This document shows positions 1-64,000 of a stretch of 64,000 bases of DNA, piece by piece. The translations under genes were made by a program, and so were the position numbers. This DNA comes from a virus. The notes under the pieces were generated by a model. It searched no databases. It was not told where the DNA came from and was given only the letters and a program-made list of their open reading frames with translations. The stretch is from the IMG/VR virus record IMGVR_UViG_3300037419_001822, positions 1 through 64,000 of that record; one strand, 5' to 3'. Each line of letters starts with the position of its first letter. Positions within the stretch are counted from its first letter, which is position 1.

Positions 1-160
1 TTCGCCGGGAACGACCCGACCGCCACGTCCACCAACTTCGGCTTCGCCGACTGGTGGGCCCAGTGACCCGCTGACCAGCCCCTCATCCGGGCCCGGCCCC
101 GCACCCACCGTGCGGGGCCGGGCCCGGCCCTTTTCCGACCGGCGAGGAGCGAGCTGAGCC

Positions 161-1159
161 GTGGCGATCAGCCTGGTGGGCACCACCAGCAAACCCGAGA
201 CGACCAGCGTCGCCAGCACCACCCCCACCCCGGTCACCGGGGTGGCCGCCGGGGACCTGCTGATCGTCATGGTCGGGCTGTCCCGCTCGCTGTCGGCGTT
301 CGGCGAGGCCTCCTACACCGGGTGGACGATCATCTCGGACCTGGCCACGGCCGCGATGGTCACCCGCGTGGTGTACCGGATCGCCGACGGCACCGCCACG
401 GACAACCCGCCCACGTTCACCAACTCCGGCACCACCGCCCAGGCCAACTCGGTCTGCGCCGCCTACCGGGGGGTGGACACCACCACCCCGTTCATCGACC
501 AGAACAGCCAGGTCCACCCGGGGACGGCCTCCACCACGCACGACGCCCCGGCGATCACCAACACCGACGCGAACGCGTGGGCCGCGTTCGGCGGCCTGGC
601 CCGGCAGTCCACCACCGACCTGTCCTGGACCCCGCCGACCGGGCTGACCGAGCTGCAGGACACCACCAGCGGCACGGCCAGCACCAACAACTGCTACGCC
701 ACCTGGGACGACTCCGAGGGCCCGGTGGCCACCGGCACGGTCACCTACTCGGGCACCACCGCCAGCAGCACCGCCCAGGCGGTCGTGTGGGCCGGGTTCC
801 TCAACCCCGGCGGCGGCGGGACCAACTACACCCCATCCCCGGCGGACACCCTCGGGCTCACCGACGCGGTCAGCGTCGTCCAGGACGTCGTCCGCACTCA
901 GGCCGACGACCTCGGCCTGACCGACGCCGAGAGCCACCTCCTCCCGACCTTCTACCCGCCGACGGGGCTGACCGTGACCGTGATCAGCCAGTCCCAGCTC
1001 GACGTGAGCTGGGACGCGGTGCCCAGCGCCACCGGCTACGACATCGAACGGGACGGATCGGTCATCGTCACCAGCCACGCGACCACCAGCTACTCCGACA
1101 CCGGCCTGACGGCGGGCACCGCCTACAGCTACCGCGTGCGCGCGGTCATCGAGGGCTGA
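161..1159 (+). CDS. Virion/tail-associated protein with C-terminal fibronectin type III-like domain
   Basis: Thr/Ser/Gly-rich beta-type sequence. C-terminus PTGLTVT..LDVSWDAV..ATGYDIER..YSDTGLTAGTAYSYRVRA matches the FN3 pattern. Contains two ADxLGLTD repeats shared with the next gene. Confidence 0.7.
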   Translation: MAISLVGTTSKPETTSVASTTPTPVTGVAAGDLLIVMVGLSRSLSAFGEASYTGWTIISDLATAAMVTRVVYRIADGTATDNPPTFTNSGTTAQANSVCAAYRGVDTTTPFIDQNSQVHPGTASTTHDAPAITNTDANAWAAFGGLARQSTTDLSWTPPTGLTELQDTTSGTASTNNCYATWDDSEGPVATGTVTYSGTTASSTAQAVVWAGFLNPGGGGTNYTPSPADTLGLTDAVSVVQDVVRTQADDLGLTDAESHLLPTFYPPTGLTVTVISQSQLDVSWDAVPSATGYDIERDGSVIVTSHATTSYSDTGLTAGTAYSYRVRAVIEG

Positions 1160-1163
1160 GCAG

Positions 1164-3536
1164 ATGGCCACCGAGACCGTCTACGCCGACGCCGCCGTCT
1201 CCGGCACCTGCACCAACTCGGCCAACGCCCAGGGCGCACCCAACGGCGTGTACACCGGCGACACCGCCGCAACGTCCTGGACGTGCCGCTGGTCGATCGC
1301 CGACCCGACCAACCCGCTCACCCCGGGCGCGACGCACACCGTCACGGTCACCGCCCGCAAAAGCTCGACCAACTCGGGCAACCCGAGCATCACGATCAAC
1401 CTGTACGACGGGGCCACCCTGGTCGGCGCGCTGGCGTCGAACGTGTCGGTCACCTCCTCGACCAGCCAGACCGTGCAGGGCACGTTCACCACCTCGCAGG
1501 TGTCCTCCGGGGCGAACGTGCAGATCGAACTGGCCACCACGGCGGCCGGTGGCAGCCCGTCGGTGCGCAACGCAGTCCAGGTCGACGCCATCGCCGTCGC
1601 CATGGACACCTCGCCCGCCGGGACCAACTACAGCGCGTCCCCGGCCGACACCCTCGGGCTGACCGACGCCGCGACCGTGGCGCGAGGTGCCGCCGCTACC
1701 GACTCCCTCGGCGGCACCGACGCCGTCGCGTTCCGGCGGGCCTCGGACTGGGCCGGGCCGGTGTCGGGCACCACCTCGCCCGCCGGGGCCGCCGCGTCCC
1801 CGGCCGACACCCTCGGCCTGACCGACGCCGCCACGGCCGCCGTGGACCGCCCCCGCGCCCCGGCCGACACGCTCGCCGCCTCCGACGCGGTCACCGGCGC
1901 GCTGTCCATGCCCCGCAGCGCCGCCGACACGGCCGGGCTGACCGACTCCGCGACCGCCGCGTCCGGGCTGCTCCGCACGGCCGCCGACACCGCAGGCCTG
2001 ACCGACGCGGCGACCGCCGGGCTGGCCGCGCCCCGGTCGGCCGCCGAGTCCCTCGCCGCGAGCGACACCGCCACGGCCGCCGTGGACCGCCCCCGCACGG
2101 CCGCCGACACCGCAGGCCTGACCGACGCGGCCACCGTCGCCCAGGGCCGGGCCGCCGCCGACCCGATCGGGGCGACCGACGCCGTCGCCGCCGTCCAGGA
2201 CATCGTGCGCCTCCCGGCGGACACGGCTGGACTCACCGACGCCGCCACCCTCACCCAGGGCCGTAACCCCGCCGACACTGCCGGGCTGTCCGACACCGCC
2301 ACGGTCGTCGCCGCGACCGACCGGCCGGTCACCGACTCCCTCGCCGCCACCGACGCCGCGACCGTCGAGCACGGCCTGGCCCCGGCCGATCCGCTCGGGC
2401 TCACCGACGCGGTCACCGTCGTCCAGGACGTCGTCCGCACTCCGGCCGACACCCTCGGGCTCGATGACTCCGCCACCGCCGACACGGCGGGCTCCCTGCA
2501 CCGCGACGAGGCCGACGACCTCGGGCTGACCGACGCGATCACGTCGGCCCAGGACGCCCCGCGCTCGGCGGCCGACACCGCCGCCCTGTCCGACACGGTG
2601 GCGATCAGCCGGGGGCTGGCCGCCGGTGCGGCCGACACCGCAGGCCTGACCGACGCGGCCATCCGCGTCGCCGACGCCGTCCGGGTGGCCGCCGATGCCG
2701 CCGGGCTGTCCGACGACGTCGTCGCCGAGCTGTCCGGGCAGGGCGCGGTCGCCCCCGCCGACGACCTGGGCCTGAGCGACACCGCGACCGCCGCCGCCAT
2801 GGCCCCCCGGTCGGCCGCCGACGACCTGGGCCTGACCGACGCCGTCGCCGCCGCGCTGGACCGCGACGCGACCGCCGCCGACACCCTGGGCCTGAGCGAC
2901 GCGGTCACCACCGAGTCCGGCCTCGGGGCCAGCCCCGCCGACACCGCCGCCCTGTCCGACAGCGCGACCGTCGTCGCCGACGTCGCCCGGACCCCGGCCG
3001 ACACCGTGGGGCTGTCCGACACCGCCGCCGCCCTGCTCGACGGCTTCCGCATCGCCGCCGACACCGACGCCATCGCCGACGCCGTCGACACCGCCCTCGA
3101 CCTGCCGCGCGCCGCCGACGATCCGCTGGGCCTCACCGACGAGGTCAGCGTCGTCCTGGTCATCGGCGGCACCCGGACCGACGACCTCGGCCTGACCGAC
3201 TCTGTCGATGTCGTCGCCGACCTCGAACGCGACCTCGCCGACCTGACCGCCCTCACCGACAGCGCCGTCGCCGAACTCGGCCGCACCGCCACCCGCGCCG
3301 ACACCGCGACGCTGACCGACACGGTGACCGCGTTCCTCATCCAGGGCCGCAACATCACCATCGCCTTCGGCCAGCCCCGCACCCGGGCCCTCGGCGTCGG
3401 CACCGCCCGCGTCCGACTCGCCACCGCAGCCCAGGCCCGCACCCGCACCGTCGGGGCCGGATCCGGCACCGCCCGCACCGTCACCGTTGGCCCGGCCAGC
3501 AGCCGGGCCCTCAACCCTGGGGAGCCCTCCGCATGA
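1164..3536 (+). CDS. Repeat-rich putative tail/fibre protein (~28 copies of an ~18-20 aa xAD(T/D)(L/A)GL(T/S)D unit)
   Basis: Repeats visible in the translation. Follows the upstream gene by 4 nt and overlaps the next gene (ATGA). Confidence 0.65.
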   Translation: MATETVYADAAVSGTCTNSANAQGAPNGVYTGDTAATSWTCRWSIADPTNPLTPGATHTVTVTARKSSTNSGNPSITINLYDGATLVGALASNVSVTSSTSQTVQGTFTTSQVSSGANVQIELATTAAGGSPSVRNAVQVDAIAVAMDTSPAGTNYSASPADTLGLTDAATVARGAAATDSLGGTDAVAFRRASDWAGPVSGTTSPAGAAASPADTLGLTDAATAAVDRPRAPADTLAASDAVTGALSMPRSAADTAGLTDSATAASGLLRTAADTAGLTDAATAGLAAPRSAAESLAASDTATAAVDRPRTAADTAGLTDAATVAQGRAAADPIGATDAVAAVQDIVRLPADTAGLTDAATLTQGRNPADTAGLSDTATVVAATDRPVTDSLAATDAATVEHGLAPADPLGLTDAVTVVQDVVRTPADTLGLDDSATADTAGSLHRDEADDLGLTDAITSAQDAPRSAADTAALSDTVAISRGLAAGAADTAGLTDAAIRVADAVRVAADAAGLSDDVVAELSGQGAVAPADDLGLSDTATAAAMAPRSAADDLGLTDAVAAALDRDATAADTLGLSDAVTTESGLGASPADTAALSDSATVVADVARTPADTVGLSDTAAALLDGFRIAADTDAIADAVDTALDLPRAADDPLGLTDEVSVVLVIGGTRTDDLGLTDSVDVVADLERDLADLTALTDSAVAELGRTATRADTATLTDTVTAFLIQGRNITIAFGQPRTRALGVGTARVRLATAAQARTRTVGAGSGTARTVTVGPASSRALNPGEPSA

Positions 3537-3874
3537 GCAGCCTGTCCTGGACCCGGATCAGCGCGCTGGAGCTGACCTTCCCGGTCGCCCCCACCGACGC
3601 CGCCGGGAGCCCCGTCACCATCGCCGGGGTCGACTGCGCGCTGCTGGCCTACCGCGCCAAGGGCCCCGACGCGGCCACCGTCTGGGTCGCCGCCAGCTAC
3701 GACGCCGGGACGGGCGAGGCCACGATCCTCGTCGCCGGACCGGACGCCGCCGACCCCGGCGCGGGCGGGCTGCAGCTCGCCAACGGCTCCGGCGGGGGAG
3801 ACGTCTGGGCGAGGGTGATCGACAACCCCGAGGTGGACGCCCAGTTCGTCTGCCGCATCGACCTCGTCGGCTGA
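3533..3874 (+). CDS. Small phage structural/hypothetical protein
   Basis: ATGA overlap with the upstream gene; GC3-rich codons. Confidence 0.6.
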   Translation: MSSLSWTRISALELTFPVAPTDAAGSPVTIAGVDCALLAYRAKGPDAATVWVAASYDAGTGEATILVAGPDAADPGAGGLQLANGSGGGDVWARVIDNPEVDAQFVCRIDLVG

Positions 3875-3887
3875 GAAGGAGCCCGCC

Positions 3888-4739
3888 ATGCCCAACGCGC
3901 TGAGACTGCGCCTGCCCGAAGTCGTCGTCCTCAACAAGCGGCTGGGCCGCCACATCGGGCACGACCCGGCGTCGCTGCGGTTCCTGGTCGAGGAGGCCGC
4001 GCCCGCTGTCACGAGCTGGGAGCGGATCACGCCGATCCTGAACCAGGGCGACCTCGGAAGCTGCACCGGCAACGCGGCCGTCGGCGTGCTCGGCTCCACG
4101 GTCTGCTTCGAGGCCCTCGACCAGGCCCAGCGCACCGCACTCGGGGAGGATCTCGCGGTCCGGGTCTACACGCTGGCCACCACCCTGGACGGCTTCCCCG
4201 GCCAGATGCCGCAGCAGGACACCGGCTCCGACGGCAACTCCGCCGCCAAGGCCACCCGCAACCTGGGCTACAGCTCAGGCTGGAAGCACGCCACCAGCCT
4301 CGGCGGGATGCACCGGCTGATCCAGGCCGGGCCGTTCATGGTCGGCACCAACTGGCTCTCGGACATGGATCAGCCCAACGCCGAGGGTGTGGTGCGGGCC
4401 ACCGGCGTCGTACGCGGCGGCCACGAGTACGAGGTGCTGAACTACACGAGCGCCGGGCTGTGGGAGTGCGTCAACTCCTGGTCGGACTCCTGGGGCAAGG
4501 GCGGGCACTTCTTCCTGCCCGACGAGGACATGGCCGTGCTGCTCGCCGACCAGGGCGACGCGACCGCGCTGGTGCCGCTGTCCGCGCCCGCGCCGACCCC
4601 GATCCCGCCGCCCGGCCCGGAGGTCAACGCGTTCCCGGCCGCGCAGTGGGAGGCGTTCCGCGCCGACTTCACCAAGCTGCTCGGATCCGGCCAGGAGCTG
4701 GTCCAGGCCATGGACACCTGGCTGCTGCGCACCCCCTGA
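3888..4739 (+). CDS. Papain-like (C1 family) cysteine peptidase
   Basis: NQGDLGSCTGNA (oxyanion Q and catalytic C), GGHE (His), NSWSDSWGKGGHF (Asn motif). AAGGAG RBS. Confidence 0.85.
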   Translation: MPNALRLRLPEVVVLNKRLGRHIGHDPASLRFLVEEAAPAVTSWERITPILNQGDLGSCTGNAAVGVLGSTVCFEALDQAQRTALGEDLAVRVYTLATTLDGFPGQMPQQDTGSDGNSAAKATRNLGYSSGWKHATSLGGMHRLIQAGPFMVGTNWLSDMDQPNAEGVVRATGVVRGGHEYEVLNYTSAGLWECVNSWSDSWGKGGHFFLPDEDMAVLLADQGDATALVPLSAPAPTPIPPPGPEVNAFPAAQWEAFRADFTKLLGSGQELVQAMDTWLLRTP

Positions 4740-4756
4740 CGTTCCGTCACAGACGA

Positions 4757-4803
4757 AAGCCCCCCTGCTGTCCTTCGGGACGGCGGGGGGGTCGTTGCGT
4801 TTC
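4757..4803 (+). terminator. Intrinsic terminator-like hairpin between convergent genes
   Basis: GCCCCCCTGCTGTCC-TTCG-GGACGGCGGGGGGGT stem with a C(UUCG)G tetraloop; weak T-tracts on both sides. Confidence 0.7.
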
Positions 4804-4842
4804 GGGGCCGGATCCTTACCTTTTCGATAAGGATCCGGGTAC

Positions 4843-5193
4843 TCAGCAGATCGTGCCGAGCGCCTCGACGGTGATGACCAGTCGATCGGCCGGATCGCTG
4901 ATGTAGTCGATCGACTTGCCGTCGCAGGAGTCGTGGCCCGCCTGCAGCAGCGCGTCATCGGAGAGGTGCACGCCGTCGCTCTGCACGGCGGCAAGGAAGC
5001 GGGTCTCGCCCTCGGAGCGCCCGGCGCTGGCGATGACCCAGATGAGCACGATCACCAGCAGTGTCCCGGCGGCGATCAGCAGCGGCAGCCACTGCCGGTT
5101 CACGCGCGGCTTCCATGGCTGCGGCTGCGGCATCGACAATGGCACGTACTCCTGGCCCTGTCCCTGGGTGTCGGTCACGCGCGCAGTGTTCAC
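4843..5193 (-). CDS. Single-pass membrane protein with DUF732-like extracellular domain
   Basis: TM segment WLPLLIAAGTLLVIVLIWVIA, then FLAAVQSDG..DDALLQAGHDSCDG. GTG start at 5193 after AAAGG; start is inferred. Confidence 0.6.
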   Translation of the reverse strand: MNTARVTDTQGQGQEYVPLSMPQPQPWKPRVNRQWLPLLIAAGTLLVIVLIWVIASAGRSEGETRFLAAVQSDGVHLSDDALLQAGHDSCDGKSIDYISDPADRLVITVEALGTIC

Positions 5194-5339
5194 CAAGTTG
5201 CCTTTCTGGTCAAAGCCTGTGTGTACGGGGTGGACGAACTTCCTACACTGTAGCACATCTGTAGTGACAAAAGTGTCGCGGGCACCCGATAGACTGGACA
5301 ACAGATTCAGTCATCGGGGTGAAGAAGGTGTCCAGACAC

Positions 5340-6671
5340 ATGGCATGGCAGGCGAGCGCGCTCCAGACCCCGATCACCCCGCCCGCCGGACTGCCCATGG
5401 GCGGCTACGGCACCGTCGCCGGACCCCGCATGGCCAGCGGCACCTTCTCCGAGCTGTACGCCCGCGCCGTCGTGCTGCGCGACTCCGGCACCCCCTACGT
5501 CATCGTCTCCGCCGACCTGCTCGGCTGGCCGCACGGCACCGCCGAGGCCATCCGCTCCCAGGTCACCGCCGCCACCGGCCTGCCCGCCGCCCACCTGATG
5601 CTGCTGGGCACCCACACCCACAATGGGCCCGCGCTGCCCGGCAGCCCCGACCCGTGGCGCGCCTACGCCCTCGGCGACCCCACCGCCATCGAGAACTACG
5701 AGCTGGACCTGATCAACACTGTTGTCCAGCTCGTCGTCAACGCCCTGAGCGTCGCCCCGACCAGCGTCACCGTCGACTACAAGACCACCACGCTGACCGC
5801 GTCGACCAACCGCGAAGGCCTGGCCTACACCGAGACCCAGGTGCCCGTCCTCGTCGCCCGCAAGACCGACGGGCAGCCCCTCGCCGTCCTGTTCGGCTAC
5901 GGCTCGCACCCCGTCGCCGCCGGATGGCAGACCCAGTGGGACGGCGACTACCCGGCCGCCGCAGCCGCCGCCATCGAGGCCGTCTTCCCCGGCGCGGTCG
6001 CCGCGTTCCTGCCCGGCGCCGCCGGAGACCAGAACCCCACCGGCCCGGCCGGATGGGCCCTGCGCACCAGCCTGGGCGCGAAGCTCGCCGACGTCGTCGT
6101 CTCCGCCGCCGTCGCCCCCGGCCGGGCGCTCACCTCGATCACCGCCGCCCGGCTGCAGAACACCAGCCTGCCGCTGGACATCGACCCCACCCCGGGCAAC
6201 CTCGCGGCCGTCCGTGACTGCTTCGCCACCCGCGCCGCCAACGGCACGGCCGCCGCCTGGGACCGGCGGCACGCGCAGGCCTCGGTCGACGCCATCGACG
6301 CGGGCGACACGTTCCCCACCGCGCTGACCCTGCCCATGCAGGTGTTCAAGTTCGGCGGGGCGACGCCGCTGTCGCTGGCGTTCGTCGGCGGCGAGCCCGT
6401 CTCCGGGTACGCCGTGTATTTCCGCTCCGTGTACGGCGCGGACAAGCTGTGGTTCGGCGGCTACGGCAACGGGCTGCTGACCTACCTGCCGTCGAACGAG
6501 CTGCTGCCCCCGAACCGCACCGGCGGCTCCTACGCGGGCGGCTGGAACACCGACTTCCCGGGCATCGGCGGGGGAGCGATGTGCATCTACGGGCCGATCG
6601 CGCACTTCCTCGCCGGGAACTCCGGCGTCGAGGGCGCGCTGATCAACGGGGTCGCGGCGCTACTGGCCTGA
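5340..6671 (+). CDS. Neutral/alkaline ceramidase-like metallo-amidohydrolase
   Basis: ITPP..PMGGYG, LYARAVVL, VSADLL, THTHNGP, YGSHPV, DYP, FLPGAAGDQNP and GE motifs are characteristic of the bacterial neutral ceramidase N-terminal family. Confidence 0.8.
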   Translation: MAWQASALQTPITPPAGLPMGGYGTVAGPRMASGTFSELYARAVVLRDSGTPYVIVSADLLGWPHGTAEAIRSQVTAATGLPAAHLMLLGTHTHNGPALPGSPDPWRAYALGDPTAIENYELDLINTVVQLVVNALSVAPTSVTVDYKTTTLTASTNREGLAYTETQVPVLVARKTDGQPLAVLFGYGSHPVAAGWQTQWDGDYPAAAAAAIEAVFPGAVAAFLPGAAGDQNPTGPAGWALRTSLGAKLADVVVSAAVAPGRALTSITAARLQNTSLPLDIDPTPGNLAAVRDCFATRAANGTAAAWDRRHAQASVDAIDAGDTFPTALTLPMQVFKFGGATPLSLAFVGGEPVSGYAVYFRSVYGADKLWFGGYGNGLLTYLPSNELLPPNRTGGSYAGGWNTDFPGIGGGAMCIYGPIAHFLAGNSGVEGALINGVAALLA

Positions 6672-6827
6672 CCGGGTCTCGCGGATCATCCGCTCGGTGA
6701 AGCAGGGCCACTCCTGGCCATCCTGGTTGCAGACCTCGAAGTCGCGGACGTCCTGGGTGTCGTAGCACCAGGAGCTGACCACCTTCGCCCAGTGCCGCTC
6801 CCGCAGCCGCGACGCCAGGTCGCTCAC
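6660..6827 (-). CDS. Small hypothetical protein (55 aa, C..WPC motif); not in the ORF track
   Basis: GTG start overlaps the nucleotidyltransferase stop (GTGA). Reads MSDLASRLRERHWAKVVSSWCYDTQ...QEWPCFTERMIRETRSGQ*. Confidence 0.55.
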   Translation of the reverse strand: MSDLASRLRERHWAKVVSSWCYDTQDVRDFEVCNQDGQEWPCFTERMIRETRSGQ

Positions 6828-7651
6828 CGACGGTCCCAGTGGGCCAGGTACATCCGGTGCAGCAGCCGGTCGATCGCCTCGCGGTCGGGCTCCTCCTTGA
6901 TCCGCCAGGGATTCTGCTGGCGCAGGCTCTGCAGCTCACGCTCCAGCTCGGCGACCAGGGCCAGCACCTCGACCTCCCACACCTCGCCGCGCTTGATCTG
7001 CAGGATCTTCTCGCGCCAGTCGCGCTCCATCGGCAGGATCACCCGCTGCCAGCGCAGCAGCTCGATGCCCTGCACGGCCAGCCGCACCGCATGTGAGGCG
7101 AACTTCGTGTCGTACCCGTACTTCTCGACCAGCTCGGGCCGGTTGGTCCGGCCGACCCCGACCATGCCCCGGCGCTGCCCGTTGAGGTAGCCCAGGTAGC
7201 GGTCGGCGGCCTGCAGCGACACGAACGACGGCGCGTGGTCGAGTAGACGCCAGGCGAGCCCGTCGGCGTACACCCGCGCCTCGGGTGGGGTGAACAGCAG
7301 GGTGAGGATCGACGGGTTGCCGTCGGCGGCCAGGCGGCAGAACTTCCTGGCCCCGTACACGGTGACGTCCAGGTCGCCGGGGCCGGAGCGGTTGCCGGTG
7401 CCGCCCGGCCGGTCCCAGGCGGTGTGCCGCTCGTACTGCTCGAACCGGCGCAGCCCGGTGATGAACTGCGGCGGTTCGAGGCAGACGCCCATCTGGTCGG
7501 TGTCGTCGGTGCCGGGCAGGGCGATGCCGTGCACCCCGGAGCCGACCTCGGCCAGCAGGATCAGCCCGTCCTGGGCGATCTGCCGCGCCTCGTCGGAGGC
7601 GTGCGGGTGGCCGGGGTAGGCGGCGGGGAGCTGCGGCGCGGTCCTGTTCAC
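6824..7651 (-). CDS. DNA polymerase beta-superfamily nucleotidyltransferase (RlaP/PF10127-like)
   Basis: EVGSGVHG..DDTDQMGV (GS...DxD), GNPSILTLLF, YGYDTKFASHAVRL and IKRGE motifs. GTG start at 7651 overlaps the upstream stop. Confidence 0.8.
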   Translation of the reverse strand: MNRTAPQLPAAYPGHPHASDEARQIAQDGLILLAEVGSGVHGIALPGTDDTDQMGVCLEPPQFITGLRRFEQYERHTAWDRPGGTGNRSGPGDLDVTVYGARKFCRLAADGNPSILTLLFTPPEARVYADGLAWRLLDHAPSFVSLQAADRYLGYLNGQRRGMVGVGRTNRPELVEKYGYDTKFASHAVRLAVQGIELLRWQRVILPMERDWREKILQIKRGEVWEVEVLALVAELERELQSLRQQNPWRIKEEPDREAIDRLLHRMYLAHWDRR

Positions 7652-7821
7652 CGCCAGCGCCGCGTGGTCGTCCACATCGGGGTGGGCTGCCTCAGAACGG
7701 GCCGAGGCTTGCGGTCGACGCGGGCGCTGCGGATGATCAGCCACCACACGAGGGCCGAGTTGATCGCGACCAGCGCGAGGAAGCCGACAAGGACCCAGCC
7801 GTACCAAGGCGTGACAATCAC
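7648..7821 (-). CDS. Small membrane protein (57 aa); not in the ORF track
   Basis: MIVTPWYGWVLVGFLALVAINSALVWWLIIRSARVDRK... GTGA overlaps at both ends. Confidence 0.6.
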   Translation of the reverse strand: MIVTPWYGWVLVGFLALVAINSALVWWLIIRSARVDRKPRPVLRQPTPMWTTTRRWR

Positions 7822-8285
7822 CCTCTCCCTGCTCGTCGCACGCCTCGCACGATTCGCGAGACGGTCGATTGGTGGACGCCGAAGCGCTTTGCGATCGAAT
7901 GCTGGCTTTCGCCGCTGGCCTGGGCCTGGCGGATGGATGCGACCTGCTCATCGGTCAGGCGCGCGTTCCAGTGTTTGACCCCGCCGTGGAAGAGTCCGCG
8001 ATCCCGGCCTCGGGCGACCATATCGGCGGTGTTCTGCGCTTTCGTGCCCGCGTAGGTGTGCTCGGTCGCGCAGCACGGCGGGTTGTCGCAGGTGTGCAGG
8101 ATCGACATCCCGGCCGGGATGGGTCCGCGCGTCAGCTTGTAGGCCACGCGACTAGCGCGCTGGGGTGCCCTGCAGCCAGGCGCGTCGACCAGGCCATAGC
8201 CCTTCTCGTTCCGACGACCGGTCCACTCCAGGCACCCGGACGGAGTCCTCTCCGTCCGGGCCCAGAACGACTCCGGCCAGTCCAT
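7818..8285 (-). CDS. HNH endonuclease with C-terminal helix-turn-helix (homing endonuclease-like)
   Basis: MDWPESFWARTERTPSGCLEWTG..KGYG..ILHTCDNPPCC..EH..GTKAQNTADM, then LTDEQVASIR..SIAKRFGVHQSTVSRIV. The ATG overlaps the Ro60 stop. Confidence 0.8.
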   Translation of the reverse strand: MDWPESFWARTERTPSGCLEWTGRRNEKGYGLVDAPGCRAPQRASRVAYKLTRGPIPAGMSILHTCDNPPCCATEHTYAGTKAQNTADMVARGRDRGLFHGGVKHWNARLTDEQVASIRQAQASGESQHSIAKRFGVHQSTVSRIVRGVRRAGRG

Positions 8286-9976
8286 CAGATCCTCCCGGCG
8301 GAGAAGTCGGCGATCAGGTTGGGCACGGCCGAGTCGAACCCGGCGACGTCGAGCGACAGCGGGTCGGCCGGGTCGTTGACCGTCCAGCTCGTCGCGGTCA
8401 TCCCGGCCACGATCGAGCGCGCCGGGATGCCGGTCTGCTCGCGGTAGCGCCGGATTGCCTGGTGGACGTGCACGGGTCCAGCCCAGGTCTCGTTGTCGGT
8501 CCAGGTCGACACGACGTCGAACTCGCGGCCGGTCTCCAGGGCCCACGTCCACGGCAGGGCGCAGTCGGTGCCCCCGAACGGCAGCCGGGACACGTAGGAG
8601 ATGACGTCGTCCAGGCGGCGGCGCGGCGACAGGTCCAGCGGGGTGATCCCGTTGTACTCGTTCCGCCAGCCCCAGCCGCTGCGGCTGCCGTCGCTGGTGA
8701 AGCCGACGACCTCGACGTCGGGCTCGGTCGCCATGGTGACCATCGCCATCGCCGCCGACGCCTCCCGGGGGGTGATCGGCAGCCCGGCGATGTTCTGGTA
8801 GCCCATCGACCCGGACACGTCCAGGGCGATCAGGGTCCGCTTGCCGGACGGCTCGACCCCGCCGAACGCCTGGTAGAACCCGGCGTCGAGGGCGTCGGTG
8901 ACCTGCCGGACCGGCTGCCAGGTCGCCGAGCCGCGCAGCGACCGCCCGGAGGCGTAGGTGCGCAGCGCGACGAGCACGTTGACCGGGTGCACCTTGGCCT
9001 GGGCCATGCCGGTGGCGAGCTGCTCGCAGACGTTGGCCCGCACGGCGGCGCTGGACAGCAGCCCGACCTGGGTGAGCTTCGGCAGGTTCCGCATGAGCGC
9101 GGTCTGCGGCATGCGGTGCTCCAGCAGCGCCACCCACACGGCGGGGGAGTTGAGGTGCTCGGGGATGAGCGCCTCCCATGGCAGGCCGGGGTACTGCTGG
9201 ATGAGCCGGGCGGTCTCGTTCGCGCTGGGCGAGGCCTGGGCGCGCTGGAAGCCCTCGATGAGCCGCAGGCTGTCGAACGCGGTCGGCAGCTCGGCGGTCG
9301 CGGCCGGGAGCCGCCCGCAGGCGAACTCGAACGCCAGCCGCCGGGCGATGCCCTCCTCGTCTACGACGAAGGTGTCGCCGTCCTCGTGGACGTCGATGTC
9401 GAACGTCGGGTGGGACAGGCGCAGCAGGTCGCGGTGGGTCCAGCCGTTCCGCTGCCGGTACTTGATGAGCTGGTAAGCCAGACGGTCGACCGGCTTAGAC
9501 AGGTACCACCCGCCGATGGCACGGCGGAGGCCCCGGCCCCACCCCCGGAACTGCTCGACGTACTGCGCGAACAGGAACAGGTGGGTGCCGGTGCGGGCGA
9601 CCTGCGGCAGCACGTCGAGGGCGATCGAGCGGGTCTCGTCGTCGCCGAGCCCGGCGCAGGCGGCCAGCGCGAAGATCGCCGGGTTCTGCTTCGGCGCGCG
9701 CCCGGCCGTGGAGATCATCACGATCTCGGCGACGACCTCGGGGCCCCGGGTGCGGATCAGGTCCAGCAGCGCGGTGGCGTTCTCCTTGGTCAGCTCGCGC
9801 TCGCCGGTGTAGTAGGTGCCGCCGACGGTGCCCATGACCAGGAACCGGCGCAGCCGGGCCAGCTCGTCCACGGCGAAGACGTAGCCCCCGGCCGCGTTGC
9901 GCTGCTGGCGCGGGTCGGCCTGCTCGCTCTGCACGATCGCGCGGGCCTGGATCAGCGTCAGCGGGTCGCTGGACAT
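8285..9976 (-). CDS. rsr: Ro60/TROVE-domain RNA-binding protein with vWA domain (Rsr orthologue)
   Basis: RFLVMGT.GGTYY, KYRQRNGWTHRDLLRLSH, MPQTALMRNL, MIDAS DVSGSM, GGTDCALP, TDNETW, DVAGFDS. GGAGGA RBS precedes the ATG at 9976. Confidence 0.95.
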   Translation of the reverse strand: MSSDPLTLIQARAIVQSEQADPRQQRNAAGGYVFAVDELARLRRFLVMGTVGGTYYTGERELTKENATALLDLIRTRGPEVVAEIVMISTAGRAPKQNPAIFALAACAGLGDDETRSIALDVLPQVARTGTHLFLFAQYVEQFRGWGRGLRRAIGGWYLSKPVDRLAYQLIKYRQRNGWTHRDLLRLSHPTFDIDVHEDGDTFVVDEEGIARRLAFEFACGRLPAATAELPTAFDSLRLIEGFQRAQASPSANETARLIQQYPGLPWEALIPEHLNSPAVWVALLEHRMPQTALMRNLPKLTQVGLLSSAAVRANVCEQLATGMAQAKVHPVNVLVALRTYASGRSLRGSATWQPVRQVTDALDAGFYQAFGGVEPSGKRTLIALDVSGSMGYQNIAGLPITPREASAAMAMVTMATEPDVEVVGFTSDGSRSGWGWRNEYNGITPLDLSPRRRLDDVISYVSRLPFGGTDCALPWTWALETGREFDVVSTWTDNETWAGPVHVHQAIRRYREQTGIPARSIVAGMTATSWTVNDPADPLSLDVAGFDSAVPNLIADFSAGRI

Positions 9977-10007
9977 CGGGGGTTCCTCCGTCGGGGGGGT
10001 CACGGTT

Positions 10008-10106
10008 ACGGCTCGGCAGGACCACGGGCGTGGGGGTGGCGGCCGGTGGGTTTCTTTGACAGAGAAGAGAACCGGTCGCCTCCGGCCCGTGGTCCTGCCG
10101 AGCCGT
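10008..10106 (-). ncRNA. Y RNA-like unit 4 (short, no D/T arms; anticodon-like loop CU-GUC-AA)
   Basis: Perfect 22-bp terminal inverted repeat (10008-10029/10085-10106) and Ro-type bulged helix GGGC-C-G/CGCCC. Internal hairpin UUCU-CUGUCAA-AGAA. Lies directly upstream of rsr. Confidence 0.8.
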
Positions 10107-10114
10107 GGCTTTGG

Positions 10115-10202
10115 TCCTGGCCGGGGCGGGCGTGTGAGTGGCTGCCGGTGGGTTCTTTATTCGGAAGAGAACCGGCTGCCTCCGGCCCGCCCCGGGCCAG
10201 GA
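10115..10202 (-). ncRNA. Y RNA-like unit 3 (short, no D/T arms; UU-CCG-AA segment)
   Basis: Terminal stem UCCUGGCC(C)GGGGCGGGC/GCCCGCCCCGGCCAGGA. Shares GGGCCGGAG..CCGGUUCUC and CCGG..CACGCCC with the other units. Confidence 0.8.
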
Positions 10203-10207
10203 AGTGA

Positions 10208-10356
10208 GCGAAGCGGGCGTGGTGTGCAGACCGGGGTTAAGTGCTCTACCAACTGAGCTACACCACAACCGCACCTACGTCGGTCATGGCGACGGGACTC
10301 GAACCCGCGACCCCTCCATTAGCAGTGGTAACCGGAACCGCTCCGGCCCGCTTCGC
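10208..10356 (-). ncRNA. yrlA: YrlA-like Y RNA unit 2 with circularly permuted tRNA-like domain (loop CU-GCU-AA)
   Basis: Minus-strand order: GCGAAGCGGGCCGGAG; CCA-CUGCUAA-UGG; T arm GCGGG-UUCGAGU-CCCGU; closed acceptor-like stem; D arm UAGCUC-AGUUGGUA-GAGC; CACGCCCGCUUCGC. The T arm precedes the D arm, as in YrlA. Confidence 0.88.
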
Positions 10357-10380
10357 AGTCTGTGAAGTTGTGTGGGTGTA

Positions 10381-10536
10381 GCGGGGGAAAGGGAGCGGGC
10401 GTGGTGGTGTCCACCGTCCGTTTCACATGCTCTGCCGATTGAGCTACCGGGTTCCAGGAACCCGGACGGGACTCGAACCCGCAACACTGTGCTCCCAAAG
10501 AGAACCGGAGAACTCCGGCCCGCTCCCTTTCACCGC
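10381..10536 (-). ncRNA. yrlA: YrlA-like Y RNA unit 1 with circularly permuted tRNA-like domain (UU-UGG-GA segment)
   Basis: Terminal stem GAAAGGGAGCGGGC/GCCCGCUCCCUUUC, T arm GCGGG-UUCGAGU-CCCGU, acceptor-like hairpin CCGGGUUCC-U-GGAACCCGG, D arm UAGCUC-AAUCGGCA-GAGC. Confidence 0.88.
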
Positions 10537-10580
10537 GTGTCTCAGACGTAACTACACCCGTCCAGACACCGTCAAGGCAA

Positions 10581-10865
10581 TTACGGGGTCCGTCGGCGGA
10601 TGATCCGCCGGACCTCCTTCTCCGGGATCAGGTCGCGCAGCCGGTCCCGGTCGACGTCGGTCAGGTCGTTCTCGTCGTCCAGCATCCCGTTGAGCACGTA
10701 CTCGGCCAGGGCCACGTTCAGCACGTCGCTGAGCGTCTCGCGCTGGATCTCCGAGAGGTACTTCGCGGCCCACCACAGCTCGTTGGGCACGCGCACGGAA
10801 CGCGGGGGGGTGGTGGTGGTCTCGGCGGTGGTGGCCTCGACCGAATCGGTGGTGTCGATCGGCAT
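10581..10865 (-). CDS. Ribbon-helix-helix DNA-binding protein
   Basis: PRSVRVPNELWWAAK...ETLSDVLNVALAEYV fits the RHH beta-alpha-alpha pattern. GAGGA RBS. Confidence 0.7.
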   Translation of the reverse strand: MPIDTTDSVEATTAETTTTPPRSVRVPNELWWAAKYLSEIQRETLSDVLNVALAEYVLNGMLDDENDLTDVDRDRLRDLIPEKEVRRIIRRRTP

Positions 10866-12045
10866 GGTGTCCTCGCACGGGTCGCGGTCCTGCGGGGTCG
10901 ATGACCGACCCCTCGGGGCCAAGTGTACGCGGAGCGTCCATACAGACGTCAATCGTCACGTCCCCGTGGGTGTGTCGTTACCGGGGGGGTGCTGGGGGAA
11001 GCAGGCCCCCCCGGCTATGCAGGGGCGCCGATTGTGTCGTCGTCAGCAGGCCCACCCCCATCCCGGCCAAGGCCAGTAGTCCCGCCCCGATGGCGAGGAT
11101 CCAGGTCCACTCCCCCTGGGAGGGCCCGCCGCGCGTCGTCCGGTGCCGCCCGCTCACCCGCCCCCGACCTCCCCGGTGTCGGCGGCAGCAGCACAGGCCG
11201 GGCACACGTCGAGCGGCCCGGTGATGCGCCATCCGGCCTCGGCGGCCAGCGTGCGCAGCGCGGCGAACGCCTGCTCGCGGGTGTCGGCGCGGACGTCGGC
11301 GGAGAAGTCCGGGGTGTCGCATTCGTAGTCGCAGAACAGCGCGACGTGCCGGAACGGGAACGGGTCGTCGCCGTCGAACGGGGAGGGGTGCTGCGGGTCG
11401 TTCGGGTTGGTCACCGGCGGGTCACCCTCTCCAGGATGGCGACCACAAGTACCGGCCCAAAGAGAACGATCACCAAGATCATGAGGGTCCAGACGAAGGT
11501 CATCGGAACGGGCCGTCCTTCCAGTCGACCGGCTCCTGGTACTCGGTCAGCGCGGTCTGCGGGTGGTCGTGATCCCACGGGGTCATGAGCCAGGACCGGT
11601 TGTAGTCGCCGGTCGGCCAGCGGCCGTCGCCGGGCCGGAACTCGCGGACGATCACCCGCGCCGCGTTCATCGACTCCAGCTTGACGTGGGGCTTGATCCG
11701 GCCGACGACGCGGCCGTAGCGCATGCCCGCCTCGATCGAGAAGCCGAGCACGTCGCCGACCTCGACCGGGTCGCCGACGCGCTTCGGGTACTCCCGGCCA
11801 CACAGACAGTCGCTCATCGGGTCTCCTTCCCGGAGAGGGGGACGATGTGGACGTCGGGGCGGCGGGTCGACGCCCACAGCCACAACATGGCGTCGTTCAG
11901 GCAGTCGTCGCGGTCGCAGACATGCGTCGAGGCGAACGGCTCGCCCGATTCGTAACCGGCCCGCAGATCCTCGTGCGAGCTGACGCGGCGCGTCGGCTTG
12001 TGTCGGCACGTCGGATCCGGCAGGTCGTAGCGGCTCACGATTGCC

Positions 12046-12109
12046 CCGGCGCGGTACTGGCTCCGGCGCGGTTTTGCTCCGGCGCGGTACTGCGTAGCTC
12101 CGGGGCGGT
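12046..12109. repeat. Four direct copies of CCGG(C/G)GCGGT
   Basis: Copies at 12046, 12063, 12079 and 12100 (spacings 17, 16, 21). Confidence 0.6.
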
Positions 12110-12952
12110 ATAGCCCCCGGGCACCTCCTCGATGGTGAACCGGCCGACGGTGTGGAACCCGGCGAAGATCAGTCCGCGCGGCCGGTCCTCGCCCTCGCCC
12201 TGGTCGATGATCACGTCGGGGTGGCTGTACAGGTGCCGCCGGGCGTAGCCGTGGACGGCGTGGGCGAGGCCGCCCCAGTCCCCGGCCTGGAAGACCCGGG
12301 AGGGCACGTTGTGGTTGCGGCCGATCCGGTTGTTCTCGAACGTGACCAGGTAGTGGGTCATGTCAGTTCGTCCTCCCATTCTGCTCGGGTGGTCTGGTCG
12401 ACGGTGACGCCGTCGAGGGTCTGGATCCGCCAGGCCAGGACGGCGGGGTTGTCCACGAAGAGGAACTCGGTGTAGCGGCGGGCGGCGGCCTCGCTCGGGA
12501 AGTGCTTGGCGTCGGCCCGGCGGTGCACGAGCCGCCCGTCGTGGGGGCGCTCGCCGACGAACCGCCACAGCGGGCGCTGGCCCTCCCAGTGCAGGGGGGA
12601 GCGCTTCACGGAGACGATGCGCCGGTCGGCGGGGTCGTAGTCGGTCACGGCCGCCTCTGGGGTTCGGTGAGCTGCCGGACCCGGCGGGTCAGGGCGTCGG
12701 TGGCGTAGTAGGTGCGCGCCCGGCCGGTCATCTGCCGACCGTTGGAGATGATCGTGATCCCCCCGGCGGCCCGGTCCAGCTCGGCGAGCAGCTCGTGCGG
12801 GCTGCAGCGGCAGCCCGCGCAGCACAGGTCGTCGGTCAGGGCGGAGCGGCCGTCGCGGGCGATGCACGGCGTCATGTCCGAGACGGCGCGCGGGCAGCCG
12901 ATGTGGTCGGGGTCGTCGTCGTAGCGGCCGTAGCCGCAGGTTCCTCGGGTCA

Positions 12953-13504
12953 TCAGTCGTCCACCACCGCCTCGACGGACTCGGTGCGGCCCATGCCCTC
13001 GGCGTCGGTGTAGGCGACGAAGCCGACCTTGCGCCAGTGGCCACCGGCGACGGTGTCGCTGGCCCCGCAGCCGAACATCCCGGTGCCGTGGCCCTCGTCG
13101 GACTCCGGCGTGCCGAACCGGCGCTCGTAGACGGCGATGCCGCCCTCGCCGAGCAGGTAGGCCCACTCGGTGCCGCAGTCGTCGCCGTCGGCGAGGATCC
13201 AGTCGTCGGCCGACGACTGGCCCTGGGCCGTGGTGTAGGCGGTGCCGTAGCCCGCGACGGCGGCGAACCGGCCGTCGGTGTAGCCGAAGCCGAGGCTGCT
13301 CTGCTCGCCGGACTGCTCGGGGTGCAGGCTCGACCAGCCGTAGTGCACCTGGGTCAGCGTGTGCACGGCGGTCGCGTAGCCGTCGCGGTTGACGATCCGG
13401 CGCAGGACCTCCCCGACGCCGGACGGGTAGCCGTCCCAGTGCACGTACCGGCCCTTCCAGCCGTGCTCGGCGTCGGGGATGGCGATCACGCTACGGGTTC
13501 CCAT
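12953..13504 (-). CDS. Conserved phage hypothetical protein (MGTRS...YVHWDGYP...EWAY family)
   Basis: Recognisable motif family of unknown function; GAGGAGG RBS. Confidence 0.7.
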   Translation of the reverse strand: MGTRSVIAIPDAEHGWKGRYVHWDGYPSGVGEVLRRIVNRDGYATAVHTLTQVHYGWSSLHPEQSGEQSSLGFGYTDGRFAAVAGYGTAYTTAQGQSSADDWILADGDDCGTEWAYLLGEGGIAVYERRFGTPESDEGHGTGMFGCGASDTVAGGHWRKVGFVAYTDAEGMGRTESVEAVVDD

Positions 13505-13590
13505 GTGGGAACCTCCTCTCTGTTGCGATGGGGGAAGCGGGCCGCCGGGGGCGCGGCGACGGACGGTGGCGCCCCCGGCGGCGGTCCGGG

Positions 13591-14661
13591 TCAGGCCGTG
13601 ACCAGCAGATTCCAGGTCTTGGCCTTGACGTTCTCGTCCTCACCGGCGAGGGTCCGCTCGGCGCGGGCGAACGCCTGGTCCTCGGCGCCGCGCACGCGGC
13701 GCGCCCAGTCCAGGTACTCGTAGACCGACTGGGCGGCGGCCCAGCGGGTGCGGCGGCCGAACTCGTTGGTCGGGCCGTTCCAGATGCCGAGCAGCTCCTC
13801 GTCGCGGTTGGCGACGATGGTGCGCTGCCGCTGGGAGGCGTCCTCCAGGTCCGGCACGGCGAACAACTCGTGCTGGAAGGCGAGGAACTCGCGCTCGGTC
13901 ATGGCCTCGGCGAGCAGCGCCTCGCCCTCGGCCTGGTAGCGCTCGACGTACTTCCAGGTGAGCCGCAGCGCGTCGCGGATCTCCTGGATGCGGCCGTCGG
14001 CGGACTCGGTGTGCCGGATGGACCAGCGGCCGGTCATGCCCCGGCCGAAGATGCCGTTGGCCATGTTGGTGCAGGCGAACCGCATGGGGGCGACGGAGGC
14101 GAACAGGCCGGTCGAGCCGTCGTGGCTGGAGCCGAGGATGAGGGCCAGGTCGTGGCGGTCGACGCCGCCGACGGCGAACGCGCCGAGGTCGAAGGCGAAG
14201 AAGATGCGGGAGCCGATCGGGGTGCCGTATGCGCCGACCGCGCGGAGCTGCGCGTCGTCGGCGGAGTCGATGACGCCCTGGCCGATCTCGGCGACGGTGC
14301 GGGTCTGGATCACCCGATAGCGGGAGCCGACAGGCGCGTAGGGGGTGGCGACGCCGCCCCGGTGGCCGACGGTGACCTTGTAGTCGTTGACGGGCAGATA
14401 GACGGTCTCGATCTCGCCGTGCTCGTTCATGCCCATCTGGGGGACGACGAGGTCTTCGAGGGTGACTTCGGCGTCGAGGCCGGTCTGGCGCAGCGCCTCA
14501 TCGAGGGAAGGCGGGTTCTCCCAGTAGACGCCGCCGGTCTGCTGGGCCACGGCGATGAACGGCGGGACGCGTCCGCCCATGGTGTGGCCGTTCCACCGCT
14601 CGATCGTCTCGACGGTGCCGGGGGCTTCGTCGGCGAGCGGGGAGTGGCGGTACTCGGTCAT
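13591..14661 (-). CDS. DUF932 family protein
   Basis: VGSRYRVIQ, SSHDGSTG, PMRFACTN, IRHT and GRRTRWAAAQSVYEYLD motifs. GAGGA RBS. Confidence 0.85.
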   Translation of the reverse strand: MTEYRHSPLADEAPGTVETIERWNGHTMGGRVPPFIAVAQQTGGVYWENPPSLDEALRQTGLDAEVTLEDLVVPQMGMNEHGEIETVYLPVNDYKVTVGHRGGVATPYAPVGSRYRVIQTRTVAEIGQGVIDSADDAQLRAVGAYGTPIGSRIFFAFDLGAFAVGGVDRHDLALILGSSHDGSTGLFASVAPMRFACTNMANGIFGRGMTGRWSIRHTESADGRIQEIRDALRLTWKYVERYQAEGEALLAEAMTEREFLAFQHELFAVPDLEDASQRQRTIVANRDEELLGIWNGPTNEFGRRTRWAAAQSVYEYLDWARRVRGAEDQAFARAERTLAGEDENVKAKTWNLLVTA

Positions 14662-14697
14662 GGAGTTCCTCTCGTGTCTGAACGCGTTGTTCCTACA

Positions 14698-14735
14698 GCT
14701 CAAGTATACACCCACGTAGTGGCGCGCGTCCATAC
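14698..14735 (-). promoter_or_regulatory. Repeated phage promoter GTA-TGGACG-N18-TATACT-TGAGC
   Basis: -35 at 14727-14732 and -10 at 14703-14708 (minus strand), upstream of DUF932. Confidence 0.75.
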
Positions 14736-14891
14736 GTTGGCCGGGGGGATGTGGGCGGGATCCCCCCGGCCAACGGCCCTACGCGGCGTCCGGCTTGAGC
14801 AGCTCGGCCCACTCGGCGGCGAGCTTCTCCGGGTCGATCAGCGTGTCGGCCACCACCTCGTCGTAGACCGGCGTGGTCTCCGGCTCGGCCA

Positions 14892-15734
14892 TCAGTCGAC
14901 CGGGGTCGGGATCTTCTCCGACCGGCCGATCCGGATGTACTGCGCGGTCTTGCCGCCCCGCCACAGGTTCCACGCCTTGTAGAACAGGCCCAGGTTCTGC
15001 CGGAGCTGCGCCGCGCCCGAGCTGCGCGGCGGGTCGATCATCAGCCGACGGCGCAGCGTGAAGATCGGGTTCCCGGCCGACAGGTCCGCGCCGGTGACCA
15101 GCTTCTCGAAGAAGTCGAAGGCCGCGTCCGAGTTCTTCTTGTCCAGGTAGTAGTAGGCGACGCCGTAGATCATGCCGCCGCGCAGCCCGGACGTGTAGCT
15201 GCGGCCCATGACGTAGGCGGCGTCCTCGAACGCCCCCTGCTCGGCGCGGACCTTGTCCAGCACCTCGGCCTGCGTCGGCCGGTAGCGCGGGTCGTTGGTC
15301 GGCGCGTTCTCCACCAGCAGCACGGCGCGGGCGATGGCCCCGAGCTGGCCGGGACGCACCTTCGCCAGGCCCTCCAGGTGCAGGGCGTCGGCGATGGACC
15401 GCTTCTTGCCGATGTCGGTGACGTCCTGGGCCTTCGGGTCCAGGCCGCGCACCACGAGGAGCTGCTGCGGCACGCCGGACAGGACGATGGCCTGCAGCCG
15501 GTGCTGGCCGTTGGACAGGTTGCCGTTCCAGTCGAAGCCGACGGTCTGGCCGGTCTGCAGCCAGTTCCCGGCCTTCATGTCGCGGACGTGCTGCTGGACC
15601 TCGACGTTGGACAGTGGCCGGTTGCGGTTGTTGTGCCGCAGCCACTTCTCGGCGACCTCGGGGGTGACCATCTCGAAGACGGCGGTGAGCCCGTTGGTGC
15701 TCACCGTCTGCAGATCGGTCAGGGTTGCGGTCAT
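14892..15734 (-). CDS. ParB/Srx-like N-terminal domain protein
   Basis: VTPEVAEKWL.HN.RNRPL, MKAGNW and NGQHRLQAI motifs. AGGAG RBS. Confidence 0.7.
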   Translation of the reverse strand: MTATLTDLQTVSTNGLTAVFEMVTPEVAEKWLRHNNRNRPLSNVEVQQHVRDMKAGNWLQTGQTVGFDWNGNLSNGQHRLQAIVLSGVPQQLLVVRGLDPKAQDVTDIGKKRSIADALHLEGLAKVRPGQLGAIARAVLLVENAPTNDPRYRPTQAEVLDKVRAEQGAFEDAAYVMGRSYTSGLRGGMIYGVAYYYLDKKNSDAAFDFFEKLVTGADLSAGNPIFTLRRRLMIDPPRSSGAAQLRQNLGLFYKAWNLWRGGKTAQYIRIGRSEKIPTPVD

Positions 15735-17506
15735 GCGGGTGATCTCCTGTGGGTGGGTGTCCCGCCCCGTTTGAGACGGGCTGGCGATCTGGTGAATCAC
15801 TTTGCACCGCGTGTGTGCGCCAGTCCATACACGCGAGCAAGATTGTTAGACAGCCTGGACAGCGAGCGGCACTTCGCTGCGCTGTGTAGTCAGGCGGCGG
15901 CGTGGCGCAGGGGGATCATCGGGCGGAGGCCCGTCCCTCCCCACCCTTGGCTGCGGTCGACGCGCGACAGGACAAGCAGTCGACCACTGGCTTTCACGCC
16001 ACGCCGCCAAGATCATGCGGTCTCCCTCGGATCGCCCAGGAACGGTTCGGCGATCAGCCAGACCGAGCGGCCGTGAAGGGGCGGGGTCTTGGTGCCGTCG
16101 GTGAACCACACGACGTGGCCGCCCCGGCACTTGACCCGGTTGCGCACCCTGCGGATGTGCCGTCCGCGCTGGTTCAGGTTGGGCTCGACCAGGGGGAGGC
16201 CGAAGTCCTCGCCGGTCACGTCCGTGGTGTAGACCAGCTCACCTTTCGGCAGGTGCTGGGTGTTGACGGTCATGGGCGGCATCCGTTGCCCTCGCAGTAC
16301 GAGTCGAACGGCACGCCCCCGCCCGGCCAGCAGCGGCACTCGCGCTCGGGGGTGGGGAGTTGATCTTCCGGCGGTGCCTCTTTCGCGCCATGGACGTCCA
16401 CGAGCGTGCAGATCGACGCCGGGCAGGAGAAGCAGCAGGGGAGGGTGGTTGCCCGGCAGGTCTGGGCGTCGGTCGCCCTGACCCACCCACCAGCGCGGAT
16501 CACTCGGGTCGCCTCGCCGCGCCGCCGGGACGCCTTGCGCTCGCCGGGCAGCGGGAACGGCCCCCAGCCGACCACGCGCACCTGGTCGTCCGGGTCGCGC
16601 CACCAGGCCTCGCGTGGCCACCAGGTGGCGGGCCAGAGCTTCACTGTGACGCCTCCTGCTCGCAGCGGTCGCAGGAGACCAGCGGGGTGCAGGTGCACAC
16701 CCCCTGGTCGAGCTGGCGCTGCCACTGGATGCGCTCGGTCACGCCGTGTGGCAGCAGTGAGCAGCCGTGGCTGCGCGGGATCCAGAACCGGACGTCGTCG
16801 GTGTGCGACTCGGGGCTGCCGCCGCACTCGGGGCAGAGGCCCAGCCGCATGCGCTCGATGGCGCGCGGGTGACGGTAGGTCTGGGCGCTCACTCGATGAT
16901 CCCTTCGTCCAGCAGGTCGGCGTGCGCCTCGTCGCGGATCTCTCGCCGCCGCTGCTCGGGAAGCCAGGCGTCGGGCAGGAAGCCGCCGCCGGAGAGCCAG
17001 CCGTCGAGGGCGGTCACGTAGCTGGCCAGCGCAATACCGTTGAACGCCAGCGCCACCTCCGTGTCGTCGCCCTCTTGGTCCGCCAGCTTGCGGATGTGAT
17101 CAGCCGACTGGCGGATCCGGCGCAGGGCCTCGTTGGGGTCCATCAGTCGTCCTCCTCCTCGTCCTCCACGTCGCCCTCGACGCTGATGCCGGAGAAGTAG
17201 GTGATGGTGGACAGGCCCATCGAGTCCTGGGCGCTGCCGACGCGGGAGAGGAGGTCGAGGAAGTCCTCGCCCAGCTCCTCGGCCAGGATGTAGAGGAAGG
17301 CGGCGGGGGTGTTGGCGTCGTCGTGGACGACCCCGACACAGGTGCGGCCGTACATGCCGCGCCCGGAGTAGTGGGCGCGGACGCGGGCGTTGTAGTCGAA
17401 GTCCTCGACCTGGTCCCTGATGCTGTCGAACTGGTCGCGGGTGAGTTGGATCTTGCTCATGGTGCCTCCTGGGAGTTGTGGTTAGTGGGTTGAGCCTGCT
17501 GTCTGC

Positions 17507-17539
17507 AACGTATGCCTGCGTCCTGGCGGACGTCAATAC
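17507..17539 (-). promoter_or_regulatory. Repeated phage promoter GTA-TTGACG-N18-TACGTT
   Basis: -35 at 17531-17536, -10 at 17507-17512. Confidence 0.65.
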
Positions 17540-18777
17540 GCCGGGTCAGAAGAAGAGGCGACCCTCGTCGGTGATCTCGCCGTCGGGGGTGATCAGGCCG
17601 TTCTCGATCAGCCGCCTGGCGTAGCGGCCGTAGGAGCCCTGCAGGCTCCAGCAGGTGCCTGTGGCGATCAGTTCGGCGAACAGCTCCAGGATGCCCTCGG
17701 GCTCCAGGTCGCCCTGCTCGAAGGCGATGATCAGGTCCACGATGTCGCGGCCGGTGGGAGTGACGATGGTGCTCATCGGTTGTCCTCTCGGGCTTCGCGG
17801 ACGACGTCGGCGTACAGGTCGACGTGGCCGCACGGGTTGGTCCAGACGTCCACGCTGTAGTACGCGCCGTCGTCGCACTCGTTGAGGTTGCTGGGCTCGC
17901 CGCGCGGGCCGCCGCAGCGGGGGCAGGTGTCCGCAATGGTGAGGGTGCGGACGATCGGGGATGTCAGGCCGTAGCCCCAGGGGGCCTCGGCCGAGCGGTC
18001 CCGCACGCGGACGGTCAGGCTCATCGGTCCTCGGTCCTTCCGTCGCGCCGGAGCACCGGCCGCTGCCGCTGGGGGAGGCGGCGCGGGGGCTCCGGCAGGG
18101 GGGTGGTCTGGTCGCGGTAGTTGTCGACCCAGGGGCTCGGCGTGGTCATGGTCTCAGGACCGGGCCAGGTCGCGGTAGGAGCCGAGCGGGCCGGTGTAGC
18201 CGCCGTAGGTGGCCCAGCTCTTGAGCTGGCCGTCGATGACGTCGCCGTAGCCGACCGGACCGGCGTCGGGGCGCAGGGGCTCGTAGCGGACGTGCACGCC
18301 GCGCCGGGTGAGCCGCATGACGTAGCGGCCGTAGTTCTGGCCGTGCTCGGCTTCGGCGATCGGCCGGACGACGGCGAGGGCCCTGCTGCACTCCTCGCGC
18401 CAGAAGTGCAGGGCGTTCCACTTGACGCTGCTGTCGGGGGAGACGATGACGCCCAGGTGGAGCACGCTGTAGGCGGTGTCGTGGTGGGTGCCGTCGGCGT
18501 GGTGGTAGCGGACGAGCAGCCGGTCCCAGGAGCCGGTGTAGCCGGGGCCGAGGACGTCGATCAGCTCGACGTCGATGGACGTGTGGCCGGTCTGCTGGTC
18601 GGTGACGACGTGGAAGCGGGTGCCGGGCTTGCGGGCGGCGAGGACGGCGCTGAGCTTGCCGCCGTCCCAGCGGTCGCGGTTGACGTCGGCGGTGCTGTTG
18701 GAGAAGTCGCGGGCCTGGATGACGATGCCGCTGTCGCTGGCGGTCATGGGGGGTGCCTCCCTGAGGGGTCTCTTCGT

Positions 18778-18820
18778 CTGTGGCTCCAGTATACACCTCT
18801 GGCCCTACGCACGTCTATAC
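18778..18820 (-). promoter_or_regulatory. Repeated phage promoter GTA-TAGACG-N18-TATACT-GGAGCCACAG
   Basis: -35 at 18812-18817, -10 at 18788-18793. Confidence 0.75.
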
Positions 18821-19537
18821 GCAGGGCCAGGTGGATCTCAGGCGGCGGGGTTGCCCAGCGCCAGGCGGGCGTCGAGCAGCTCGTTGACCTCGGCCTCGGC
18901 GCGGTCGACGTCGGACTGCCGGTCGCCGTTCGGGCTGTGCGCGTAGGCGCGGCGGGCCAGGGTGAGCTGGGCACCGGCGACCAGCAGGCTCAGGTCGATC
19001 TCGACCACGCTGCGGACCAGGGGGAACGTGCGGGACTGGGTGGGGGCGGGGGCGGTCATGCGGATCGTTGTCCTTCCTGGGACTCGGTGAGCTGGTAGCG
19101 GGCGATGCGCTCGGCGGCGATGGCGTCGATGAGGTGCTCCTCGCGCCGCCACAGGGTGTTGTGGGCGTGACGGAACTGCTCGGACCACTCGGGGGTCTCG
19201 CGCTCGGCGGCGGGCTTGGCGAGCAGCCGGTCGACGTCCTGCCGGGCGAGGGTGCGCAGGGTGGCCAGCGCGCTGGTGCGGCGGGCGGCCAGGTGCAGGT
19301 GCAGGCTGGCTGCGCCGACGACGGTGGGGTGGGCGGCGACGAGGGTCATGCGACTTCCTCTTCCTGTTCGGCGGCGAGCGCGGCGGCGAGCTGCTCGCGC
19401 AGGGCGGCGAGTTCGGCGTGCAGTTCCTGGCGGACGAACCGGCTGTGGCAGCGGCCGAGGCGGCGGTTCTTGATGTCGATCCGGTGGCGGATCTTGGTGC
19501 TGGTCACGGGGTGGGGCCCCCTCGGGGTCGTCGTGTT

Positions 19538-19580
19538 CTGTGGCTCCAGTATAGCCGTTCGTAGGGTCGTGCGTCAATAC
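19538..19580 (-). promoter_or_regulatory. Repeated phage promoter GTA-TTGACG-N18-TATACT-GGAGCCACAG
   Basis: -35 at 19572-19577, -10 at 19548-19553. Confidence 0.78.
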
Positions 19581-20212
19581 GAGAGGTTAGACGGAAACCG
19601 CCTCCACGATCTCGAAGTCGGCCCCCTGGCGGGTCCGGAAGGCCTTGATCGGGGCCAGGGCCTTCCGGTAGGCGGCGGGCGTGACCCTCTCGTCGGCGGT
19701 CCGAATGGCTTCCCACGTACCGTCGCCCTCGATCAGCTCCATGAGCTTCGCGGCGGCGCGGGCAGGCTTGGGCCAGTACGCCCAGCCGTCGGAGTTGGCG
19801 TTCGCCCAGTCGCGCAGGTTGGCGATCGTCCGGGTGGCGGGGCCGAGCACGGGATGGTCGACGAAGCGCCGGACCGTGCCATCGATCTCGAAGTCGTTCA
19901 TGAACCGCATGTCGGTTTCTTCTCCTGTGAGGTTGGTGCGGGGCCCGGCCGGGGGAGTGGTCACCCCGGCCGGTCTCCGGGTCAGTGGGTCAGCCCTGGT
20001 CGTCCAGGGCCTTGATGCAGTCGCGGCAGGTCTCGCGGAGCGGGACGTCGCGGGCGTCCAGGGTGGCGATGACATCGCCGGGGCCCCCTCGCTTGCTGCC
20101 GCAGACGGGCCGCGCCTCCATGGGAAGCCAGACGTGGATCTCGCCGTCGGTGTGCTGGACGAGGTACACGTGGGTGGCGGTCATCGGGGTGCCTCCTGGG
20201 ATCGGTCTCCGT

Positions 20213-20255
20213 CTGTAGCTCAAGTATACACTCTCGTCAGGTCGCGCGTCTATAC
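20213..20255 (-). promoter_or_regulatory. Repeated phage promoter GTA-TAGACG-N18-TATACT-TGAGCTACAG
   Basis: -35 at 20247-20252, -10 at 20223-20228. Confidence 0.75.
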
Positions 20256-22244
20256 ACTAGACGGGATCGGTAGGCTTGTTCTCCGTGGACGAGAAGGTGT
20301 TCGTGGGCTGGCCGCGCGGTCGGCGGCCGACCAGGGAAGAGGCCCTGGCCATGGCCCGGCGCCTGGTCGAGCAGATGCAGGCTCAGCGGCTGCTGCGCGA
20401 GGCTGCCCAGCTCGACCCCTGGCCGGAGCCAGAGGAGCGGCCGTAGTCGGGGTCGAACTCCCGCAGGTGGTCGGCTAGCAGGGGGCGGTCGGTCCCGTCG
20501 CCACCGACGTAGCCGCAGGTGCACCACGGCCGTCCGGCCCACGGCGGAACGACCGGCTGATGGTCGGGGTGGGCGGTGGGCACAGGCTGGCCCGGCGAGG
20601 TCATTGGAGCTGGTCCTCGATCTGCTCGATCACGCCCTGCAGCTCTTCGCGGGCCACGAACACCTCGGTGCGGCGCACGCCATCTGCGGCGGCGAACTGC
20701 GCGTTGAGGACTCCGACGTGATCCTGGAGATTGTCGAGCACGATCTTCCAGTTGCCCGGCGACAGGCTGACCGAGGTGTAGGCGTCCATCAGGGATCTCC
20801 TCTCAGTCGGTGCTGGTCCAGCGGCGGGTGTCGAGCAGCCGCATGATGCGGTCGGCCTTGCCGCGCCCAGTGAGGCGCAGCCACTGGCCGGTGTCGTCCT
20901 GTCGGAGCACCCTGCGCACCCGGTCATGCAGGTCGTAGGTGATGCTGAGGTAGCGGCGGTCCTTGCGGTAGGCGTCGGTGAGCCCGTTGCGGTCCAGGTC
21001 CCAGCCTGCCAGCTCGGCGGCCAGGCGGATGCGGGCGCGGGCGGGAGTGGTCATGACTCCTCCTCGGGCACCTCGCGGACCTCGACGGACTCGATCGCGA
21101 TCACGTACGTGTACATGTGCGTGCCCTTCGAGTTCTCGGTGTCCTGCACCATGACCGGATACTTGCCGACGGCGAGCTGCGGGTCGGCGACGACGTCGCG
21201 CCACCACAGGTTGACCTTCTGCACGGCGACGTCGTCCTGGAAGCCGACGACGGCCTTGGGGTCGCCGCGCCAGAACTCCTGGCCGAGGACGTCGCCGTTC
21301 TCGTTGACGACGAACGGGTAGGGGAGCTGGGTGCCCTCGACCAGGGAGCCGTCGGGTCCGGCCCACATGTTGTCGACGTGGGGGGCGGGCTGCAGGGTGA
21401 TGATCTTCATGGGTGTTCCTCTCTAGCTCAGGATGTCGATGAGGGAGCCGATGACGCCCATGCCGTGGTCCCGGCACAGCGGGTCGGACCCCTTCGGGGC
21501 GTTCTCGGGCTCGTAGTACACGGTCGAGTTGATGCCGCGCACACTGTCCCGGCCGCCGGTCTTGATCGCGACGACCGCGCGGGCGTAGCAGTTGCTGCAC
21601 TTCATCGGGAGGCCTCCACCACGGTCAGGATGATCTGGCCGGAGGTCACCTCGCGGCCCACGGTGGCGTCGTGCCCGTGCTGGATGAAGACGTCGCGGAC
21701 GATGTTGAGCAGGCGGAAGGCGTTGTGGCCGGTGCCCTCGTACCGGAGGCAGAGACGGAAGACCCCCTCCGAGACCTGGGCGGCGATGACCGGGGTCGCG
21801 CAGGTGGAGAGCTTGGCGACCTGGGCGACGGCGTCAGCGGTGAGCGGTTGGGAGGTCAGCTCGGCGACGTGGGCGTCTCGGCGGGCGAGCGTCTCGCGGC
21901 GGCGGAGAACTGCCTCGTGGTGCGTCGGGGTGGTCATCGGGGCCTCCTGTCGGTGTGGATGGTGGCGCGCTCGGTGTGGCCGCACACGACGCAGGCGCGA
22001 CGCTCGCCGCCGTGCCGGTAGGGCTCATCGGACGGCTCGAACGGGTGCGGGTCGTCGGTCGGCCGGACGTCGGCGACCTTGCGGGTCACGGTGATGCCGG
22101 TGCCCTTCTCGTAGCGGCGCGGGACGTTCGCGGCGGTGATGTGGACCCACTTGCGGCCCACGACGACGCGGGAGATCGGGTCGCCCAGTGAGGTGAGGTC
22201 GCCGACCTGGACCGACTCGGCGGGGACGAGGACGGTCTGGTAGG

Positions 22245-22514
22245 TCATCGGATGCCTCCTCGGCGGGACCAGAAGTGGGACCAGGAGCCGCGCTGGTCGC
22301 GGGCGATGTGCTTCTCCTCGGCGAGCTGGCTGAGGTGCGCCCCGGCGGCGTGGGTGGAGATGCCGACGGCCCGGCCGACCTGGCCGGGGGTCCAGTCCCG
22401 GTCGGGGGTGTCGCTCACGAGCCAGAGCACGACGTCGATGTCGCCGTCGTAGAACTCGGGGTCGCGGGCGATCTTCTCGCGGTAGCCCTTGACCAGCTCG
22501 GCGATCTTCGCCAT
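22245..22514 (-). CDS. Small winged-helix/HTH-like protein
   Basis: WTPGQVGRAVGISTHAAGAHLSQLAEEKHI resembles a wHTH. First gene behind the 22541-22573 promoter. Confidence 0.55.
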   Translation of the reverse strand: MAKIAELVKGYREKIARDPEFYDGDIDVVLWLVSDTPDRDWTPGQVGRAVGISTHAAGAHLSQLAEEKHIARDQRGSWSHFWSRRGGIR

Positions 22515-22537
22515 CTCTGCCTCCTCTGCTGTCTAGC

Positions 22538-22573
22538 CTCAGTATACACCCGTGGCGATGCGTATGTCTATAC
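22538..22573 (-). promoter_or_regulatory. Repeated phage promoter GTA-TAGACA-N18-TATACT-GAG
   Basis: -35 at 22565-22570, -10 at 22541-22546. Confidence 0.75.
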
Positions 22574-23846
22574 GCGCGTTAGGATCGGTGCAGCCAGTGC
22601 TTCCGGGTGCCCCAGGCGAACCACAGACCGAGCACGAGCGAGACGTCGGCCAGGTCGCCCGCCTGCTTGCTGTTGCCGGTGACCAGGAACGCGACGATGA
22701 CCAGCGCGACGGCGAAGGCCAGGCCGATGACGACGCTGGCGACGCCGGAGCGGCGGGGGGCGGGGTCGGGCTCGGGGGCGTTGTGGGCGGTCATGGGGGC
22801 CTCTCTCTCGGGGTTGCTGTCAGCCCCTACTGTACTACCCATGTCAAGACGGGTGTGCTACAATCAAGCCAGACAGCAGAACCGAGGAGGCATCACCCCA
22901 TGGAGACCATCAACGGCTTCACGATCATCGCCAGCCACCCGCGCGGCTTCGATGCCGAGCGCGTCATCCTCGGCGTCGCCCGCCACGTCCGCCCCGACGG
23001 CCAGCCGGACGACGTCGAGTACGTCACCGCCATCGCCAAGCTCGGCCCGGTCACCTCCTGGTACTGGGGCCACTACTTCGGTGGCTACGCCCCCGAGTCC
23101 AGCCTGTTCCTCGCCGCCGTCGCCGACTTCCGCGAGCGCGCCGAGATCGTGGAGGTGGCCCGATGACCCGCAAGCCGCCCCACCTCTTCCTCTACACCAG
23201 CCGCCAGGACGGCCTCGTCCACTGGAGGGAGCCCGGCGTGGGCCAGGCCCCGGGCCGCTACATCCCCGCCCTCCGCTACCTCTGCGGCCAGTGGGCCGGG
23301 GTCAACGACGAGCTGGACTCCCTGGCTGCCGTCGAGGACGCCCCGATCGAGCCCGACACCTGCGTCGACTGCGTGCGCTGGGCCGACGAGCTGTGGCCCC
23401 TAGAGGTGGCCCGATGACCGGTCCGGTCCAGTCCCGCCGGGCTCGCCAGTCCGGCCGGATCGTGGAGGTCTGGCACGCCGCCGACCTCGGCGTCGAGGAC
23501 GACGCCGGTGACTGGGTCACCGTCTGCCGCGACCACGGAACCGACTGCCACCACGCGACCCGAGCCCTGGCCGTGTCCTGGGCCGCCGAACCGCTGACCT
23601 GGTGCGAGGAGTGCCAGAGGGAGGACAACCGATGACCCGCACGATCACCGTCCGGGGCCGCGAGTACACCGTCGAGGACGAGCCCCGGCTCAACGGCGAG
23701 ATCGCCCCGCACCTCTACAGTGCCACGGGCGAGCTGGCGGGCGTTGTGATCGAGGCAGCCAACGGGCTGACCTGGATCATCGACACCCCATGGCCCTGGA
23801 CCGCCAGCGACATCCGCGACGCTATCCGGCAGATCCTCGCCTAGAC

Positions 23847-23887
23847 GTATTGCCTGCTGTACTACGAAGGTCTATACTGGAGCCACA
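23847..23887 (+). promoter_or_regulatory. Rightward copy of the repeated promoter GTA-TTGCCT-N17-TATACT-GGAGCCAC
   Basis: -35 at 23850-23855, -10 at 23873-23878. Downstream GGAGCCAC is identical to the leftward copies. Confidence 0.7.
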
Positions 23888-23907
23888 CAACAACCAGGAG
23901 GGTCACC

Positions 23908-24078
23908 ATGAAGGTCCGCGTCAGCTTCACCATCGACATCGACCCCGAGGCGTGGGACACCAACTTCGGCACCGGCCGCGAGGCCAAGGCCGTCCGCGCC
24001 GACGTCCAGACCTACGTCGAAAACGGCGCGCGCGACCTGCTCCGCGACCTGGGCCTCCTGCAGGAGCAGGGCCGATGA
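23908..24078 (+). CDS. Small hypothetical protein (paralogue of 24379..24678); not in the ORF track
   Basis: AGGAGG RBS. MKVRVSFTIDIDPEAWDTNFG... Confidence 0.65.
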   Translation: MKVRVSFTIDIDPEAWDTNFGTGREAKAVRADVQTYVENGARDLLRDLGLLQEQGR

Positions 24079-25185
24079 GCCTCGTCGAGATTATCAACCT
24101 GCTGCACCGCGTGGGCCGCGTCCAGGTCGCGATCAAGGGGCTGGGATCCACGGAGATCACCGAGGCCGACGCCGTCGAGATTCTAGAGACCCTCGCCCGC
24201 ATCCTCGACTACACCCTGGTCGACCGCGAGGAGCGCCGCGAGCTGCTGGAGCTGGCCGAGGAGATCGAGGACGGCCGCGAGTACGCGCCCGAGTTTCGAC
24301 TGCCGCAGACAGCACGAGCGCTCGCCACCGCCGTCAACCAGGCCCTTCGCGCCGAGAACCCCCAGGAGGTCTGAACCCATGACCCGCACCGGCACCATCA
24401 AGGTCACCCTCTCCATCGACGTCGACCTGGAAGCCTGGGCCGACACCTACGGCATCCCCGTCCGCGAGGCCAAGGACGACGCCGTCGCCCACCTCAGCCT
24501 CACCGTCCCGCACGCCGTCGCCGAGCGGCTGACCCTCATCGCCGCCGGTGCCCGCCTGGCCGTCGACCCGGCGACCGCGCAGAACGTCGACATGCAGGAC
24601 GGCGTGGACGTCAACGTTCGCGACGACGCCGCGCCCTTCCTCACCTGGCACCCCGACGTCCCCAGCCTGGAGGCCTGACATGGCCCTACCCTTCGAGCAC
24701 TGCCTCCGCGTCGCCGTTGCCGAGGCCCGCGAGATCATCCTCGACGGTGCGGCCGACGAGCTGGACGCCACCGACCTGGGTGTCGCCGAGGCCGTGCTGG
24801 ACGGCACCACCCGCGAGCCGGACGACGTCGAGCGCCTGGCTCAGGTTGTGGCCCTCGGCGTCGAGTACCTGACCGTGGTCGGCCGCGAGCGCGCCGTCCG
24901 CGAGCACCTGTCGCCCAATCCCGAGAGTTCCGTCCGCTACTGGTACCTCACCGCAGGAGGCTGACATGCCCAAGACCACCGAGCCCGCGTTCCAGGTGGG
25001 TGCCTTCTTCGCCGGGGCCCGCATCGTGGAGCACCCCGACGCCGCCCACCCCAACGACCGCTACACCCTGCAGATCCTCGGGGCCTACGGCGAGCACATC
25101 GACGTCGTCGGCAGCCGCAAGGAACTGCTCCGCTTCGCCGGATCTCTCAGCGACCTCGTCCACGACATGACCAAGGAGGCCTGAC

Positions 25186-25497
25186 ATGAGAAACGAGGCC
25201 CTGACGCCGCTGGAGCGCTTCCGTCAGGCCGACGAGGCCTGGCGAGCCACCGTCGACACCCTGAACGCCGCGAGGGCGGCATCCCGGGTGGCGTTCGACG
25301 TCTACCAGGAGGCCCGCTACGCAGCCGTCGTCTCCATCCCCTGCCCGTACTGCCCGGCCCAGCCCGGCGAGCCCTGCCAGTACCCGCCGAACGTGGACTA
25401 CCACCGCAACGTCACCCACGGTCGCCGCGACGACCTGGCCGGTGTCAACGGCGAGTTCTCCCAGAACAAGGCGGCCTACCGACAGGTGGCCAGGTGA
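25186..25497 (+). CDS. Small zinc-finger protein (CPYC..PGEPC..H..R)
   Basis: Cys/His pattern common in actinophage proteins; AAGGAGG RBS. Confidence 0.6.
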   Translation: MRNEALTPLERFRQADEAWRATVDTLNAARAASRVAFDVYQEARYAAVVSIPCPYCPAQPGEPCQYPPNVDYHRNVTHGRRDDLAGVNGEFSQNKAAYRQVAR

Positions 25498-25875
25498 CCG
25501 CCGACCGGCTGCCGCTGCCGCCCTACAGCTCCTGGGAGCTGACCCGCGACGGCTACACCCTCGTCCTGGACGCGCCGGTCAACGGCGTCCGCCGGGTCCG
25601 CGTGTACAACCCGGGTGGCGACGCCGTGGACGAGGGCACGTTCGCCGGGTCGATGAACATCCACCGCGAGGCCCGCTGGATGCTGGCCTCCGCCATCGAG
25701 TCAGGAGAATGATCATGGACCAGACCACCGCGCGCAAGCTGGCCCGCCAGGTCGGCGGCGTCGCCACCCAGGAGGCCCGGAACAAAGGCCGCTGGGGCTC
25801 GCAGACCGACCCGTGGGTCGTCGTCGTCGGCGACGTCGTCCTGCGCGAGGTCCCCGGAGGGGAGAAGGAGACCCG

Positions 25876-26661
25876 ATGACCCGTGACATCGCCCAGCCCA
25901 CCGTCGACAAGTACGGCTCCGACACGCACCCGGCGTTCGGCCAGATTTCGGCCAGCCGGATGAGCAGCAGCCCGCCCGGCCAGGTGCTGTTCGACTCCGA
26001 CCTGCGCCACCAGCACACCGTCCGCATCACCGTCCAGCGCGCCACCCGCAAGCGCGACCTAAACCACGACTGGGTCCACGGCAGCGGCCGGGAGCTGATC
26101 GAGGTCGAGCTGTCCGAGGCGCAGTGGGCCAGCTTCGTGTCCTCGATGAACACGACCGGCGTCCCGTGCACCATCCGCGCCACCGAGAGCGACTGGAACG
26201 TGCCCGGCCTGCCCTACGACCCGCGCCTGGCCCACTCCATGGCCGAGGTCCGCGACGCCGCCGACAAGACGTTCGGCAAGATCAAGGCCGCGCTGGCCGA
26301 CTACGAGGCCGCGTTCGAGGCCAAGGCCGGGGTCAAGGTGCTCCGCGAGAAGCTCCGCACCCTGCACTTCGCCGTCGAGCACACCGGCAGCAACCTGGAC
26401 TTCGCCGCCAAGAGCCTGAACGAGCACGCCGAGAACGTCGTGCAGCGCGCCCGCGCCGACATCGAGGCCATGGTCTACCACGAGTCGCAGCGCCTGGGCC
26501 TGACCGCCGGTGAGGCCGAGCATCTGCTGGAGCTGCCCGCCATGCCCGGCGAGGTGGACGAGTCGGAGATCGAAGACGTGGACGACGACCGGGTCACGCC
26601 CAAGCTCGACCAACTAATGACCGAGCGCCCCCCGTGGGTGACTGGAGGTGACCTCGCGTGA
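25876..26661 (+). CDS. Conserved phage hypothetical protein (HPAFGQI..LFDSD..IEVELSEAQWASFVSSMN..GVPCTI)
   Basis: AAGGAG RBS; coherent ORF with a recognisable phage motif family of unknown function. Confidence 0.7.
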   Translation: MTRDIAQPTVDKYGSDTHPAFGQISASRMSSSPPGQVLFDSDLRHQHTVRITVQRATRKRDLNHDWVHGSGRELIEVELSEAQWASFVSSMNTTGVPCTIRATESDWNVPGLPYDPRLAHSMAEVRDAADKTFGKIKAALADYEAAFEAKAGVKVLREKLRTLHFAVEHTGSNLDFAAKSLNEHAENVVQRARADIEAMVYHESQRLGLTAGEAEHLLELPAMPGEVDESEIEDVDDDRVTPKLDQLMTERPPWVTGGDLA

Positions 26662-27571
26662 AGCGCCACGATGACGGCTCGGTCACCCTGACCCGCGCCG
26701 AAGCCAACCTGCTCGTCAAGGGCGTCGAGCGCTGGGAGCAGGCCTGCGACCTGCCCGGCAACGCCTCGGGCATCGCCCTGGTGGACCTGGGCTGCGACGT
26801 CCGCGAGATCCTCTGCGGAAGGGAAGCCCGGTCATGAGAACCGAAGAAGAGGTGCGCGCCAAGCTGCGAGAGATGCACGACACTCGCGAGTCACTGGCCC
26901 GGCGTAGCCCGACCAATCCGTACCTGCGTGACCTTGACGGCTTCATAGCGGGGCTCATCTTCACCCTCGGCGAGGAGGAGGCTCGATGACCACCCCCAAG
27001 CGGCCCCTGCTGACCAGCGAGACCCGGAAGCTCCTCCACCAGCTCGCCCTCAAGGCCATCGACCACACCGTCGAGGGCAGCCCGCAGCGTTCCTACGCCA
27101 AGGGGGTCCTCGACACCCTGACCTGGTTGCGTGGCTCCGACCCCACCCCCCTGTTCGAGGAGGTCATCCGATGACCGGCGACGCCCGCACCCACGCCGCC
27201 CTGGCTGTCGAGCACGCCCTGGACGAGGCCGACCGCCAGCGGATCCTGGCCAAGTTCCACCACACCGGCCTCGACGGTGCCGACGTGGCCGACATCCTGG
27301 ACATCCTCGACAACCACGACGCACTGCTGGAGCTGCGCGAGCCGTTCTACGAGAGCGGGGGCGATGTCGAAGTGTGGCGAACGCTCGACTGGCCGATGCC
27401 CGATGAGGCAGACGACTACGCCGGGTGGCTGCGACACCGGCTGGTCAGCTACGCCTGCCTGGCCGTCGCTCTGCTGACCAACGCCGTCCCTACACCAGGA
27501 CCGGTCGCCCGGCTGGCCGGGAAGGCCGCGATCGTGGCCGCCGAGCGCTGGCCCGGAGGGGAGTACGTCCA

Positions 27572-27940
27572 ATGACCAAGGTGCTTGTGATCGACCCCGA
27601 CGAGACCGCCACCCTCCGCGACCTCCCCGAGGGCGACGTCGAGGCCTGGCAGCAGGCCGTCGGCGGCTGGATCGAGCACGTCTCGCTCTCCGCCGACGTC
27701 TCCGCCATGTGCAACGAGGAGGGCGACCGGCTGGGGCTGCCCGTCAACCGGGTCGCCTCCGCCATGGCCGCCGCGTTCCTGTCGCTGGACGGCCGTGTCC
27801 TGAACACCGCCACCGGCCAGGGCATCCTCGGGCCGGTCGTGTTCTTCGGGGCCCCGTCCGGCGGTGAGGCGAACGACGTGCCCGACGTCGTGCTGGCCCT
27901 GGTCCGCCGGGCCGGGATCGAGATCCGAGAGGAGGAGTGA
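27572..27940 (+). CDS. DUF3846-like protein
   Basis: QQAVGGWIE, CNEEG..LGLPVNRVAS and ILGPVVFFG motifs. Confidence 0.75.
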   Translation: MTKVLVIDPDETATLRDLPEGDVEAWQQAVGGWIEHVSLSADVSAMCNEEGDRLGLPVNRVASAMAAAFLSLDGRVLNTATGQGILGPVVFFGAPSGGEANDVPDVVLALVRRAGIEIREEE

Positions 27941-29126
27941 TGGCCGACGAAGATCGCGAGCGCCTGTATGCGGAGATCAACTCTCCCGCCCGAGTAGAGC
28001 AGCGCGCCCGAGTCTGGCAGGCATCCGGCCTGAGCGATCTCGAAGACCGTGAGCCGCTCGCCAGAGAGCTACTGAGCCCGGTCGCCGAGCTGTACGAATA
28101 CCTCCGCGAGGCCCACGACCCGACCGCCGAGGCGGACGAGTTGATCCGCCAGGCTTTCGCCGACACCGACCCCGGCGAGGGGATCGATGGAGCTGAGGCA
28201 GTGCCCAATGAGGCGACCTGGATCGCGGAGTTGCGGGAGATCGCCGAGCTGATCGTCGCGATCCTCCCTGCCGCCAGGAAGATCATCGAGCGCATGGAGG
28301 AGGAGTGATGGCCAACCCCGAGGGCCGCGCCGCGCTGGCCTGGCTGCGCGAGGTGATAGACGAGTCAGACGCAAACGAGACACACGCCGTGATCGTCACC
28401 GACCCCGAGACTGGCAAGCGGCACATCATCGGCCCGTTCCGCACCCGCCTGGAGGCCCGGGTGGCGATCCCGCTGCTCAAGGCACGCAACGAGAAGGCGG
28501 ACCCGGAGTTCGGCAACCTGCAGTACGAGCCGGTGATCTTCTTTCGGCCACCGTGGGAGGAGGAGTGATGACTCGCTGGCGCTACAACCTCTACAGCGGC
28601 AGTGCCGATGAGCCGTTCCATGCCACCTACGAGGAGGCCGACGGCCCCGGTCAGCGCGACGAAGCCGGGCTGCCGCTGAACCTGGCCGTCTGGCTGCGGA
28701 TCGCGCTCGATGACGAGCGAGTGCAGCGCATCGAGCTGGTGCGCCAGCCGACGATCCGAAAGGCGGAGTGATGGCCTGGTACCGCGTCGAGCTACGCGGC
28801 GAGTCCCGTGAGGTCTACGCCGTGGAGGCCGACAGCGCCGACGAGGCGCGAGAGGCGTGGGCCGAGCGCGGCACGCTGGAGATCCAGGAGTGCTACGGCA
28901 TGGGGGTCGAGTCCGTGAGCGAGGAGGAGGAGTGACCCACGCATCTGGAGGGGTTGAAGCATCGACAGGTTGCGCACAACCAGATGCGTCACTGACAAGA
29001 TCCACTGGCACATGGGATGCGAGTCGGACGGCATGTCTGAGAGTCCCTGCGACAACCGTCTCTACTGTTCAGCTCCCGTTCAGCGGAAACGGGCTGCTCA
29101 GGCCCTACGACCTGCAAGTTCCGTAT

Positions 29127-29174
29127 GTGGGGCGGGTGGGGCTCGAACCCACGACCCAGGGATTATGAGTCCCT
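29127..29174 (-). mobile_element. Probable attP common core: 3' half of a tRNA with CAU anticodon (Ile2 or elongator Met)
   Basis: Minus strand AGGGA-CTCATAA-TCCCT-GGGTC-GTGGG-TTCGAGC-CCCAC-CCGCCCC-AC, with no D arm or 5' acceptor strand upstream. Lies in a non-coding gap; a tyrosine integrase is in the same window. Confidence 0.8.
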
Positions 29175-29255
29175 GCCTCGTCCCATTGCTGTATCCCTCT
29201 GACCAGGACCTTCCTGCTGTGACATCGCGCTAAGCAAGATCATCGCGCGGATTTG

Positions 29256-29552
29256 TCACATCAGTTCGGCCAGCAGGCGGCCAGCGCCGCCGGGGACGCT
29301 CTCGCCGGTCTGCTCGCTGGGCCAGGCGCCGAGCAGGTGGCCCAGCTCGATCCGGGCGGCCTCGGGCCGGACCGAGTCGAGGAAGACCCAGAGCGTGTGC
29401 GGCTGCCGGACCACGGCGCAGGCGAGCCCGCCCGGCAGCGCGGCCCGCACCAGCCGGACGTGCTGGCGATGCAGGGCGAGATGGATGGCCACCACCAGGA
29501 GCGTCCAAGCCAGGAGCACGTAGAGCAGGCTGACCTCGATGGTGTACCGCAT
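29256..29552 (-). CDS. Membrane-anchored protein with degenerate ImmA/IrrE-like segment
   Basis: N-terminal hydrophobic helix, then VRLVRAALPGGLACAVV..TLWVFLDSVRPEAARIELGHLL. AAGGAG RBS. Confidence 0.55.
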   Translation of the reverse strand: MRYTIEVSLLYVLLAWTLLVVAIHLALHRQHVRLVRAALPGGLACAVVRQPHTLWVFLDSVRPEAARIELGHLLGAWPSEQTGESVPGGAGRLLAELM

Positions 29553-29721
29553 GACCCTGGTCTTCTCCTTCGAGGAGGATGTGCTGGGAGCGCGGCCCAC
29601 GAGGGTGCAGCCCCCGTGCACCGGTTGACGAACATATAGCCCCGAAGCGGACTCCACAGGAAAGGGCCTTTAGACCCTAAGGCGAGCTGCCGTGTTCCGC
29701 ATCGGATCATGGATAGTCGAG

Positions 29722-29758
29722 TTGACCATCCACACCCGGGCGCATAAACTGTCTATAC
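29722..29758 (+). promoter_or_regulatory. Sigma70-type promoter TTGACC-N17-TAAACT followed by a GTCTATAC box
   Basis: -35 at 29722-29727, -10 at 29745-29750, box at 29751-29758. Confidence 0.6.
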
Positions 29759-32700
29759 GCACGTACAACACGGGAGTGATCGTGCCACCCACCTCTGACA
29801 GTCACCTGAACGCCCACTTCTGCCTCGCATCCGGCCAGTTCGAGCACCCCGAGGACGGCGGCTTCGACCGCTGCTGCGACCGGCCGGACTGGCACCTGGA
29901 CGTCGAGCAGCACGCGGCCCTGGTCCGGCACGGCTACGATCCGGCGCTTCCGCCCCGGGGTGTCACCGGCGGCCCCGAGCGCGTCCGGGTGAGCTACCAG
30001 AAGGAGCCCCTCGGCGAGGGCTGGCCCGGCTGGCCGTACCTGCGCAACCACGTCTGCGAGCTGGACGGCATCCAGATCGACGGTCACGAGATGGGCGACC
30101 TCGACCCGGTCGGCCCCGGCTCGACGTGCCTGCACTGCGACTACACGATCCCGTGCGGCCTCTGCGGGTCGACCACCTGTTACTCCTGGGAGTGCCGGGA
30201 GACGATCCGATGAGCGGCGAGAGCCCCTGGTACGCGGCCTTCGACTACGACTTCAACGATCCCCACGGCAGGGTCGTGATCAGCCGGGCCCTGTTCGAGG
30301 AGGGCGAGTACATCGGCCGGAAGGTCATGCTCGTCATGATCGAGGGCGACCGGCGCGAGGGCGACGACTACGACGGTTTCGGCACGATCGTCACCGTCAC
30401 CGGCGTGCAGGACCCGATCGCCTCGCCCGACCACGTCGCGCTGATCACCGACTACCCCGATCGCTGGCGACGGAAGACCGTCGGGGAGTGCGGCGCGGTC
30501 AGCCCGGAGACCGGCCGCACCTGCGTGCGCCCGGACCGGCACGGCAACGACGAGCACCGGGTCGCCGACGGCCGCTGGTTCAGCCTGGAGGACGACGACT
30601 GATGGCGATCGTGTTCATGCTGCCGCACGTCACCTACAGCGCCAACGCCGACACCTGGCGCTGCTGGGCCTGCAAGCTGACCGGCGACCACGAGGACGAA
30701 CTCCGCCGCTGGGAGCACGAGGACGCCCACGCCGGGGACGACGTCGAGCTGCCGTTCGAGGACCCGCGCGTCGAGGCCTACCTCGACTGGGCGTTCTCGA
30801 TCGAGGACTCGGAGATCGAGGCCGCCGAGGAGATCGAGCGCGAGCGGCGGGAGGGGGCCTGATGGTCATCCTCGGGCCCCTGGCCCCCGCCGACCCCGAC
30901 CCCTGGCTGATCAAGCACGCCGACGTCGTCGCTTGGCTGCCGCCGTCGATCCGCGCCGACTTCGACGGCTCGCGCGCGGCGTCGCCGCCGGTGCGCCGCG
31001 TCGTGCTGGACGAGGTGCCGCAGGCCGAGGTGTGCCGGTTCGGCGAGGAGAAGCCCGTCCGGATCATCTCGTACCAGACTGAGGAGATCGCGGCGACCCT
31101 GTCGGTGCCGTCCGTCATCCTGATCGGCGACCCGCCGCACCACCGCTGCTCCTCGACCGGGTTCGAGCGGGTTGAGGAGTGGGAGTCGTGGATCGACCAC
31201 GAGAAGATCGGCCGGTTCGGCTGATGATCCAGGAGCCGGAGAAGGCCGACCTCGACATCGACTGGGGCGAGACGGTCGTACTGCGCTGCCGCGATCACCG
31301 CGACTGGGAGGAGTCGGTGATCGACCTGGCCGACGCGCTCGATGAATGGGAAGACCACTACGAGAGGAGACACCGATGATCTGCGTCGGGAAGCGGCGCT
31401 GGGACACCGAGGAGCGGGCCCGGGAGGCGCTGGCCGCCGCCCACGAGGAGGGCTATCGATCTGACAAGATCCCGATCCGCGCGTACCTGTGCACCGTCTG
31501 CACGGGCTGGCACCTGACCGCCCGGCCGGAGTTCACGAAGGCCGACCGGAAGCGCTACGCGCGGGGGCGGGGCCGGTGAGCCAGCGCCCAACGATTCGAG
31601 GAGAAGCGATGACCCGGCCGCTGTTCGCCGACGGCCTGCTGGACGCCGACCGGCGGGACACCTGCCGGGCATGCGGCGGAGAGATCCGCATGCAGATCCG
31701 CCGGGGCACCGGCCTGTGCTGCCAGCGCTGCCAGGAGGCGAAGGAGCGGGTGCCGCAGTGACGGCCGACTGGCCCGCCTACGGGGAACCGCGCTGCGACC
31801 ACCGCAACCCGGGCACGAAAGACGAGAACGGCAACCCGTACTGGCCGCGCTGCGACATGCGGCCGGGCCACGACGGCGATCACCACTCCGGTCACTGGCA
31901 GGACGTCATGTGGGTCTGGGGGGACGAGTGACCGAGACCCGGGAGGTGCGGGAGTTCGCCTGGCGGGTGTGGGTGTCCCGCTACGTGTGGGACCGGCAGC
32001 GGTCCGACGTCAGGGTGATGCTGCAGGCCGACCTGGAGGCGAAGGCCCGGGAGCAGGGGCATGAGCCGCTGCCCGGCACCTTCGGCTACCACGTCATCCG
32101 GCCGACGAGCGACGACGTCTTCATGCTGTCCGCCGAGGACCGCGAGTTCCTGGAGACCCGGGATGTCGTCTGGGTGCGGACCTGGCTGCGCTGCTACTCG
32201 ATCGAGGCGGCGACGTGAGTTGGCGCACCATCCAGGTCCCGCACCGGGCGCAGCGCCGCTTCGACGTGGCCTCCTGCCCCTGCGGCTGGCGGATGAGTGG
32301 CGACGACCACGAGATGCTCGACGCCTGGGCTGACGCGCACACCGAGGCCTTCGACGGCTGGCTGATGGAGATGGAGGAGTTCGTGCCCGAGGGGAGCGAT
32401 GGATGAGGCGCTGGACTTGGTTCGTCCGTGGCTACTACGCCACGGACGTCGCCCCTCCGAAGACGCCGGGGGCGCTGGCGATTGAGATCGGCGGGACGAG
32501 CCGCGAGGCTCTCGACATGGACTTGCGGGTCCTCCGGGAGCGCGAGGACATCGGACAGATCGACGGTCCGTACCCGGTGCCGGACCTGTGAAGCCGACGA
32601 GGGTCTCGATCGTCTGGTCCGTCCCCGGCCGGGTGTGGCTGTCCGGCAAGGCCGCGCAGGACCGCGAGTGGGACGGGGCCCGGAAGCGCTTCGATGACGA

Positions 32701-34602
32701 CCTCGCCAGGAAGGGCCTGACCCTGATCGGCGATCCGACGGAGTCGATCGAGTTCGATGAGCAGCACAGGCATGTGATCTTGCACATCGAGGCGGAGGCG
32801 CAGCCAGCGGTGAACGTGTGGATCGCTCCGCTCGATTCCGTGCCGGGTGACCGTGCGTCATGGAAGCCGCTGGGCTGGTGCGACGAGATCAACTTGACCT
32901 TCCGGACTCCGTGATGTGCTACACCTGTCGCCATGAACGTGGAGCTTCCGTAGCATCAAGGCCTCTTGATCTTGCACGGAGCGTGAACCCTTGTCGAGCC
33001 GCGTGTAGTGACACGCGGACCGACACGCCGGGCCCGTCGCGACACGCCGGTGTCAATACGTGATCTTGTTTGTACGGCCCTAACTAACTTTCCGCAGGTT
33101 AGCACATGCAGATGGGGGGTCAGGCGCTCCACGGGGCTCTCAGGGCGATTACGGACGTATTGACGCTCCGTGTAGAGCTGGGTGTCCCTACGTACGTAAT
33201 TACGATGAGGTCGAGGAGGGCCCCGAGTTGAGGTTACGCAGAGTGAGAACGATGCGGTTCCCGTTCTGGTGGTTCTGGCTGATCTTCGTCACCCTCGTCG
33301 CCCTTGGACTGGCCGGTCTCGCATGACCCTGCCCCAACCCGAGCACCCGCGAGCGCGGGTGCCGATCGAGAGGAAGACCGCGTGATCTTCGCAATCGTGA
33401 CGTTCGTTGCCCACCCGATCCGCTTTGTGCGCGACTGGCGACAGAGCCGTCGCGACTTCCCGAGGAGATCCGCATGAAGATGATCTACCAGGAGCAGCCC
33501 GCCGGGGACGCCGACCTGGCCCGCCTGCTGCACGACGCCATGCGCCACGGCCAGGCCACCTCCGCCGAGGTGATGGCCAAGGTTGAGCACCGCTTCTACT
33601 ACGACCCGAAGTTCGCCGCGATGGTGAAGATGGTCGTCGGTGTCATGGACATGCACCACCGCCTCGACCCCGGCGAGACCGACGTCGCCCGCATGGCCGC
33701 CGCCGTGGCCTTCGTGGTCACCGAGCAGCACCAGGAGCAGCGGGACCGCGAACTGCTCGCCCGCCACCTCCGCGCTCTCGCCTCGGCCGAGAACGTCGAG
33801 GACTGGCCCGGCTACATCCGCGACGTCGCCGACGGCCACGACGCTGGCACCTCCTGGTACCGGCCGTGACCACCCGGCACTCCGGCTACCAGATCATCCT
33901 GGCCGACGACGTCCGCGACGACGACGCCGAGCAGCTCATCGCCGCCCTCTACATGATCAAGGGCGTCATCCGGGTCATCCCGATCGAGGCCGACTACGAA
34001 GCCATCCTGGCCATGGCCCGCCGCGACGACGAATGGCGGCAGGCGCTGCTCAACCTGCTGCAGGAGATGCGATGACGAACTATCCGTGCAGGGGGCCCAA
34101 GTTCCCGTCGCACCGGGACGCGCACGAGGCGATGGAACGCGAGCGCCACGCCGCCTACGGAGTACGGATGTTGGTCGATCAGCCCTACGCCTACCTCTGC
34201 ATCGATGGCCACTGGCACGTTCGGATGGAGTGGCGATGAGCCTGCGCGAGTGGTACCGGGAGACGGTCCGCGACCCCAGGTGCTTCTACCTCTACGGCTC
34301 GCTGACCTGCAGCTACTGCGGTGAGACGCTGTGCTTCCCGGTGCCCGGCCTGGACCTGGACCGGGTGGCGTCGGCGCACTACGCCCGCGCCTGGCGAGCG
34401 CACGGCGCGATCACGAAGGCGAGGGCCGCGCTGTGACCCTGGGGGAGGCCCTGGACCTCCTGCGCAGTTCGTGGGCCTGCGCGTGCATCGGCCCAGCCCC
34501 CGGGGCGTCGACCTGCCCCTGTCGCCTGGCGGTGGCCGAGGCCCGGGAGCTGCAGCGCGGCGCGCACATCGTGGCCCGGCTGCTGTCGGACGCCGGGAAG
34601 GT

Positions 34603-35082
34603 GTGATCGTGACCCTGGTGGAGTTCCTGCTCGCCCGCCTGGCCGAGGACGAGGAGATGGCCCGGTCGGCACCCGGCCCCCGGTGGGTCGCCAAGTACCG
34701 GCAGAAGCCCGAGCCGCCGTTCGCGGTCGAGCGCTACGCCATCGCCTCCCCGGTCGAGTTCATGGGCCAGGAGCTGGGCGCGCAGACGGTCGCGTTCACC
34801 GAGGACGACACCGCCGAGTCCAAGGCGCTGGTCTACCACGCGGTGCGCTGGGGTCCGGCGCGGGTGCTGGCCGAGTGCGCGGTGAAACGGCGGCTGATCG
34901 AGGAGCACGGCGAGGGTCAGCCATGGAGCCCGGCGCGGAACCCGGGCCGCTGTCGCGTCTGCACCGCGATCGGGCCGGACGGCGGGGCGGCACGCTTCCG
35001 CGCCCCATGTCCTACCCTGCGCCTTCTTGCGCTGCCCTACGCCGACCACCCGGACTATGACCATGGGAGCTGGGCGGCGTAG
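34603..35082 (+). CDS. DUF6221-like protein
   Basis: LVEFLLARLAEDE, PARVLAECAVKRRLI and TLRLLALPYADHPDY motifs. Confidence 0.75.
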   Translation: MIVTLVEFLLARLAEDEEMARSAPGPRWVAKYRQKPEPPFAVERYAIASPVEFMGQELGAQTVAFTEDDTAESKALVYHAVRWGPARVLAECAVKRRLIEEHGEGQPWSPARNPGRCRVCTAIGPDGGAARFRAPCPTLRLLALPYADHPDYDHGSWAA

Positions 35083-35092
35083 TGTCCGCGCC

Positions 35093-36343
35093 ATGGTTCG
35101 AATGCCGCCCGGCGTGACCATGTACGTGAATAACGATGGCTCAAAGAGCTACCGGATCCGGTGGCGGGAGAAGGGCAACGGCCCGCAGCAGTCGCACGTC
35201 TACTCGCGGGTGGCGGAGGCCGCCGACGCGCTGGCCAGGATCAAGGCCAACGGGAAGGTGTGCGACTGCCCGGCGCACTCCCCGGAGCTGGTGCGCGACG
35301 AGCCGACGGTCGCCGTCGCCGGGGATCGGGGGTCGGGCTACACGTTCGGCGAGGCGGTCGCCGACTACATCCGGGCCCGCACCGGCATCGGCAAGGGCTA
35401 CCGCAGCCGGTTCACCGTCGAGATGACCCGCCACTTCGCGCCGCTGCTGGACTCCCCGATCACCGCGATCACCGAGCACGACGTGCGGCTGTGGATCCGG
35501 GGCTGCGAGGAGGCCGAGCATCCGTGGCTGCTGCGCCGGGTGCGCGGCAGCGAGAACGACTACGAGCCCTACCCGCTGTCGCCGACGACGATCCGGCGGC
35601 TGCTCACCCAGGCCGGGTCGGCGGTGGCCGCCGCGCAGGAGGCCGGTCGGCCGGTGCCCGCCCCGAACCCGTTCCGCCGCCACCGGCTGCGGCAGGGCCC
35701 GGACCGGCACGCGGTGATGCGGATCCTCACCCCCGAGGAGTGGGCGCTGCTGGAGTCCGAGCTGCCCGAGGGCTGGGGCCGGGACCTGGCGCGGCTGCTG
35801 GTCGGCACCGGGCTGCGCTTCTCGGAGGCGACGGCGCTGCGGGTCGGCGACGTGGACGTGCTGGCCTCCCCGCCCCGGCTGCACGTGCGGCACGCCTGGA
35901 AGGACGACGGCCGGGGCCGGATGGAGCTGGGCGCCCCCAAGTCACACCGGTCGCGGCGCACGGTGACGTTCGGCCCGGCCGTGGTTGATGCGCTGGCCGC
36001 GCACGTGGTCGCCAAGGAACGACACGAGCTGGTGTTCACCGCGCCCCGGGGTGGGCCGGTGCGCCAAGGCAACTTCTACCACCGGCAGTGGTCCCCGGCG
36101 GTGCGCCGGGCGATGCAGCGCGGGCTGCCCCGCGCCCCGCGCATCCACGACCTGCGGCACACCTACGCCTCGTGGCAGTTGATGGACGGCGTCGCGCTGC
36201 TGACCGTGTCCCGCAGGCTCGGCCACGAGACGGCGGCCGTCACCTCCGACATCTACGGCGACATCAATCCGCAGGCCGAGGAGGCGGCGGTGGCCTCGAT
36301 CGAGCGGGCGATGAGCCGGGCGAACTCCGAGCTTCCTGGGTAA
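35093..36343 (+). CDS. int: Tyrosine integrase
   Basis: Catalytic set TGLRFSEA (R), PKS (K), HDLRH (HxxR), RLGH, IYG (Y). N-terminal YRIRWR arm-binding-like segment. Start could also be 35102 or 35120. Confidence 0.93.
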   Translation: MVRMPPGVTMYVNNDGSKSYRIRWREKGNGPQQSHVYSRVAEAADALARIKANGKVCDCPAHSPELVRDEPTVAVAGDRGSGYTFGEAVADYIRARTGIGKGYRSRFTVEMTRHFAPLLDSPITAITEHDVRLWIRGCEEAEHPWLLRRVRGSENDYEPYPLSPTTIRRLLTQAGSAVAAAQEAGRPVPAPNPFRRHRLRQGPDRHAVMRILTPEEWALLESELPEGWGRDLARLLVGTGLRFSEATALRVGDVDVLASPPRLHVRHAWKDDGRGRMELGAPKSHRSRRTVTFGPAVVDALAAHVVAKERHELVFTAPRGGPVRQGNFYHRQWSPAVRRAMQRGLPRAPRIHDLRHTYASWQLMDGVALLTVSRRLGHETAAVTSDIYGDINPQAEEAAVASIERAMSRANSELPG

Positions 36344-36408
36344 ATCCTGGGGGGCTACGGTTGTCTTTAACAACCCAGGCCGATCGCTCCAACGAGGGGG
36401 CACGCACC

Positions 36409-36726
36409 ATGGCCGATCCGATCCTGGAACTGCGCAGAGTCCTGCACGGGGTCTTCCGCCTGGACCTGGCCGACGGATGCATCCGCATCCGGATCGGGCC
36501 GCTGCCGGACCACATGATCGCCGCCGGGGTGGTGGAGGACCACCACATGTACCTGTTCATCGACCGGGAGAAGCCGGGCGCGATCGACCACGCCCGGGAG
36601 CTGCTGGCCGCGCACCCGGAGCTGGTGCTGTGCAACCTGGCGGGGGTGGAGGTCACCCGGGACTCGCTGATGGCGGAGAACGGCGCGGTCGCCGACTTCA
36701 TCCTCCGGCAGGCCGAGGAGGACTAG
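36409..36726 (+). CDS. Hypothetical protein with degenerate ImmA/IrrE-like segment
   Basis: IRIRIGPLPDHMIAAGVV..HMYLFIDREKPGAIDHARELLAAHP resembles 29256..29552 and 36723..37016. Confidence 0.55.
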   Translation: MADPILELRRVLHGVFRLDLADGCIRIRIGPLPDHMIAAGVVEDHHMYLFIDREKPGAIDHARELLAAHPELVLCNLAGVEVTRDSLMAENGAVADFILRQAEED

Positions 36727-37016
36727 CCGACCAGCTCCATCGCGGAGGCGGCCGGGGGAACGACGAACGGCATGCGCAGCACGGCGGGCATCGGCCAGGT
36801 GCGGAGCAGGTCGCGGAGCTGGCCGAGCGCCTCGGGGCGGGCCAGGTCGAGGATCACCCACAGCGTCTCGCCCTGGCGGGCCAGGCTGACGGCGTGCCTG
36901 CCGGTCAGTTCCGCGTTCACCACGCGCAGCTCACCGTTGACCGGGATCTTGGTGAGATCGCCGTCCTCGGCGAAACGCCGGAGCACAGCGGCAGCAGGAG
37001 CCGAAAGGTGACGCAT
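36723..37016 (-). CDS. Hypothetical protein, paralogue of 29256..29552
   Basis: TLWVILDLARPEALGQLRDLLRTWP versus TLWVFLDSVRPEAARIELGHLLGAWP. Confidence 0.6.
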   Translation of the reverse strand: MRHLSAPAAAVLRRFAEDGDLTKIPVNGELRVVNAELTGRHAVSLARQGETLWVILDLARPEALGQLRDLLRTWPMPAVLRMPFVVPPAASAMELVG

Positions 37017-37140
37017 GACCTGTTCCCCCTTGCCTGGGAGTGAGGTCTCCGGCCCCTGTGGGCGAGCTGTAAGTCAACCCCCGGCGCAGATCATGAAACC
37101 TTGATGTTTGCCATATGGCAAGAGGGGTACAGGGACGTTA

Positions 37141-37674
37141 TTACCGATTCGATCCACCGGGGGGCAGGAAGGTGGGCCCCAGGCCGCCGACGTCGCCCTC
37201 GCCGTTGCCGTCGCGTGGAGGTGGAGCGTGCCCGTGCGGCGTCTCCTGGCGCACCTCCTTGGCCGACTCCTCGGCGATGATCGCCAGGATGTGGGCGGTG
37301 GCGCGGGCGCGCTCCTCGGGCGTCACATCATCGCTGCCGTAGAAGCGGCTGACGATGTAGCGCACGTCGGAGGCGGTGACGTCCTGCTCGACCACGTTGA
37401 GCCCGCTGGCCACGGCGGCGGCGCGGGACAGCTCCTCCTCGGTGATGGGCAGCACGGAGGCGAGCCGGGCGATCACGTCGGCCGGGATGCGGTGCGGGCG
37501 TCGGCCGGTGTGCCGCTGCGGGTTGAGGTGGTAGGCCACGCCGGGGCGCTGCGAGTCGGTGAATCCGGCGCGTCTGATCAGCTCCCGGACGCTGACGTTG
37601 CGCCCCTCCCGTCTGATCAGCTCACTACGTGCGTGCTCTACGGCTTCGATGAAGGCATCCACAGTGGTGAGCAT
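37141..37674 (-). CDS. Putative immunity repressor (HTH)
   Basis: VSVRELIRRAG..GVAYHL..ADVIARLASVLPITEEEL is XRE-like. Divergent from the excisionase-like gene and close to the integrase; GGAAGG RBS. Confidence 0.65.
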   Translation of the reverse strand: MLTTVDAFIEAVEHARSELIRREGRNVSVRELIRRAGFTDSQRPGVAYHLNPQRHTGRRPHRIPADVIARLASVLPITEEELSRAAAVASGLNVVEQDVTASDVRYIVSRFYGSDDVTPEERARATAHILAIIAEESAKEVRQETPHGHAPPPRDGNGEGDVGGLGPTFLPPGGSNR

Positions 37675-38039
37675 CGTATTGCGTCCTTCCCGAGGGCGGC
37701 CACCCGAAGTCACCCCGAATGATGACTCAAGACTCGTCAGCCGTTGGTCAAACGCTAGTGGGCTAACCTGTGTCTCAAGTAAATTCCCTGTTAATCGCAT
37801 CAACGCCCTGACCTCGCCTTTTAGGAACGTTACCGTTCAGTACTGGGCGTTTCCTGGACTACCCCCCAGTCTTGGGGGGCACACCGGATCGTGATACGGG
37901 TCTCAGGTTTGTCTAAAGAATCTTGATCCAGGCACCGCACCGACCTTGTGGTCTGGCTCACCATCGTTCATCATTGGTGTAACGCGCTTCACCGCGCGGT
38001 GAGAGCCCCCCTTAGCCAGACGATCGAGGTCTCCCGCCC

Positions 38040-38258
38040 ATGCCTGACCACGCCACGGTCGAGCTGCCGATCACCCACCCGCTGCGCCTGTTCACCCTCC
38101 CCGAGGCCGCGCGGATCACCGGCATCTCGGAGGCCACCCTGCACCGCTGGTGCCAGAAGGACGAGGTCGCGCACCACAACATCCGGGGCACCGGCCGCAA
38201 GTTCTCCTACGCCGAACTGGAGCAGCTCATCCGCTCCGGCGAGCGAGGCCCCCGATGA
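38040..38258 (+). CDS. Excisionase/Cro-like HTH protein (HTH_17/MerR-like)
   Basis: LFTLPEAARITGISEATLHRWC...RKFSYAELEQLI. Confidence 0.8.
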   Translation: MPDHATVELPITHPLRLFTLPEAARITGISEATLHRWCQKDEVAHHNIRGTGRKFSYAELEQLIRSGERGPR

Positions 38259-39087
38259 CCCGCATCTTCGGCAAGCAGGCACTCCTGGATCGGTTGACCG
38301 AGACCGAGCTGGAGAACGCACGACTGCGCGACCTGCTCCGCGACCTCATCGACACCTACCGGCTCACCAACCGGCACGACGAGGCCCTGCTCCTCGTCCC
38401 CGACGACCTGTGGCTCGACATCCGCCTCGCCGCAGGCGTCGACCCCGAGACCATCCCCGGCGGCGGTCCGGACTCCGCGAGCGGGGAACTCGCGCGAGGA
38501 CCCGCCGCCGCCGGGGATGCCCCACCCGAAGAGAAGTCCGCATGATCGCCCTCCGCTTCCTCGCCGGGGCGCTCGCCGCCTGGGTGACCACCGTCGCCGT
38601 CGCCCTCCACCGCCTCCACGCGGGCTGCTACCCCTGCCCGCCCTGCGACCACGACGACCGGAGCCCCGAGTGACCCGCGACCAGTACATCCACCGCACCA
38701 TCGACCGGCTGGTCGCGCAGGGCCGCGACGGGCTGGGCCGGGCCCACTACGAGCGGATGCGCAAAGGCATGCACCCCGACGTCGCCCTCCCCGCGTGGGA
38801 GGAGCTGACCGAGCGCACCCGCGAGACCTACCGGGCCAAGCTGGACTACCTGCTGCCGGTCGTCGCCAACATGGTCGCCGGGCTGGTGCACCAGGCCCTC
38901 GACCGGGACGACGCCGCGTGAGCGCACCGCTGGCCCTGGCCCTGGTGGAGTACGCCCCCGACCGGCGCACCGCCGAGGTCGCCGCCATCGAGGCCGTCCG
39001 CGTCGGTGTCACCTCCGCCCAGCTCCGCCTGGCCTGGCACCGCTGGGAGGCCCAGCACCGCACCGCCCGACTCCGAGGAGAGGCCGA

Positions 39088-39654
39088 ATGACCGCGCCCA
39101 TCGTGTTCGCAGACGTGGAAAGTACCGGCCTGCACTCGGTCGAGGACGACATCTGGGAATTCGCCGCCATCCGCCGCGAACCCGACGGCGCCGAGACCGA
39201 GCTGCACCTGTTCATCGACCACGACCAGGAACGCTGCGCCCAGCTCCCTCAGCCGTTCCTCAACGATCACCTGCAGCGCTGGCCGAACATGTTCTCCGTC
39301 GACCCGGCCGTGTCCCGGGAGGAGGCGGCCACCCTCATCGACGGCTTCTTCCGGGGCCCGGAAGGCTCGGCCAAGGCCCACCTGGTCGGCGCCGTCCCGA
39401 GCTTCGATGACGTCCGGCTGGCCCGCCTCCTCGGGGTCGACGCCTCCCAGACCCCCTGGCACTACCATCTCATTTGTTGCGAGGTGCTGGCCATCGGCTA
39501 CCTCGCCGCGCGCGGAACTGTCATCCGCCCGCCGTACAACTCGGACGACGTCTCCGCCGCGCTCGGCGTCGAGGCACCCGAGGGGGAGCGGCACACCGCC
39601 CTGGGCGACGTGCGCTGGGCGATGCGGATCTACGACGCCGTCATGGGCGACTAA
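39088..39654 (+). CDS. DEDDh 3'-5' exonuclease (DnaQ-like)
   Basis: FADVESTGL (ExoI), VGAVPSFD (ExoII), HTALGDV (ExoIII). Confidence 0.85.
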   Translation: MTAPIVFADVESTGLHSVEDDIWEFAAIRREPDGAETELHLFIDHDQERCAQLPQPFLNDHLQRWPNMFSVDPAVSREEAATLIDGFFRGPEGSAKAHLVGAVPSFDDVRLARLLGVDASQTPWHYHLICCEVLAIGYLAARGTVIRPPYNSDDVSAALGVEAPEGERHTALGDVRWAMRIYDAVMGD

Positions 39655-39869
39655 CCGTCCTGACCAACCGGTAAGGGGGAATCCACCGTGGACGAGCTGG
39701 ATCAAGAGATCAAGGCCGCGTATCGGCGGCTGACCGTGCAGCGCGCGACGTTCATGCTCTCCGCCTCCGGAGAGGTGTTCACCGCCTGCGAGCAGGCCGA
39801 GCGGGAGCTGAACGACCTGCTCGACCGGCGCTACGAGCTGCTCATGGTGGGGCCGATAGCGGTCGCGGC

Positions 39870-40238
39870 GTGACCAGGCAGGTCAGGCACGGCACCCGGC
39901 AGGCCTACCAGGAAGACGGCTGCCGCTGCGGCGAATGCTGCGCCGCCGAGTACGACCGCCGCCACCGGGGCCTGCCACCGGGAGACGACCGGCACGGCAC
40001 CGAGAACGGCTACAACAACCTCGGCTGCCGCTGCGACCCGTGCAAGCGGGCCCACGCCGAGTCGCAGCGCGAGCAGCACGCCTCCCGCCGCCAGCGCGGC
40101 CTGCCCCCCGGTGATCCCCGGCACGGCACGGTCAACGGCTACGGCAACTGGAGCTGCCGCTGCGAGCCGTGCACGGCGGCGCACACCCGGGCCAACGTCG
40201 AGCGGCAGCGGCTGCGGCGCCTGAGGAGAGCGGCGTGA
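39870..40238 (+). CDS. Protein with three tandem HGT..(G/A)Y....CRC..C zinc-binding-like repeats
   Basis: HGTRQAYQEDGCRCGEC, HGTENGYNNLGCRCDPC, HGTVNGYGNWSCRCEPC. Confidence 0.75.
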   Translation: MTRQVRHGTRQAYQEDGCRCGECCAAEYDRRHRGLPPGDDRHGTENGYNNLGCRCDPCKRAHAESQREQHASRRQRGLPPGDPRHGTVNGYGNWSCRCEPCTAAHTRANVERQRLRRLRRAA

Positions 40239-40808
40239 GCTACGACCGGGGCGGGGACTGGTTCGCCCGGATCCGGCGCGAGTTGAGCTGCCCGGACGGC
40301 CCGCACCGGGGACCGCAGGGGCCCAACGAGGACTTCGGCCAGTGCCCGACCTGCGGGTCGATCACCTGGGCCAAGCGCCCGGCGGGGGAGACGTTCGGCT
40401 GGCACGCCGACGACTGCTCCCTGCCGGTCGACCACGAGTCGTTCTGCGCGCCGGGCGGTGCCGGGCATCCGGCCGCGCCGGTGATCCGGGGCTTCTGGCC
40501 GGACGACCGGCGGTCCCCGGACTACCGCCGGTGAGCGACGACTACGAGCTGAGCCTGCGGGAGCGGCTGGCCGTCTGGCTGACCGTGCGCGCACCGGAGC
40601 TGCGGATGCCCTACTCGCTGGCCGAGGAGTTGCTGGAGCCGGACGGGCCGCTCGGTGAGGAGCTGGCCAACGTCGGCCGGATCGGGCGGATCGAGGCCCT
40701 GCTGCCGAACATCGGCGAGCTGGCCGCGTTCGAGCGCGACGCCGGACGCGACGCCGTGCCGCTGCTGCTGGTGCGCGACCACCTCCGTCACATCCTGGAC
40801 GACGACGC

Positions 40809-41744
40809 ATGACCGGCCTGGCCGCCACCCCGATCGTGCCGCTGCGGCCGGGCTCGGCCGAGTGGTGCCGCGAGGTCACCGCCAGCAAGGTGTCGGCGAT
40901 CCTCGGCCTGTCCCCGTGGCAGTCGCGGTTCGCGATCTGGCACGAGCTGGCCGGGTGGCTGCCGCCCCGCGAGGAGTCCGACGCGACCGACCAGCAGGCG
41001 CGCGGCCACTACCTCGAACCGGCCATCGCCGCCTGGTGGGCCGATCAGTACGGCGCGCACCTGCGGCCGGGGGGCTGCTGGCGGTCGACCCGCTACCCGT
41101 GGATGGTCGTCTCCCCGGACCGGCTGGTCGTCGCCCACCGCACCGGCCGCAAGCCGGTGTCGGTGCTGGAGGTCAAGTCGTCGGGGTCGATGGACGGCTG
41201 GGGGCCGGACGGCTCCGACGAAGTACCTGCCTACTACCGGGCTCAGGTGGTGCTGCAGCTCGACTGCCTGGGCCTGCCGCGCGGGCACGTCGCGGTGCTG
41301 CTGCCCCGGCTGCAGTTCCGCGCGTACACGATCGAGTACGACGCCGACGAGGCCGCCTGGATGCGGGAGCAGATCGAGGCGTTCATGGCCACCCTCCCCG
41401 GGGGTGTCAACGAGCGGGTGCCCGACATCGACGGCGACGACAGCACCTACGCCACGGTGCGCCGGATCCATCCGGAGCTGGACGGCGAAGAGATCGAGGT
41501 CGACCGCGAGCTGGCGGAGAGCTTCCTCGCCGCCGCCGCCGGAACGCGGGCGATGGACTCGCTCTGGAGCCAGCGCCGCGCGGAGATGGGCCAGGCCATG
41601 GGCAATGCCTCGCGGGCCGTCCACGAGGGGGTCGTCGTGGCCACCCGGCAGGCCCGGGGCGGTGGCACGCCGTTCGTGTCCGCGCCGAAGAAGCTGCCCG
41701 AACTCCCGCAGCGTATTGACACAAGCATGGACGATGCTGGATAA
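40809..41744 (+). CDS. YqaJ/lambda-exonuclease family recombination nuclease
   Basis: VTASKVSAILGLSPWQS, GHYLEP, VSPDRL, LEVKSS and YYRAQV..QL motifs; adjacent to RecT. Confidence 0.9.
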   Translation: MTGLAATPIVPLRPGSAEWCREVTASKVSAILGLSPWQSRFAIWHELAGWLPPREESDATDQQARGHYLEPAIAAWWADQYGAHLRPGGCWRSTRYPWMVVSPDRLVVAHRTGRKPVSVLEVKSSGSMDGWGPDGSDEVPAYYRAQVVLQLDCLGLPRGHVAVLLPRLQFRAYTIEYDADEAAWMREQIEAFMATLPGGVNERVPDIDGDDSTYATVRRIHPELDGEEIEVDRELAESFLAAAAGTRAMDSLWSQRRAEMGQAMGNASRAVHEGVVVATRQARGGGTPFVSAPKKLPELPQRIDTSMDDAG

Positions 41745-41745
41745 T
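41713..41745 (+). promoter_or_regulatory. Promoter GTA-TTGACA-N18-GATAAT upstream of recT
   Basis: -35 at 41716-41721, -10 at 41740-41745; same geometry as the repeated promoters. Confidence 0.6.
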
Positions 41746-41778
41746 CACGTTCGACACCCAACGGAAGGAACTACCCAC

Positions 41779-42654
41779 ATGGCTGACGTTCGCGCCGAGG
41801 TCGCCAAGCGCGACGAGGTGCCCCGCGCCTCCGCCCTGGTCACCCAGTACAAGCAGGACTTCACCACCGTCCTGCCCTCGCACCTCAAGGCCGACACCTG
41901 GGTCCGGGTGGCCCAGGGCGCGCTCAAGCGGGGCAAGAAACTGGAGGGTGACCGGCACGGCCGCACCGAGCTGGAGGTCGCCGCGCTGAACAACCCGGCG
42001 GCGTTCCTGTCGGCGATGCTCGACGCCGCCCGCCTCGGCCTGGAGCCGGGCACCGAGGAGTTCTACCTCACCCCGCGCAAGGTCAAAGGCCGCCTGGAGA
42101 TCCTCGGCATCACCGGCTGGCAGGGCCTGGTCGCCCTCATGTACCGCGCCGGTGCCGTCGCCTCCGTCGTCGCCAACGTCGTCCGCGAGAAGGACGACTA
42201 CGACTACGAGGAGGGCGTCCACGACGTCCCCAAGCACCGCTACCAGAAGTTCGCCGGGGCCAAGATCCGAGGCAAGATCATCGGCGTCTACGCCTACGCC
42301 AAGATGACCAACGGCGCGATCTCCAAGGTCATCGAGCTGGGCCAGGAAGACATCGACCGGATCAAGAAGTCCTCCCAGGGCGCCGACTCCCCGTACTCCC
42401 CGTGGCAGCAGCACGAGGAAGCCATGTGGCTCAAGTCGGCCGTCCGGCAGCTCGCCAAGTGGGTGCCCACCTCGGCCGAGCGCATCCCCGCCGGGGACGT
42501 CGTGCACGTCGACTCGGCGCGCGGCGACCACCCGCCGATGACCCTCCCCGCCCCGGCCGGTGGCCTGGACGAGCACTGGGTCGAGTACGACGAGGACGGC
42601 GACATCCACGACGCCGAGGTGGTCGACGTCGCCACCGGCGAGGTCAAGGCGTGA
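41779..42654 (+). CDS. recT: RecT family single-strand annealing protein
   Basis: AARLGLEPG..FYLTP, GWQGLVALMYRAG, GVYAYA and SPWQQHEEAMWLKSAVRQLAKWVPTSAE motifs. Confidence 0.92.
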   Translation: MADVRAEVAKRDEVPRASALVTQYKQDFTTVLPSHLKADTWVRVAQGALKRGKKLEGDRHGRTELEVAALNNPAAFLSAMLDAARLGLEPGTEEFYLTPRKVKGRLEILGITGWQGLVALMYRAGAVASVVANVVREKDDYDYEEGVHDVPKHRYQKFAGAKIRGKIIGVYAYAKMTNGAISKVIELGQEDIDRIKKSSQGADSPYSPWQQHEEAMWLKSAVRQLAKWVPTSAERIPAGDVVHVDSARGDHPPMTLPAPAGGLDEHWVEYDEDGDIHDAEVVDVATGEVKA

Positions 42655-42941
42655 GCCGCAGCACCGCCCGGACCCTGCGCGACGCGGCGGCCCACCTGGA
42701 GGCCCACGGCTGGACCCAGGGACGCCAGTTCGACGGCCAGCGGGCCTGCCTGGTCGGCTCCCTGCGCCGGGCGCTCGGCCTGGGCTTGCAGATGTGGACC
42801 GGGCCGCTGCAGGACGCGCACGACGCCGTCGCCAGGCACCTGCGCGACGTGCCCGTCCTGTGGAACGACGCCCCGGGCCGCACCCCGGCCGAGGTGGTCA
42901 AGGAGCTGCTCACCGTGGCCGACCTGGAGGACGTGGCATGA
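42651..42941 (+). CDS. DUF6197-like protein
   Basis: LRDAAAHLEAHGWTQG..CLVGSL..WNDAPGRTPAEVV. Confidence 0.7.
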   Translation: MSRSTARTLRDAAAHLEAHGWTQGRQFDGQRACLVGSLRRALGLGLQMWTGPLQDAHDAVARHLRDVPVLWNDAPGRTPAEVVKELLTVADLEDVA

Positions 42942-43176
42942 CCACCGCCCTGCTGGTCGCGGTCCTCGTCGTCCTGGCCGGGCTGACGCTCGTCCTCGCC
43001 GGACGCCGCCAGGACTCCAGCCGCACCAAGTACAAGCAGCTCACCGAGCAGAACCTGCGGCTGCGCAGGCTCGTCCGCGAGATCGAGGTCGAGGCCCGCG
43101 CCCAGACCGCCCTCGGCAACACCGTCTTCGAGCCCACCCTCGCCCTGATCACCGACTACCGAGAGAAGGAAGCAGC

Positions 43177-43926
43177 ATGACCCACCCCCTGCGGCTGGCA
43201 ACCGGATCCCACGACGCCGGGTCCGGCAAGGGCTGCGCGATGAACGTGATCTCCTGGGAGTCCGGGGACGCCGTCATCACCGACCTGCCCGCCTGCGCCG
43301 ACGAGATGCTCGCCAAGGTCGTGCAGCAGATCAACGACTCCCACTGCGACCACCGCGACGGCGACCTGCTGTGCCCGCCCTGCTCGATCGAGGTGCTGGC
43401 CCTGGCCCACCGCACGGTCGGCACCGGCGGGCCGCTCACCGAGGAGCGCAAGCAGGTGTGGGTGCGGATGGCCATCCACTACGCCCTCAAGGCGCTCCCC
43501 CTGGTGCCCGAGTCCCGCAGGACGGAGGACGGCCCCACGCTGCGGGAGCAGGCCGAGCAGGTGATCCGGGCGGCGTCCGCGTGGCTGCGCTCCCCGGACC
43601 CGGGCCGCGCGCACGAGGCCGGTCGGCTGGCCAACAAGGTCTACACCTCCTACGCGGAGGTGGGTCAGGCCTACACCGGCCTGGCCTCCGCCCGCGCCGC
43701 CGCCTGGTCCGTCTACTACGACAGCCTGAACGCCACCGCCACCGACGCGTCCGACGCGGTCATCTTCTCCCTCCTGGCCCGCCACCAGCACGACCCGGCC
43801 GCCCGGCTGGCCGAGGCGCACCGGCTGATCGACCTGTTCGCCGAGCTGACCGGCCACACCGAGCAGCAGCCGGACCCGCTCCGCACCGCCGTCGCCGTCG
43901 GGGCCATGCAGCGGGTGACCGCGTGA
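43177..43926 (+). CDS. Conserved actinophage hypothetical protein (GSH..GSGKGCAMNVISW..D.P.C)
   Basis: Coherent ORF with GC3 bias and a conserved Cys pattern. Confidence 0.7.
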   Translation: MTHPLRLATGSHDAGSGKGCAMNVISWESGDAVITDLPACADEMLAKVVQQINDSHCDHRDGDLLCPPCSIEVLALAHRTVGTGGPLTEERKQVWVRMAIHYALKALPLVPESRRTEDGPTLREQAEQVIRAASAWLRSPDPGRAHEAGRLANKVYTSYAEVGQAYTGLASARAAAWSVYYDSLNATATDASDAVIFSLLARHQHDPAARLAEAHRLIDLFAELTGHTEQQPDPLRTAVAVGAMQRVTA

Positions 43927-44357
43927 AGGCCGCCGGGGTCACCATCGTCGTCCTCGTCCTGCTCATCGCCGGTGGTCTCGGGCTGCGCTGGATCCTCGCC
44001 GAACCCTCCGGGGCGGTGCAGCAACGCGAGATGACCGTCGGCAACGGCGCGTACCGCATCTCCGCCTACGAGGAGTTCTACCAGGAGTGCAGCTCGGCGC
44101 TGACCGCGCAGCAGAACCTGGCCAACGCCATCTCGGCCGCGCACGCCGAGAACGTCGACCCCACCCGGCAGGCGCAGCTCGACGCCAACGTGACCGCGCT
44201 GACCAACGTGCTCAACCGGGCGGTCAACGACTACAACGCGCACGCCCGGGAGACCGACACGCGGGCGCACTTCCTGTCCTCAGACCTGCCGTTCGAGATC
44301 CAGGTCGACCCGACCGACCCGACCAACCCGCCGATCGACTGCAAGGTGGCCAACTGA
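43923..44357 (+). CDS. Membrane-anchored secreted protein
   Basis: N-terminal TM segment VTIVVLVLLIAGGLGL; GTGA overlap with the upstream gene. Confidence 0.65.
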   Translation: MKAAGVTIVVLVLLIAGGLGLRWILAEPSGAVQQREMTVGNGAYRISAYEEFYQECSSALTAQQNLANAISAAHAENVDPTRQAQLDANVTALTNVLNRAVNDYNAHARETDTRAHFLSSDLPFEIQVDPTDPTNPPIDCKVAN

Positions 44358-44762
44358 TCATGTGCGTGTCCCTGGACGACGCCCCCTGGAAGAACCGTCC
44401 GTACACCGAAGAGGATCGCCGTCGGGACGAGAGCCGCAGGTTGATGGTCAGCCAGTTCATCGGTGGCGCTCTCCAGCTCGTCAAGTGCCCGACCTGCTAC
44501 GCCCTCCTGGAGGAGGGCGACCTGCCCCTGCACAACGTGGACGGCCACCACTCCTGATGTGCTCCCCGATGCCCGACGACGACCCGCTGGAGAACCACCC
44601 GGAGATGTACCCCGAGCGGTACGCGCCGCCGGTCTGCTACCGCTACCCCACCTGCGAGGGCTACCTCGACGTCTCCCACCCGCTCGACCCGTACTGGGAG
44701 TACCCCGGCGACTGCACCTGGCCGGACTGCTCCACCCCACCCACGAAAGGCACACCCACCCC

Positions 44763-45320
44763 GTGAAGCTCAAGAAGCCCCTCGTCAGCGTGGTCGCCCT
44801 CGGTGCCGCCCTGCTGCTCACCGCCGGTGCCTGCGACGACAGCCCGTCGTCCACGCAGTCCGAGGCCCAGTCCCAGCACAACTCCTACGACGCGCAGGTC
44901 AAGCGGCAGCCCGCACACAGCATGCACTACTCGCCGACCCGCGACACGATCAACGGCTGGATCGACACCTGGGACGACCCGAACGCCGTCTCCTACGTGT
45001 ACCTGCAGGGTGGCGACGGCAAGCTGCTGGGCTACTACGTGCTCAAGGGCCGCCCGGTCACGATGTGCGCCGCGCTGACCCCGACCTGGCAGTTCGTCGG
45101 CACCCCGAAGGACGGCTCGGACGTCCAGGACCAGCAGGTGCCCGCCCCCGGCGTGGACGGCGTCTACTACTCCGGCGGCCAGTGCAACGACTACTACGGG
45201 TTCACCACCGACGGCACGTACATCGAGTACACGGTCGGCCAGGGCATCAACGTTCTTCTGTACAACCAGCCGCTGCCGCAGGCCAACAACGTCCCCAACC
45301 TCGCCCCGACGGGCCGGTGA
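44763..45320 (+). CDS. Lipoprotein
   Basis: MKLKKPLVSVVALGAALLLTAGAC signal peptide with lipobox Cys. Confidence 0.75.
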   Translation: MKLKKPLVSVVALGAALLLTAGACDDSPSSTQSEAQSQHNSYDAQVKRQPAHSMHYSPTRDTINGWIDTWDDPNAVSYVYLQGGDGKLLGYYVLKGRPVTMCAALTPTWQFVGTPKDGSDVQDQQVPAPGVDGVYYSGGQCNDYYGFTTDGTYIEYTVGQGINVLLYNQPLPQANNVPNLAPTGR

Positions 45321-45327
45321 CCGCCTG

Positions 45328-45678
45328 ATGCGCGCCGACATCGCCGCCACCCTGACCGCCGCCGCCGACGTCCTGGAACGGGACGGCTGGTCCCAGCGCG
45401 TCGCGCACCACCCGGACGGCGGCCACTGCGTCCTGGGGGCCATCGCCCTGGTCACCGGCTACCACCGCAACCTGGGACACCAGGCCCATTCACGCATCCC
45501 GCTGATGGCTTGCTGCGAGGAGAACGAGCGGGCCATGCACGAGGCGGCCCGCGAGTTCGCCGAGTTCATCGGCCACGACGGGACCGCGAACATCCCGCTG
45601 TGGAACGACGACCCGCTGCGCACCCCGGAGGAGGTCGTCAAGACCGTCCGAGCGGCAGCCGCCGAGGCCGCCGCATGA
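45328..45678 (+). CDS. DUF6197-like protein (second paralogue)
   Basis: LTAAADVLERDGWSQ..CVLGAI..WNDDPLRTPEEVV. Confidence 0.7.
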   Translation: MRADIAATLTAAADVLERDGWSQRVAHHPDGGHCVLGAIALVTGYHRNLGHQAHSRIPLMACCEENERAMHEAAREFAEFIGHDGTANIPLWNDDPLRTPEEVVKTVRAAAAEAAA

Positions 45679-46058
45679 CCGAGCGGCAGCCGCCGATGTC
45701 GGACGAGGAGGTGTCCCGCCTGCTCACCGACTGCATCAACGCGACCATCCGCTTCGACTCGAAGACGGTGGGCGCGCTGATGGACCGGATCTTCCTGGAG
45801 GGCACCGCCGAGGACGGCATGCGGTTCGCGCTGGGCTGCATGCAGTTGATCGCCACCCACGCCTCCCCGGGGGAGGCGCTGTACCTGCAGATGATGGCCG
45901 ACCTGGTGTCGGGGGATCCGGACCGGGCGCTGAACCGGTGGATCGAGTCGCTGCTGACGCAGCAGGTCGTGCCGACCGGGGCCCCCGGGGGGTCGATCGG
46001 GGTGGCGTTGCGGCAGGCGGCGGCGATGGTCGGCCGGGGGCGGGCGAAGTTGCAGTGA
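45675..46058 (+). CDS. All-helical hypothetical protein (paralogue of 47074..47526)
   Basis: ATGA overlap; YLQMMADLVSGD resembles FVQMIAAVVAGD. Confidence 0.6.
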   Translation: MTERQPPMSDEEVSRLLTDCINATIRFDSKTVGALMDRIFLEGTAEDGMRFALGCMQLIATHASPGEALYLQMMADLVSGDPDRALNRWIESLLTQQVVPTGAPGGSIGVALRQAAAMVGRGRAKLQ

Positions 46059-46103
46059 CGGGTTTCCGCACGCCTATTGCGTCTAACGCCTTAAGACAGG
46101 AGG

Positions 46104-46724
46104 ATGACGGTCGTGACCGCTGACCCCCTCAAGCCCGGCATGCTGTTCCTGTACCACGGGGAGTCGTGGGTCAGCCGGTCCATCTCCTCGGCGCAGGCGT
46201 TCGTCCGGGGCGGCAGCTTCTACTCGCACGCCGGTCTGTACCTGGGCGACGGGAAGATCATCGAGGCCATGCCCTCCGGGGCGCGGATCTGCGACTTCTC
46301 CCCGGCCTACGACCACGCGACGGTGTTGTGGTCGGACGCCCCGATCCAGCGGGCGCTGGCCTCGGGCGTGGTGGACGAGGCCGAGCTGCGCGCCCGGGTG
46401 GTCGAAGAGGCCCGCAAGCTGGAAGGCACCCCCTACAGCTACTCCGACTACCTGGCCATCGCCGCCGTCGAGTGGAAATGGCCCGGCTGGGAGAAGCTGC
46501 GCAGCTACGTCGCCTCCTCCGGCCGCCTCATCTGCTCCGCGCTGGTCGACCGCGCGTTCCTGAACGCCGGGATCCACCTGTTCGATGACCGGCGCCTACC
46601 CGGCGACGTCACCCCCGGCGACCTGGACCGCTACGACCAGCACTGGGTCCGCGAACGGCTCGGCTCCGTCGAGACCCGGCTGCGCCGCATCGAGACCCAC
46701 CTCGGGCTGGAGGTGTGGGCATGA
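46104..46724 (+). CDS. Permuted NlpC/P60 papain-like amidase (YiiX/YaeF-like)
   Basis: LKPGMLFL, YSHAGLYLGDGKIIEA (His first), GTPYSY, LICSALV (Cys late). Confidence 0.82.
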   Translation: MTVVTADPLKPGMLFLYHGESWVSRSISSAQAFVRGGSFYSHAGLYLGDGKIIEAMPSGARICDFSPAYDHATVLWSDAPIQRALASGVVDEAELRARVVEEARKLEGTPYSYSDYLAIAAVEWKWPGWEKLRSYVASSGRLICSALVDRAFLNAGIHLFDDRRLPGDVTPGDLDRYDQHWVRERLGSVETRLRRIETHLGLEVWA

Positions 46725-47077
46725 GCAGCGCCTCCCGCAGGTCGCGGGGCTCAGAGACGCAGCTCATCGCCGCCGAGTGGTGGCGCGGCAACGGCTTCCC
46801 GTACTGCGTGGACGCCGGGGCCGGACGCCAGGGCCGGGACCTGCTGAACCTCCCCGGCCTCGCGGGCGAGGTGAAGGGGCGGGCCAACTTCGACCCGCTG
46901 GCCTGGATCCGGCAGGCCAGCTCCAACGCGCACGGCGACCTGCCGTTCGTGCAGTTGCGCTGCAACGGGCAGGGCCCGGCGTCGATCGCCGACTGGCCGG
47001 TGCTGCTGCGCACCTTCGACTTCACGTTCCTGGTCCGCCGGGCCGGGTTCGGAGACCCCCTGGAGGAGTCCGCATGA
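46721..47077 (+). CDS. PD-(D/E)xK Holliday junction resolvase-like nuclease
   Basis: SRRSRGSETQ..A.WW..NGFP, GRDL and EVKGR motifs. Confidence 0.75.
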   Translation: MSSASRRSRGSETQLIAAEWWRGNGFPYCVDAGAGRQGRDLLNLPGLAGEVKGRANFDPLAWIRQASSNAHGDLPFVQLRCNGQGPASIADWPVLLRTFDFTFLVRRAGFGDPLEESA

Positions 47078-47526
47078 TGCAACCGCCCGAGATCGTGGAC
47101 CTGGTCGGGGATCTGGTCGAGGCCCGGATGATGGGCGACCGGCCCCGGCTGGTCGACATGATCGACCGGCTGCTGAAAGGCCCGGTCGCCGACACCCTGA
47201 ACGTGACCCTGGTGCTGGCCGGGCTGATGGCCCAGGACGCGCCGAAGCCCCAGGCGGGGGAGCTGGCCATCAGGGTGGTCCGGGTCGCGCCGGACGGCGA
47301 TGAGACCCCGGGGGACACCGGCGACCTGCCCCCGCACATCCGGATCTTCGTGCAGATGATCGCGGCCGTGGTCGCCGGGGACCGGGAGATGGCCCGGGAC
47401 CTGTTCGTCGGCTACGTGGGCAGCGACGGCACGCGGGCGTTGCCGCTGCTGACGTACGCACTGACCGAGGTGGCGCACGCCGAGCTGGGCTGCTGCACCC
47501 CCAACACGATCGAGGAGGCGTCGTGA
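47074..47526 (+). CDS. All-helical hypothetical protein (paralogue of 45675..46058)
   Basis: GGAGGAG RBS and ATGA overlap. Confidence 0.6.
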   Translation: MMQPPEIVDLVGDLVEARMMGDRPRLVDMIDRLLKGPVADTLNVTLVLAGLMAQDAPKPQAGELAIRVVRVAPDGDETPGDTGDLPPHIRIFVQMIAAVVAGDREMARDLFVGYVGSDGTRALPLLTYALTEVAHAELGCCTPNTIEEAS

Positions 47527-48152
47527 GCTGGCAGGAGGCCGCGAACCACCTGGAGCGCGCCGTCGAGGAGCTGCGGAAGGTGCGCGTCCGCTACGCCGAC
47601 GCCAGCCTGCACCCGGACAAGAAGCGGGCCCGGCTGGCCGCGATCGACTCCAAGATCGACGCCCTGAACGGCGTGTACATCCCGCCGCCGAACTGCTGGC
47701 CGTGGTGCGACGACGGGGTGGACGCGTGACCGCGCAGCTCTGCCCGAAGTGCCAGGGGCAGGGCGTCGTATCCCGCCCGCCGTGGATCCCGGCCGACGTC
47801 CAGGCCTGGAACGGCCCGCTGATCACCTACACGTGCAATCTCTGCGGGGGTCGCATGGTGATCGACGCGGAGGTGGTGCTGTCTGGCATCTCAGAATCCA
47901 CCCCCTCGCGGCTGACCCCTTCCCCAGGAACTACTGCTGGGCCTGACAGTAGGGGTGCGGTGTGATGGAGCCCGGTTCCTGCGACCTGTTCACCGCCGCC
48001 GAGGACCCCGAGCTGCAGCCGGGGTGGCTCTGGCGCGAGGAGCGCACCCCCGGCGGATGGGTGATCCGCGAGACCGCGTTCACCCTCAACGGCTACACGT
48101 CGGTCGACATCTACGGGCCCGGGGGCGAGCTGGTCTGGCGAGGAGCCCGGCG

Positions 48153-48761
48153 ATGAACTTCGTGCACCCGCCGTCGGAGAGCCGCCTGGCCGCCCGCGCG
48201 GTCGCGCTGCACGCCGGTGGCAGCCGCGCCGAGCAGAAAGAGCTGCTGGCCATGCTCGGCCTGCTCTCCGACGACGGGCAGCTCCAGGAACTGCCCGCGT
48301 TCGTCATCCCGGCCTACAACATCGACGGCTCCGTCGAGACCCGCCCCGACCCCGTGTGCTACAAGCAGCCCCCCTGGGACCGCTCCTCGGTGCCGCCCGG
48401 CCTGCGCAACCTGGCCCCGCCGGTCAAGGCCCCGGCCCCGCCCCGGCCCCGGCCCAAGCGGGTCGCCGTGGTGTCCGGCTGCGGCGAGCAGCGGGGCACG
48501 GTGAACGGCCGCAACCGGCACCGCCGGGAGGGCTCGCCGGTGTGCGACGACTGCCGTCAGGCCTGGAACGAGTACCAGCGGGCGCTGCGGCAGACCGCGT
48601 CGGCGCCCAACCCCGACCTGCCACCCCGGCCGGAGAAGTGCGGCACCCTGGCCGGTCGCTCCAACCACGTCCGGCGCGGCGAAGAGCTGTGCCGGGCCTG
48701 CAAGGACGCCGCGAACGCGCACGCCCGCGCCCGGCGGGCACAGAGGAAGGAGGCAGCATGA
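48153..48761 (+). CDS. Protein with two (C/R)GT..G...H.R.G...C..C zinc-binding-like repeats
   Basis: RGTVNGRNRHRREGSPVCDDCR and CGTLAGRSNHVRRGEELCRACK. Confidence 0.7.
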   Translation: MNFVHPPSESRLAARAVALHAGGSRAEQKELLAMLGLLSDDGQLQELPAFVIPAYNIDGSVETRPDPVCYKQPPWDRSSVPPGLRNLAPPVKAPAPPRPRPKRVAVVSGCGEQRGTVNGRNRHRREGSPVCDDCRQAWNEYQRALRQTASAPNPDLPPRPEKCGTLAGRSNHVRRGEELCRACKDAANAHARARRAQRKEAA

Positions 48762-49072
48762 TCATCGACCAGCACAACTGGCGGTTGTTCGCCCGCTGCG
48801 CCCAGGAGGTCCGCGCGGGTCGCGCCGACCCCGCCTGGTGGGACTCCCGGCTGGACACCCCCGACGACGAGCCGTCCGAGACGAAGGAACAGCGCGCCGC
48901 CCGGCACGCCAAGGCCAAGGCCGTATGCCAGGGCTGCCCCCTGGAGGTGCAGGCCTTCTGCCTGGCCCAGGTGAAGCCTGGGGTGGACGAGGGTGTGCGG
49001 GTGGGCCTGGTGCTGACCGAGATCCCCGCCGGGCAGGCGGGCAACCGGCGGAACCTGTCGCTGTCGGCGTAG
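48758..49072 (+). CDS. whiB: WhiB-like (Wbl) Fe-S transcription regulator
   Basis: NWRLFARC...AKAVCQGCPLEVQAFCL...GVRVG has four Cys and a variant G(V/I)WGG turn. Confidence 0.8.
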   Translation: MIIDQHNWRLFARCAQEVRAGRADPAWWDSRLDTPDDEPSETKEQRAARHAKAKAVCQGCPLEVQAFCLAQVKPGVDEGVRVGLVLTEIPAGQAGNRRNLSLSA

Positions 49073-49154
49073 GCTGTCGGCCGCTGCCCGCACGTATTGA
49101 CAGACGCGTAGACGTAGCTCACGATCGTGTAGACACAAAGGCTAGGTGCCTCAA

Positions 49155-49949
49155 ATGCTCTCCGCTCCCCCCATGGTCAGCCGGAACCGCGCGGCTGCCC
49201 GCACCATCGTCACCGCCGTCCAGGACGGCCTGCTGCCCGACCTGGGCGCGGCCCGCGACATCATGGAAGCCCTCGGCCTGGTCGCCCCCGGCGGCACCGA
49301 GATCCTGCCCGACCCGCACGACCTGATGGTCGGCCCCGGCGAGGTCGAGTTCCGGCCGCTGCCCCGCGCCGACATCTCCGGCCCGGACCTGCGCGAGCCC
49401 CCGGTGGACCGGCGGTTCGTCCCCGAGGGGCTGCGCAACTACTCGGCCCGCAAGCCGCCCACCGAGCGGCCCCGGTGCGGCAGCCCCAACGGATACCGCG
49501 ACCATCTCGCCGCCGGGGAGAACGCCTGCCTGCCCTGCGCCGACGCCTGGCGGGACAAGCGCGCCGAGGAGCGCGCCGCCAAGCCCAAGACCGGCAAGCC
49601 CGGCCAGCCGCGCAAGGAGATCGAGCACGGCACCGAACGCGGCCACGCCATGCACCGCCGCCGGGGCATCCCGCTGTGCGACGACTGCCGCGCCGCCGAG
49701 AAGGAGGCCCGGCGGATCCGGAAGGAGCGGAAGGTCGCAGCCGGTGAGCTGCCCGCCCCGCCCCGGCGGATCGAGGAGCGGGAGTCCCCGATCGAGCACG
49801 GCACGAACGCGGGCTACATGAAGGAGCGCCGCCGGAAGCTGCCGATCTGCGACCCGTGCCGCCGCGCCGCCACCCTGCACCGGGCCAAGAACAAGGCCGC
49901 CAGCCAGGAGCGGAAGAACACCCAGGCCCAGGAGGAGCGAGCCGCATGA
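49155..49949 (+). CDS. Protein with three zinc-binding-like repeats (paralogue of 48153..48761)
   Basis: CGSPNGYRDH..CLPC, HGTERGHAMH..CDDC, HGTNAGY..CDPC. Start is uncertain (49146/49155/49173). Confidence 0.7.
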   Translation: MLSAPPMVSRNRAAARTIVTAVQDGLLPDLGAARDIMEALGLVAPGGTEILPDPHDLMVGPGEVEFRPLPRADISGPDLREPPVDRRFVPEGLRNYSARKPPTERPRCGSPNGYRDHLAAGENACLPCADAWRDKRAEERAAKPKTGKPGQPRKEIEHGTERGHAMHRRRGIPLCDDCRAAEKEARRIRKERKVAAGELPAPPRRIEERESPIEHGTNAGYMKERRRKLPICDPCRRAATLHRAKNKAASQERKNTQAQEERAA

Positions 49950-50332
49950 CCGGCATGGAACACACCGCGCACATCCACGGGCTGTGCGCGCTCAACGGGG
50001 ACTGGCGCACCCGCACCCGCATCACCGAGCTGTCCAAGTGGGTGGACGACGCCAACGCCGACCGGGGCGAGGCGCTGACCTGGTCCCGGGTGGCCAAGGT
50101 CGGCGAGGAGTCCGGCGAGGCCCTCTCGGCCCTGCTCGGCTACGTCGGCCAGAACCCGCGCAAGGGCTACTACGCCGACGCCCAGGAGGTGGTCAAGGAG
50201 CTGCTCGACGTCGCCCTGGCCGCCCTCGGCGCGGTCGAGCACATGACCGACAACAAGGGACACGCGCTGCGGCTGTTCCGCGAGCACGTCGAGGCCATCC
50301 ACGCCCGCGCCGGTCTGGGGGCGACCGCATGA
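49946..50332 (+). CDS. MazG-like nucleotide pyrophosphohydrolase
   Basis: KVGEESGEALSA..GQNPRKG..VVKELLDVA fits the EExGE...ExxD pattern. Confidence 0.8.
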   Translation: MTGMEHTAHIHGLCALNGDWRTRTRITELSKWVDDANADRGEALTWSRVAKVGEESGEALSALLGYVGQNPRKGYYADAQEVVKELLDVALAALGAVEHMTDNKGHALRLFREHVEAIHARAGLGATA

Positions 50333-50967
50333 CCTGCCCGGACGTTCTCAACGAGGACGGCGTCCGCGCCCGCTGCACCCGGCGGGTCGCCCACACCGAC
50401 CCCGAGATGCACGCCGTCGAGGCCGGGGGGCGGGTGCTGCTCTCGTGGACCGGCCCCGCCTACCCGCCGCCGGTGCTGCCCGTCCCGGGGGAGGTTGTCG
50501 CGTGAGCTTCCTCGACCGCGTCCAGGCCATCGTCGCCGAGATCGGCTACCGGGACGGCTACCGGTGGGACGTCGGCACCGAGCCCACCCACCCGTTCGGG
50601 CCGGTGTACATCGAGCTGCAGCACTGGCGGCCGGACGCCGTCACCGGCGAGATGGCCTGGGGATACGGCGGCAAGCGCTTCCTGCCGCCCACGGCGAACG
50701 ACTCGGAGATCGTCCGCGCCCTCTTCTCCGCCGCCCTCTCCTACGAGGAACACGAGGTCCGCGAGTTCTTCACCTACAAGGGAGCCCGGATCTACGGCCC
50801 GCACATCTCGGTGGAAGCGCTCGCCGAGGTGGCCGACCGGGTGGACTTCCGGTGATCGGCACCGTCCTCCTTCTGGCCCTGGCGATGGTCCTCGCCGTCT
50901 TCGCCGCCGCCGCCGTCGTCGTCCGCCTGGACGACTTCCTCCACCGAGACCGCAAGGAGAAGCAGCG

Positions 50968-51336
50968 GTGATCACCGCCACCGTCACCGGCCGGATCAAC
51001 GGCCAGGCCATCCTCGTCCGGTTCGACTACGACGTCGCCGACCCCTACGCCATCAAGGTCACCTTCGAGGGTGGCGTGGTGTGGCACATCGACCGCGAGC
51101 TGCTCAGCGGCGGGCTCCGGCACCGCGTCGGCGAGGGCGACGTCCGGATCTGGCCCACCTCGGCGCTCGACTTCTGCATGGTCCTGCGCAACCCGAGGGC
51201 GGGGGACTGCTACATCTCGATGCCCCGCGCGCCGATCGACAAGTTCTCCGCCCAGGTCCAGGCCACGGCCGCGTGGAGCACGCCGCAGGTGTCGATGGAC
51301 GCCGAGCTGGACCGCCTGCTCGGCCGGAGCGCCTGA
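50968..51336 (+). CDS. ssgA: SsgA-like protein (SALP; sporulation/cell division)
   Basis: YDVADPYAIKVTF..VVWHIDRELLSGGL..VGEGDVRIWP..MDAELDRLL is the SsgA family signature. Confidence 0.88.
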   Translation: MITATVTGRINGQAILVRFDYDVADPYAIKVTFEGGVVWHIDRELLSGGLRHRVGEGDVRIWPTSALDFCMVLRNPRAGDCYISMPRAPIDKFSAQVQATAAWSTPQVSMDAELDRLLGRSA

Positions 51337-52977
51337 TGCCCATCGAGTGTCAGCCGCTGGTCACCGAGAGCGGCACCGTCGTCGGCCACATCCAGGTCGC
51401 CGACCAGGTCTACCGCCGGTTCCTCGGCGACTGCGAGATGTGCGACTGCCGCCGCCGCATGGTGCGCCGCTTCGACGGCATCCACTACGGCTACACCGAG
51501 CGCTGCACCGCCTGCGGCTCCTGCTACCAGGACGGCTGGCGCCTGCACCTCTACCCGGACGACCTGGCCATCGCCCGGAAGTGGTGGAACGAGGCCATCC
51601 CCGCCCGGGACTTCGACCGGCGCGTCCGCGACATCGAGCGCCGATGGGTCGAGGCCTGGGCCGAGGACGACGGGGAGGCTGACGAGTGATCCACCTGCTG
51701 CGGCTGGTCGACGCGGTGTGGCACCACGCCCACCTCGACCTTCTCCTCGGGCTCTGCGACCGGCTGGCCCTGTGGGTGCACATCCACGTCTGCACCCCGG
51801 TCGCCAACTGGGAGATCGGCGAATGAGCCCCCGCCCCGGCCCCGCCTTCTCCAACGGCACCGAGTTCGACATCTGGTCGGCCACGTGGTGCGACACCTGC
51901 CTGGCCGACCGGCCGTTCCGCAACGGCATCTCCGAGTGGGGCTGCCGCCTGATCGAGGTCGCCACCTTCGAGGGGATCCCCGACGAGTGGCTCGACACCG
52001 GCCACCCCGGTGACTACCGCTGCACCGCCTACAAGCCGCTCGGCTGGCGCAAGCCCGCCCCGGAACCCAGGCCCGAGCCGATCCCCGAGGGCCAGCTCCC
52101 CCTGTTCGGAGAGGACACATGACGATCCCCGCGAAGATCCCCGACTGCACCACCCTGTACTGCCCGCGCCCCGGCACGGTGCCCGGCATCTTCCGCATGG
52201 AGATCGAGCGCGACGGCGAGATCCGCGACCACCACGTCACCTACTGCCGGGAGTGCGCCCGCTCCATGCACGCCGACGGGCTGTTCTTCCCCGACAACGA
52301 GGACGACATCGCCGACACCCCGGAGCTGTCCGAGGAGGAGCTGGCGATCGTGGAGCGGTTCGAGACCGCCCCGCCGGTGTGCCTGTCCTGCGACGAGGCC
52401 GAGGACACGATCGCCCGGGTGCTCGCCCTGGCCGACTCCCTGGAGGAGCCGGTGTTTCGCGCGGCGGTCTACCGGGGCGAGCGCGACCAGGGCCGCCAGG
52501 AGGGCGAGGACGCCGAGCGCCTGCGCATCGCCATCCGGCTCCGCAAAGCCGTCAAGGGGGCGGCGTGACCGCGCAGCACAGGCTCGACCTGGCCGAGCCC
52601 GGCACCTTCTCCGGGGCCCGCGTCGTCTGCCTCGGCGACGCCGACGACATCTGCCAGCAGTGGTGCGCAGAGGGCTGCGAGGAGGAGTGCTTCGAGGACG
52701 TCGTCTCGCCGCCCGATCCGGGGCTGATCGCGATGGCCCCGATCGCCGGGCACCGCTGGGGACCGTACGACGGCGGCTGCCGGGTTGCTGACTGGATCAA
52801 CAACTGCGGCGTCGAGGACACCTACGCCGACGACATGGACCCGGTCCTGTTCGCCTGGGACGACGACGGGGAGACCCAGCCCAACATCCGGGGCGGGCTC
52901 ATCGAGGAGGAGTGGACCGGCGACGACTACATCTGGTCCTACGCCGAGCCCCACCCGGACACGGCCGAGGTGGCCGC

Positions 52978-53238
52978 GTGATCGGGCCCGAGGTGCAGGA
53001 GGTCGTGGACTTCCTGCACGACCGCATCGCCGAGGACCAGGAAGCCGCCCGCGCCCTGGCCGCCCGCAACGGCATGCACGGCTACTCGTCACCGGCCTGC
53101 GAGATCAAGCGCCGCATGATCGCCGACGTGCTGGCCCTGCCCCGCCCCGAGACCGAGGAGTGGGTGCTGCACATGCTCGCCAACGATTACAGAGGCCATC
53201 CCGGATGGCGGACCGAGTGGAACGGATGGCTTCGATGA
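52978..53238 (+). CDS. Short DUF6221-like protein (paralogue of 34603..35082)
   Basis: VVDFLHDRIAEDQE..CEIKRRMI..LHMLANDYRGHPGW. Confidence 0.6.
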   Translation: MIGPEVQEVVDFLHDRIAEDQEAARALAARNGMHGYSSPACEIKRRMIADVLALPRPETEEWVLHMLANDYRGHPGWRTEWNGWLR

Positions 53239-54751
53239 CCCACGACCCCTGCTGCAGCTCCCACGGCATCGTCATGGACTGCGCCCGCTACCGGCGCACC
53301 CACTTCGTGGAGGTCCGGCCGTGCTGCACGGACGACACGCACACCACCTCCTACGCCGCCGAGATCGCCGACGCCGACTACGCGCTGCGCCAGACGGCCG
53401 CCTCCTACGGGATCGACCCGGACGTCGCCGTCCAGCGCGCCCAGACCATCGCCCGCGAGACCGTCCTCGGGCCGCTCATGGCCATGGACCGGGTCCGCTG
53501 GCAGATGTCGGAGGAGTGGCTCCGCCGTGGCTGACTACACGTACAGCGTCAAGCACATTGAGGTGCACCGCTGGTCGCTGCCCACCCCCGCCAACGGGGT
53601 CGAGCTGAACAAGGCTGTCACCGCCGCCGCCACCGAGTTCCGCACCCAGCACGGCCGGGGGATCTCGTACGACGACGACCTGCAGATCGACGTCGAGGAC
53701 GACGCCGTCATCGTCTGGTTCTCGTTGAAGGGGGACGGGGAGTGATCCACGCCTACGGCACCTACCGGTCCTTCCAGCGCAAGTCGGTCTCCGGCGAGAC
53801 CCGGCACGCCCTGGACGACATCGCCCACCTGTGCGGGGCGCTGGACGCGCTGTGCGGCACCGGCGTCGCCGTCCGCATCGGCGAGTGGGATCCGGACGAG
53901 CCCCAGAACTGCTCGAAGTGCACCCGGATGCTGGCCCGGGAGGTGGCCGCGTGACCACCGACGCGGAGCGGCTGGCGGCGGAGCAGAAGGTGATCTCTCG
54001 GATGCTCTACTCGATCGGAGCTGACCGGCCGGACACCTACGCCGAAGCCCTCCTGCCGGTGGTCGACGCCATCGCCGAGGGGCGCACACGGGCCGCTTTG
54101 CACAGCTTCTCGGTCGCCCAGGACGCAGCTTTCGCGGCCGAGTGGACCCTCGACCGGCTCCGCGCGCTGGTGCGGGAACACCCCGCCTCGGAGGTGCCCG
54201 TCATCGAGCTGGCCGAGCTGGCCCGCATCCTCGGCATGGAACCGCCGTCATGAGGAAGCCGCCCCGCAGCGCCGGGCACACCCTCGTGTACGCCGGGACC
54301 ACCCCGGCCAGGTTCGACCCCGACGGGCAGCCCACGACCGGCCGGGGGAGTGGCCGGTGCTCATGCGGCGCGTCCTCCCCGCCCGACCTGGCCGTGTTCT
54401 CCATCTTCCAGTGGCACCGCGACCACCGGCTCGACGTGCTGGCAGGAGACGCCTGATGGGCATGGCGTACCCCCAACCCGGGCCCGGCACCGCCCTGGGG
54501 CAGTGGGCAACGTTCTCCCGTCGCCCCCCGCCCCGGGTGGTCAAGATGCCCGCCAAGGCCCGCGTCTACTACGTCGAGCCCGAGGAGGCCTGGGATCTGG
54601 AGGTCTGGCACTGGTGCGTCCGGCACCACGAGGACGTCGCCGGGTCCGGCCGCAACGCCGTCGTCACCCGCTGGGGGCGCTGCACCCGCTGGGTCGACGC
54701 CCTGGCCGCCGGTCTGGCCGCCCTGGCCAACGAAGCCCGAGAGGAGGCCGC

Positions 54752-55219
54752 GTGACCCAGGTCGTGCTCACGCCCAGCGAGCTGCACATCGCCGCCCACG
54801 TCGGCGTCCTCCGGCAGATCGCCTCCCTCCGCGACCGCCGACGCGACCGGCACGGCTACAACGGCGACGGCTGGTCCGAGCACATCCAGGGCGCGGCGGG
54901 GGAGCAGGCCGTCGCCAAGGCCCTCGGCGTGTTCTGGGACGGCTCCGTGGACACGTTCCGCACCGTCGCCGACGTCGCCGGGGTCGAGGTCCGCACCCGC
55001 TCCCGGCACGACTACGAGCTGCTGCACCGCCCCGACGACGACCCCACCAAGGCCTACGTCCTCGTCACCGGCCGGGCTCCCTACCTGTGGGTGCGGGGCT
55101 GGATGCGGGGCGAGAACTGCCGCCGCGACGAGTGGTGGGCCGAGCACGGCGGCCGACCGGGCGCGTGGTTCGTGCCCACCGACGAGCTGCACCCGATCGC
55201 AGAACTGGAGGACCGATGA
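54752..55219 (+). CDS. Putative PD-(D/E)xK-fold phage protein
   Basis: GAAGEQAVAKALG..DVAGVEVRTR pattern; GAGGAGG RBS. Confidence 0.55.
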   Translation: MTQVVLTPSELHIAAHVGVLRQIASLRDRRRDRHGYNGDGWSEHIQGAAGEQAVAKALGVFWDGSVDTFRTVADVAGVEVRTRSRHDYELLHRPDDDPTKAYVLVTGRAPYLWVRGWMRGENCRRDEWWAEHGGRPGAWFVPTDELHPIAELEDR

Positions 55220-55451
55220 GCGACTCCCTAGACGACCTGTTCACCCCCGAGGAGCGGGCCGAGATCGAGGCGTGGGACGCCGACGCCTACATCATCTCGA
55301 TCGAGGTGCCCACGTCGAAGATCACCGACGAGCAGCTCGATGACCTGTTCGACCAGATCACCGACGTCGTCCGCAACTGGGAGGCACAGATCGAGCCCCG
55401 CGACTGGGACTCGTTCGTCTACGGCGACGGCCCCGCCCACCGGAGGGCACC

Positions 55452-55892
55452 ATGAGCACCAGCTTACGGATCTTGATCACCGGGTCAAGGGACTGGAACG
55501 ACCGGCGGCTGATCCGCAACGTCCTCGACTCGATCGGCTACCGCTACGGGTTCGACGGCCTGGTCATCGTCCACGGCGCCTGCCCGACCGGCGCCGACGC
55601 GCTCGCCGACGAGTGGGCAGGCGACAACGCCGACCTCGGGGTCACCGTCGACCGGCACCCGGCCCAGTGGCAGCAGCACGGCAAGAAGGCCGGGCCGCTG
55701 CGCAACGCCGAGATGGTCGCCCTCGGCGCTGACGTGTGCCTGGCGTTCCTCAACCCGTGCACCAAGCACCCCGGGCAGCCCCTGCACGGCTCCCACGGCA
55801 CCGACGGCTGCCTGCGGCTCGCCCGAGACGCCGGGATCCCCGTGCGCCGGTTCGGGGTCACCTGGGAGCCGGTCGGGGAGCGGGCGTCGTGA
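55452..55892 (+). CDS. SLOG family (YspA/DUF2493-like) protein
   Basis: RILITGSRDW, IVHGACPTGADALA, AGPLRNAEMV and SHGT motifs. Confidence 0.85.
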   Translation: MSTSLRILITGSRDWNDRRLIRNVLDSIGYRYGFDGLVIVHGACPTGADALADEWAGDNADLGVTVDRHPAQWQQHGKKAGPLRNAEMVALGADVCLAFLNPCTKHPGQPLHGSHGTDGCLRLARDAGIPVRRFGVTWEPVGERAS

Positions 55893-56458
55893 GGGTCTGG
55901 ATCGTCTTCGGGGCGGTCGACTGGGGGGTCGAGAACGTCGTCGGCGTCTTCTCGACCGAGGAGAAGGCCAACGAGGTCTACGAGCGGCTCGACGCGACTC
56001 TCACGGAGTACCAGCGGGGGCGGCCGGAGTACGGCTTCGACGTTAGGTCGTACGAGCTGGACGTCGAGGAGGACGGCTGGTGAGAACCGTCAGCATGGAG
56101 GTGTAGACAGCGGCGTAGTCTGTCTCACGAATCTTTAGACGGCCGGGGGGCGGTGTGCCGCCGCCCTGGTCCCGGCCTGGCCCGAGAGAGGGGCTTGTAT
56201 CCATGGTGCCATACGCGACTGCCCGCAGGCGGTCGTCATGACCTTCCCGCACGACTCCGGCATCCCCGGCCTGGAGTGCATCGGCTGCGACACCCGGCTC
56301 AACAGCGCGATCGACGCTGCGGCCGGATTCGGCCTGGCGTGGAACCGCTTCGCCGCAAGCCTGCGCGCCGCCCGCAAGCACGGCTTCTCGATCGAGACGC
56401 TCGCCGAGGAGACCGGCTGGGACGAGCCCCTGATCCGCATCCTCGCCGGGGAGGCGTG

Positions 56459-57358
56459 ATGGCCCGCCAGACCCCCGGCAACTACGTGCCGCTGGACGTC
56501 AACTACGCCCGAGACGTCGCGATCCGGAAGGCCGGACCGAACGCCGAGCTGCTCTACATCCGCTCGCTCGCCTACGCAAAAGGTTCCAGAACTGGCGGTT
56601 TCGTATCTGATTACGACCTCGACGTGGTTGGAATCGGACTCCGTGGAATCAAGTTGAGTGCGAAACGACTCGTGGAAGTCGGCCTCTGGGAGCGCGTCGA
56701 GGACGGCTGGATGATCCGCTCGTGGGAGCGGTGGAACGCCAGCGAGAAGATCGTTTCCGCAGGTGGGAAGCTCGGTAACCACAAGAGGTGGCACGCCGAC
56801 CGGGGCCAGTTCGACCCCGAGTGTGAGCACTGCGCGGAACACCCCCCGATCGCACCCCGATCGCACCCCGATTCGCCCCCGACATCGCCCCCCGAATCGC
56901 AAGGGAAGGGAAGGGAAGTAAAGACCCCCCCGTGCCCCCCCAACGACACCTCCGCTCACCCGCAGACCGTGGTCGACCCCTCCTCGGCACAGGCCGTGGT
57001 CTCGGACTGGATCGACACCCTCAAGCGCCGCCCGCCCGGCTCGGTGATCGGCCAGGTCGCCAAGATCGTCAAGACCCTCCTCGGTGAGGGCTTCTCGCCC
57101 ACCGAGATCGGCCAGGCCCTCGCCGTCATGAGCACCAAGGGACTCAACCCGTCGACCCTGCCAGCCCTGGTCAACGAGGTCGTCAACAAGTCCAACGTCC
57201 GCGCGATTCGCTCCGGCGTGGCCACCTCGGCCGACGGCAGCCGGGTCAAGTGGGTCAAGCCGACCGAGAAGAGCCGCTGGCGCGAGGCCTACTCCGACGA
57301 GGTCTGCGTCGGCATGTACAAGATCAAGTACATGAACGCCGGTGAGCAACCGGCATGA
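56459..57358 (+). CDS. Phage replication initiator protein
   Basis: Directly upstream of the DnaB-like helicase. N-terminal ..LVEVGLWERVEDGW.I..W..WN, GNHKRWH, and internal DNA iterons. Confidence 0.7.
   Translation: MARQTPGNYVPLDVNYARDVAIRKAGPNAELLYIRSLAYAKGSRTGGFVSDYDLDVVGIGLRGIKLSAKRLVEVGLWERVEDGWMIRSWERWNASEKIVSAGGKLGNHKRWHADRGQFDPECEHCAEHPPIAPRSHPDSPPTSPPESQGKGREVKTPPCPPNDTSAHPQTVVDPSSAQAVVSDWIDTLKRRPPGSVIGQVAKIVKTLLGEGFSPTEIGQALAVMSTKGLNPSTLPALVNEVVNKSNVRAIRSGVATSADGSRVKWVKPTEKSRWREAYSDEVCVGMYKIKYMNAGEQPA
56844..56923 (+). repeat. Iteron-like repeats plus purine tract (probable replication origin within the initiator gene)
   Basis: CCCCGATCGC x2, CCCCGATTCGC, CCCCGACATCGC, CCCCGAATCGC, then AAGGGAAGGGAAGGGAAGTAAAG. 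Confidence 0.65.
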
Positions 57359-58605
57359 GCGTCGACTGGACCGAGATCCGCAACGTCGCCGCCGAGCGGC
57401 AGGTGCTCGGCTCGCTGATGGCCCAGCCAGCCCTCGCCGAGAAGGTCTTCACCATCGTCACCCCCGACGAGTTCGGGGTGGCCGCGCACGCCCAGATCGC
57501 CCTGCTGCTACACCGCATGCACCTGGCCGGGGAGTCGCTGAACGCGACCAACGTGATGACCACCGCGCGCAACGAGGGCATCCTCGGCAAGATCGGCGGC
57601 GGGCCCTACCTGTTCGAGCTGATCCAGCAGGTCGAGGTCGCCATGACCGCGCCCAAGCTGGCCGAGGAGATCCACCGCTGCGCCACCCGGCGGGCCATGT
57701 GCGAGCTGGCCACCCGCCTGGAGCAGCGCGCGGCCAACCCCGAGGCCGAGCCGATCGCCATCCTCAGCGAGACCCGGGCAGCCCTCGCCGACCTGCACGA
57801 AGCCGAGCTGACCACCAGCACGGTCGAGGTCGCCAGCCTCACCGACTTCCTCAGCCAGCAGGACGACGAGGTCGACTGGGTCATCCCCGACCTGCTGGCC
57901 CGCGAGGACCGGTTCATCCTGACCGGCGTCGAGGGTGCCGGGAAGATGATGATGCTGCGGCAGATCGCCATCTGCGCCGCCGCCGGGATCCACCCGTTCA
58001 CCCACCAGCGCATGCCCCGGCAGACGGTGCTGCTGGTCGACCTGGAGAACCCGGCGGCCGAGATGCGCCGCACCATGCGCAAGATGGTGACCTCCGCGCA
58101 GTCCGAGTCCCGGCTGGTCGACGTCACCGAGCGGGTGTTCGTGGAGCGGCGGCCCGAGGGCATCAACCTGGCCGACCCGGGCAACATCGCCTGGCTGATG
58201 AAGCGGATCACCGTCACCCGGCCGGACATCCTGATCATCGGCCCGCTGTACAAGGCGATGAACGACAACCCGAACGACGAGCAGGTCGCCCGCGCCGTGT
58301 CCGTCGCCCTCGACCTGGTCCGCACCCAGGGCAACTGTGCGCTGATGATCGAGGCCCACTCCGGGCACAGCAACGGCGTCAACGAGCGGCCCATCCGGCC
58401 CATCGGGTCGTCGCTGTGGCTGCGCTGGCCCGAGTTCGGCTACGGGCTGCGCTACGCCAAGACCGAGGACGCCGAGGAGCGGCGGCGCATGGAGCTGCTC
58501 ACCTGGCGCGGCTCCCGGGGTGAACGCGAATGGCCCAAGCACCTGATCATGGATCCGCGCTACGCGTTCCAGGAGGCCGTCGAGGGCGACCAGGAAGTCG
58601 CCTGA
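57355..58605 (+). CDS. DnaB-like replicative helicase (DnaB N-terminal domain plus RecA/AAA_25 ATPase)
   Basis: AERQVLGSLM..TPDEF..AH..I N-terminal domain, Walker A GVEGAGK(M), LLVDLEN, ILIIGPLYK, RPIGSSLWLRWPEFG. Confidence 0.85.
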   Translation: MSVDWTEIRNVAAERQVLGSLMAQPALAEKVFTIVTPDEFGVAAHAQIALLLHRMHLAGESLNATNVMTTARNEGILGKIGGGPYLFELIQQVEVAMTAPKLAEEIHRCATRRAMCELATRLEQRAANPEAEPIAILSETRAALADLHEAELTTSTVEVASLTDFLSQQDDEVDWVIPDLLAREDRFILTGVEGAGKMMMLRQIAICAAAGIHPFTHQRMPRQTVLLVDLENPAAEMRRTMRKMVTSAQSESRLVDVTERVFVERRPEGINLADPGNIAWLMKRITVTRPDILIIGPLYKAMNDNPNDEQVARAVSVALDLVRTQGNCALMIEAHSGHSNGVNERPIRPIGSSLWLRWPEFGYGLRYAKTEDAEERRRMELLTWRGSRGEREWPKHLIMDPRYAFQEAVEGDQEVA

Positions 58606-60495
58606 CCCCCTGGACATTCGCAGGGCGCGGGTGTCTAATGGCTCAAGACACGCGGTGAACCACAACTCATCATTCGGGGAGTCCCGCATGCTCACGCACC
58701 CCCTGACCGGCGAAACGGTCGAGCTGTTCGACCCGGACCTGCACACCGACGCGTGCTGGAAGGCCGTGCGCTGCGGCCGGTGCGGACGCGAGTACGTGTG
58801 CGCCCCCTGGGACGACTTCATGACCCCCGCCGCTGAGCTGCAGTGGCAGGGCGACGGCGTCTGCGAACCCTGCCTGCTCCGCCTGGCCCGCGACATGAAC
58901 CTGGTGAAGTGATGACCACCGCCGAATCGTTCGACCCCGGCCGCCGCGAGGAGCCCGCCTACCTGCGGGTCGTGCAGGACGGCGAACGCGCCCCCGCCAT
59001 CGACATCGACGCCGACGGTCGCGCGTCGTTCGCCCGCGTCCTGCCCGACGCCCGGGGCTACGACGAGCTGCCCGCCAACGACTACCCGATCGAGCTGACC
59101 CACGCCGACCTGTGGGCGCGCATCGCCCGGCTCGAAGAGGACCGCGAGACCCTGGCGGGCCGCTGCGACGAACTCGGCGACCGGGTCGAACGGCTCGAAG
59201 AGGTCGCGCTGCGGATGCGCCGGATCCTCGCCCCCGCCGAGTACGACCGCGACAACTGGCACCTGCGGGCCGTCGTCGCCCAACTCCGCGACCTGCTGCG
59301 GTGAGACGCGTGTTCTTCGAGATCGACGGGCAGCCCGTGCCCGGCTGGATGATCTGGGCGTTCCTGCACCTGCCGACCTGGATGTTCCGGCCGATGTGGC
59401 ACCTCGTCGGCGTCGCCGAGTACGTCACCGGCCAGAACGACGCGGAGGACCCCGATGTCCGGGCGGCATGAGGACATGGCCCGGCTGGTCTGGGACGCGG
59501 CCTACCCGCACATCCCGTGGAACTCCCGGCACCGGGGCTGGACGATGGCCGACGTCCACTCCGCCGCCGCCACTGTGCTGCACATCCTCGACCGAGGCGA
59601 CGGCAAGATCGACCGGCTGGAGCTGATCCTGCAGGACGTGCTGTACCGGGCCGGGGTGAACAACCCGCTGTCCGGTGCCGCCCGGCTCGTGGACGGCCCG
59701 CTGCGGGACCGGGTCGCATGAGCCGCCACCTGCCCACCGACCCCGAGGTGCTCATCCTCGCCGGGCTGGCCGTCCTCTGGCTGGCTACTGCCGTTCTGGC
59801 GTGGCTGTCGATCCGCAAGCTGCGCCGGGAACTGGCCGTCGTCGCCGCCAAGGCCGCCGGATCCGTGGACGACCTCGGCGACGTGTTCGAGCACATCGAC
59901 AGCCTCGGCGGGATGCTGCAGGCCCACGACGACGCCCTGTACCGGCAGAAGCCCATCACCGCGCCCGTGCCGGTCACCGTCGCCGCCACCAACCCCGGCC
60001 TCGACTGGATCGACCAGGCCACCACCGGCGAGCAGCCCGCCCTCGGGCCGCAGACCAACCTCATCCCCCGGGCCACGCCGCCCGCGCCCAAGACCGAGCT
60101 GATCCCCCTCGCCGCTCCCGACCCGAAGCCCACGACCGGCCCCATCGACGCCTACGCCCTCATCGCCCGTCTCCGGGCCGAGCAGAAGCAGCGCGAGGAG
60201 AGCAAGTGATCGACACCGGCCGCGTCTGCGCCCTGTGCGGGGAGCCGCCCGGCCACCTGTACGGCACCTTCTTCGGGGCCAGCGTCGGCAACCTAGACCT
60301 GCACCACGACTGGGATCGGATCACCGTCGGCGAGCGCGACAACGGCACCCCGATCAAGGTCACCTGCTACGAGGCTTTCACCACCTACGGGGTGCGCCGG
60401 TCGATCACGATCAAACTCGACCCCGAGGACGTGCCCGGCGTCGCCAACCTGCTGCGCTCCCTGCGCGACGACGCCGACGAGCTGGACTGCGGCGC

Positions 60496-61386
60496 ATGAG
60501 CTTCGGCGACAACCACGAGCCCGAGGTCACCGAACCCTGCGCCCTGATCAAGCACTACCACCCGGCCACCGACGGGCGCGGCAAGCCCACCGGCCACCGG
60601 CTGTGCGCCCGCCACCTCAAGCAGATCCACACCGACCTGCGCACCATCCAGAACGAGGCCCGCAACCTCGACCCCCGCCCGTCCATGGCGCTCAACCTCG
60701 ACGGACGGGGCGGCGGCAAGTCCACCCCGGCCTTTCAGCAGACCCCCGCCCGGCTCGACCCGATCGTGCTGCGCGACCACCGCACCGGCCAGGGCTGGTC
60801 CGAGGACCCCGACGACGTCCTCGCCGCCGGGAACACCACCTCCGTCGTCGCCAAGCTCAACCACTACGCCAACCTGGTGCGCGCCGGGCGCGACATCGAG
60901 ATCCCGCTCGTCTGGGTGGTCGACCTCATCCCCGGCCGCCCCGCACCCGACTTCCTGATCTGCCCCACCCCGTGCACCCACAAGCAGTGCCGGGCCTACG
61001 CCTGGTGGCGCTCGGCCCCCGTGCCGCCCGACATCGCCGGGGAAGCGCAGCTCCTCGCCCGGCACGCCGAGTGGATCGCCACCCGGGACTGGGTCGCCGA
61101 CTTCCACCACGACGTCCGCGCCCTGCGCGCCCAGCTCCAGCAGGCCAACGGCACCAGCCAGCCCAAGCCCATCCCCGGCAAGTGCCCGCACCAGCCCAGC
61201 CCCGGCCAGGAGTGCGGCGGCCCGCTGTGGCCCGCCAAGCCCAAGCACACCTCCGGCGAGGACGTGTGGACCGGGGCCGCGCCGTCGGCGATCCGCTGTG
61301 GCGCCTGCGAGACCCGCTGGGACGGCCCCGGGGCCATCGCCCGGCTCGCCCTCATCCTCGAAGCGCAACGAAAGGCCAGGTCATGA
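60496..61386 (+). CDS. Cys-rich actinophage protein with C-terminal zinc ribbon
   Basis: LCARH, CPTPCTHKQC and GKCP..ECGGPL..IRCGACETRW motifs. Confidence 0.65.
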   Translation: MSFGDNHEPEVTEPCALIKHYHPATDGRGKPTGHRLCARHLKQIHTDLRTIQNEARNLDPRPSMALNLDGRGGGKSTPAFQQTPARLDPIVLRDHRTGQGWSEDPDDVLAAGNTTSVVAKLNHYANLVRAGRDIEIPLVWVVDLIPGRPAPDFLICPTPCTHKQCRAYAWWRSAPVPPDIAGEAQLLARHAEWIATRDWVADFHHDVRALRAQLQQANGTSQPKPIPGKCPHQPSPGQECGGPLWPAKPKHTSGEDVWTGAAPSAIRCGACETRWDGPGAIARLALILEAQRKARS

Positions 61387-61597
61387 GCCTCACAGTCGCC
61401 AGCATGGGGCTGACGTCCTATCACCACCCGGAGGCCGACGACTGGGAGGTGGACGACAAGGGCTACCTGACGATCTACAAGACCGGCGAGGTCGAGGTGC
61501 CGATGGGCGGGCTCAAGGTCAAGCAGTCCACGTCCGAGCCGCTCGCCCTCTACGCGCCCGCCGCCTGGGCCTACGTCGTCGTGGAGGAGGAGGGCGA

Positions 61598-62119
61598 GTG
61601 AGACTGATCGGCCCCCCCACCGCCGCCGCCACCGACGTGCTGGCCCGGCTGTCCGACCCGTCGCTGTTCCGCGACACCCGGTTCCTCGCCGAAATGTTCT
61701 GGCCGCTGTGGAACGCCGCCGTGGACCACACCATCGACCCCGTCGGCGTGGTCGCCCAGAGCTACCACGAGACCGGCGGCGGCAGCTTCACCGGCCGGGT
61801 GCCCGCCTGGTTCCACAACACCTGCGGGCTCAAGGTCACCGACCTGCCCGCCCAGCAGGCCCTGATCGGCACCACCGACGCCGACCACCCGCTGTGCCAC
61901 TCCCAGTTCGCCACCTGGGAGGCCGGGGCCACCGCCCACGTCCAGCACCTGCGGGCCTACGCCGGATGGCCGGTCAGCGGCCGGATCCTCGACCCGCGCT
62001 ACGCCCTGGTCACCGGCAAGCAGTGCGAGACGTTCGAGCAGCTCGGCGGCAACTGGGCCCCGGCCGCCGACTACGGCACCCAGATCGTGGCCCTGGCCAA
62101 CCGTTTGAGGGGACTGTGA
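61598..62119 (+). CDS. Glucosaminidase (GH73-like) peptidoglycan hydrolase
   Basis: IDPVGVVAQSYHETG, HNTCGLK, FATWEAGATAHVQHLRAYA and LGGNWAPAADYG motifs. Confidence 0.8.
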   Translation: MRLIGPPTAAATDVLARLSDPSLFRDTRFLAEMFWPLWNAAVDHTIDPVGVVAQSYHETGGGSFTGRVPAWFHNTCGLKVTDLPAQQALIGTTDADHPLCHSQFATWEAGATAHVQHLRAYAGWPVSGRILDPRYALVTGKQCETFEQLGGNWAPAADYGTQIVALANRLRGL

Positions 62120-64000
62120 TGACCGGCTACATCAAGCTCATCGCCACCGAGATCGCCGTCACCACCAGCGTGCTGCTGGCCCGCTGGCTGGGGGAGAAGC
62201 TCGCCGTCGCGATCGTCAACGCCTTCGACGTCGAGCCCGACCTGTACGACGAGGACGACTGACGCACGCCCGTACTGTCTGAACGGTTCATCCGTTCGGT
62301 GAGTCATACTGACCACGGTGAGGTGATCCTGCATGACCACGAAGAAGCCGCTGCCCTGTGACGGCTCGGCCGAGCAGTGGGCGTTCATCGCGGTGCTCGC
62401 CTGCGGGCTCATCGACGTGATCGAGCTGATGGTGCACCACGGCACCGACTGGCTCACCTACACCGTCGTCGTCGTCTCGCTCGGCCTGCTGTGGCGGCAC
62501 CACCGCACGTTCCACCAGCACCAGCCCGTCGAGGCCCCGGAGCGGGAGAAGATCCGATGACCTGGCCCGTCACTCCTGAGCCCACCTACCGGGTGGAGCA
62601 TCAGGACTGGTGCTACTCCGAGGCCCACGCCCGCTGCTGCAACCTCAACAAGGTCGACATCGAGGACTGCACCTGCGGCGCCGCCGAGGCGCAGGCCGAG
62701 ATCGACTCCCTCGCCGACACCGTCCGGGTGCAACGGCAGGCGCTCGACCGCATCGAGCAGTACGTCACCGACTGCGCCAACACGATCGGCGGTCAGCAGG
62801 TCAAGGCGATGGCCGCGTTCGTGCGCGACATCATCCGGACCGCCCGATGACCGAGGCCCCGCCCCGACCCGACCCCGAGATCGCGGACGTCGTGCCGCTG
62901 CCCGAGCTGTGCGCCACCGGCTGCAGCCACGCCTGGCACGGCATGCGCTGCCACTGCGGCTGCGCCAGCTCCTGGACGCCGTCCGGTGACTGACATGCTC
63001 AAGCCCGACCCCGCCGTGCTCGCCTGGATCGAGGAGTGCTACGACAAGGGCGAGCCGCCCAAGGCGATGTGGCAGCGGCCGTCCTACGCCCAGCTCCCCA
63101 ACTGCAACTGGTGCATCCACCGCGAGCACGACTTCCAGTGCGTCGACTGCGAATGCATGTGCAACAGCTCCCACCAGCGGCTCGATGACACCTGGCGGCC
63201 CACCAACCAGTACACGCAGGCCTGGCAGATCGCCAAGGCCATGGATGTCCTCGGCTGCGACGGCTGGGTCGCCCGGTTCATCCACGGCGTCGGCATCCAG
63301 CTCAAGCCCTACGGCCGCAAGTCCGACATCAAGAAAGTCCTCTACGGGGAGGCGTCATGACCACCCACCGGCCCGGCATCTTCCAGATCGGCCGGGTCAC
63401 CGACGACGGCGCCACGGTGACCATCTCCGGCTGGGGTGTCGGCCTGTGCGCGGCCAAGTGCACCTGCCACCGCGACCCCGCCTTCCCCAACCACGGCCTC
63501 CGGCTGCACGAGGGTGATGACGGCAGCCTCGGCCTGGCCAAGCACCGCACCTGCGACTGCTGCGAGCCCTGGCAGGCCGAGGAGCTGATGGCCGTCGTCG
63601 CCGACCTGGCCGAGATCCAGGCCGCCCCGGAGGTGTCCCGATGACCAGCACGATCGGCTCGATCCTCGGCGTCCCGGTGATCGAGTCCCGCTACCTGCCG
63701 CCCGGCGTGAGTCTGCTGCTGGCCCACAACCGGGCCGTCACCGCCGACCCGCAGGCGCTGCGGAACCGGATCGAGCTGCGCAACTGGCTGGCCGACCGGG
63801 TCGCCGAGATCGAGCGGAGGTGGTTCGGGTGACCGGCTGCACCTGTCACCGCTGCCAGGACCACCGTGATCGTCAGCTCAACAGCGAGGCGTGGCGCGCC
63901 CTGAACGCGGCCACCCGGAGGTAGTTCGTGCAGGGATCCCCGGCCCACTACTGGGCCCGGTGCGCCAACTACGACGAGCTGCGGCTGCGGCCCTGCCCGG

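Follow-up and report, generated by a model that had tools for sequence, protein, structure and literature searches.

What might a phage gain from an operon that joins an array of Y RNAs and Ro60 to a nucleotidyltransferase of the RlaP family, and do these components belong together? The hallmark of the Y RNA class YrlA is a mimic of the tRNA T-arm and D-arm, contained within a terminal stem that bears the 5' Ro-binding motif GNCGAAN0-1G (PMC4201824). YrlA of M. smegmatis is recognized by tRNA enzymes, the CCA-adding enzyme among them, and is cut by RNase P and has CCA added to it in vivo (PMC4201824). The RlaP family takes its name from its RNA-ligase neighbourhood and is associated with RtcB and Pnkp/Hen1 operons (Burroughs & Aravind 2016, as related in PMC7824862 and PMC6514570). 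The Pseudomonas enzymes PfRlaP and PaRlaP add one or two NMPs to an RNA 3'-OH and prefer damaged RNA; damaged tRNA is the substrate on which the characterized RlaPs act, and according to the same preprint their 3'-OH product is mismatched to the chemistry of RtcB (bioRxiv 10.64898/2025.12.29.696909).

The locus described here lies within a window of 64,000 nucleotides (positions 1 to 64,000 of IMG/VR record IMGVR_UViG_3300037419_001822), and the whole record, of 113,439 bp with a CheckV completeness of 88%, derives from a high-GC actinobacterial phage. It had been proposed, in what we call the original prediction, to encode a self-contained RNA end-repair or anti-defence module with the nucleotidyltransferase as its putative Ro60-tethered effector or, alternatively, a prophage defence module held in check by the Ro60-Y RNA particle. 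Here, we describe a computational analysis dissecting the composition of this operon and the linkage of Ro60 to RlaP.

Results

An array of Y RNAs precedes five overlapping genes

The operon extends on the minus strand from position 10527 to 6660, in the order Y RNA array, Ro60, HNH-HTH endonuclease, a 57-residue membrane protein (TM57), RlaP, and a 55-residue protein (p55). Inspection of the open reading frames shows that the five genes are chained by overlaps of 1 or 4 nt. This chain of stop/start overlaps behind an RNA array was part of the original prediction, and all of its ORFs and stated domains were confirmed. A search around the operon revealed neither a promoter nor a terminator; we infer that the array and the five genes are co-transcribed on one transcript.

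Four units, all on the minus strand, make up the array. Unit 1 (10391..10527, 137 nt) and unit 2 (10208..10356, 149 nt) are YrlA-like and carry a tRNA-like T/D module, unit 1 with the terminal stem GGGAGCGGGC/GCCCGCTCCC and unit 2 with a long acceptor-like stem. Both unit 3 (10116..10201, 86 nt), which lacks the tRNA-like module, and unit 4 (10008..10106, 99 nt) are long bulged hairpins. The scaffold GGGCCGGAG...CCGGTT...CACGCCCG is common to all four units, as is GCCGGAG, which differs by one mismatch from the published Ro-binding motif. Against the Rfam YrlA model, units 1 and 2 score 41.5 bits (E 1.2e-7, model positions 23-87) and 34.5 bits (E 1.3e-5), respectively, with the T-arm (GGTTCGAGTCC) and the D-arm (TAGCTCA..GG.AGAGC) aligned in both. 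Neither reaches the YrlA (RF02553) gathering score of 69 bits, as only the tRNA-like core (positions 23-88) aligns, and YrlA scores in related actinobacterial loci likewise fall below 69 bits. The predicted fold of unit 2 (-68.6 kcal/mol, z -2.5) is closed by an 11-bp terminal stem, and the folds of units 3 and 4 have z-scores of -6.65 and -10.5, the latter with a terminal stem of 22 bp. The array adjoins Ro60, with 32 nt between the end of unit 4 and the Ro60 ATG. We conclude that the four-unit RNA array is real.

Ro60, RlaP, and three probable passenger genes

The Ro60 gene, rsr (8285..9976, minus strand), encodes a protein of 563 residues with a TROVE domain and a vWA domain bearing a MIDAS DxSxS motif, of which residues D386, S388, and S390 do not vary across the alignment. 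The protein matches Pfam TROVE (2.2e-43) and vWA_Ro60 (6.6e-54), phrog_850 (1e-85), and, over its full length, NCBIfam Rsr (4.6e-141; 471 bits, where the strict equivalog cut-off is 900), and it shares 52-57% identity with Ro60 from actinophages and actinobacteria. Its start is the ATG at 9976, located behind a GGAGGA ribosome-binding site. A GTG at 10003, giving a longer ORF, was rejected as the start; it would reach into Y RNA unit 4. The occurrence of Ro60/Y RNA "in a few phages", as previously stated, proved too low an estimate, Ro60 being found by tblastn in 354 of 50,697 phage records.

RlaP (6824..7651, minus strand), a Pol-beta nucleotidyltransferase of 275 residues whose gene has a GTGA overlap with that of TM57, was detected by tblastn in 462/50,697 phage records. 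It matches PF10127 over profile positions 13-248 of 249 (1.1e-24; 88 bits against a gathering cut-off of 23) and phrog_388 at 2e-55. The Pol-beta catalytic set, GS plus three Asp, is intact, and G37-S38, D49-D50-x-D52, and D93-x-D95 are invariant across 40 relatives. The AF2 model (pLDDT 94.5) comprises an NTase domain and a helical domain, and its nearest solved folds are the two-domain KNTase/ANT(4') enzymes. Judged by secondary structure alone, the NTase domain is N-terminal and the helical domain C-terminal with its last helix packing back, an arrangement reported for the PfRlaP crystal structure (bioRxiv 10.64898/2025.12.29.696909).

The remaining three genes, those for the HNH endonuclease and the very small, lineage-specific TM57 and p55, appear to be passengers in the operon. 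The 155-residue HNH_3 + HTH endonuclease (7818..8285, minus strand) overlaps the Ro60 stop by 1 nt (TGATG) and matches Pfam HNH_3 (3.8e-8) and HTH_38 (2.5e-6), phrog_1872 (1e-27) as well as phrog_826, and the PADLOC 2.0 entry 'homing endonuclease' (2.7e-5). It is not located between rsr and rlaP in any related Ro60-RlaP locus, and its homologues are found at unrelated positions in nine other loci; it is likely a selfish, free-standing homing-type endonuclease that settled between the two genes. TM57 (7648..7821, minus strand), a hydrophobic (membrane) protein of 57 residues with GTGA overlaps on both sides, has no match in Pfam, PHROG, PADLOC, or NCBIfam and a single homologue (85% identity) in 5.8 billion protein clusters. 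The conserved small protein p55 (6660..6827, minus strand; GTGA overlap with RlaP) has three homologues (64-69% identity) that share invariant H12, W13, and C33-NQDGQ-x-WPC42. It weakly matches phrog_14169 'zinc-finger' (9e-5) and may possibly bind zinc; its AF2 model is unreliable (pLDDT 54). The 3' end of the p55 gene overlaps a convergent ceramidase-like gene by 12 nt. TM57 and p55 are near-orphans, and none of the three passengers is kept in related Ro60-RlaP loci; a role for them as functional parts of the module is not supported.

The presence of a small membrane protein bears on the possibility that the operon functions in defence or abortive infection, with a toxic or signalling NTase (in the style of Hailong HalB or MenT) and the membrane protein as effector, both restrained by Ro60-Y RNA. 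TM57 is chained to RlaP here, as is a different small membrane protein in the viral locus L169, and Hailong HalB is among the structural neighbours of RlaP (Foldseek E 6e-4, TM 0.42-0.50). However, RlaP resembles HalB no more closely than it does KNTase/ANT(4'), as befits a generic Pol-beta fold, and the two membrane proteins show no relationship to each other, flank RlaP on opposite sides, and do not occur in the other linked loci. Moreover, Ro60, RlaP, TM57, and p55 have no PADLOC match, that of the HNH protein to 'homing endonuclease' being the sole one, and RlaP is a clear PF10127 member with relatives in Pnkp/Hen1 repair operons. A defence role of this kind, akin to the alternative offered in the original prediction, is highly improbable.

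Ro60 and RlaP are linked beyond chance

The neighbours of RlaP were surveyed by unbiased clustering at 160 loci of the phage RlaP's clade (80 viral and 80 genome loci). Among real neighbours, Ro60 ranks first (11/80 viral and 5/80 genome loci), followed by Hen1 or Pnkp (9/80 genome loci); among metagenomic RlaP loci, which lie on short contigs, Ro60 was found in 0/80 and Hen1 or Pnkp in 7/80. Hen1/Pnkp stand beside same-clade RlaP without Ro60 at six genome loci and seven metagenome loci. At least 6-8 separate RlaP lineages carry the Ro60-RlaP pair, in three orientations and differing arrangements. Linkage requires approximately 10 gains or losses on the RlaP tree and is therefore no single inherited accident. 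In L169, which encodes the nearest viral RlaP (56% identical and placed as sister with an SH-like support of 99), the order is YrlA x2, Ro60, RlaP, small membrane protein, and proviruses of the M. abscessus type have the chain Ro60, DUF6283, HTH, a 56-residue protein, and RlaP. In three Nocardioides loci (L313, L319, L325), RlaP is followed by a YrlA-like RNA (48 bits), Ro60, a small HTH protein, Hen1, and Pnkp, placing relatives of the phage RlaP alongside YrlA and Ro60 in genuine Pnkp/Hen1 repair operons.

The association extends to whole genomes. Among 401 Actinomycetes genomes, RlaP is present in 30/36 that are TROVE-positive versus 47/365 that are TROVE-negative, giving a naive odds ratio, which ignores phylogeny and genome size, of 34, and of 15 within RtcB-positive genomes. 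Where the two co-occur, they are adjacent in 3 of 30 genomes, with approximately 0.2 expected.

Each gene is also often found alone. RlaP is lacking within 10 kb of Ro60 at 152/160 Ro60 loci and is missing altogether from the four phages with the closest Ro60. TROVE, in turn, is missing from the three phages with the closest RlaP, and in the cluster C mycobacteriophages the two genes lie about 26 kb apart. The pairing of TROVE with PF10127 that the original prediction anticipated was observed, but so, in part, was the independent occurrence in related phages that it had named as evidence to the contrary. Such independence could reflect a mosaic coincidence, in which Ro60/Y RNA (RNA quality control) and RlaP (tRNA end repair) are separate cargo that became neighbours by chance where genes are shuffled. 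In phages each gene mostly occurs without the other, every lineage is arranged differently, and the HNH and two orphan genes between or beside them indicate that the region takes insertions. Coincidence is nevertheless unlikely given the rank of Ro60 as top neighbour of this RlaP clade, a linkage gained or kept in so many lineages and in three orientations, the excess of bacterial adjacency, and the strong genome-level co-occurrence. Neighbourhoods, tree, and genome co-occurrence together support a linkage of Ro60 and RlaP beyond chance.

The phage record encodes no RNA ligase

RtcB, PNKP_ligase (Pnkp), RNA_ligase PF09414 (Rnl2-type), and AAA_33 polynucleotide kinase are absent from the whole record, and the five operon proteins have no Pfam match to the RtcA cyclase or the RtcR regulator. 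The previously noted lack of RtcB or RNA ligase in the window therefore holds across all 113,439 bp, and the description of the module as self-contained is not supported, the record encoding neither a ligase nor an end-healing enzyme. Because no ligase is present, repair could not be completed by the phage alone, and sealing would fall to a host ligase.

RtcB is absent as well from the four other Ro60- and RlaP-containing viral records tested, which are incomplete, and in Actinomycetes the odds ratio of TROVE with RtcB is 7, as compared to 34 with RlaP, again ignoring phylogeny and genome size. These observations raise the possibility that RlaP serves the particle itself, extending Y RNA 3' ends or cleaved acceptor-like loops for maturation, stability, or Ro60 loading, with damaged cellular RNA not its target. 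The processing of M. smegmatis YrlA and the location of the Nocardioides YrlA gene directly between rlaP and rsr are consistent with such a role. Yet Ro60 is present in only 30/77 RlaP-positive genomes, RlaP of the same clade adjoins Hen1/Pnkp at loci without Ro60, and the substrate of characterized RlaPs is damaged tRNA. We consider a role confined to the particle quite unlikely, less probable even than mosaic coincidence.

Discussion

The phage cassette of four Y RNAs, Ro60, and RlaP is a known RNA-repair gene set in ligase-less form. As in the Salmonella Typhimurium rsr-yrlBA-rtcBA operon (Chen 2013/2014, PMC4201824; Hughes 2020, PMC7790460), Y RNAs lie beside Ro60 in one operon with RNA-repair enzymes alongside, one Y RNA class having a tRNA-like module and the other being a plain hairpin. 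Unlike that operon, the phage locus has four Y RNAs, positioned 5' of rsr, no RtcB, and no RtcR-type regulator seen in the operon; its repair enzyme is RlaP. This protein resembles its family in PF10127 membership, the GS and three-Asp set, and, in its predicted model, the NTase plus helical architecture, and relatives of 49-57% identity directly adjoin Hen1 and Pnkp, whereas here the ligase that gives the family its context is nowhere in the record and the partner is Ro60/Y RNA. The Nocardioides loci share the trio (RlaP approximately 49-53% and Ro60 51-52% identical to the phage proteins), but there RlaP comes first and the operon adds the small HTH, the Hen1 methyltransferase, and the Pnkp kinase-phosphatase-ligase; the phage keeps the trio only. 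Finally, actinobacteriophage 'Ro-like RNA binding protein' loci (mycobacteriophage cluster C, Sparky, Cashline, Streptomyces BE-type) also have a Ro60 orthologue in an accessory region with Y RNA-like genes upstream; with Thermus phage phiLo Ro60 (PMC12135203), also compared, Ro60 identity in this group is 37-55%. Cashline, Sparky, and prophiGD43A-5 lack RlaP, and that of cluster C is distant, in contrast to the single coupled operon found here.

On balance, the operon probably serves a high-GC actinobacterial phage as an accessory module for RNA repair or RNA surveillance, one that reads as dependent on a host ligase and neither as self-contained nor as a defence toxin. Of the original interpretation, the coupled unit, the linkage, and the kinship to repair operons are supported; self-containment, defence, and a part for HNH, TM57, and p55 are not. 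We infer that Ro60/Y RNA and RlaP cooperate as follows. A single leftward transcript would give rise to the four Y RNAs, of which two have a tRNA-like elbow and two are plain hairpins, and would also serve as the translationally coupled mRNA of Ro60 and RlaP. Particles formed by Ro60 and the Y RNAs would bind RNAs that are damaged or misfolded, and RlaP, if it acts as the Pseudomonas enzymes do (bioRxiv 10.64898/2025.12.29.696909), would extend damaged RNAs, tRNA fragments for instance, by one or two nucleotides at their 3'-OH ends. Breaks would be sealed, where needed, by a host ligase (RtcB or Pnkp/Hen1). The likely gain would be that tRNAs and other RNAs stay usable under attack by host ribonucleases during infection, a counter-defence purpose; a Ro60-like protein of phage Bas63 counteracts a defence system (PMC11482910).

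A broader and rather doubtful extension of this model is that, in Actinomycetes and their phages, RlaP and not RtcB is the main enzyme partner of Ro60-Y RNA, such that RlaP docks on the Y RNA's tRNA-like arm and 3' ends captured by the Ro60 ring receive one or two nucleotides. If true, this would represent a ligase-independent pathway for restoring or marking RNA 3' ends, of which phages carry a minimal three-part kit.

Results

Organization of the Ro60 operon and its Y RNA array

The window covers the first 64 kb of the viral record, which is approximately 70% G+C, has no end repeats and reaches a CheckV completeness of 88%, and the nearest relatives of its Ro60 and nucleotidyltransferase genes are found in phages and genomes of Actinomycetes. 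The five-gene operon described in the original prediction lies on the minus strand and is indeed an unbroken chain of overlaps. It begins with Ro60 (9976-8285; TROVE and vWA_Ro60 domains), whose ATG is preceded by a GGAGGA ribosome-binding site, followed by an HNH-HTH protein (8285-7818; HNH_3 and HTH), which has one base in common with the Ro60 stop codon at the junction TGATG. GTGA overlaps then lead into TM57, a hydrophobic protein of 57 aa (7821-7648), the nucleotidyltransferase RlaP (7651-6824; 275 aa; PF10127, 88 bits against a cut-off of 23), and p55, a protein of 55 aa (6827-6660). Of these genes, three (Ro60, HNH-HTH and RlaP) have firm domain assignments.

Ahead of Ro60, on the same strand, lie four Y RNA units at 10527-10391, 10356-10208, 10201-10116 and 10106-10008 (units 1 to 4), all of which contain GGGCCGGAG, CCGGTT and CACGCCCG. 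Units 1 and 2 align with the tRNA-like core of Rfam YrlA at scores below the gathering score, and units 3 and 4 are bulged hairpins of very high stability. Neither Rfam at gathering thresholds nor ARAGORN gave a match in the window; the Y RNAs are detectable in Rfam at E-value thresholds only. The array shows the same mix as bacterial Y RNAs, which comprise one tRNA-like class and one hairpin class (Chen et al., PMC4201824). An Arc/ribbon-helix-helix-like protein of 123 aa (10952-10584, minus strand; phrog_6506, 3e-6) ends 57 nt ahead of unit 1 and could regulate the array locally.

Scanning for promoters and terminators revealed neither a sigma-70-like promoter nor a terminator flanking the operon; the two terminator-like matches fall within Y RNA units. 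At its 3' end, p55 overlaps a convergent ceramidase-like gene (5319-6671, plus strand) by 12 nt (6660-6671), so that the two transcription units have no intervening space for a terminator. A leftward promoter-like element, with a GTATAC-containing -10 region and a conserved -35-like box, is repeated at 14697-14745, 18782-18830, 19542-19590, 20217-20265 and 22535-22583, the first of these being the closest copy upstream of the Ro60 operon. Probably, the operon makes up the distal end of the leftward small-gene region.

RlaP is a Pol-beta-type nucleotidyltransferase with intact catalytic residues

Residues G37-S38, D49-D50-x-D52 and D93-x-D95 of RlaP are invariant among 40 relatives. An AF2 model of the protein is confident (pLDDT 94.5, pTM 0.91) and has a Pol-beta domain preceding a helical one. 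The closest solved folds are the kanamycin/ANT(4') nucleotidyltransferases, AAD(9) and Hailong HalB, all with a TM of approximately 0.4, a generic likeness. Sequence and profile searches of the PDB found no RlaP structure, and relatives returned by a metagenome scan with the RlaP profile reached 56% identity at most. According to a 2025 preprint (10.64898/2025.12.29.696909), two RlaPs from Pseudomonas extend RNA 3'-OH ends by one or two NMPs, favor damaged RNA, and restore the aminoacylation of over-trimmed tRNA after ligation. In many large actinomycete genomes, PF10127 genes occur as an adjacent pair in tandem or divergent orientation (approximately 16 of the 77 RlaP-positive genomes; e.g. 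G258:C4:756966-758326, G395:C9:331648-332999 and G188:C1:1853422-1854890); these belong to a different, higher-scoring RlaP subgroup.

The phage record encodes no sealing enzyme

The reported lack of RtcB or an RNA ligase in the window holds and extends to the whole 113,439-bp record, in which we found no RtcB, Pnkp-type ligase, Rnl2-type ligase, AAA_33 polynucleotide kinase or Hen1. Since the record lacks a ligase, the module is unable to seal RNA breaks alone, and its earlier description as self-contained is not supported. RtcB was also missing from the other, incomplete actinophage records with Ro60 and RlaP that were tested. Two tRNA genes are present in the record, at 77.1 kb.

The remaining operon genes lack conservation at related loci

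In PHROGs and PADLOC, the HNH-HTH protein has its matches among phage homing endonucleases. Its gene is missing from the rsr-rlaP interval of every related locus, and homologues occupy unrelated positions in nine other loci. The reading we favor is a selfish insertion, one tolerated because translational coupling was kept.

TM57 has a single homologue among 5.8 billion protein clusters. Three homologues of p55 were found, with an invariant H-W...C-NQDGQ-x-WPC pattern which indicates that p55 is a real gene, its product being perhaps metal-binding. Searching viral and metagenome contigs with an alignment of p55 gave no match, its AF2 model is unreliable, and the ESM Atlas offered no usable lead. 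We rejected the idea that RlaP has conserved partners in TM57 and p55: a tblastn search of 328 loci matched only the window's own DNA, and p55 adjoined none of the other RlaPs examined.

A small HTH-like protein of approximately 70-100 aa, here called c3, is encoded directly 3' of Ro60 and in the same direction in 44 of 165 Ro60 loci from actinobacteria and actinophages (L003:7574-7798, L045:12141-12362, L325:12826-13128 and 41 others). Its core reads RAQQAREHHR...HRxQRDxLIRxLR...WTYxxLAxAVGCSPELIAxIVK, it has no match in PHROGs or NCBIfam, and it may be a local regulator or a partner of Ro60. It is missing from the whole phage record. The C-terminal HTH of the HNH protein was considered as a substitute and rejected, the c3 HMM giving a non-significant E of 0.12-0.3.

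Ro60 and RlaP are separable and linked far beyond chance

By tblastn, Ro60 was found in 354 and RlaP in 462 of 50,697 phage records. The four phages and proviruses with the closest Ro60 (Cashline, Sparky, prophiGD43A-5 and one IMG/VR provirus; approximately 54% identity) carry no RlaP anywhere, and RlaP is present in just 8 of 160 Ro60 loci with flanks of up to 10 kb. None of 80 metagenomic RlaP loci, on short contigs, contained Ro60. In cluster C mycobacteriophages both genes are present, approximately 26 kb apart. In Streptomyces phage Liandry, a borderline RlaP-like match (74229-74519; 24 bits against a cut-off of 23) lies upstream of Ro60 at a distance of approximately 6 kb, Ro60 itself being within a large tRNA gene array. 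The original prediction held that RlaP occurring independently of Ro60 in related phages, with no physical or genetic interaction between the two, would count against the association; phages of the first kind exist, for the three with the closest RlaP (Confidence, Estes and Sephiroth; 43-46% identity) have no TROVE gene, and in Sephiroth RlaP lies among genes for a polynucleotide kinase, RNA ligase and tRNAs. Elsewhere, however, the linkage recurs beyond chance.

Around 160 RlaP genes of the window's clade (80 viral, 80 genomic), we clustered all plausible ORFs up to 5 kb away. Ro60 was the top genuine neighbor (11 viral and 5 genome loci), followed by Hen1 or Pnkp (9 genome loci). The placement of Ro60 varies by lineage, being upstream in the same orientation and separated by zero to five genes, downstream of RlaP, or divergent. 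A FastTree built from 141 RlaPs calls for approximately ten gains or losses of the linkage. The nearest viral relative of the window RlaP (locus L169) is its sister with an SH-like support of 99, both on long branches, and is encoded in the order YrlA x2 - Ro60 - RlaP - 68-aa two-helix membrane protein, the last unrelated to TM57. The 322-nt gap ahead of this rlaP holds a strong hairpin and no Y RNA that we could find; the hairpin, perfect, GC-rich and approximately 20 bp, lies directly 3' of the Ro60 stop codon (L169:9641-9700) and may be a processing or attenuation site.

In Mycobacterium abscessus-type proviruses the order is Ro60 - DUF6283 - small HTH - 56 aa - RlaP, all overlapping. The DUF6283 protein (L045:11710-12144 and five sister proviruses; PF19800, 6e-38) has a Cys-rich N-terminus, and its gene is chained to its neighbors by overlapping stop and start codons. 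Three Nocardioides genomes (L313, L319 and L325) carry RlaP - YrlA-like RNA - Ro60 - small HTH - Hen1 - Pnkp (e.g. L325:9836-17123), with the RNA scoring 48 bits over the full model length. This is a complete repair operon, in which the Ro60/Y RNA particle is joined with a Pnkp/Hen1 system and not with RtcB; by comparison, the phage keeps just the first three parts, RlaP, YrlA-like RNA and Ro60.

Among 401 evenly drawn Actinomycetes genomes, RlaP was present in 77, TROVE in 36 and RtcB in 162. RlaP occurred in 30 of the 36 TROVE-positive genomes (83%) versus 47 of the 365 TROVE-negative ones. With ancestry and genome size ignored, the odds ratio for TROVE and RlaP is 34 (15 among RtcB-positive genomes), compared with 11 for RtcB and RlaP and 7 for TROVE and RtcB. 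The two genes lie within 2 kb of each other in 3 of the 30 co-occurring genomes, against approximately 0.2 expected by chance. These tallies take in the unpublished genomes G045 (RlaP and RtcB) and G009, G017, G032, G038, G265 and G375 (RtcB), none of which is TROVE-positive and none of which contributes sequence to this study. Ro60 and RlaP are therefore separable, yet linked far beyond chance, and the company they share is RNA repair.

Discussion

The proposed module is supported in part: the coupling of the genes, the association of Ro60 with RlaP and the relatives in repair operons hold. Its self-containment is not supported, nor is the alternative that it is a prophage defence module held in check by the RNP. 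PADLOC models give no match for Ro60, RlaP, TM57 or p55, and the RlaP clade resides in repair operons; we regard a defence function as very improbable. On balance, we lean toward a host-ligase-dependent RNA-repair or surveillance module.

Phage-borne Ro60 with Y RNAs has already been published (PMC4201824; PMC12135203), and phage Bas63 encodes a Ro60-like protein that counteracts the ppl defence system (PMC11482910). Two articles (PMC7824862, PMC6514570), both citing Burroughs & Aravind 2016, place RlaP in counter-RNase repair systems and describe TROVE as an RNP platform that serves repair in jumbo phages. Because both families are already assigned to RNA-repair neighborhoods, the locus in itself is unsurprising; what distinguishes it is the absence of any ligase at all, four Y RNAs of two classes, and the HNH insertion.

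To our knowledge, what is established for bacterial and phage Ro60-Y RNA particles is limited to the tethering of PNPase in Deinococcus and a genetic link with RtcB. The compact phage operon of Y RNAs, Ro60 and RlaP offers a handy minimal system. In combination with the frequent co-carriage of RlaP in TROVE-positive genomes, it permits testing if a nucleotidyltransferase acting on RNA ends is directed by the particle, and if phages deploy the particle against host defences that cleave tRNA.

What the first reader, a model, noticed from the sequence alone, without database searches (positions are those of the whole stretch)
10008..10536. Four-unit Y-RNA array in which each unit displays a different tRNA anticodon loop
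Seen in sequence: four tandem minus-strand hairpins share a scaffold (5' GGGCCGGAG-N4/5-CCGGUU ... (C/A)CGG-N4-CAC..CACGCCC 3') and have unrelated, covarying terminal stems. Just 3' of CCGGUU, every unit has a 7-mer matching the anticodon-loop consensus YU-NNN-RA. Unit 1 has UU-UGG-GA (Pro; 10493-10499). Unit 2 has CU-GCU-AA (Ser; 10319-10325) closed by CCA/UGG and followed by a variable-loop-like AGGGGUC and a T arm. Unit 3 has UU-CCG-AA (Arg; 10160-10166). Unit 4 has CU-GUC-AA (Asp; 10056-10062) closed by UUCU/AGAA. Established: Ro60 binds the bulged-C helix of Y RNAs; YrlA RNAs mimic tRNA via permuted D/T/acceptor arms; anticodon nucleases (PrrC, RloC, VapC/MazF-type toxins) cut specific anticodon loops. 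Inference: this is a diversified anticodon-loop panel on a Ro60 scaffold, serving as decoys or sensors for anticodon nucleases or tRNA-modifying enzymes, or as guides for tRNA repair or decay. I do not recall variable anticodon display being described for Y RNAs. Caveat: the stems closing the loops of units 1 and 3 are weak.
Basis: partly seen in the sequence, partly recalled or inferred. Interest (0 to 1): 0.93.

Follow-up and report, generated by a model that had tools for sequence, protein, structure and literature searches.

The report
Phage Y-RNA array with anticodon-like hairpins
Four small RNA genes in front of a phage Ro60 gene are ordinary Y RNAs, but two of them carry a hairpin built like a tRNA anticodon loop that recurs in about a quarter of related Y RNAs, with a freely changing middle triplet and no known function.

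Summary
The array is real. Four minus-strand units (10008-10530) share a Ro60-type handle and lie directly upstream of a phage Ro60 (TROVE+vWA)-HNH-RlaP operon. Units 1 and 2 are YrlA-type permuted tRNA mimics. Units 3 and 4 are minimal hairpins.

"Every unit shows an anticodon loop" holds for only two units. Unit 2 (CU-GCU-AA) and unit 4 (CU-GUC-AA) have a stem-closed 7-nt loop. The 7-mers of units 1 and 3 are partly paired and lack a closing stem, and such a string turns up by chance in about 15% of units.

Among about 290 related units, a hairpin right after CGGUUAYC has a YU-NNN-RA loop in 28% of the 156 with a 7-nt loop, against 0.8% of background hairpins. C32 and U33 are the commonest bases, A37/A38 are favoured, and the triplet varies widely. 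The stem covaries. The loop sits 14-15 nt from the T loop, as in tRNA.

This hairpin is the published "V" arm, also present in M. smegmatis YrlA. I found no paper describing its anticodon-like signature. Earlier follow-ups in this scan reported the same on other DNA.

A decoy or sensor role is untested, and arrays show no diversification beyond chance. It is a new member of a known family.

The parts
10388..10530 (-). Unit 1: YrlA-type Y RNA. It has the handle, a degenerate V hairpin (GUUCUC-UUU-GGGAGC), a T arm, a 7-bp closed acceptor-like stem and a D arm.
   Evidence: RF02553 at 41.5 bits over 10423-10490; sequence read; fold
10208..10356 (-). Unit 2: YrlA-type Y RNA with an anticodon-arm-like V hairpin, T arm, 11-bp acceptor-like stem and D arm.
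   Evidence: RF02553 at 34.5 bits and RF00005 tRNA at 27.1 bits, with CUGCUAA aligned as the anticodon loop; aligned with 22 homologues
10316..10328 (-). Unit 2 hairpin CCA-CUGCUAA-UGG (loop 10319-10325).
   Evidence: Stem covaries in homologues: CCA/UGG, CCU/AGG, UCA/UGA, CGC/GCG, CUC/GAG. It lies 15 nt from the T-loop UU.
10117..10200 (-). Unit 3: minimal hairpin Y RNA. The apical loop is CCGAAUA closed by UCUU/AAGA, which is not anticodon-like (C at position 33).
   Evidence: RNAfold z = -4.6; base-pair probabilities
10008..10106 (-). Unit 4: minimal hairpin Y RNA with a 22-bp terminal stem. The apical hairpin is UUCU-CUGUCAA-AGAA (loop 10056-10062).
   Evidence: RNAfold z = -10.5; P(closing pair) 0.66; RF01656 at 37.7 bits; CUGUCA(A/C) is the commonest loop in the family
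8288..9976 (-). Ro60/Rsr orthologue (563 aa). Its start codon lies 32 nt after unit 4.
   Evidence: Pfam TROVE 2e-43 and vWA_Ro60 6e-54; thousands of homologues
7821..8285 (-). HNH_3 + HTH endonuclease-like ORF. Its ATG overlaps the Ro60 stop codon.
6824..7951 (-). RlaP-family nucleotidyltransferase (an RNA-repair-associated Pol-beta NTase).
   Evidence: Pfam PF10127, 1e-24

Best explanation
Shown: the region is a tandem array of four Y RNA genes in the leader of a phage Ro60-HNH-RlaP operon. All four share the Ro60-type handle, which is the 5' strand GGGCCGGAG-N4/5-CCGGUU paired with the 3' strand CCGG-N4-CAC..CACGCCC. Units 1 and 2 add a circularly permuted tRNA-like module (T arm, closed acceptor-like stem, D arm), which makes them YrlA-type. 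Units 3 and 4 are minimal hairpins. The hairpin directly after CGGUU(A/C)YC is the 'V' stem-loop of YrlA. Comparative data show it corresponds to a tRNA anticodon arm. It has a 7-nt loop in which C32 and U33 are the commonest bases and A37 with A38 (or C38) are favoured. Its short stem covaries, it keeps the tRNA register relative to the T arm, and its middle triplet changes freely. In this window only units 2 (GCU) and 4 (GUC) have the intact form; units 1 and 3 have decayed versions. Inferred: the RNAs are cut from one precursor and bound by the phage Ro60, as shown for M. smegmatis YrlA and YrlB. The anticodon-like loop is kept for its U-turn geometry, not for its triplet. It extends the tRNA mimicry to the anticodon end, so a partner that reads tRNA shape can be engaged on the Ro60 particle. 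That partner is unknown; it could be a repair, modification or decay enzyme. The triplet itself is most likely neutral.
For: Identity and context. Only these four units exist in the 113-kb genome. Arrays of 2-6 such units are common upstream of Ro60 genes in actinobacteria and their phages, including a 5-unit array in GenBank MW584167. Handle, V hairpin, T arm and acceptor-like stem are supported by covariation: 95.8% of cells paired against 83.1% in shuffles, and 14 pairs with double-sided changes. Loop signature: 7-nt loops are over-represented, 102 observed against 58.7+-5.9. YU-NNN-RA occurs in 44/156 against 0.77% of 63,381 background hairpins. The loop end lies 14-15 nt from the T loop in 36/39 units. 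The Rfam tRNA model reaches 27-28 bits on handle + hairpin + T arm in three independent units. ARAGORN and a GenBank record call such units tRNAs. Free triplet: 30-36 distinct triplets. Near relatives differ at 0.54-0.57 per site in positions 34-36, against 0.03 at 32-33 and 0.07 in the T arm, which is as fast as or faster than any other segment. M. smegmatis YrlA, shown to bind Rsr, carries CCA-CUUCUAA-UGG (probe sequence in PMC4201824).
Against: No expression, processing or Ro60-binding data exist for this phage. The 3-bp hairpin of unit 2 is not the thermodynamic optimum. About half of all units have no such 7-nt-loop hairpin (134 of 290), and most lack the anticodon-like form, so it is not needed for Ro60 binding. 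A triplet as variable as this fits neutrality but also diversifying selection; the 8 closest pairs hint at faster-than-anything turnover. G37 follows G36 in 7/9 loops against 1/64 otherwise, which a purely shape-based role does not predict. The units sampled are phylogenetically related, so the P values are inflated.
Confidence: 0.6

Rival explanations
1. The loops form a deliberately diversified panel of anticodon mimics on a Ro60 scaffold. They act as decoys or sensors for anticodon nucleases or tRNA-modifying enzymes, or as guides for tRNA repair or decay, and the triplet carries the specificity.
For: The loop has tRNA-like hallmarks and a fast-changing triplet. GUN triplets are over-represented, about 15/73 against 1/16 expected. 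G36 and G37 are coupled as in m1G37 tRNAs. The operon encodes RlaP, whose family is reported to restore nucleotides lost from damaged tRNAs before ligation (bioRxiv 10.64898/2025.12.29.696909; PMC7824862). In Salmonella the rsr-yrlBA-rtcBA operon responds to damaged tRNAs (PMC7790460). The phage's own tRNA-Ser has the same GCU anticodon as unit 2.
Against: Only 2 of the 4 units here carry the loop, and arrays usually hold 0-2. Different triplets within an array are what chance predicts. Stems are mostly 3 bp rather than 5 bp. The G36-G37 cases do not match cognate tRNAs consistently: CUG, GCG and ACG carry G37. The GCU match has roughly a 19% chance expectation. RlaP lies next to Ro60 in only 5 of about 280 loci. 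The phage record has no RtcB or RNA ligase. No triplet matched a genuine tRNA gene in the same locus: the three apparent matches were ARAGORN calling the Y RNA unit itself a tRNA.
Confidence: 0.15
2. The hairpin is only an evolutionary remnant of the tRNA from which YrlA arose (the dimeric-tRNA origin model). CU and AA persist because they make a stable U-turn loop.
For: The spacing and near-threshold tRNA-model hits fit descent from a tRNA. Wang et al. (bioRxiv 10.1101/312249) cite this origin model. Many units, and Salmonella YrlA, do without the hairpin (10.1101/312249). Units 1 and 3 here look like decayed copies.
Against: The same loop signature also occurs in minimal units with no tRNA-like domain to cap: 20 of the 59 CU-loop units. 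C32/U33 stay nearly invariant (0.03 differences per site) while adjacent bases turn over. This is stronger constraint than expected for a mere cap, which a tetraloop could provide.
Confidence: 0.22
3. The units are tRNA genes or tRNA pseudogenes, as some annotation pipelines label them.
For: ARAGORN calls homologous units tRNA-Leu, tRNA-Thr and tRNA-Ser. GenBank MW584167 annotates one as tRNA-Thr(tgt). RF00005 scores 27.1 bits on unit 2.
Against: ARAGORN finds no tRNA in the window. The RF00005 score is below its cut-off. The supposed D arm is the covarying Ro60 handle strand, which pairs with a 3' strand more than 100 nt away. A genuine D arm follows the T arm in permuted order.
Confidence: 0.02

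Closest known systems
YrlA (Rfam RF02553): S. Typhimurium, M. smegmatis and mycobacteriophage Y RNAs (Chen et al. 2014, PMC4201824; Wang et al. 2018, bioRxiv 10.1101/312249)
   Same: It lies upstream of Ro60 on the same strand and has a GNCG(A/G)AG-type 5' motif. It has permuted T arm, closed acceptor stem and D arm, and a 'V' stem-loop after the conserved YUAY. M. smegmatis YrlA has the same CCA-CU-NNN-AA-UGG hairpin.
   Different: The scores are below Rfam's cut-off (41.5 and 34.5 against 69). There are four units rather than two. The published description calls the hairpin a less-conserved variable arm and states that Salmonella YrlA lacks an anticodon loop. The anticodon-loop signature and its tRNA register were not described in the papers I could search.
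Minimal hairpin Y RNAs (S. Typhimurium YrlB, D. radiodurans Yrn2, M. smegmatis YrlB; Chen et al. 2014)
   Same: Units 3 and 4 are long hairpins with a small pyrimidine-rich apical loop, encoded between YrlA and rsr.
   Different: M. smegmatis YrlB is reported to have a possible T arm, which units 3 and 4 lack. Unit 4's loop follows the CU-NNN-AA consensus.
Metazoan Y RNAs and nematode sbRNAs (Rfam RF01656)
   Same: The handle aligns to the sbRNA consensus CGGUCCGGAG...GGGUUAUC...CACC..GACCG at 37.7 bits for unit 4.
   Different: The origin is bacterial or phage, the apical modules are tRNA-derived, and the score is just under the cut-off.
tRNA anticodon arm
   Same: Both have a 7-nt loop with C32, U33, A/G37 and A/C38. 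A34 is rare. The loop lies 14-15 nt from T54.
   Different: The stem is usually 3-4 bp. The element is embedded in a Ro60 handle, has no acceptor end of its own, and its triplet is unrelated to neighbouring tRNA genes.

Membership tests
Y RNA (Ro60-binding RNA) | Encoded next to a Ro60/TROVE gene on the same strand | tested here: met
   The array ends 32 nt before the Ro60 ATG.
Y RNA (Ro60-binding RNA) | A helix formed by the 5' and 3' ends that carries the conserved GGUCCGA / GNCGAAN0-1G-like 5' strand | tested here: met
   GGGCCGGAG is present in all four units (G for A at one motif position; both forms occur in homologues). The helix covaries in 23 homologues. Unit 4 hits RF01656 at 37.7 bits against a cut-off of 38.
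Y RNA (Ro60-binding RNA) | Physically bound and stabilised by Ro60 | not testable with these tools
   This needs RIP or EMSA. It has been shown for the homologous M. smegmatis YrlA (PMC4201824).
YrlA (RF02553) | T arm, closed acceptor-like stem and D arm in permuted order | tested here: met
   Met for units 1 and 2 (alignments). Not present in units 3 and 4.
YrlA (RF02553) | Reaches Rfam's gathering score (69 bits) | tested here: not met
   Scores are 41.5 and 34.5 bits. All 12 actinobacterial and phage loci tested also score only 37-56 bits, so the threshold misses this whole clade.
tRNA | A cloverleaf whose acceptor stem joins the 5' and 3' ends, detected by tRNA finders | tested here: not met
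   ARAGORN finds none in the window. RF00005 scores 27.1 bits against a cut-off of 29.
tRNA anticodon arm (as a module) | A stem-closed 7-nt loop with Y32, U33, R37 and the tRNA distance to the T loop | tested here: met
   Met for unit 2, and for unit 4 apart from the T-loop distance, since unit 4 has no T arm. Not met for units 1 and 3.
Anticodon-nuclease decoy or sensor | Cleaved or bound by an anticodon-loop-directed enzyme in a triplet-dependent way | not testable with these tools
   There is no biochemical data. The genomic hints are weak.

The most novel reading that the evidence does not exclude
The anticodon-arm-like hairpin of YrlA-type and minimal Y RNAs is a working anticodon-loop mimic. 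Ro60 particles would present a fast-evolving triplet in a true U-turn loop as bait, decoy or sensor for enzymes that attack, modify or repair tRNA anticodon loops. That would place phage and bacterial Ro60/Y RNA systems in the conflict over tRNAs.
Probability: 0.15. Interest if true: 0.85.

Novelty: new member of a known kind. Interest (0 to 1): 0.5.

Why it matters
What the tRNA-like module of bacterial Y RNAs binds has been an open question since 2014. If the hairpin next to the Ro60 handle is a conserved anticodon-arm look-alike, YrlA mimics a whole tRNA, not just its elbow. That narrows the search for partners to proteins that read anticodon loops. It also gives direct support to the dimeric-tRNA origin model.

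There are two practical consequences. Rfam's YrlA threshold misses the whole actinobacterial and phage clade. tRNA finders and GenBank records label some of these units as tRNAs with spurious anticodons.

M. smegmatis YrlA carries the same hairpin, so a tractable laboratory test exists.

Tried and rejected
- Rfam at gathering thresholds found nothing in the window.
The contigs of the closest Ro60 relatives (P0002-P0004, 83-87% identity) could therefore not be read, and orthologues of units 1 and 3 were not examined.
- The single metagenome scan returned only distant relatives.
- A pattern scan for the CGGUUCUC handle variant found by my reading mostly coding-sequence chance matches. L039 has a unit-4-like UUCU-CUGCUUA-AGAA hairpin.
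- I tested whether triplets match tRNA genes in the same locus. The only matches were ARAGORN calling the Y RNA itself a tRNA.
- I tested whether RlaP is a general neighbour of Ro60. It is not: 5 loci.
- I searched the phage for RtcB and RNA ligase and found none.
- Avoidance of A34 (4/73) is not clearly different from the A frequency at position 35, so I did not use it.
- Promoter and terminator scans gave nothing useful.
- Three literature searches found no description of an anticodon-like loop in YrlA. The Annual Review on bacterial Ro60 (PMC10870794) is not held.

Full report
**What is there**

On the minus strand, 10530-10008 holds four tandem units. Each has the 5' strand GGGCCGGAG-N4/5-CCGGUU and the 3' strand (C/A)CGG-N4-CAC..CACGCCC. 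Each is closed by its own complementary terminal stem of 10-22 bp.

The array ends 32 nt before the ATG of a 563-aa Ro60 orthologue, which has TROVE and vWA_Ro60 domains. Three ORFs follow Ro60:
- an HNH_3/HTH endonuclease-like ORF whose ATG overlaps the Ro60 stop codon;
- a 57-aa ORF that looks hydrophobic on reading;
- an RlaP-family nucleotidyltransferase.

The window is part of a 113-kb IMG/VR virus record with 70% G+C. The handle occurs as a non-coding unit only at these four places in that genome.

**Identity of the units**

Rfam finds nothing at its gathering thresholds. In E-value mode the results are as follows:
- Units 1 and 2 match the tRNA-like core of YrlA (T arm, closed acceptor-like stem, D arm) at 41.5 and 34.5 bits.
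- Unit 4 matches the nematode Y-RNA homologue family RF01656 at 37.7 bits, against a cut-off of 38.
- The 5' half of unit 2 matches the tRNA model at 27.1 bits, against a cut-off of 29, with CUGCUAA aligned as the anticodon loop.

ARAGORN finds no tRNA in the window. Units 3 and 4 fold into long hairpins with z = -4.6 and -10.5. The array is therefore two YrlA-type and two minimal Y RNAs.

This layout parallels M. smegmatis. There, YrlA and YrlB lie upstream of rsr, are processed from one precursor and are bound by Rsr (PMC4201824).

**Checking the four claimed loops**

- Unit 4: CUGUCAA is the predicted 7-nt apical loop, closed by UUCU/AGAA. P(closing pair) is 0.66.
- Unit 2: CCA-CUGCUAA-UGG is not the energy optimum, but homologues support it (see below).
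- Unit 1: the 7-mer lies inside a 6-bp hairpin, GUUCUC-UUU-GGGAGC. P(unpaired) is 0.1-0.3 for GGGA, and there is no closing pair.
Position 33 is C and position 37 is U.

A YU-NNN-RA string within 10 nt of GGUU, with no structure required, occurs in 15% of shuffled units. Units 1, 3 and 4 also share CUCUU by paralogy. Chance therefore accounts for the strings in units 1 and 3.

**Homologues**

I collected Ro60 loci in three ways:
- 80 IMG/VR phage loci and 80 actinobacterial genome loci, using a protein alignment as the query;
- 80 further phage loci from a handle pattern scan;
- a few metagenome contigs.

The handle GGCCG(G/A)AG-N3-9-CGGUU is nearly invariant in these loci. Arrays are common: by a strict pattern that undercounts, 44 arrays have two units, 21 have three, 10 have four, 3 have five and 1 has six. 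GenBank MW584167, an M. abscessus prophage, has a five-unit array with a variant handle. A four-unit array is therefore ordinary.

**The hairpin after CGGUUAYC**

There are about 290 non-redundant units.
- 156 have a hairpin of at least 3 bp with a 7-nt loop that starts 3-10 nt after GGUU.
- Seven-nucleotide loops are over-represented in the first set of 157 units: 102 observed against 58.7+-5.9 in shuffles.
- Loop composition among the 156 is C32 in 85, U33 in 84, A37 in 74 (G in 42) and A38 in 83 (C in 34).
- YU-NNN-RA holds for 44 of the 156 (28%).
- The comparison values are 0.77% of 63,381 background 7-nt-loop hairpins in the same loci, and 0.74 of 157 units in shuffles, where 35 were observed.

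The hairpin is about equally frequent in tRNA-like units (39 of 110) and minimal units (20 of 49).

In tRNA-like units the loop end lies 14-15 nt from the T-loop UU in 36 of 39 cases. That is the tRNA distance: a 5-nt stem strand, a 4-5-nt variable loop and a 5-nt T stem.

The tRNA model reaches 27-28 bits on handle + hairpin + T arm in three independent units. ARAGORN calls three such units tRNAs. GenBank annotates one as tRNA-Thr(tgt).

**Covariation**

I aligned 23 units of the unit-2 type with MAFFT. RNAalifold predicts the handle, the 3-bp hairpin with its 7-nt loop, the T arm and the acceptor-like stem.

Pair counting gives 95.8% of cells paired, against 83.1% in shuffles and 34-47% in slid controls. 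Fourteen pairs show double-sided changes. Two of the three hairpin pairs show compensatory changes, such as A-U to U-A or G-C. The closest IMG/VR relative of this phage has CUC-CUGCUAA-GAG: the same loop on a different stem.

**The triplet**

Between 30 and 36 distinct triplets occur, and GUC is the commonest.

| Segment | Differences per site between near relatives |
|---|---|
| Positions 34-36 (triplet) | 0.54-0.57 |
| Positions 32-33 | 0-0.03 |
| T arm | 0.05-0.07 |
| Handle spacer | 0.16-0.33 |
| Acceptor-like stem | 0.31-0.57 |

The triplet is therefore at least as fast as the fastest other segment. That fits neutrality and does not exclude diversifying selection.

All ten loci with two CU loops have different triplets. 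With this many triplets in circulation, that is the chance expectation.

G37 follows G36 in 7 of 9 loops, against 1 of 64 otherwise (Fisher 1.7e-7). However, n is small, some of those loops are dubious, and the triplets involved do not consistently belong to m1G37 tRNAs. I leave this unexplained.

**Relation to print**

Chen et al. [quoted passage not shown] They call it V and liken it to a variable arm, with a conserved YUAY at its start.

Their M. smegmatis 5' probe, reverse-complemented, reads UUACCACUUCUAAUGGAAUGGUC. The validated YrlA therefore carries the same CCA-CU-NNN-AA-UGG hairpin.

Wang et al. 2018 state that Salmonella YrlA lacks the anticodon loop. They cite a model in which YrlA arose from a dimeric tRNA transcript. 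The register and the near-threshold tRNA hits found here fit that model.

I found no paper that notes the anticodon-loop signature. Earlier follow-ups in this scan reached the same reading on other DNA (e1-5706600). My counts here were made independently of them.

**Function**

Nothing here tests function. These points favour a link to anticodon-loop biology:
- RlaP sits in the operon. Its family adds 1-2 nucleotides to damaged RNA 3' ends and is reported to be needed to restore over-damaged tRNA (PMC7824862).
- The Salmonella rsr-yrlBA-rtcBA operon responds to damaged tRNAs (PMC7790460, listed).

These points count against a specific link:
- RlaP adjoins Ro60 in only 5 of about 280 loci.
- The phage record has no RtcB or RNA ligase.
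- The triplets do not track genuine tRNA genes in the same locus: the three apparent matches were ARAGORN calling the Y RNA unit itself a tRNA.
- The phage's tRNA-Ser(GCU) at 77201-77286 shares unit 2's triplet, but my rough estimate of the chance of that match is about 19%.

I commit to shape-based mimicry with a neutral triplet as the most likely reading (about 0.6).

**Verdict**

The locus is a new member of the known YrlA/Y RNA family. The claim that each unit displays a different anticodon loop is overstated: it holds for two of four units. The conserved anticodon-arm-like hairpin is a real property of the family, and I did not find it reported in the papers I could search. It is worth a bench test in M. 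smegmatis.

Noticed in passing
G000:C1:77128-77286 (same phage genome, outside the window): The phage encodes two adjacent tRNAs, tRNA-Gln(CUG) and tRNA-Ser(GCU). GCU is also the triplet in unit 2's loop. The loops differ at position 38, and I estimate the chance of such a match at about 19%.
   Followed up: partly
L288:3582-3660 (GenBank MW584167, Mycobacterium phage prophiGD43A-5): The feature annotated tRNA-Thr(tgt) is the 5' half of a YrlA unit (variant handle GAGCAGGAC, hairpin CCA-CUUGUAA-UGG). It is the first of five Y-RNA units upstream of the Ro-like gene. ARAGORN makes the same kind of call in L005, L050 and L126.
   Followed up: partly
L009, L043, L053, L099, L110, L119, L126, L138, L139, L154, L166, L167: Every actinobacterial or phage YrlA tested scores 37-56 bits against RF02553, whose cut-off is 69. 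Rfam-based annotation therefore misses this whole clade. Several units also hit the nematode sbRNA family just under its cut-off.
   Followed up: partly
Units across L003-L248 (loop positions 36-37): G at loop position 37 occurs almost only when position 36 is G: 7 of 9 loops against 1 of 64. This recalls the G36-G37 rule of m1G37 tRNAs, but the triplets involved are not consistently the cognate ones. It remains unexplained.
   Followed up: partly
window 10501-10508, 10331-10338 and homologous units: The motif CGGUUAYC after the handle is nearly invariant in homologues. It aligns with GGGUUAUC of the nematode sbRNA consensus and, from memory, resembles GUUAUC in human Y1. Three of the four window units have the rare variant CGGUUCUC.
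   Followed up: no
window 7821-8285 (-): An HNH_3 + HTH homing-endonuclease-like ORF sits between Ro60 and RlaP, and its ATG overlaps the Ro60 stop codon (ATGA).
   Followed up: partly
L044:48-800, L146:372-1620, L154:1661-1732: Genuine tRNA genes, or arrays of 6-8 of them, lie directly upstream of the Y-RNA arrays in several phage and bacterial loci. In L126 the tRNA model also bridges the D arm of one unit and the hairpin plus T arm of the next.
   Followed up: no
window 10581-10952 (-): A 123-aa ORF sits just upstream of the array and has no Pfam match. From its sequence it may be a ribbon-helix-helix-like regulator, but I did not test this.
   Followed up: no
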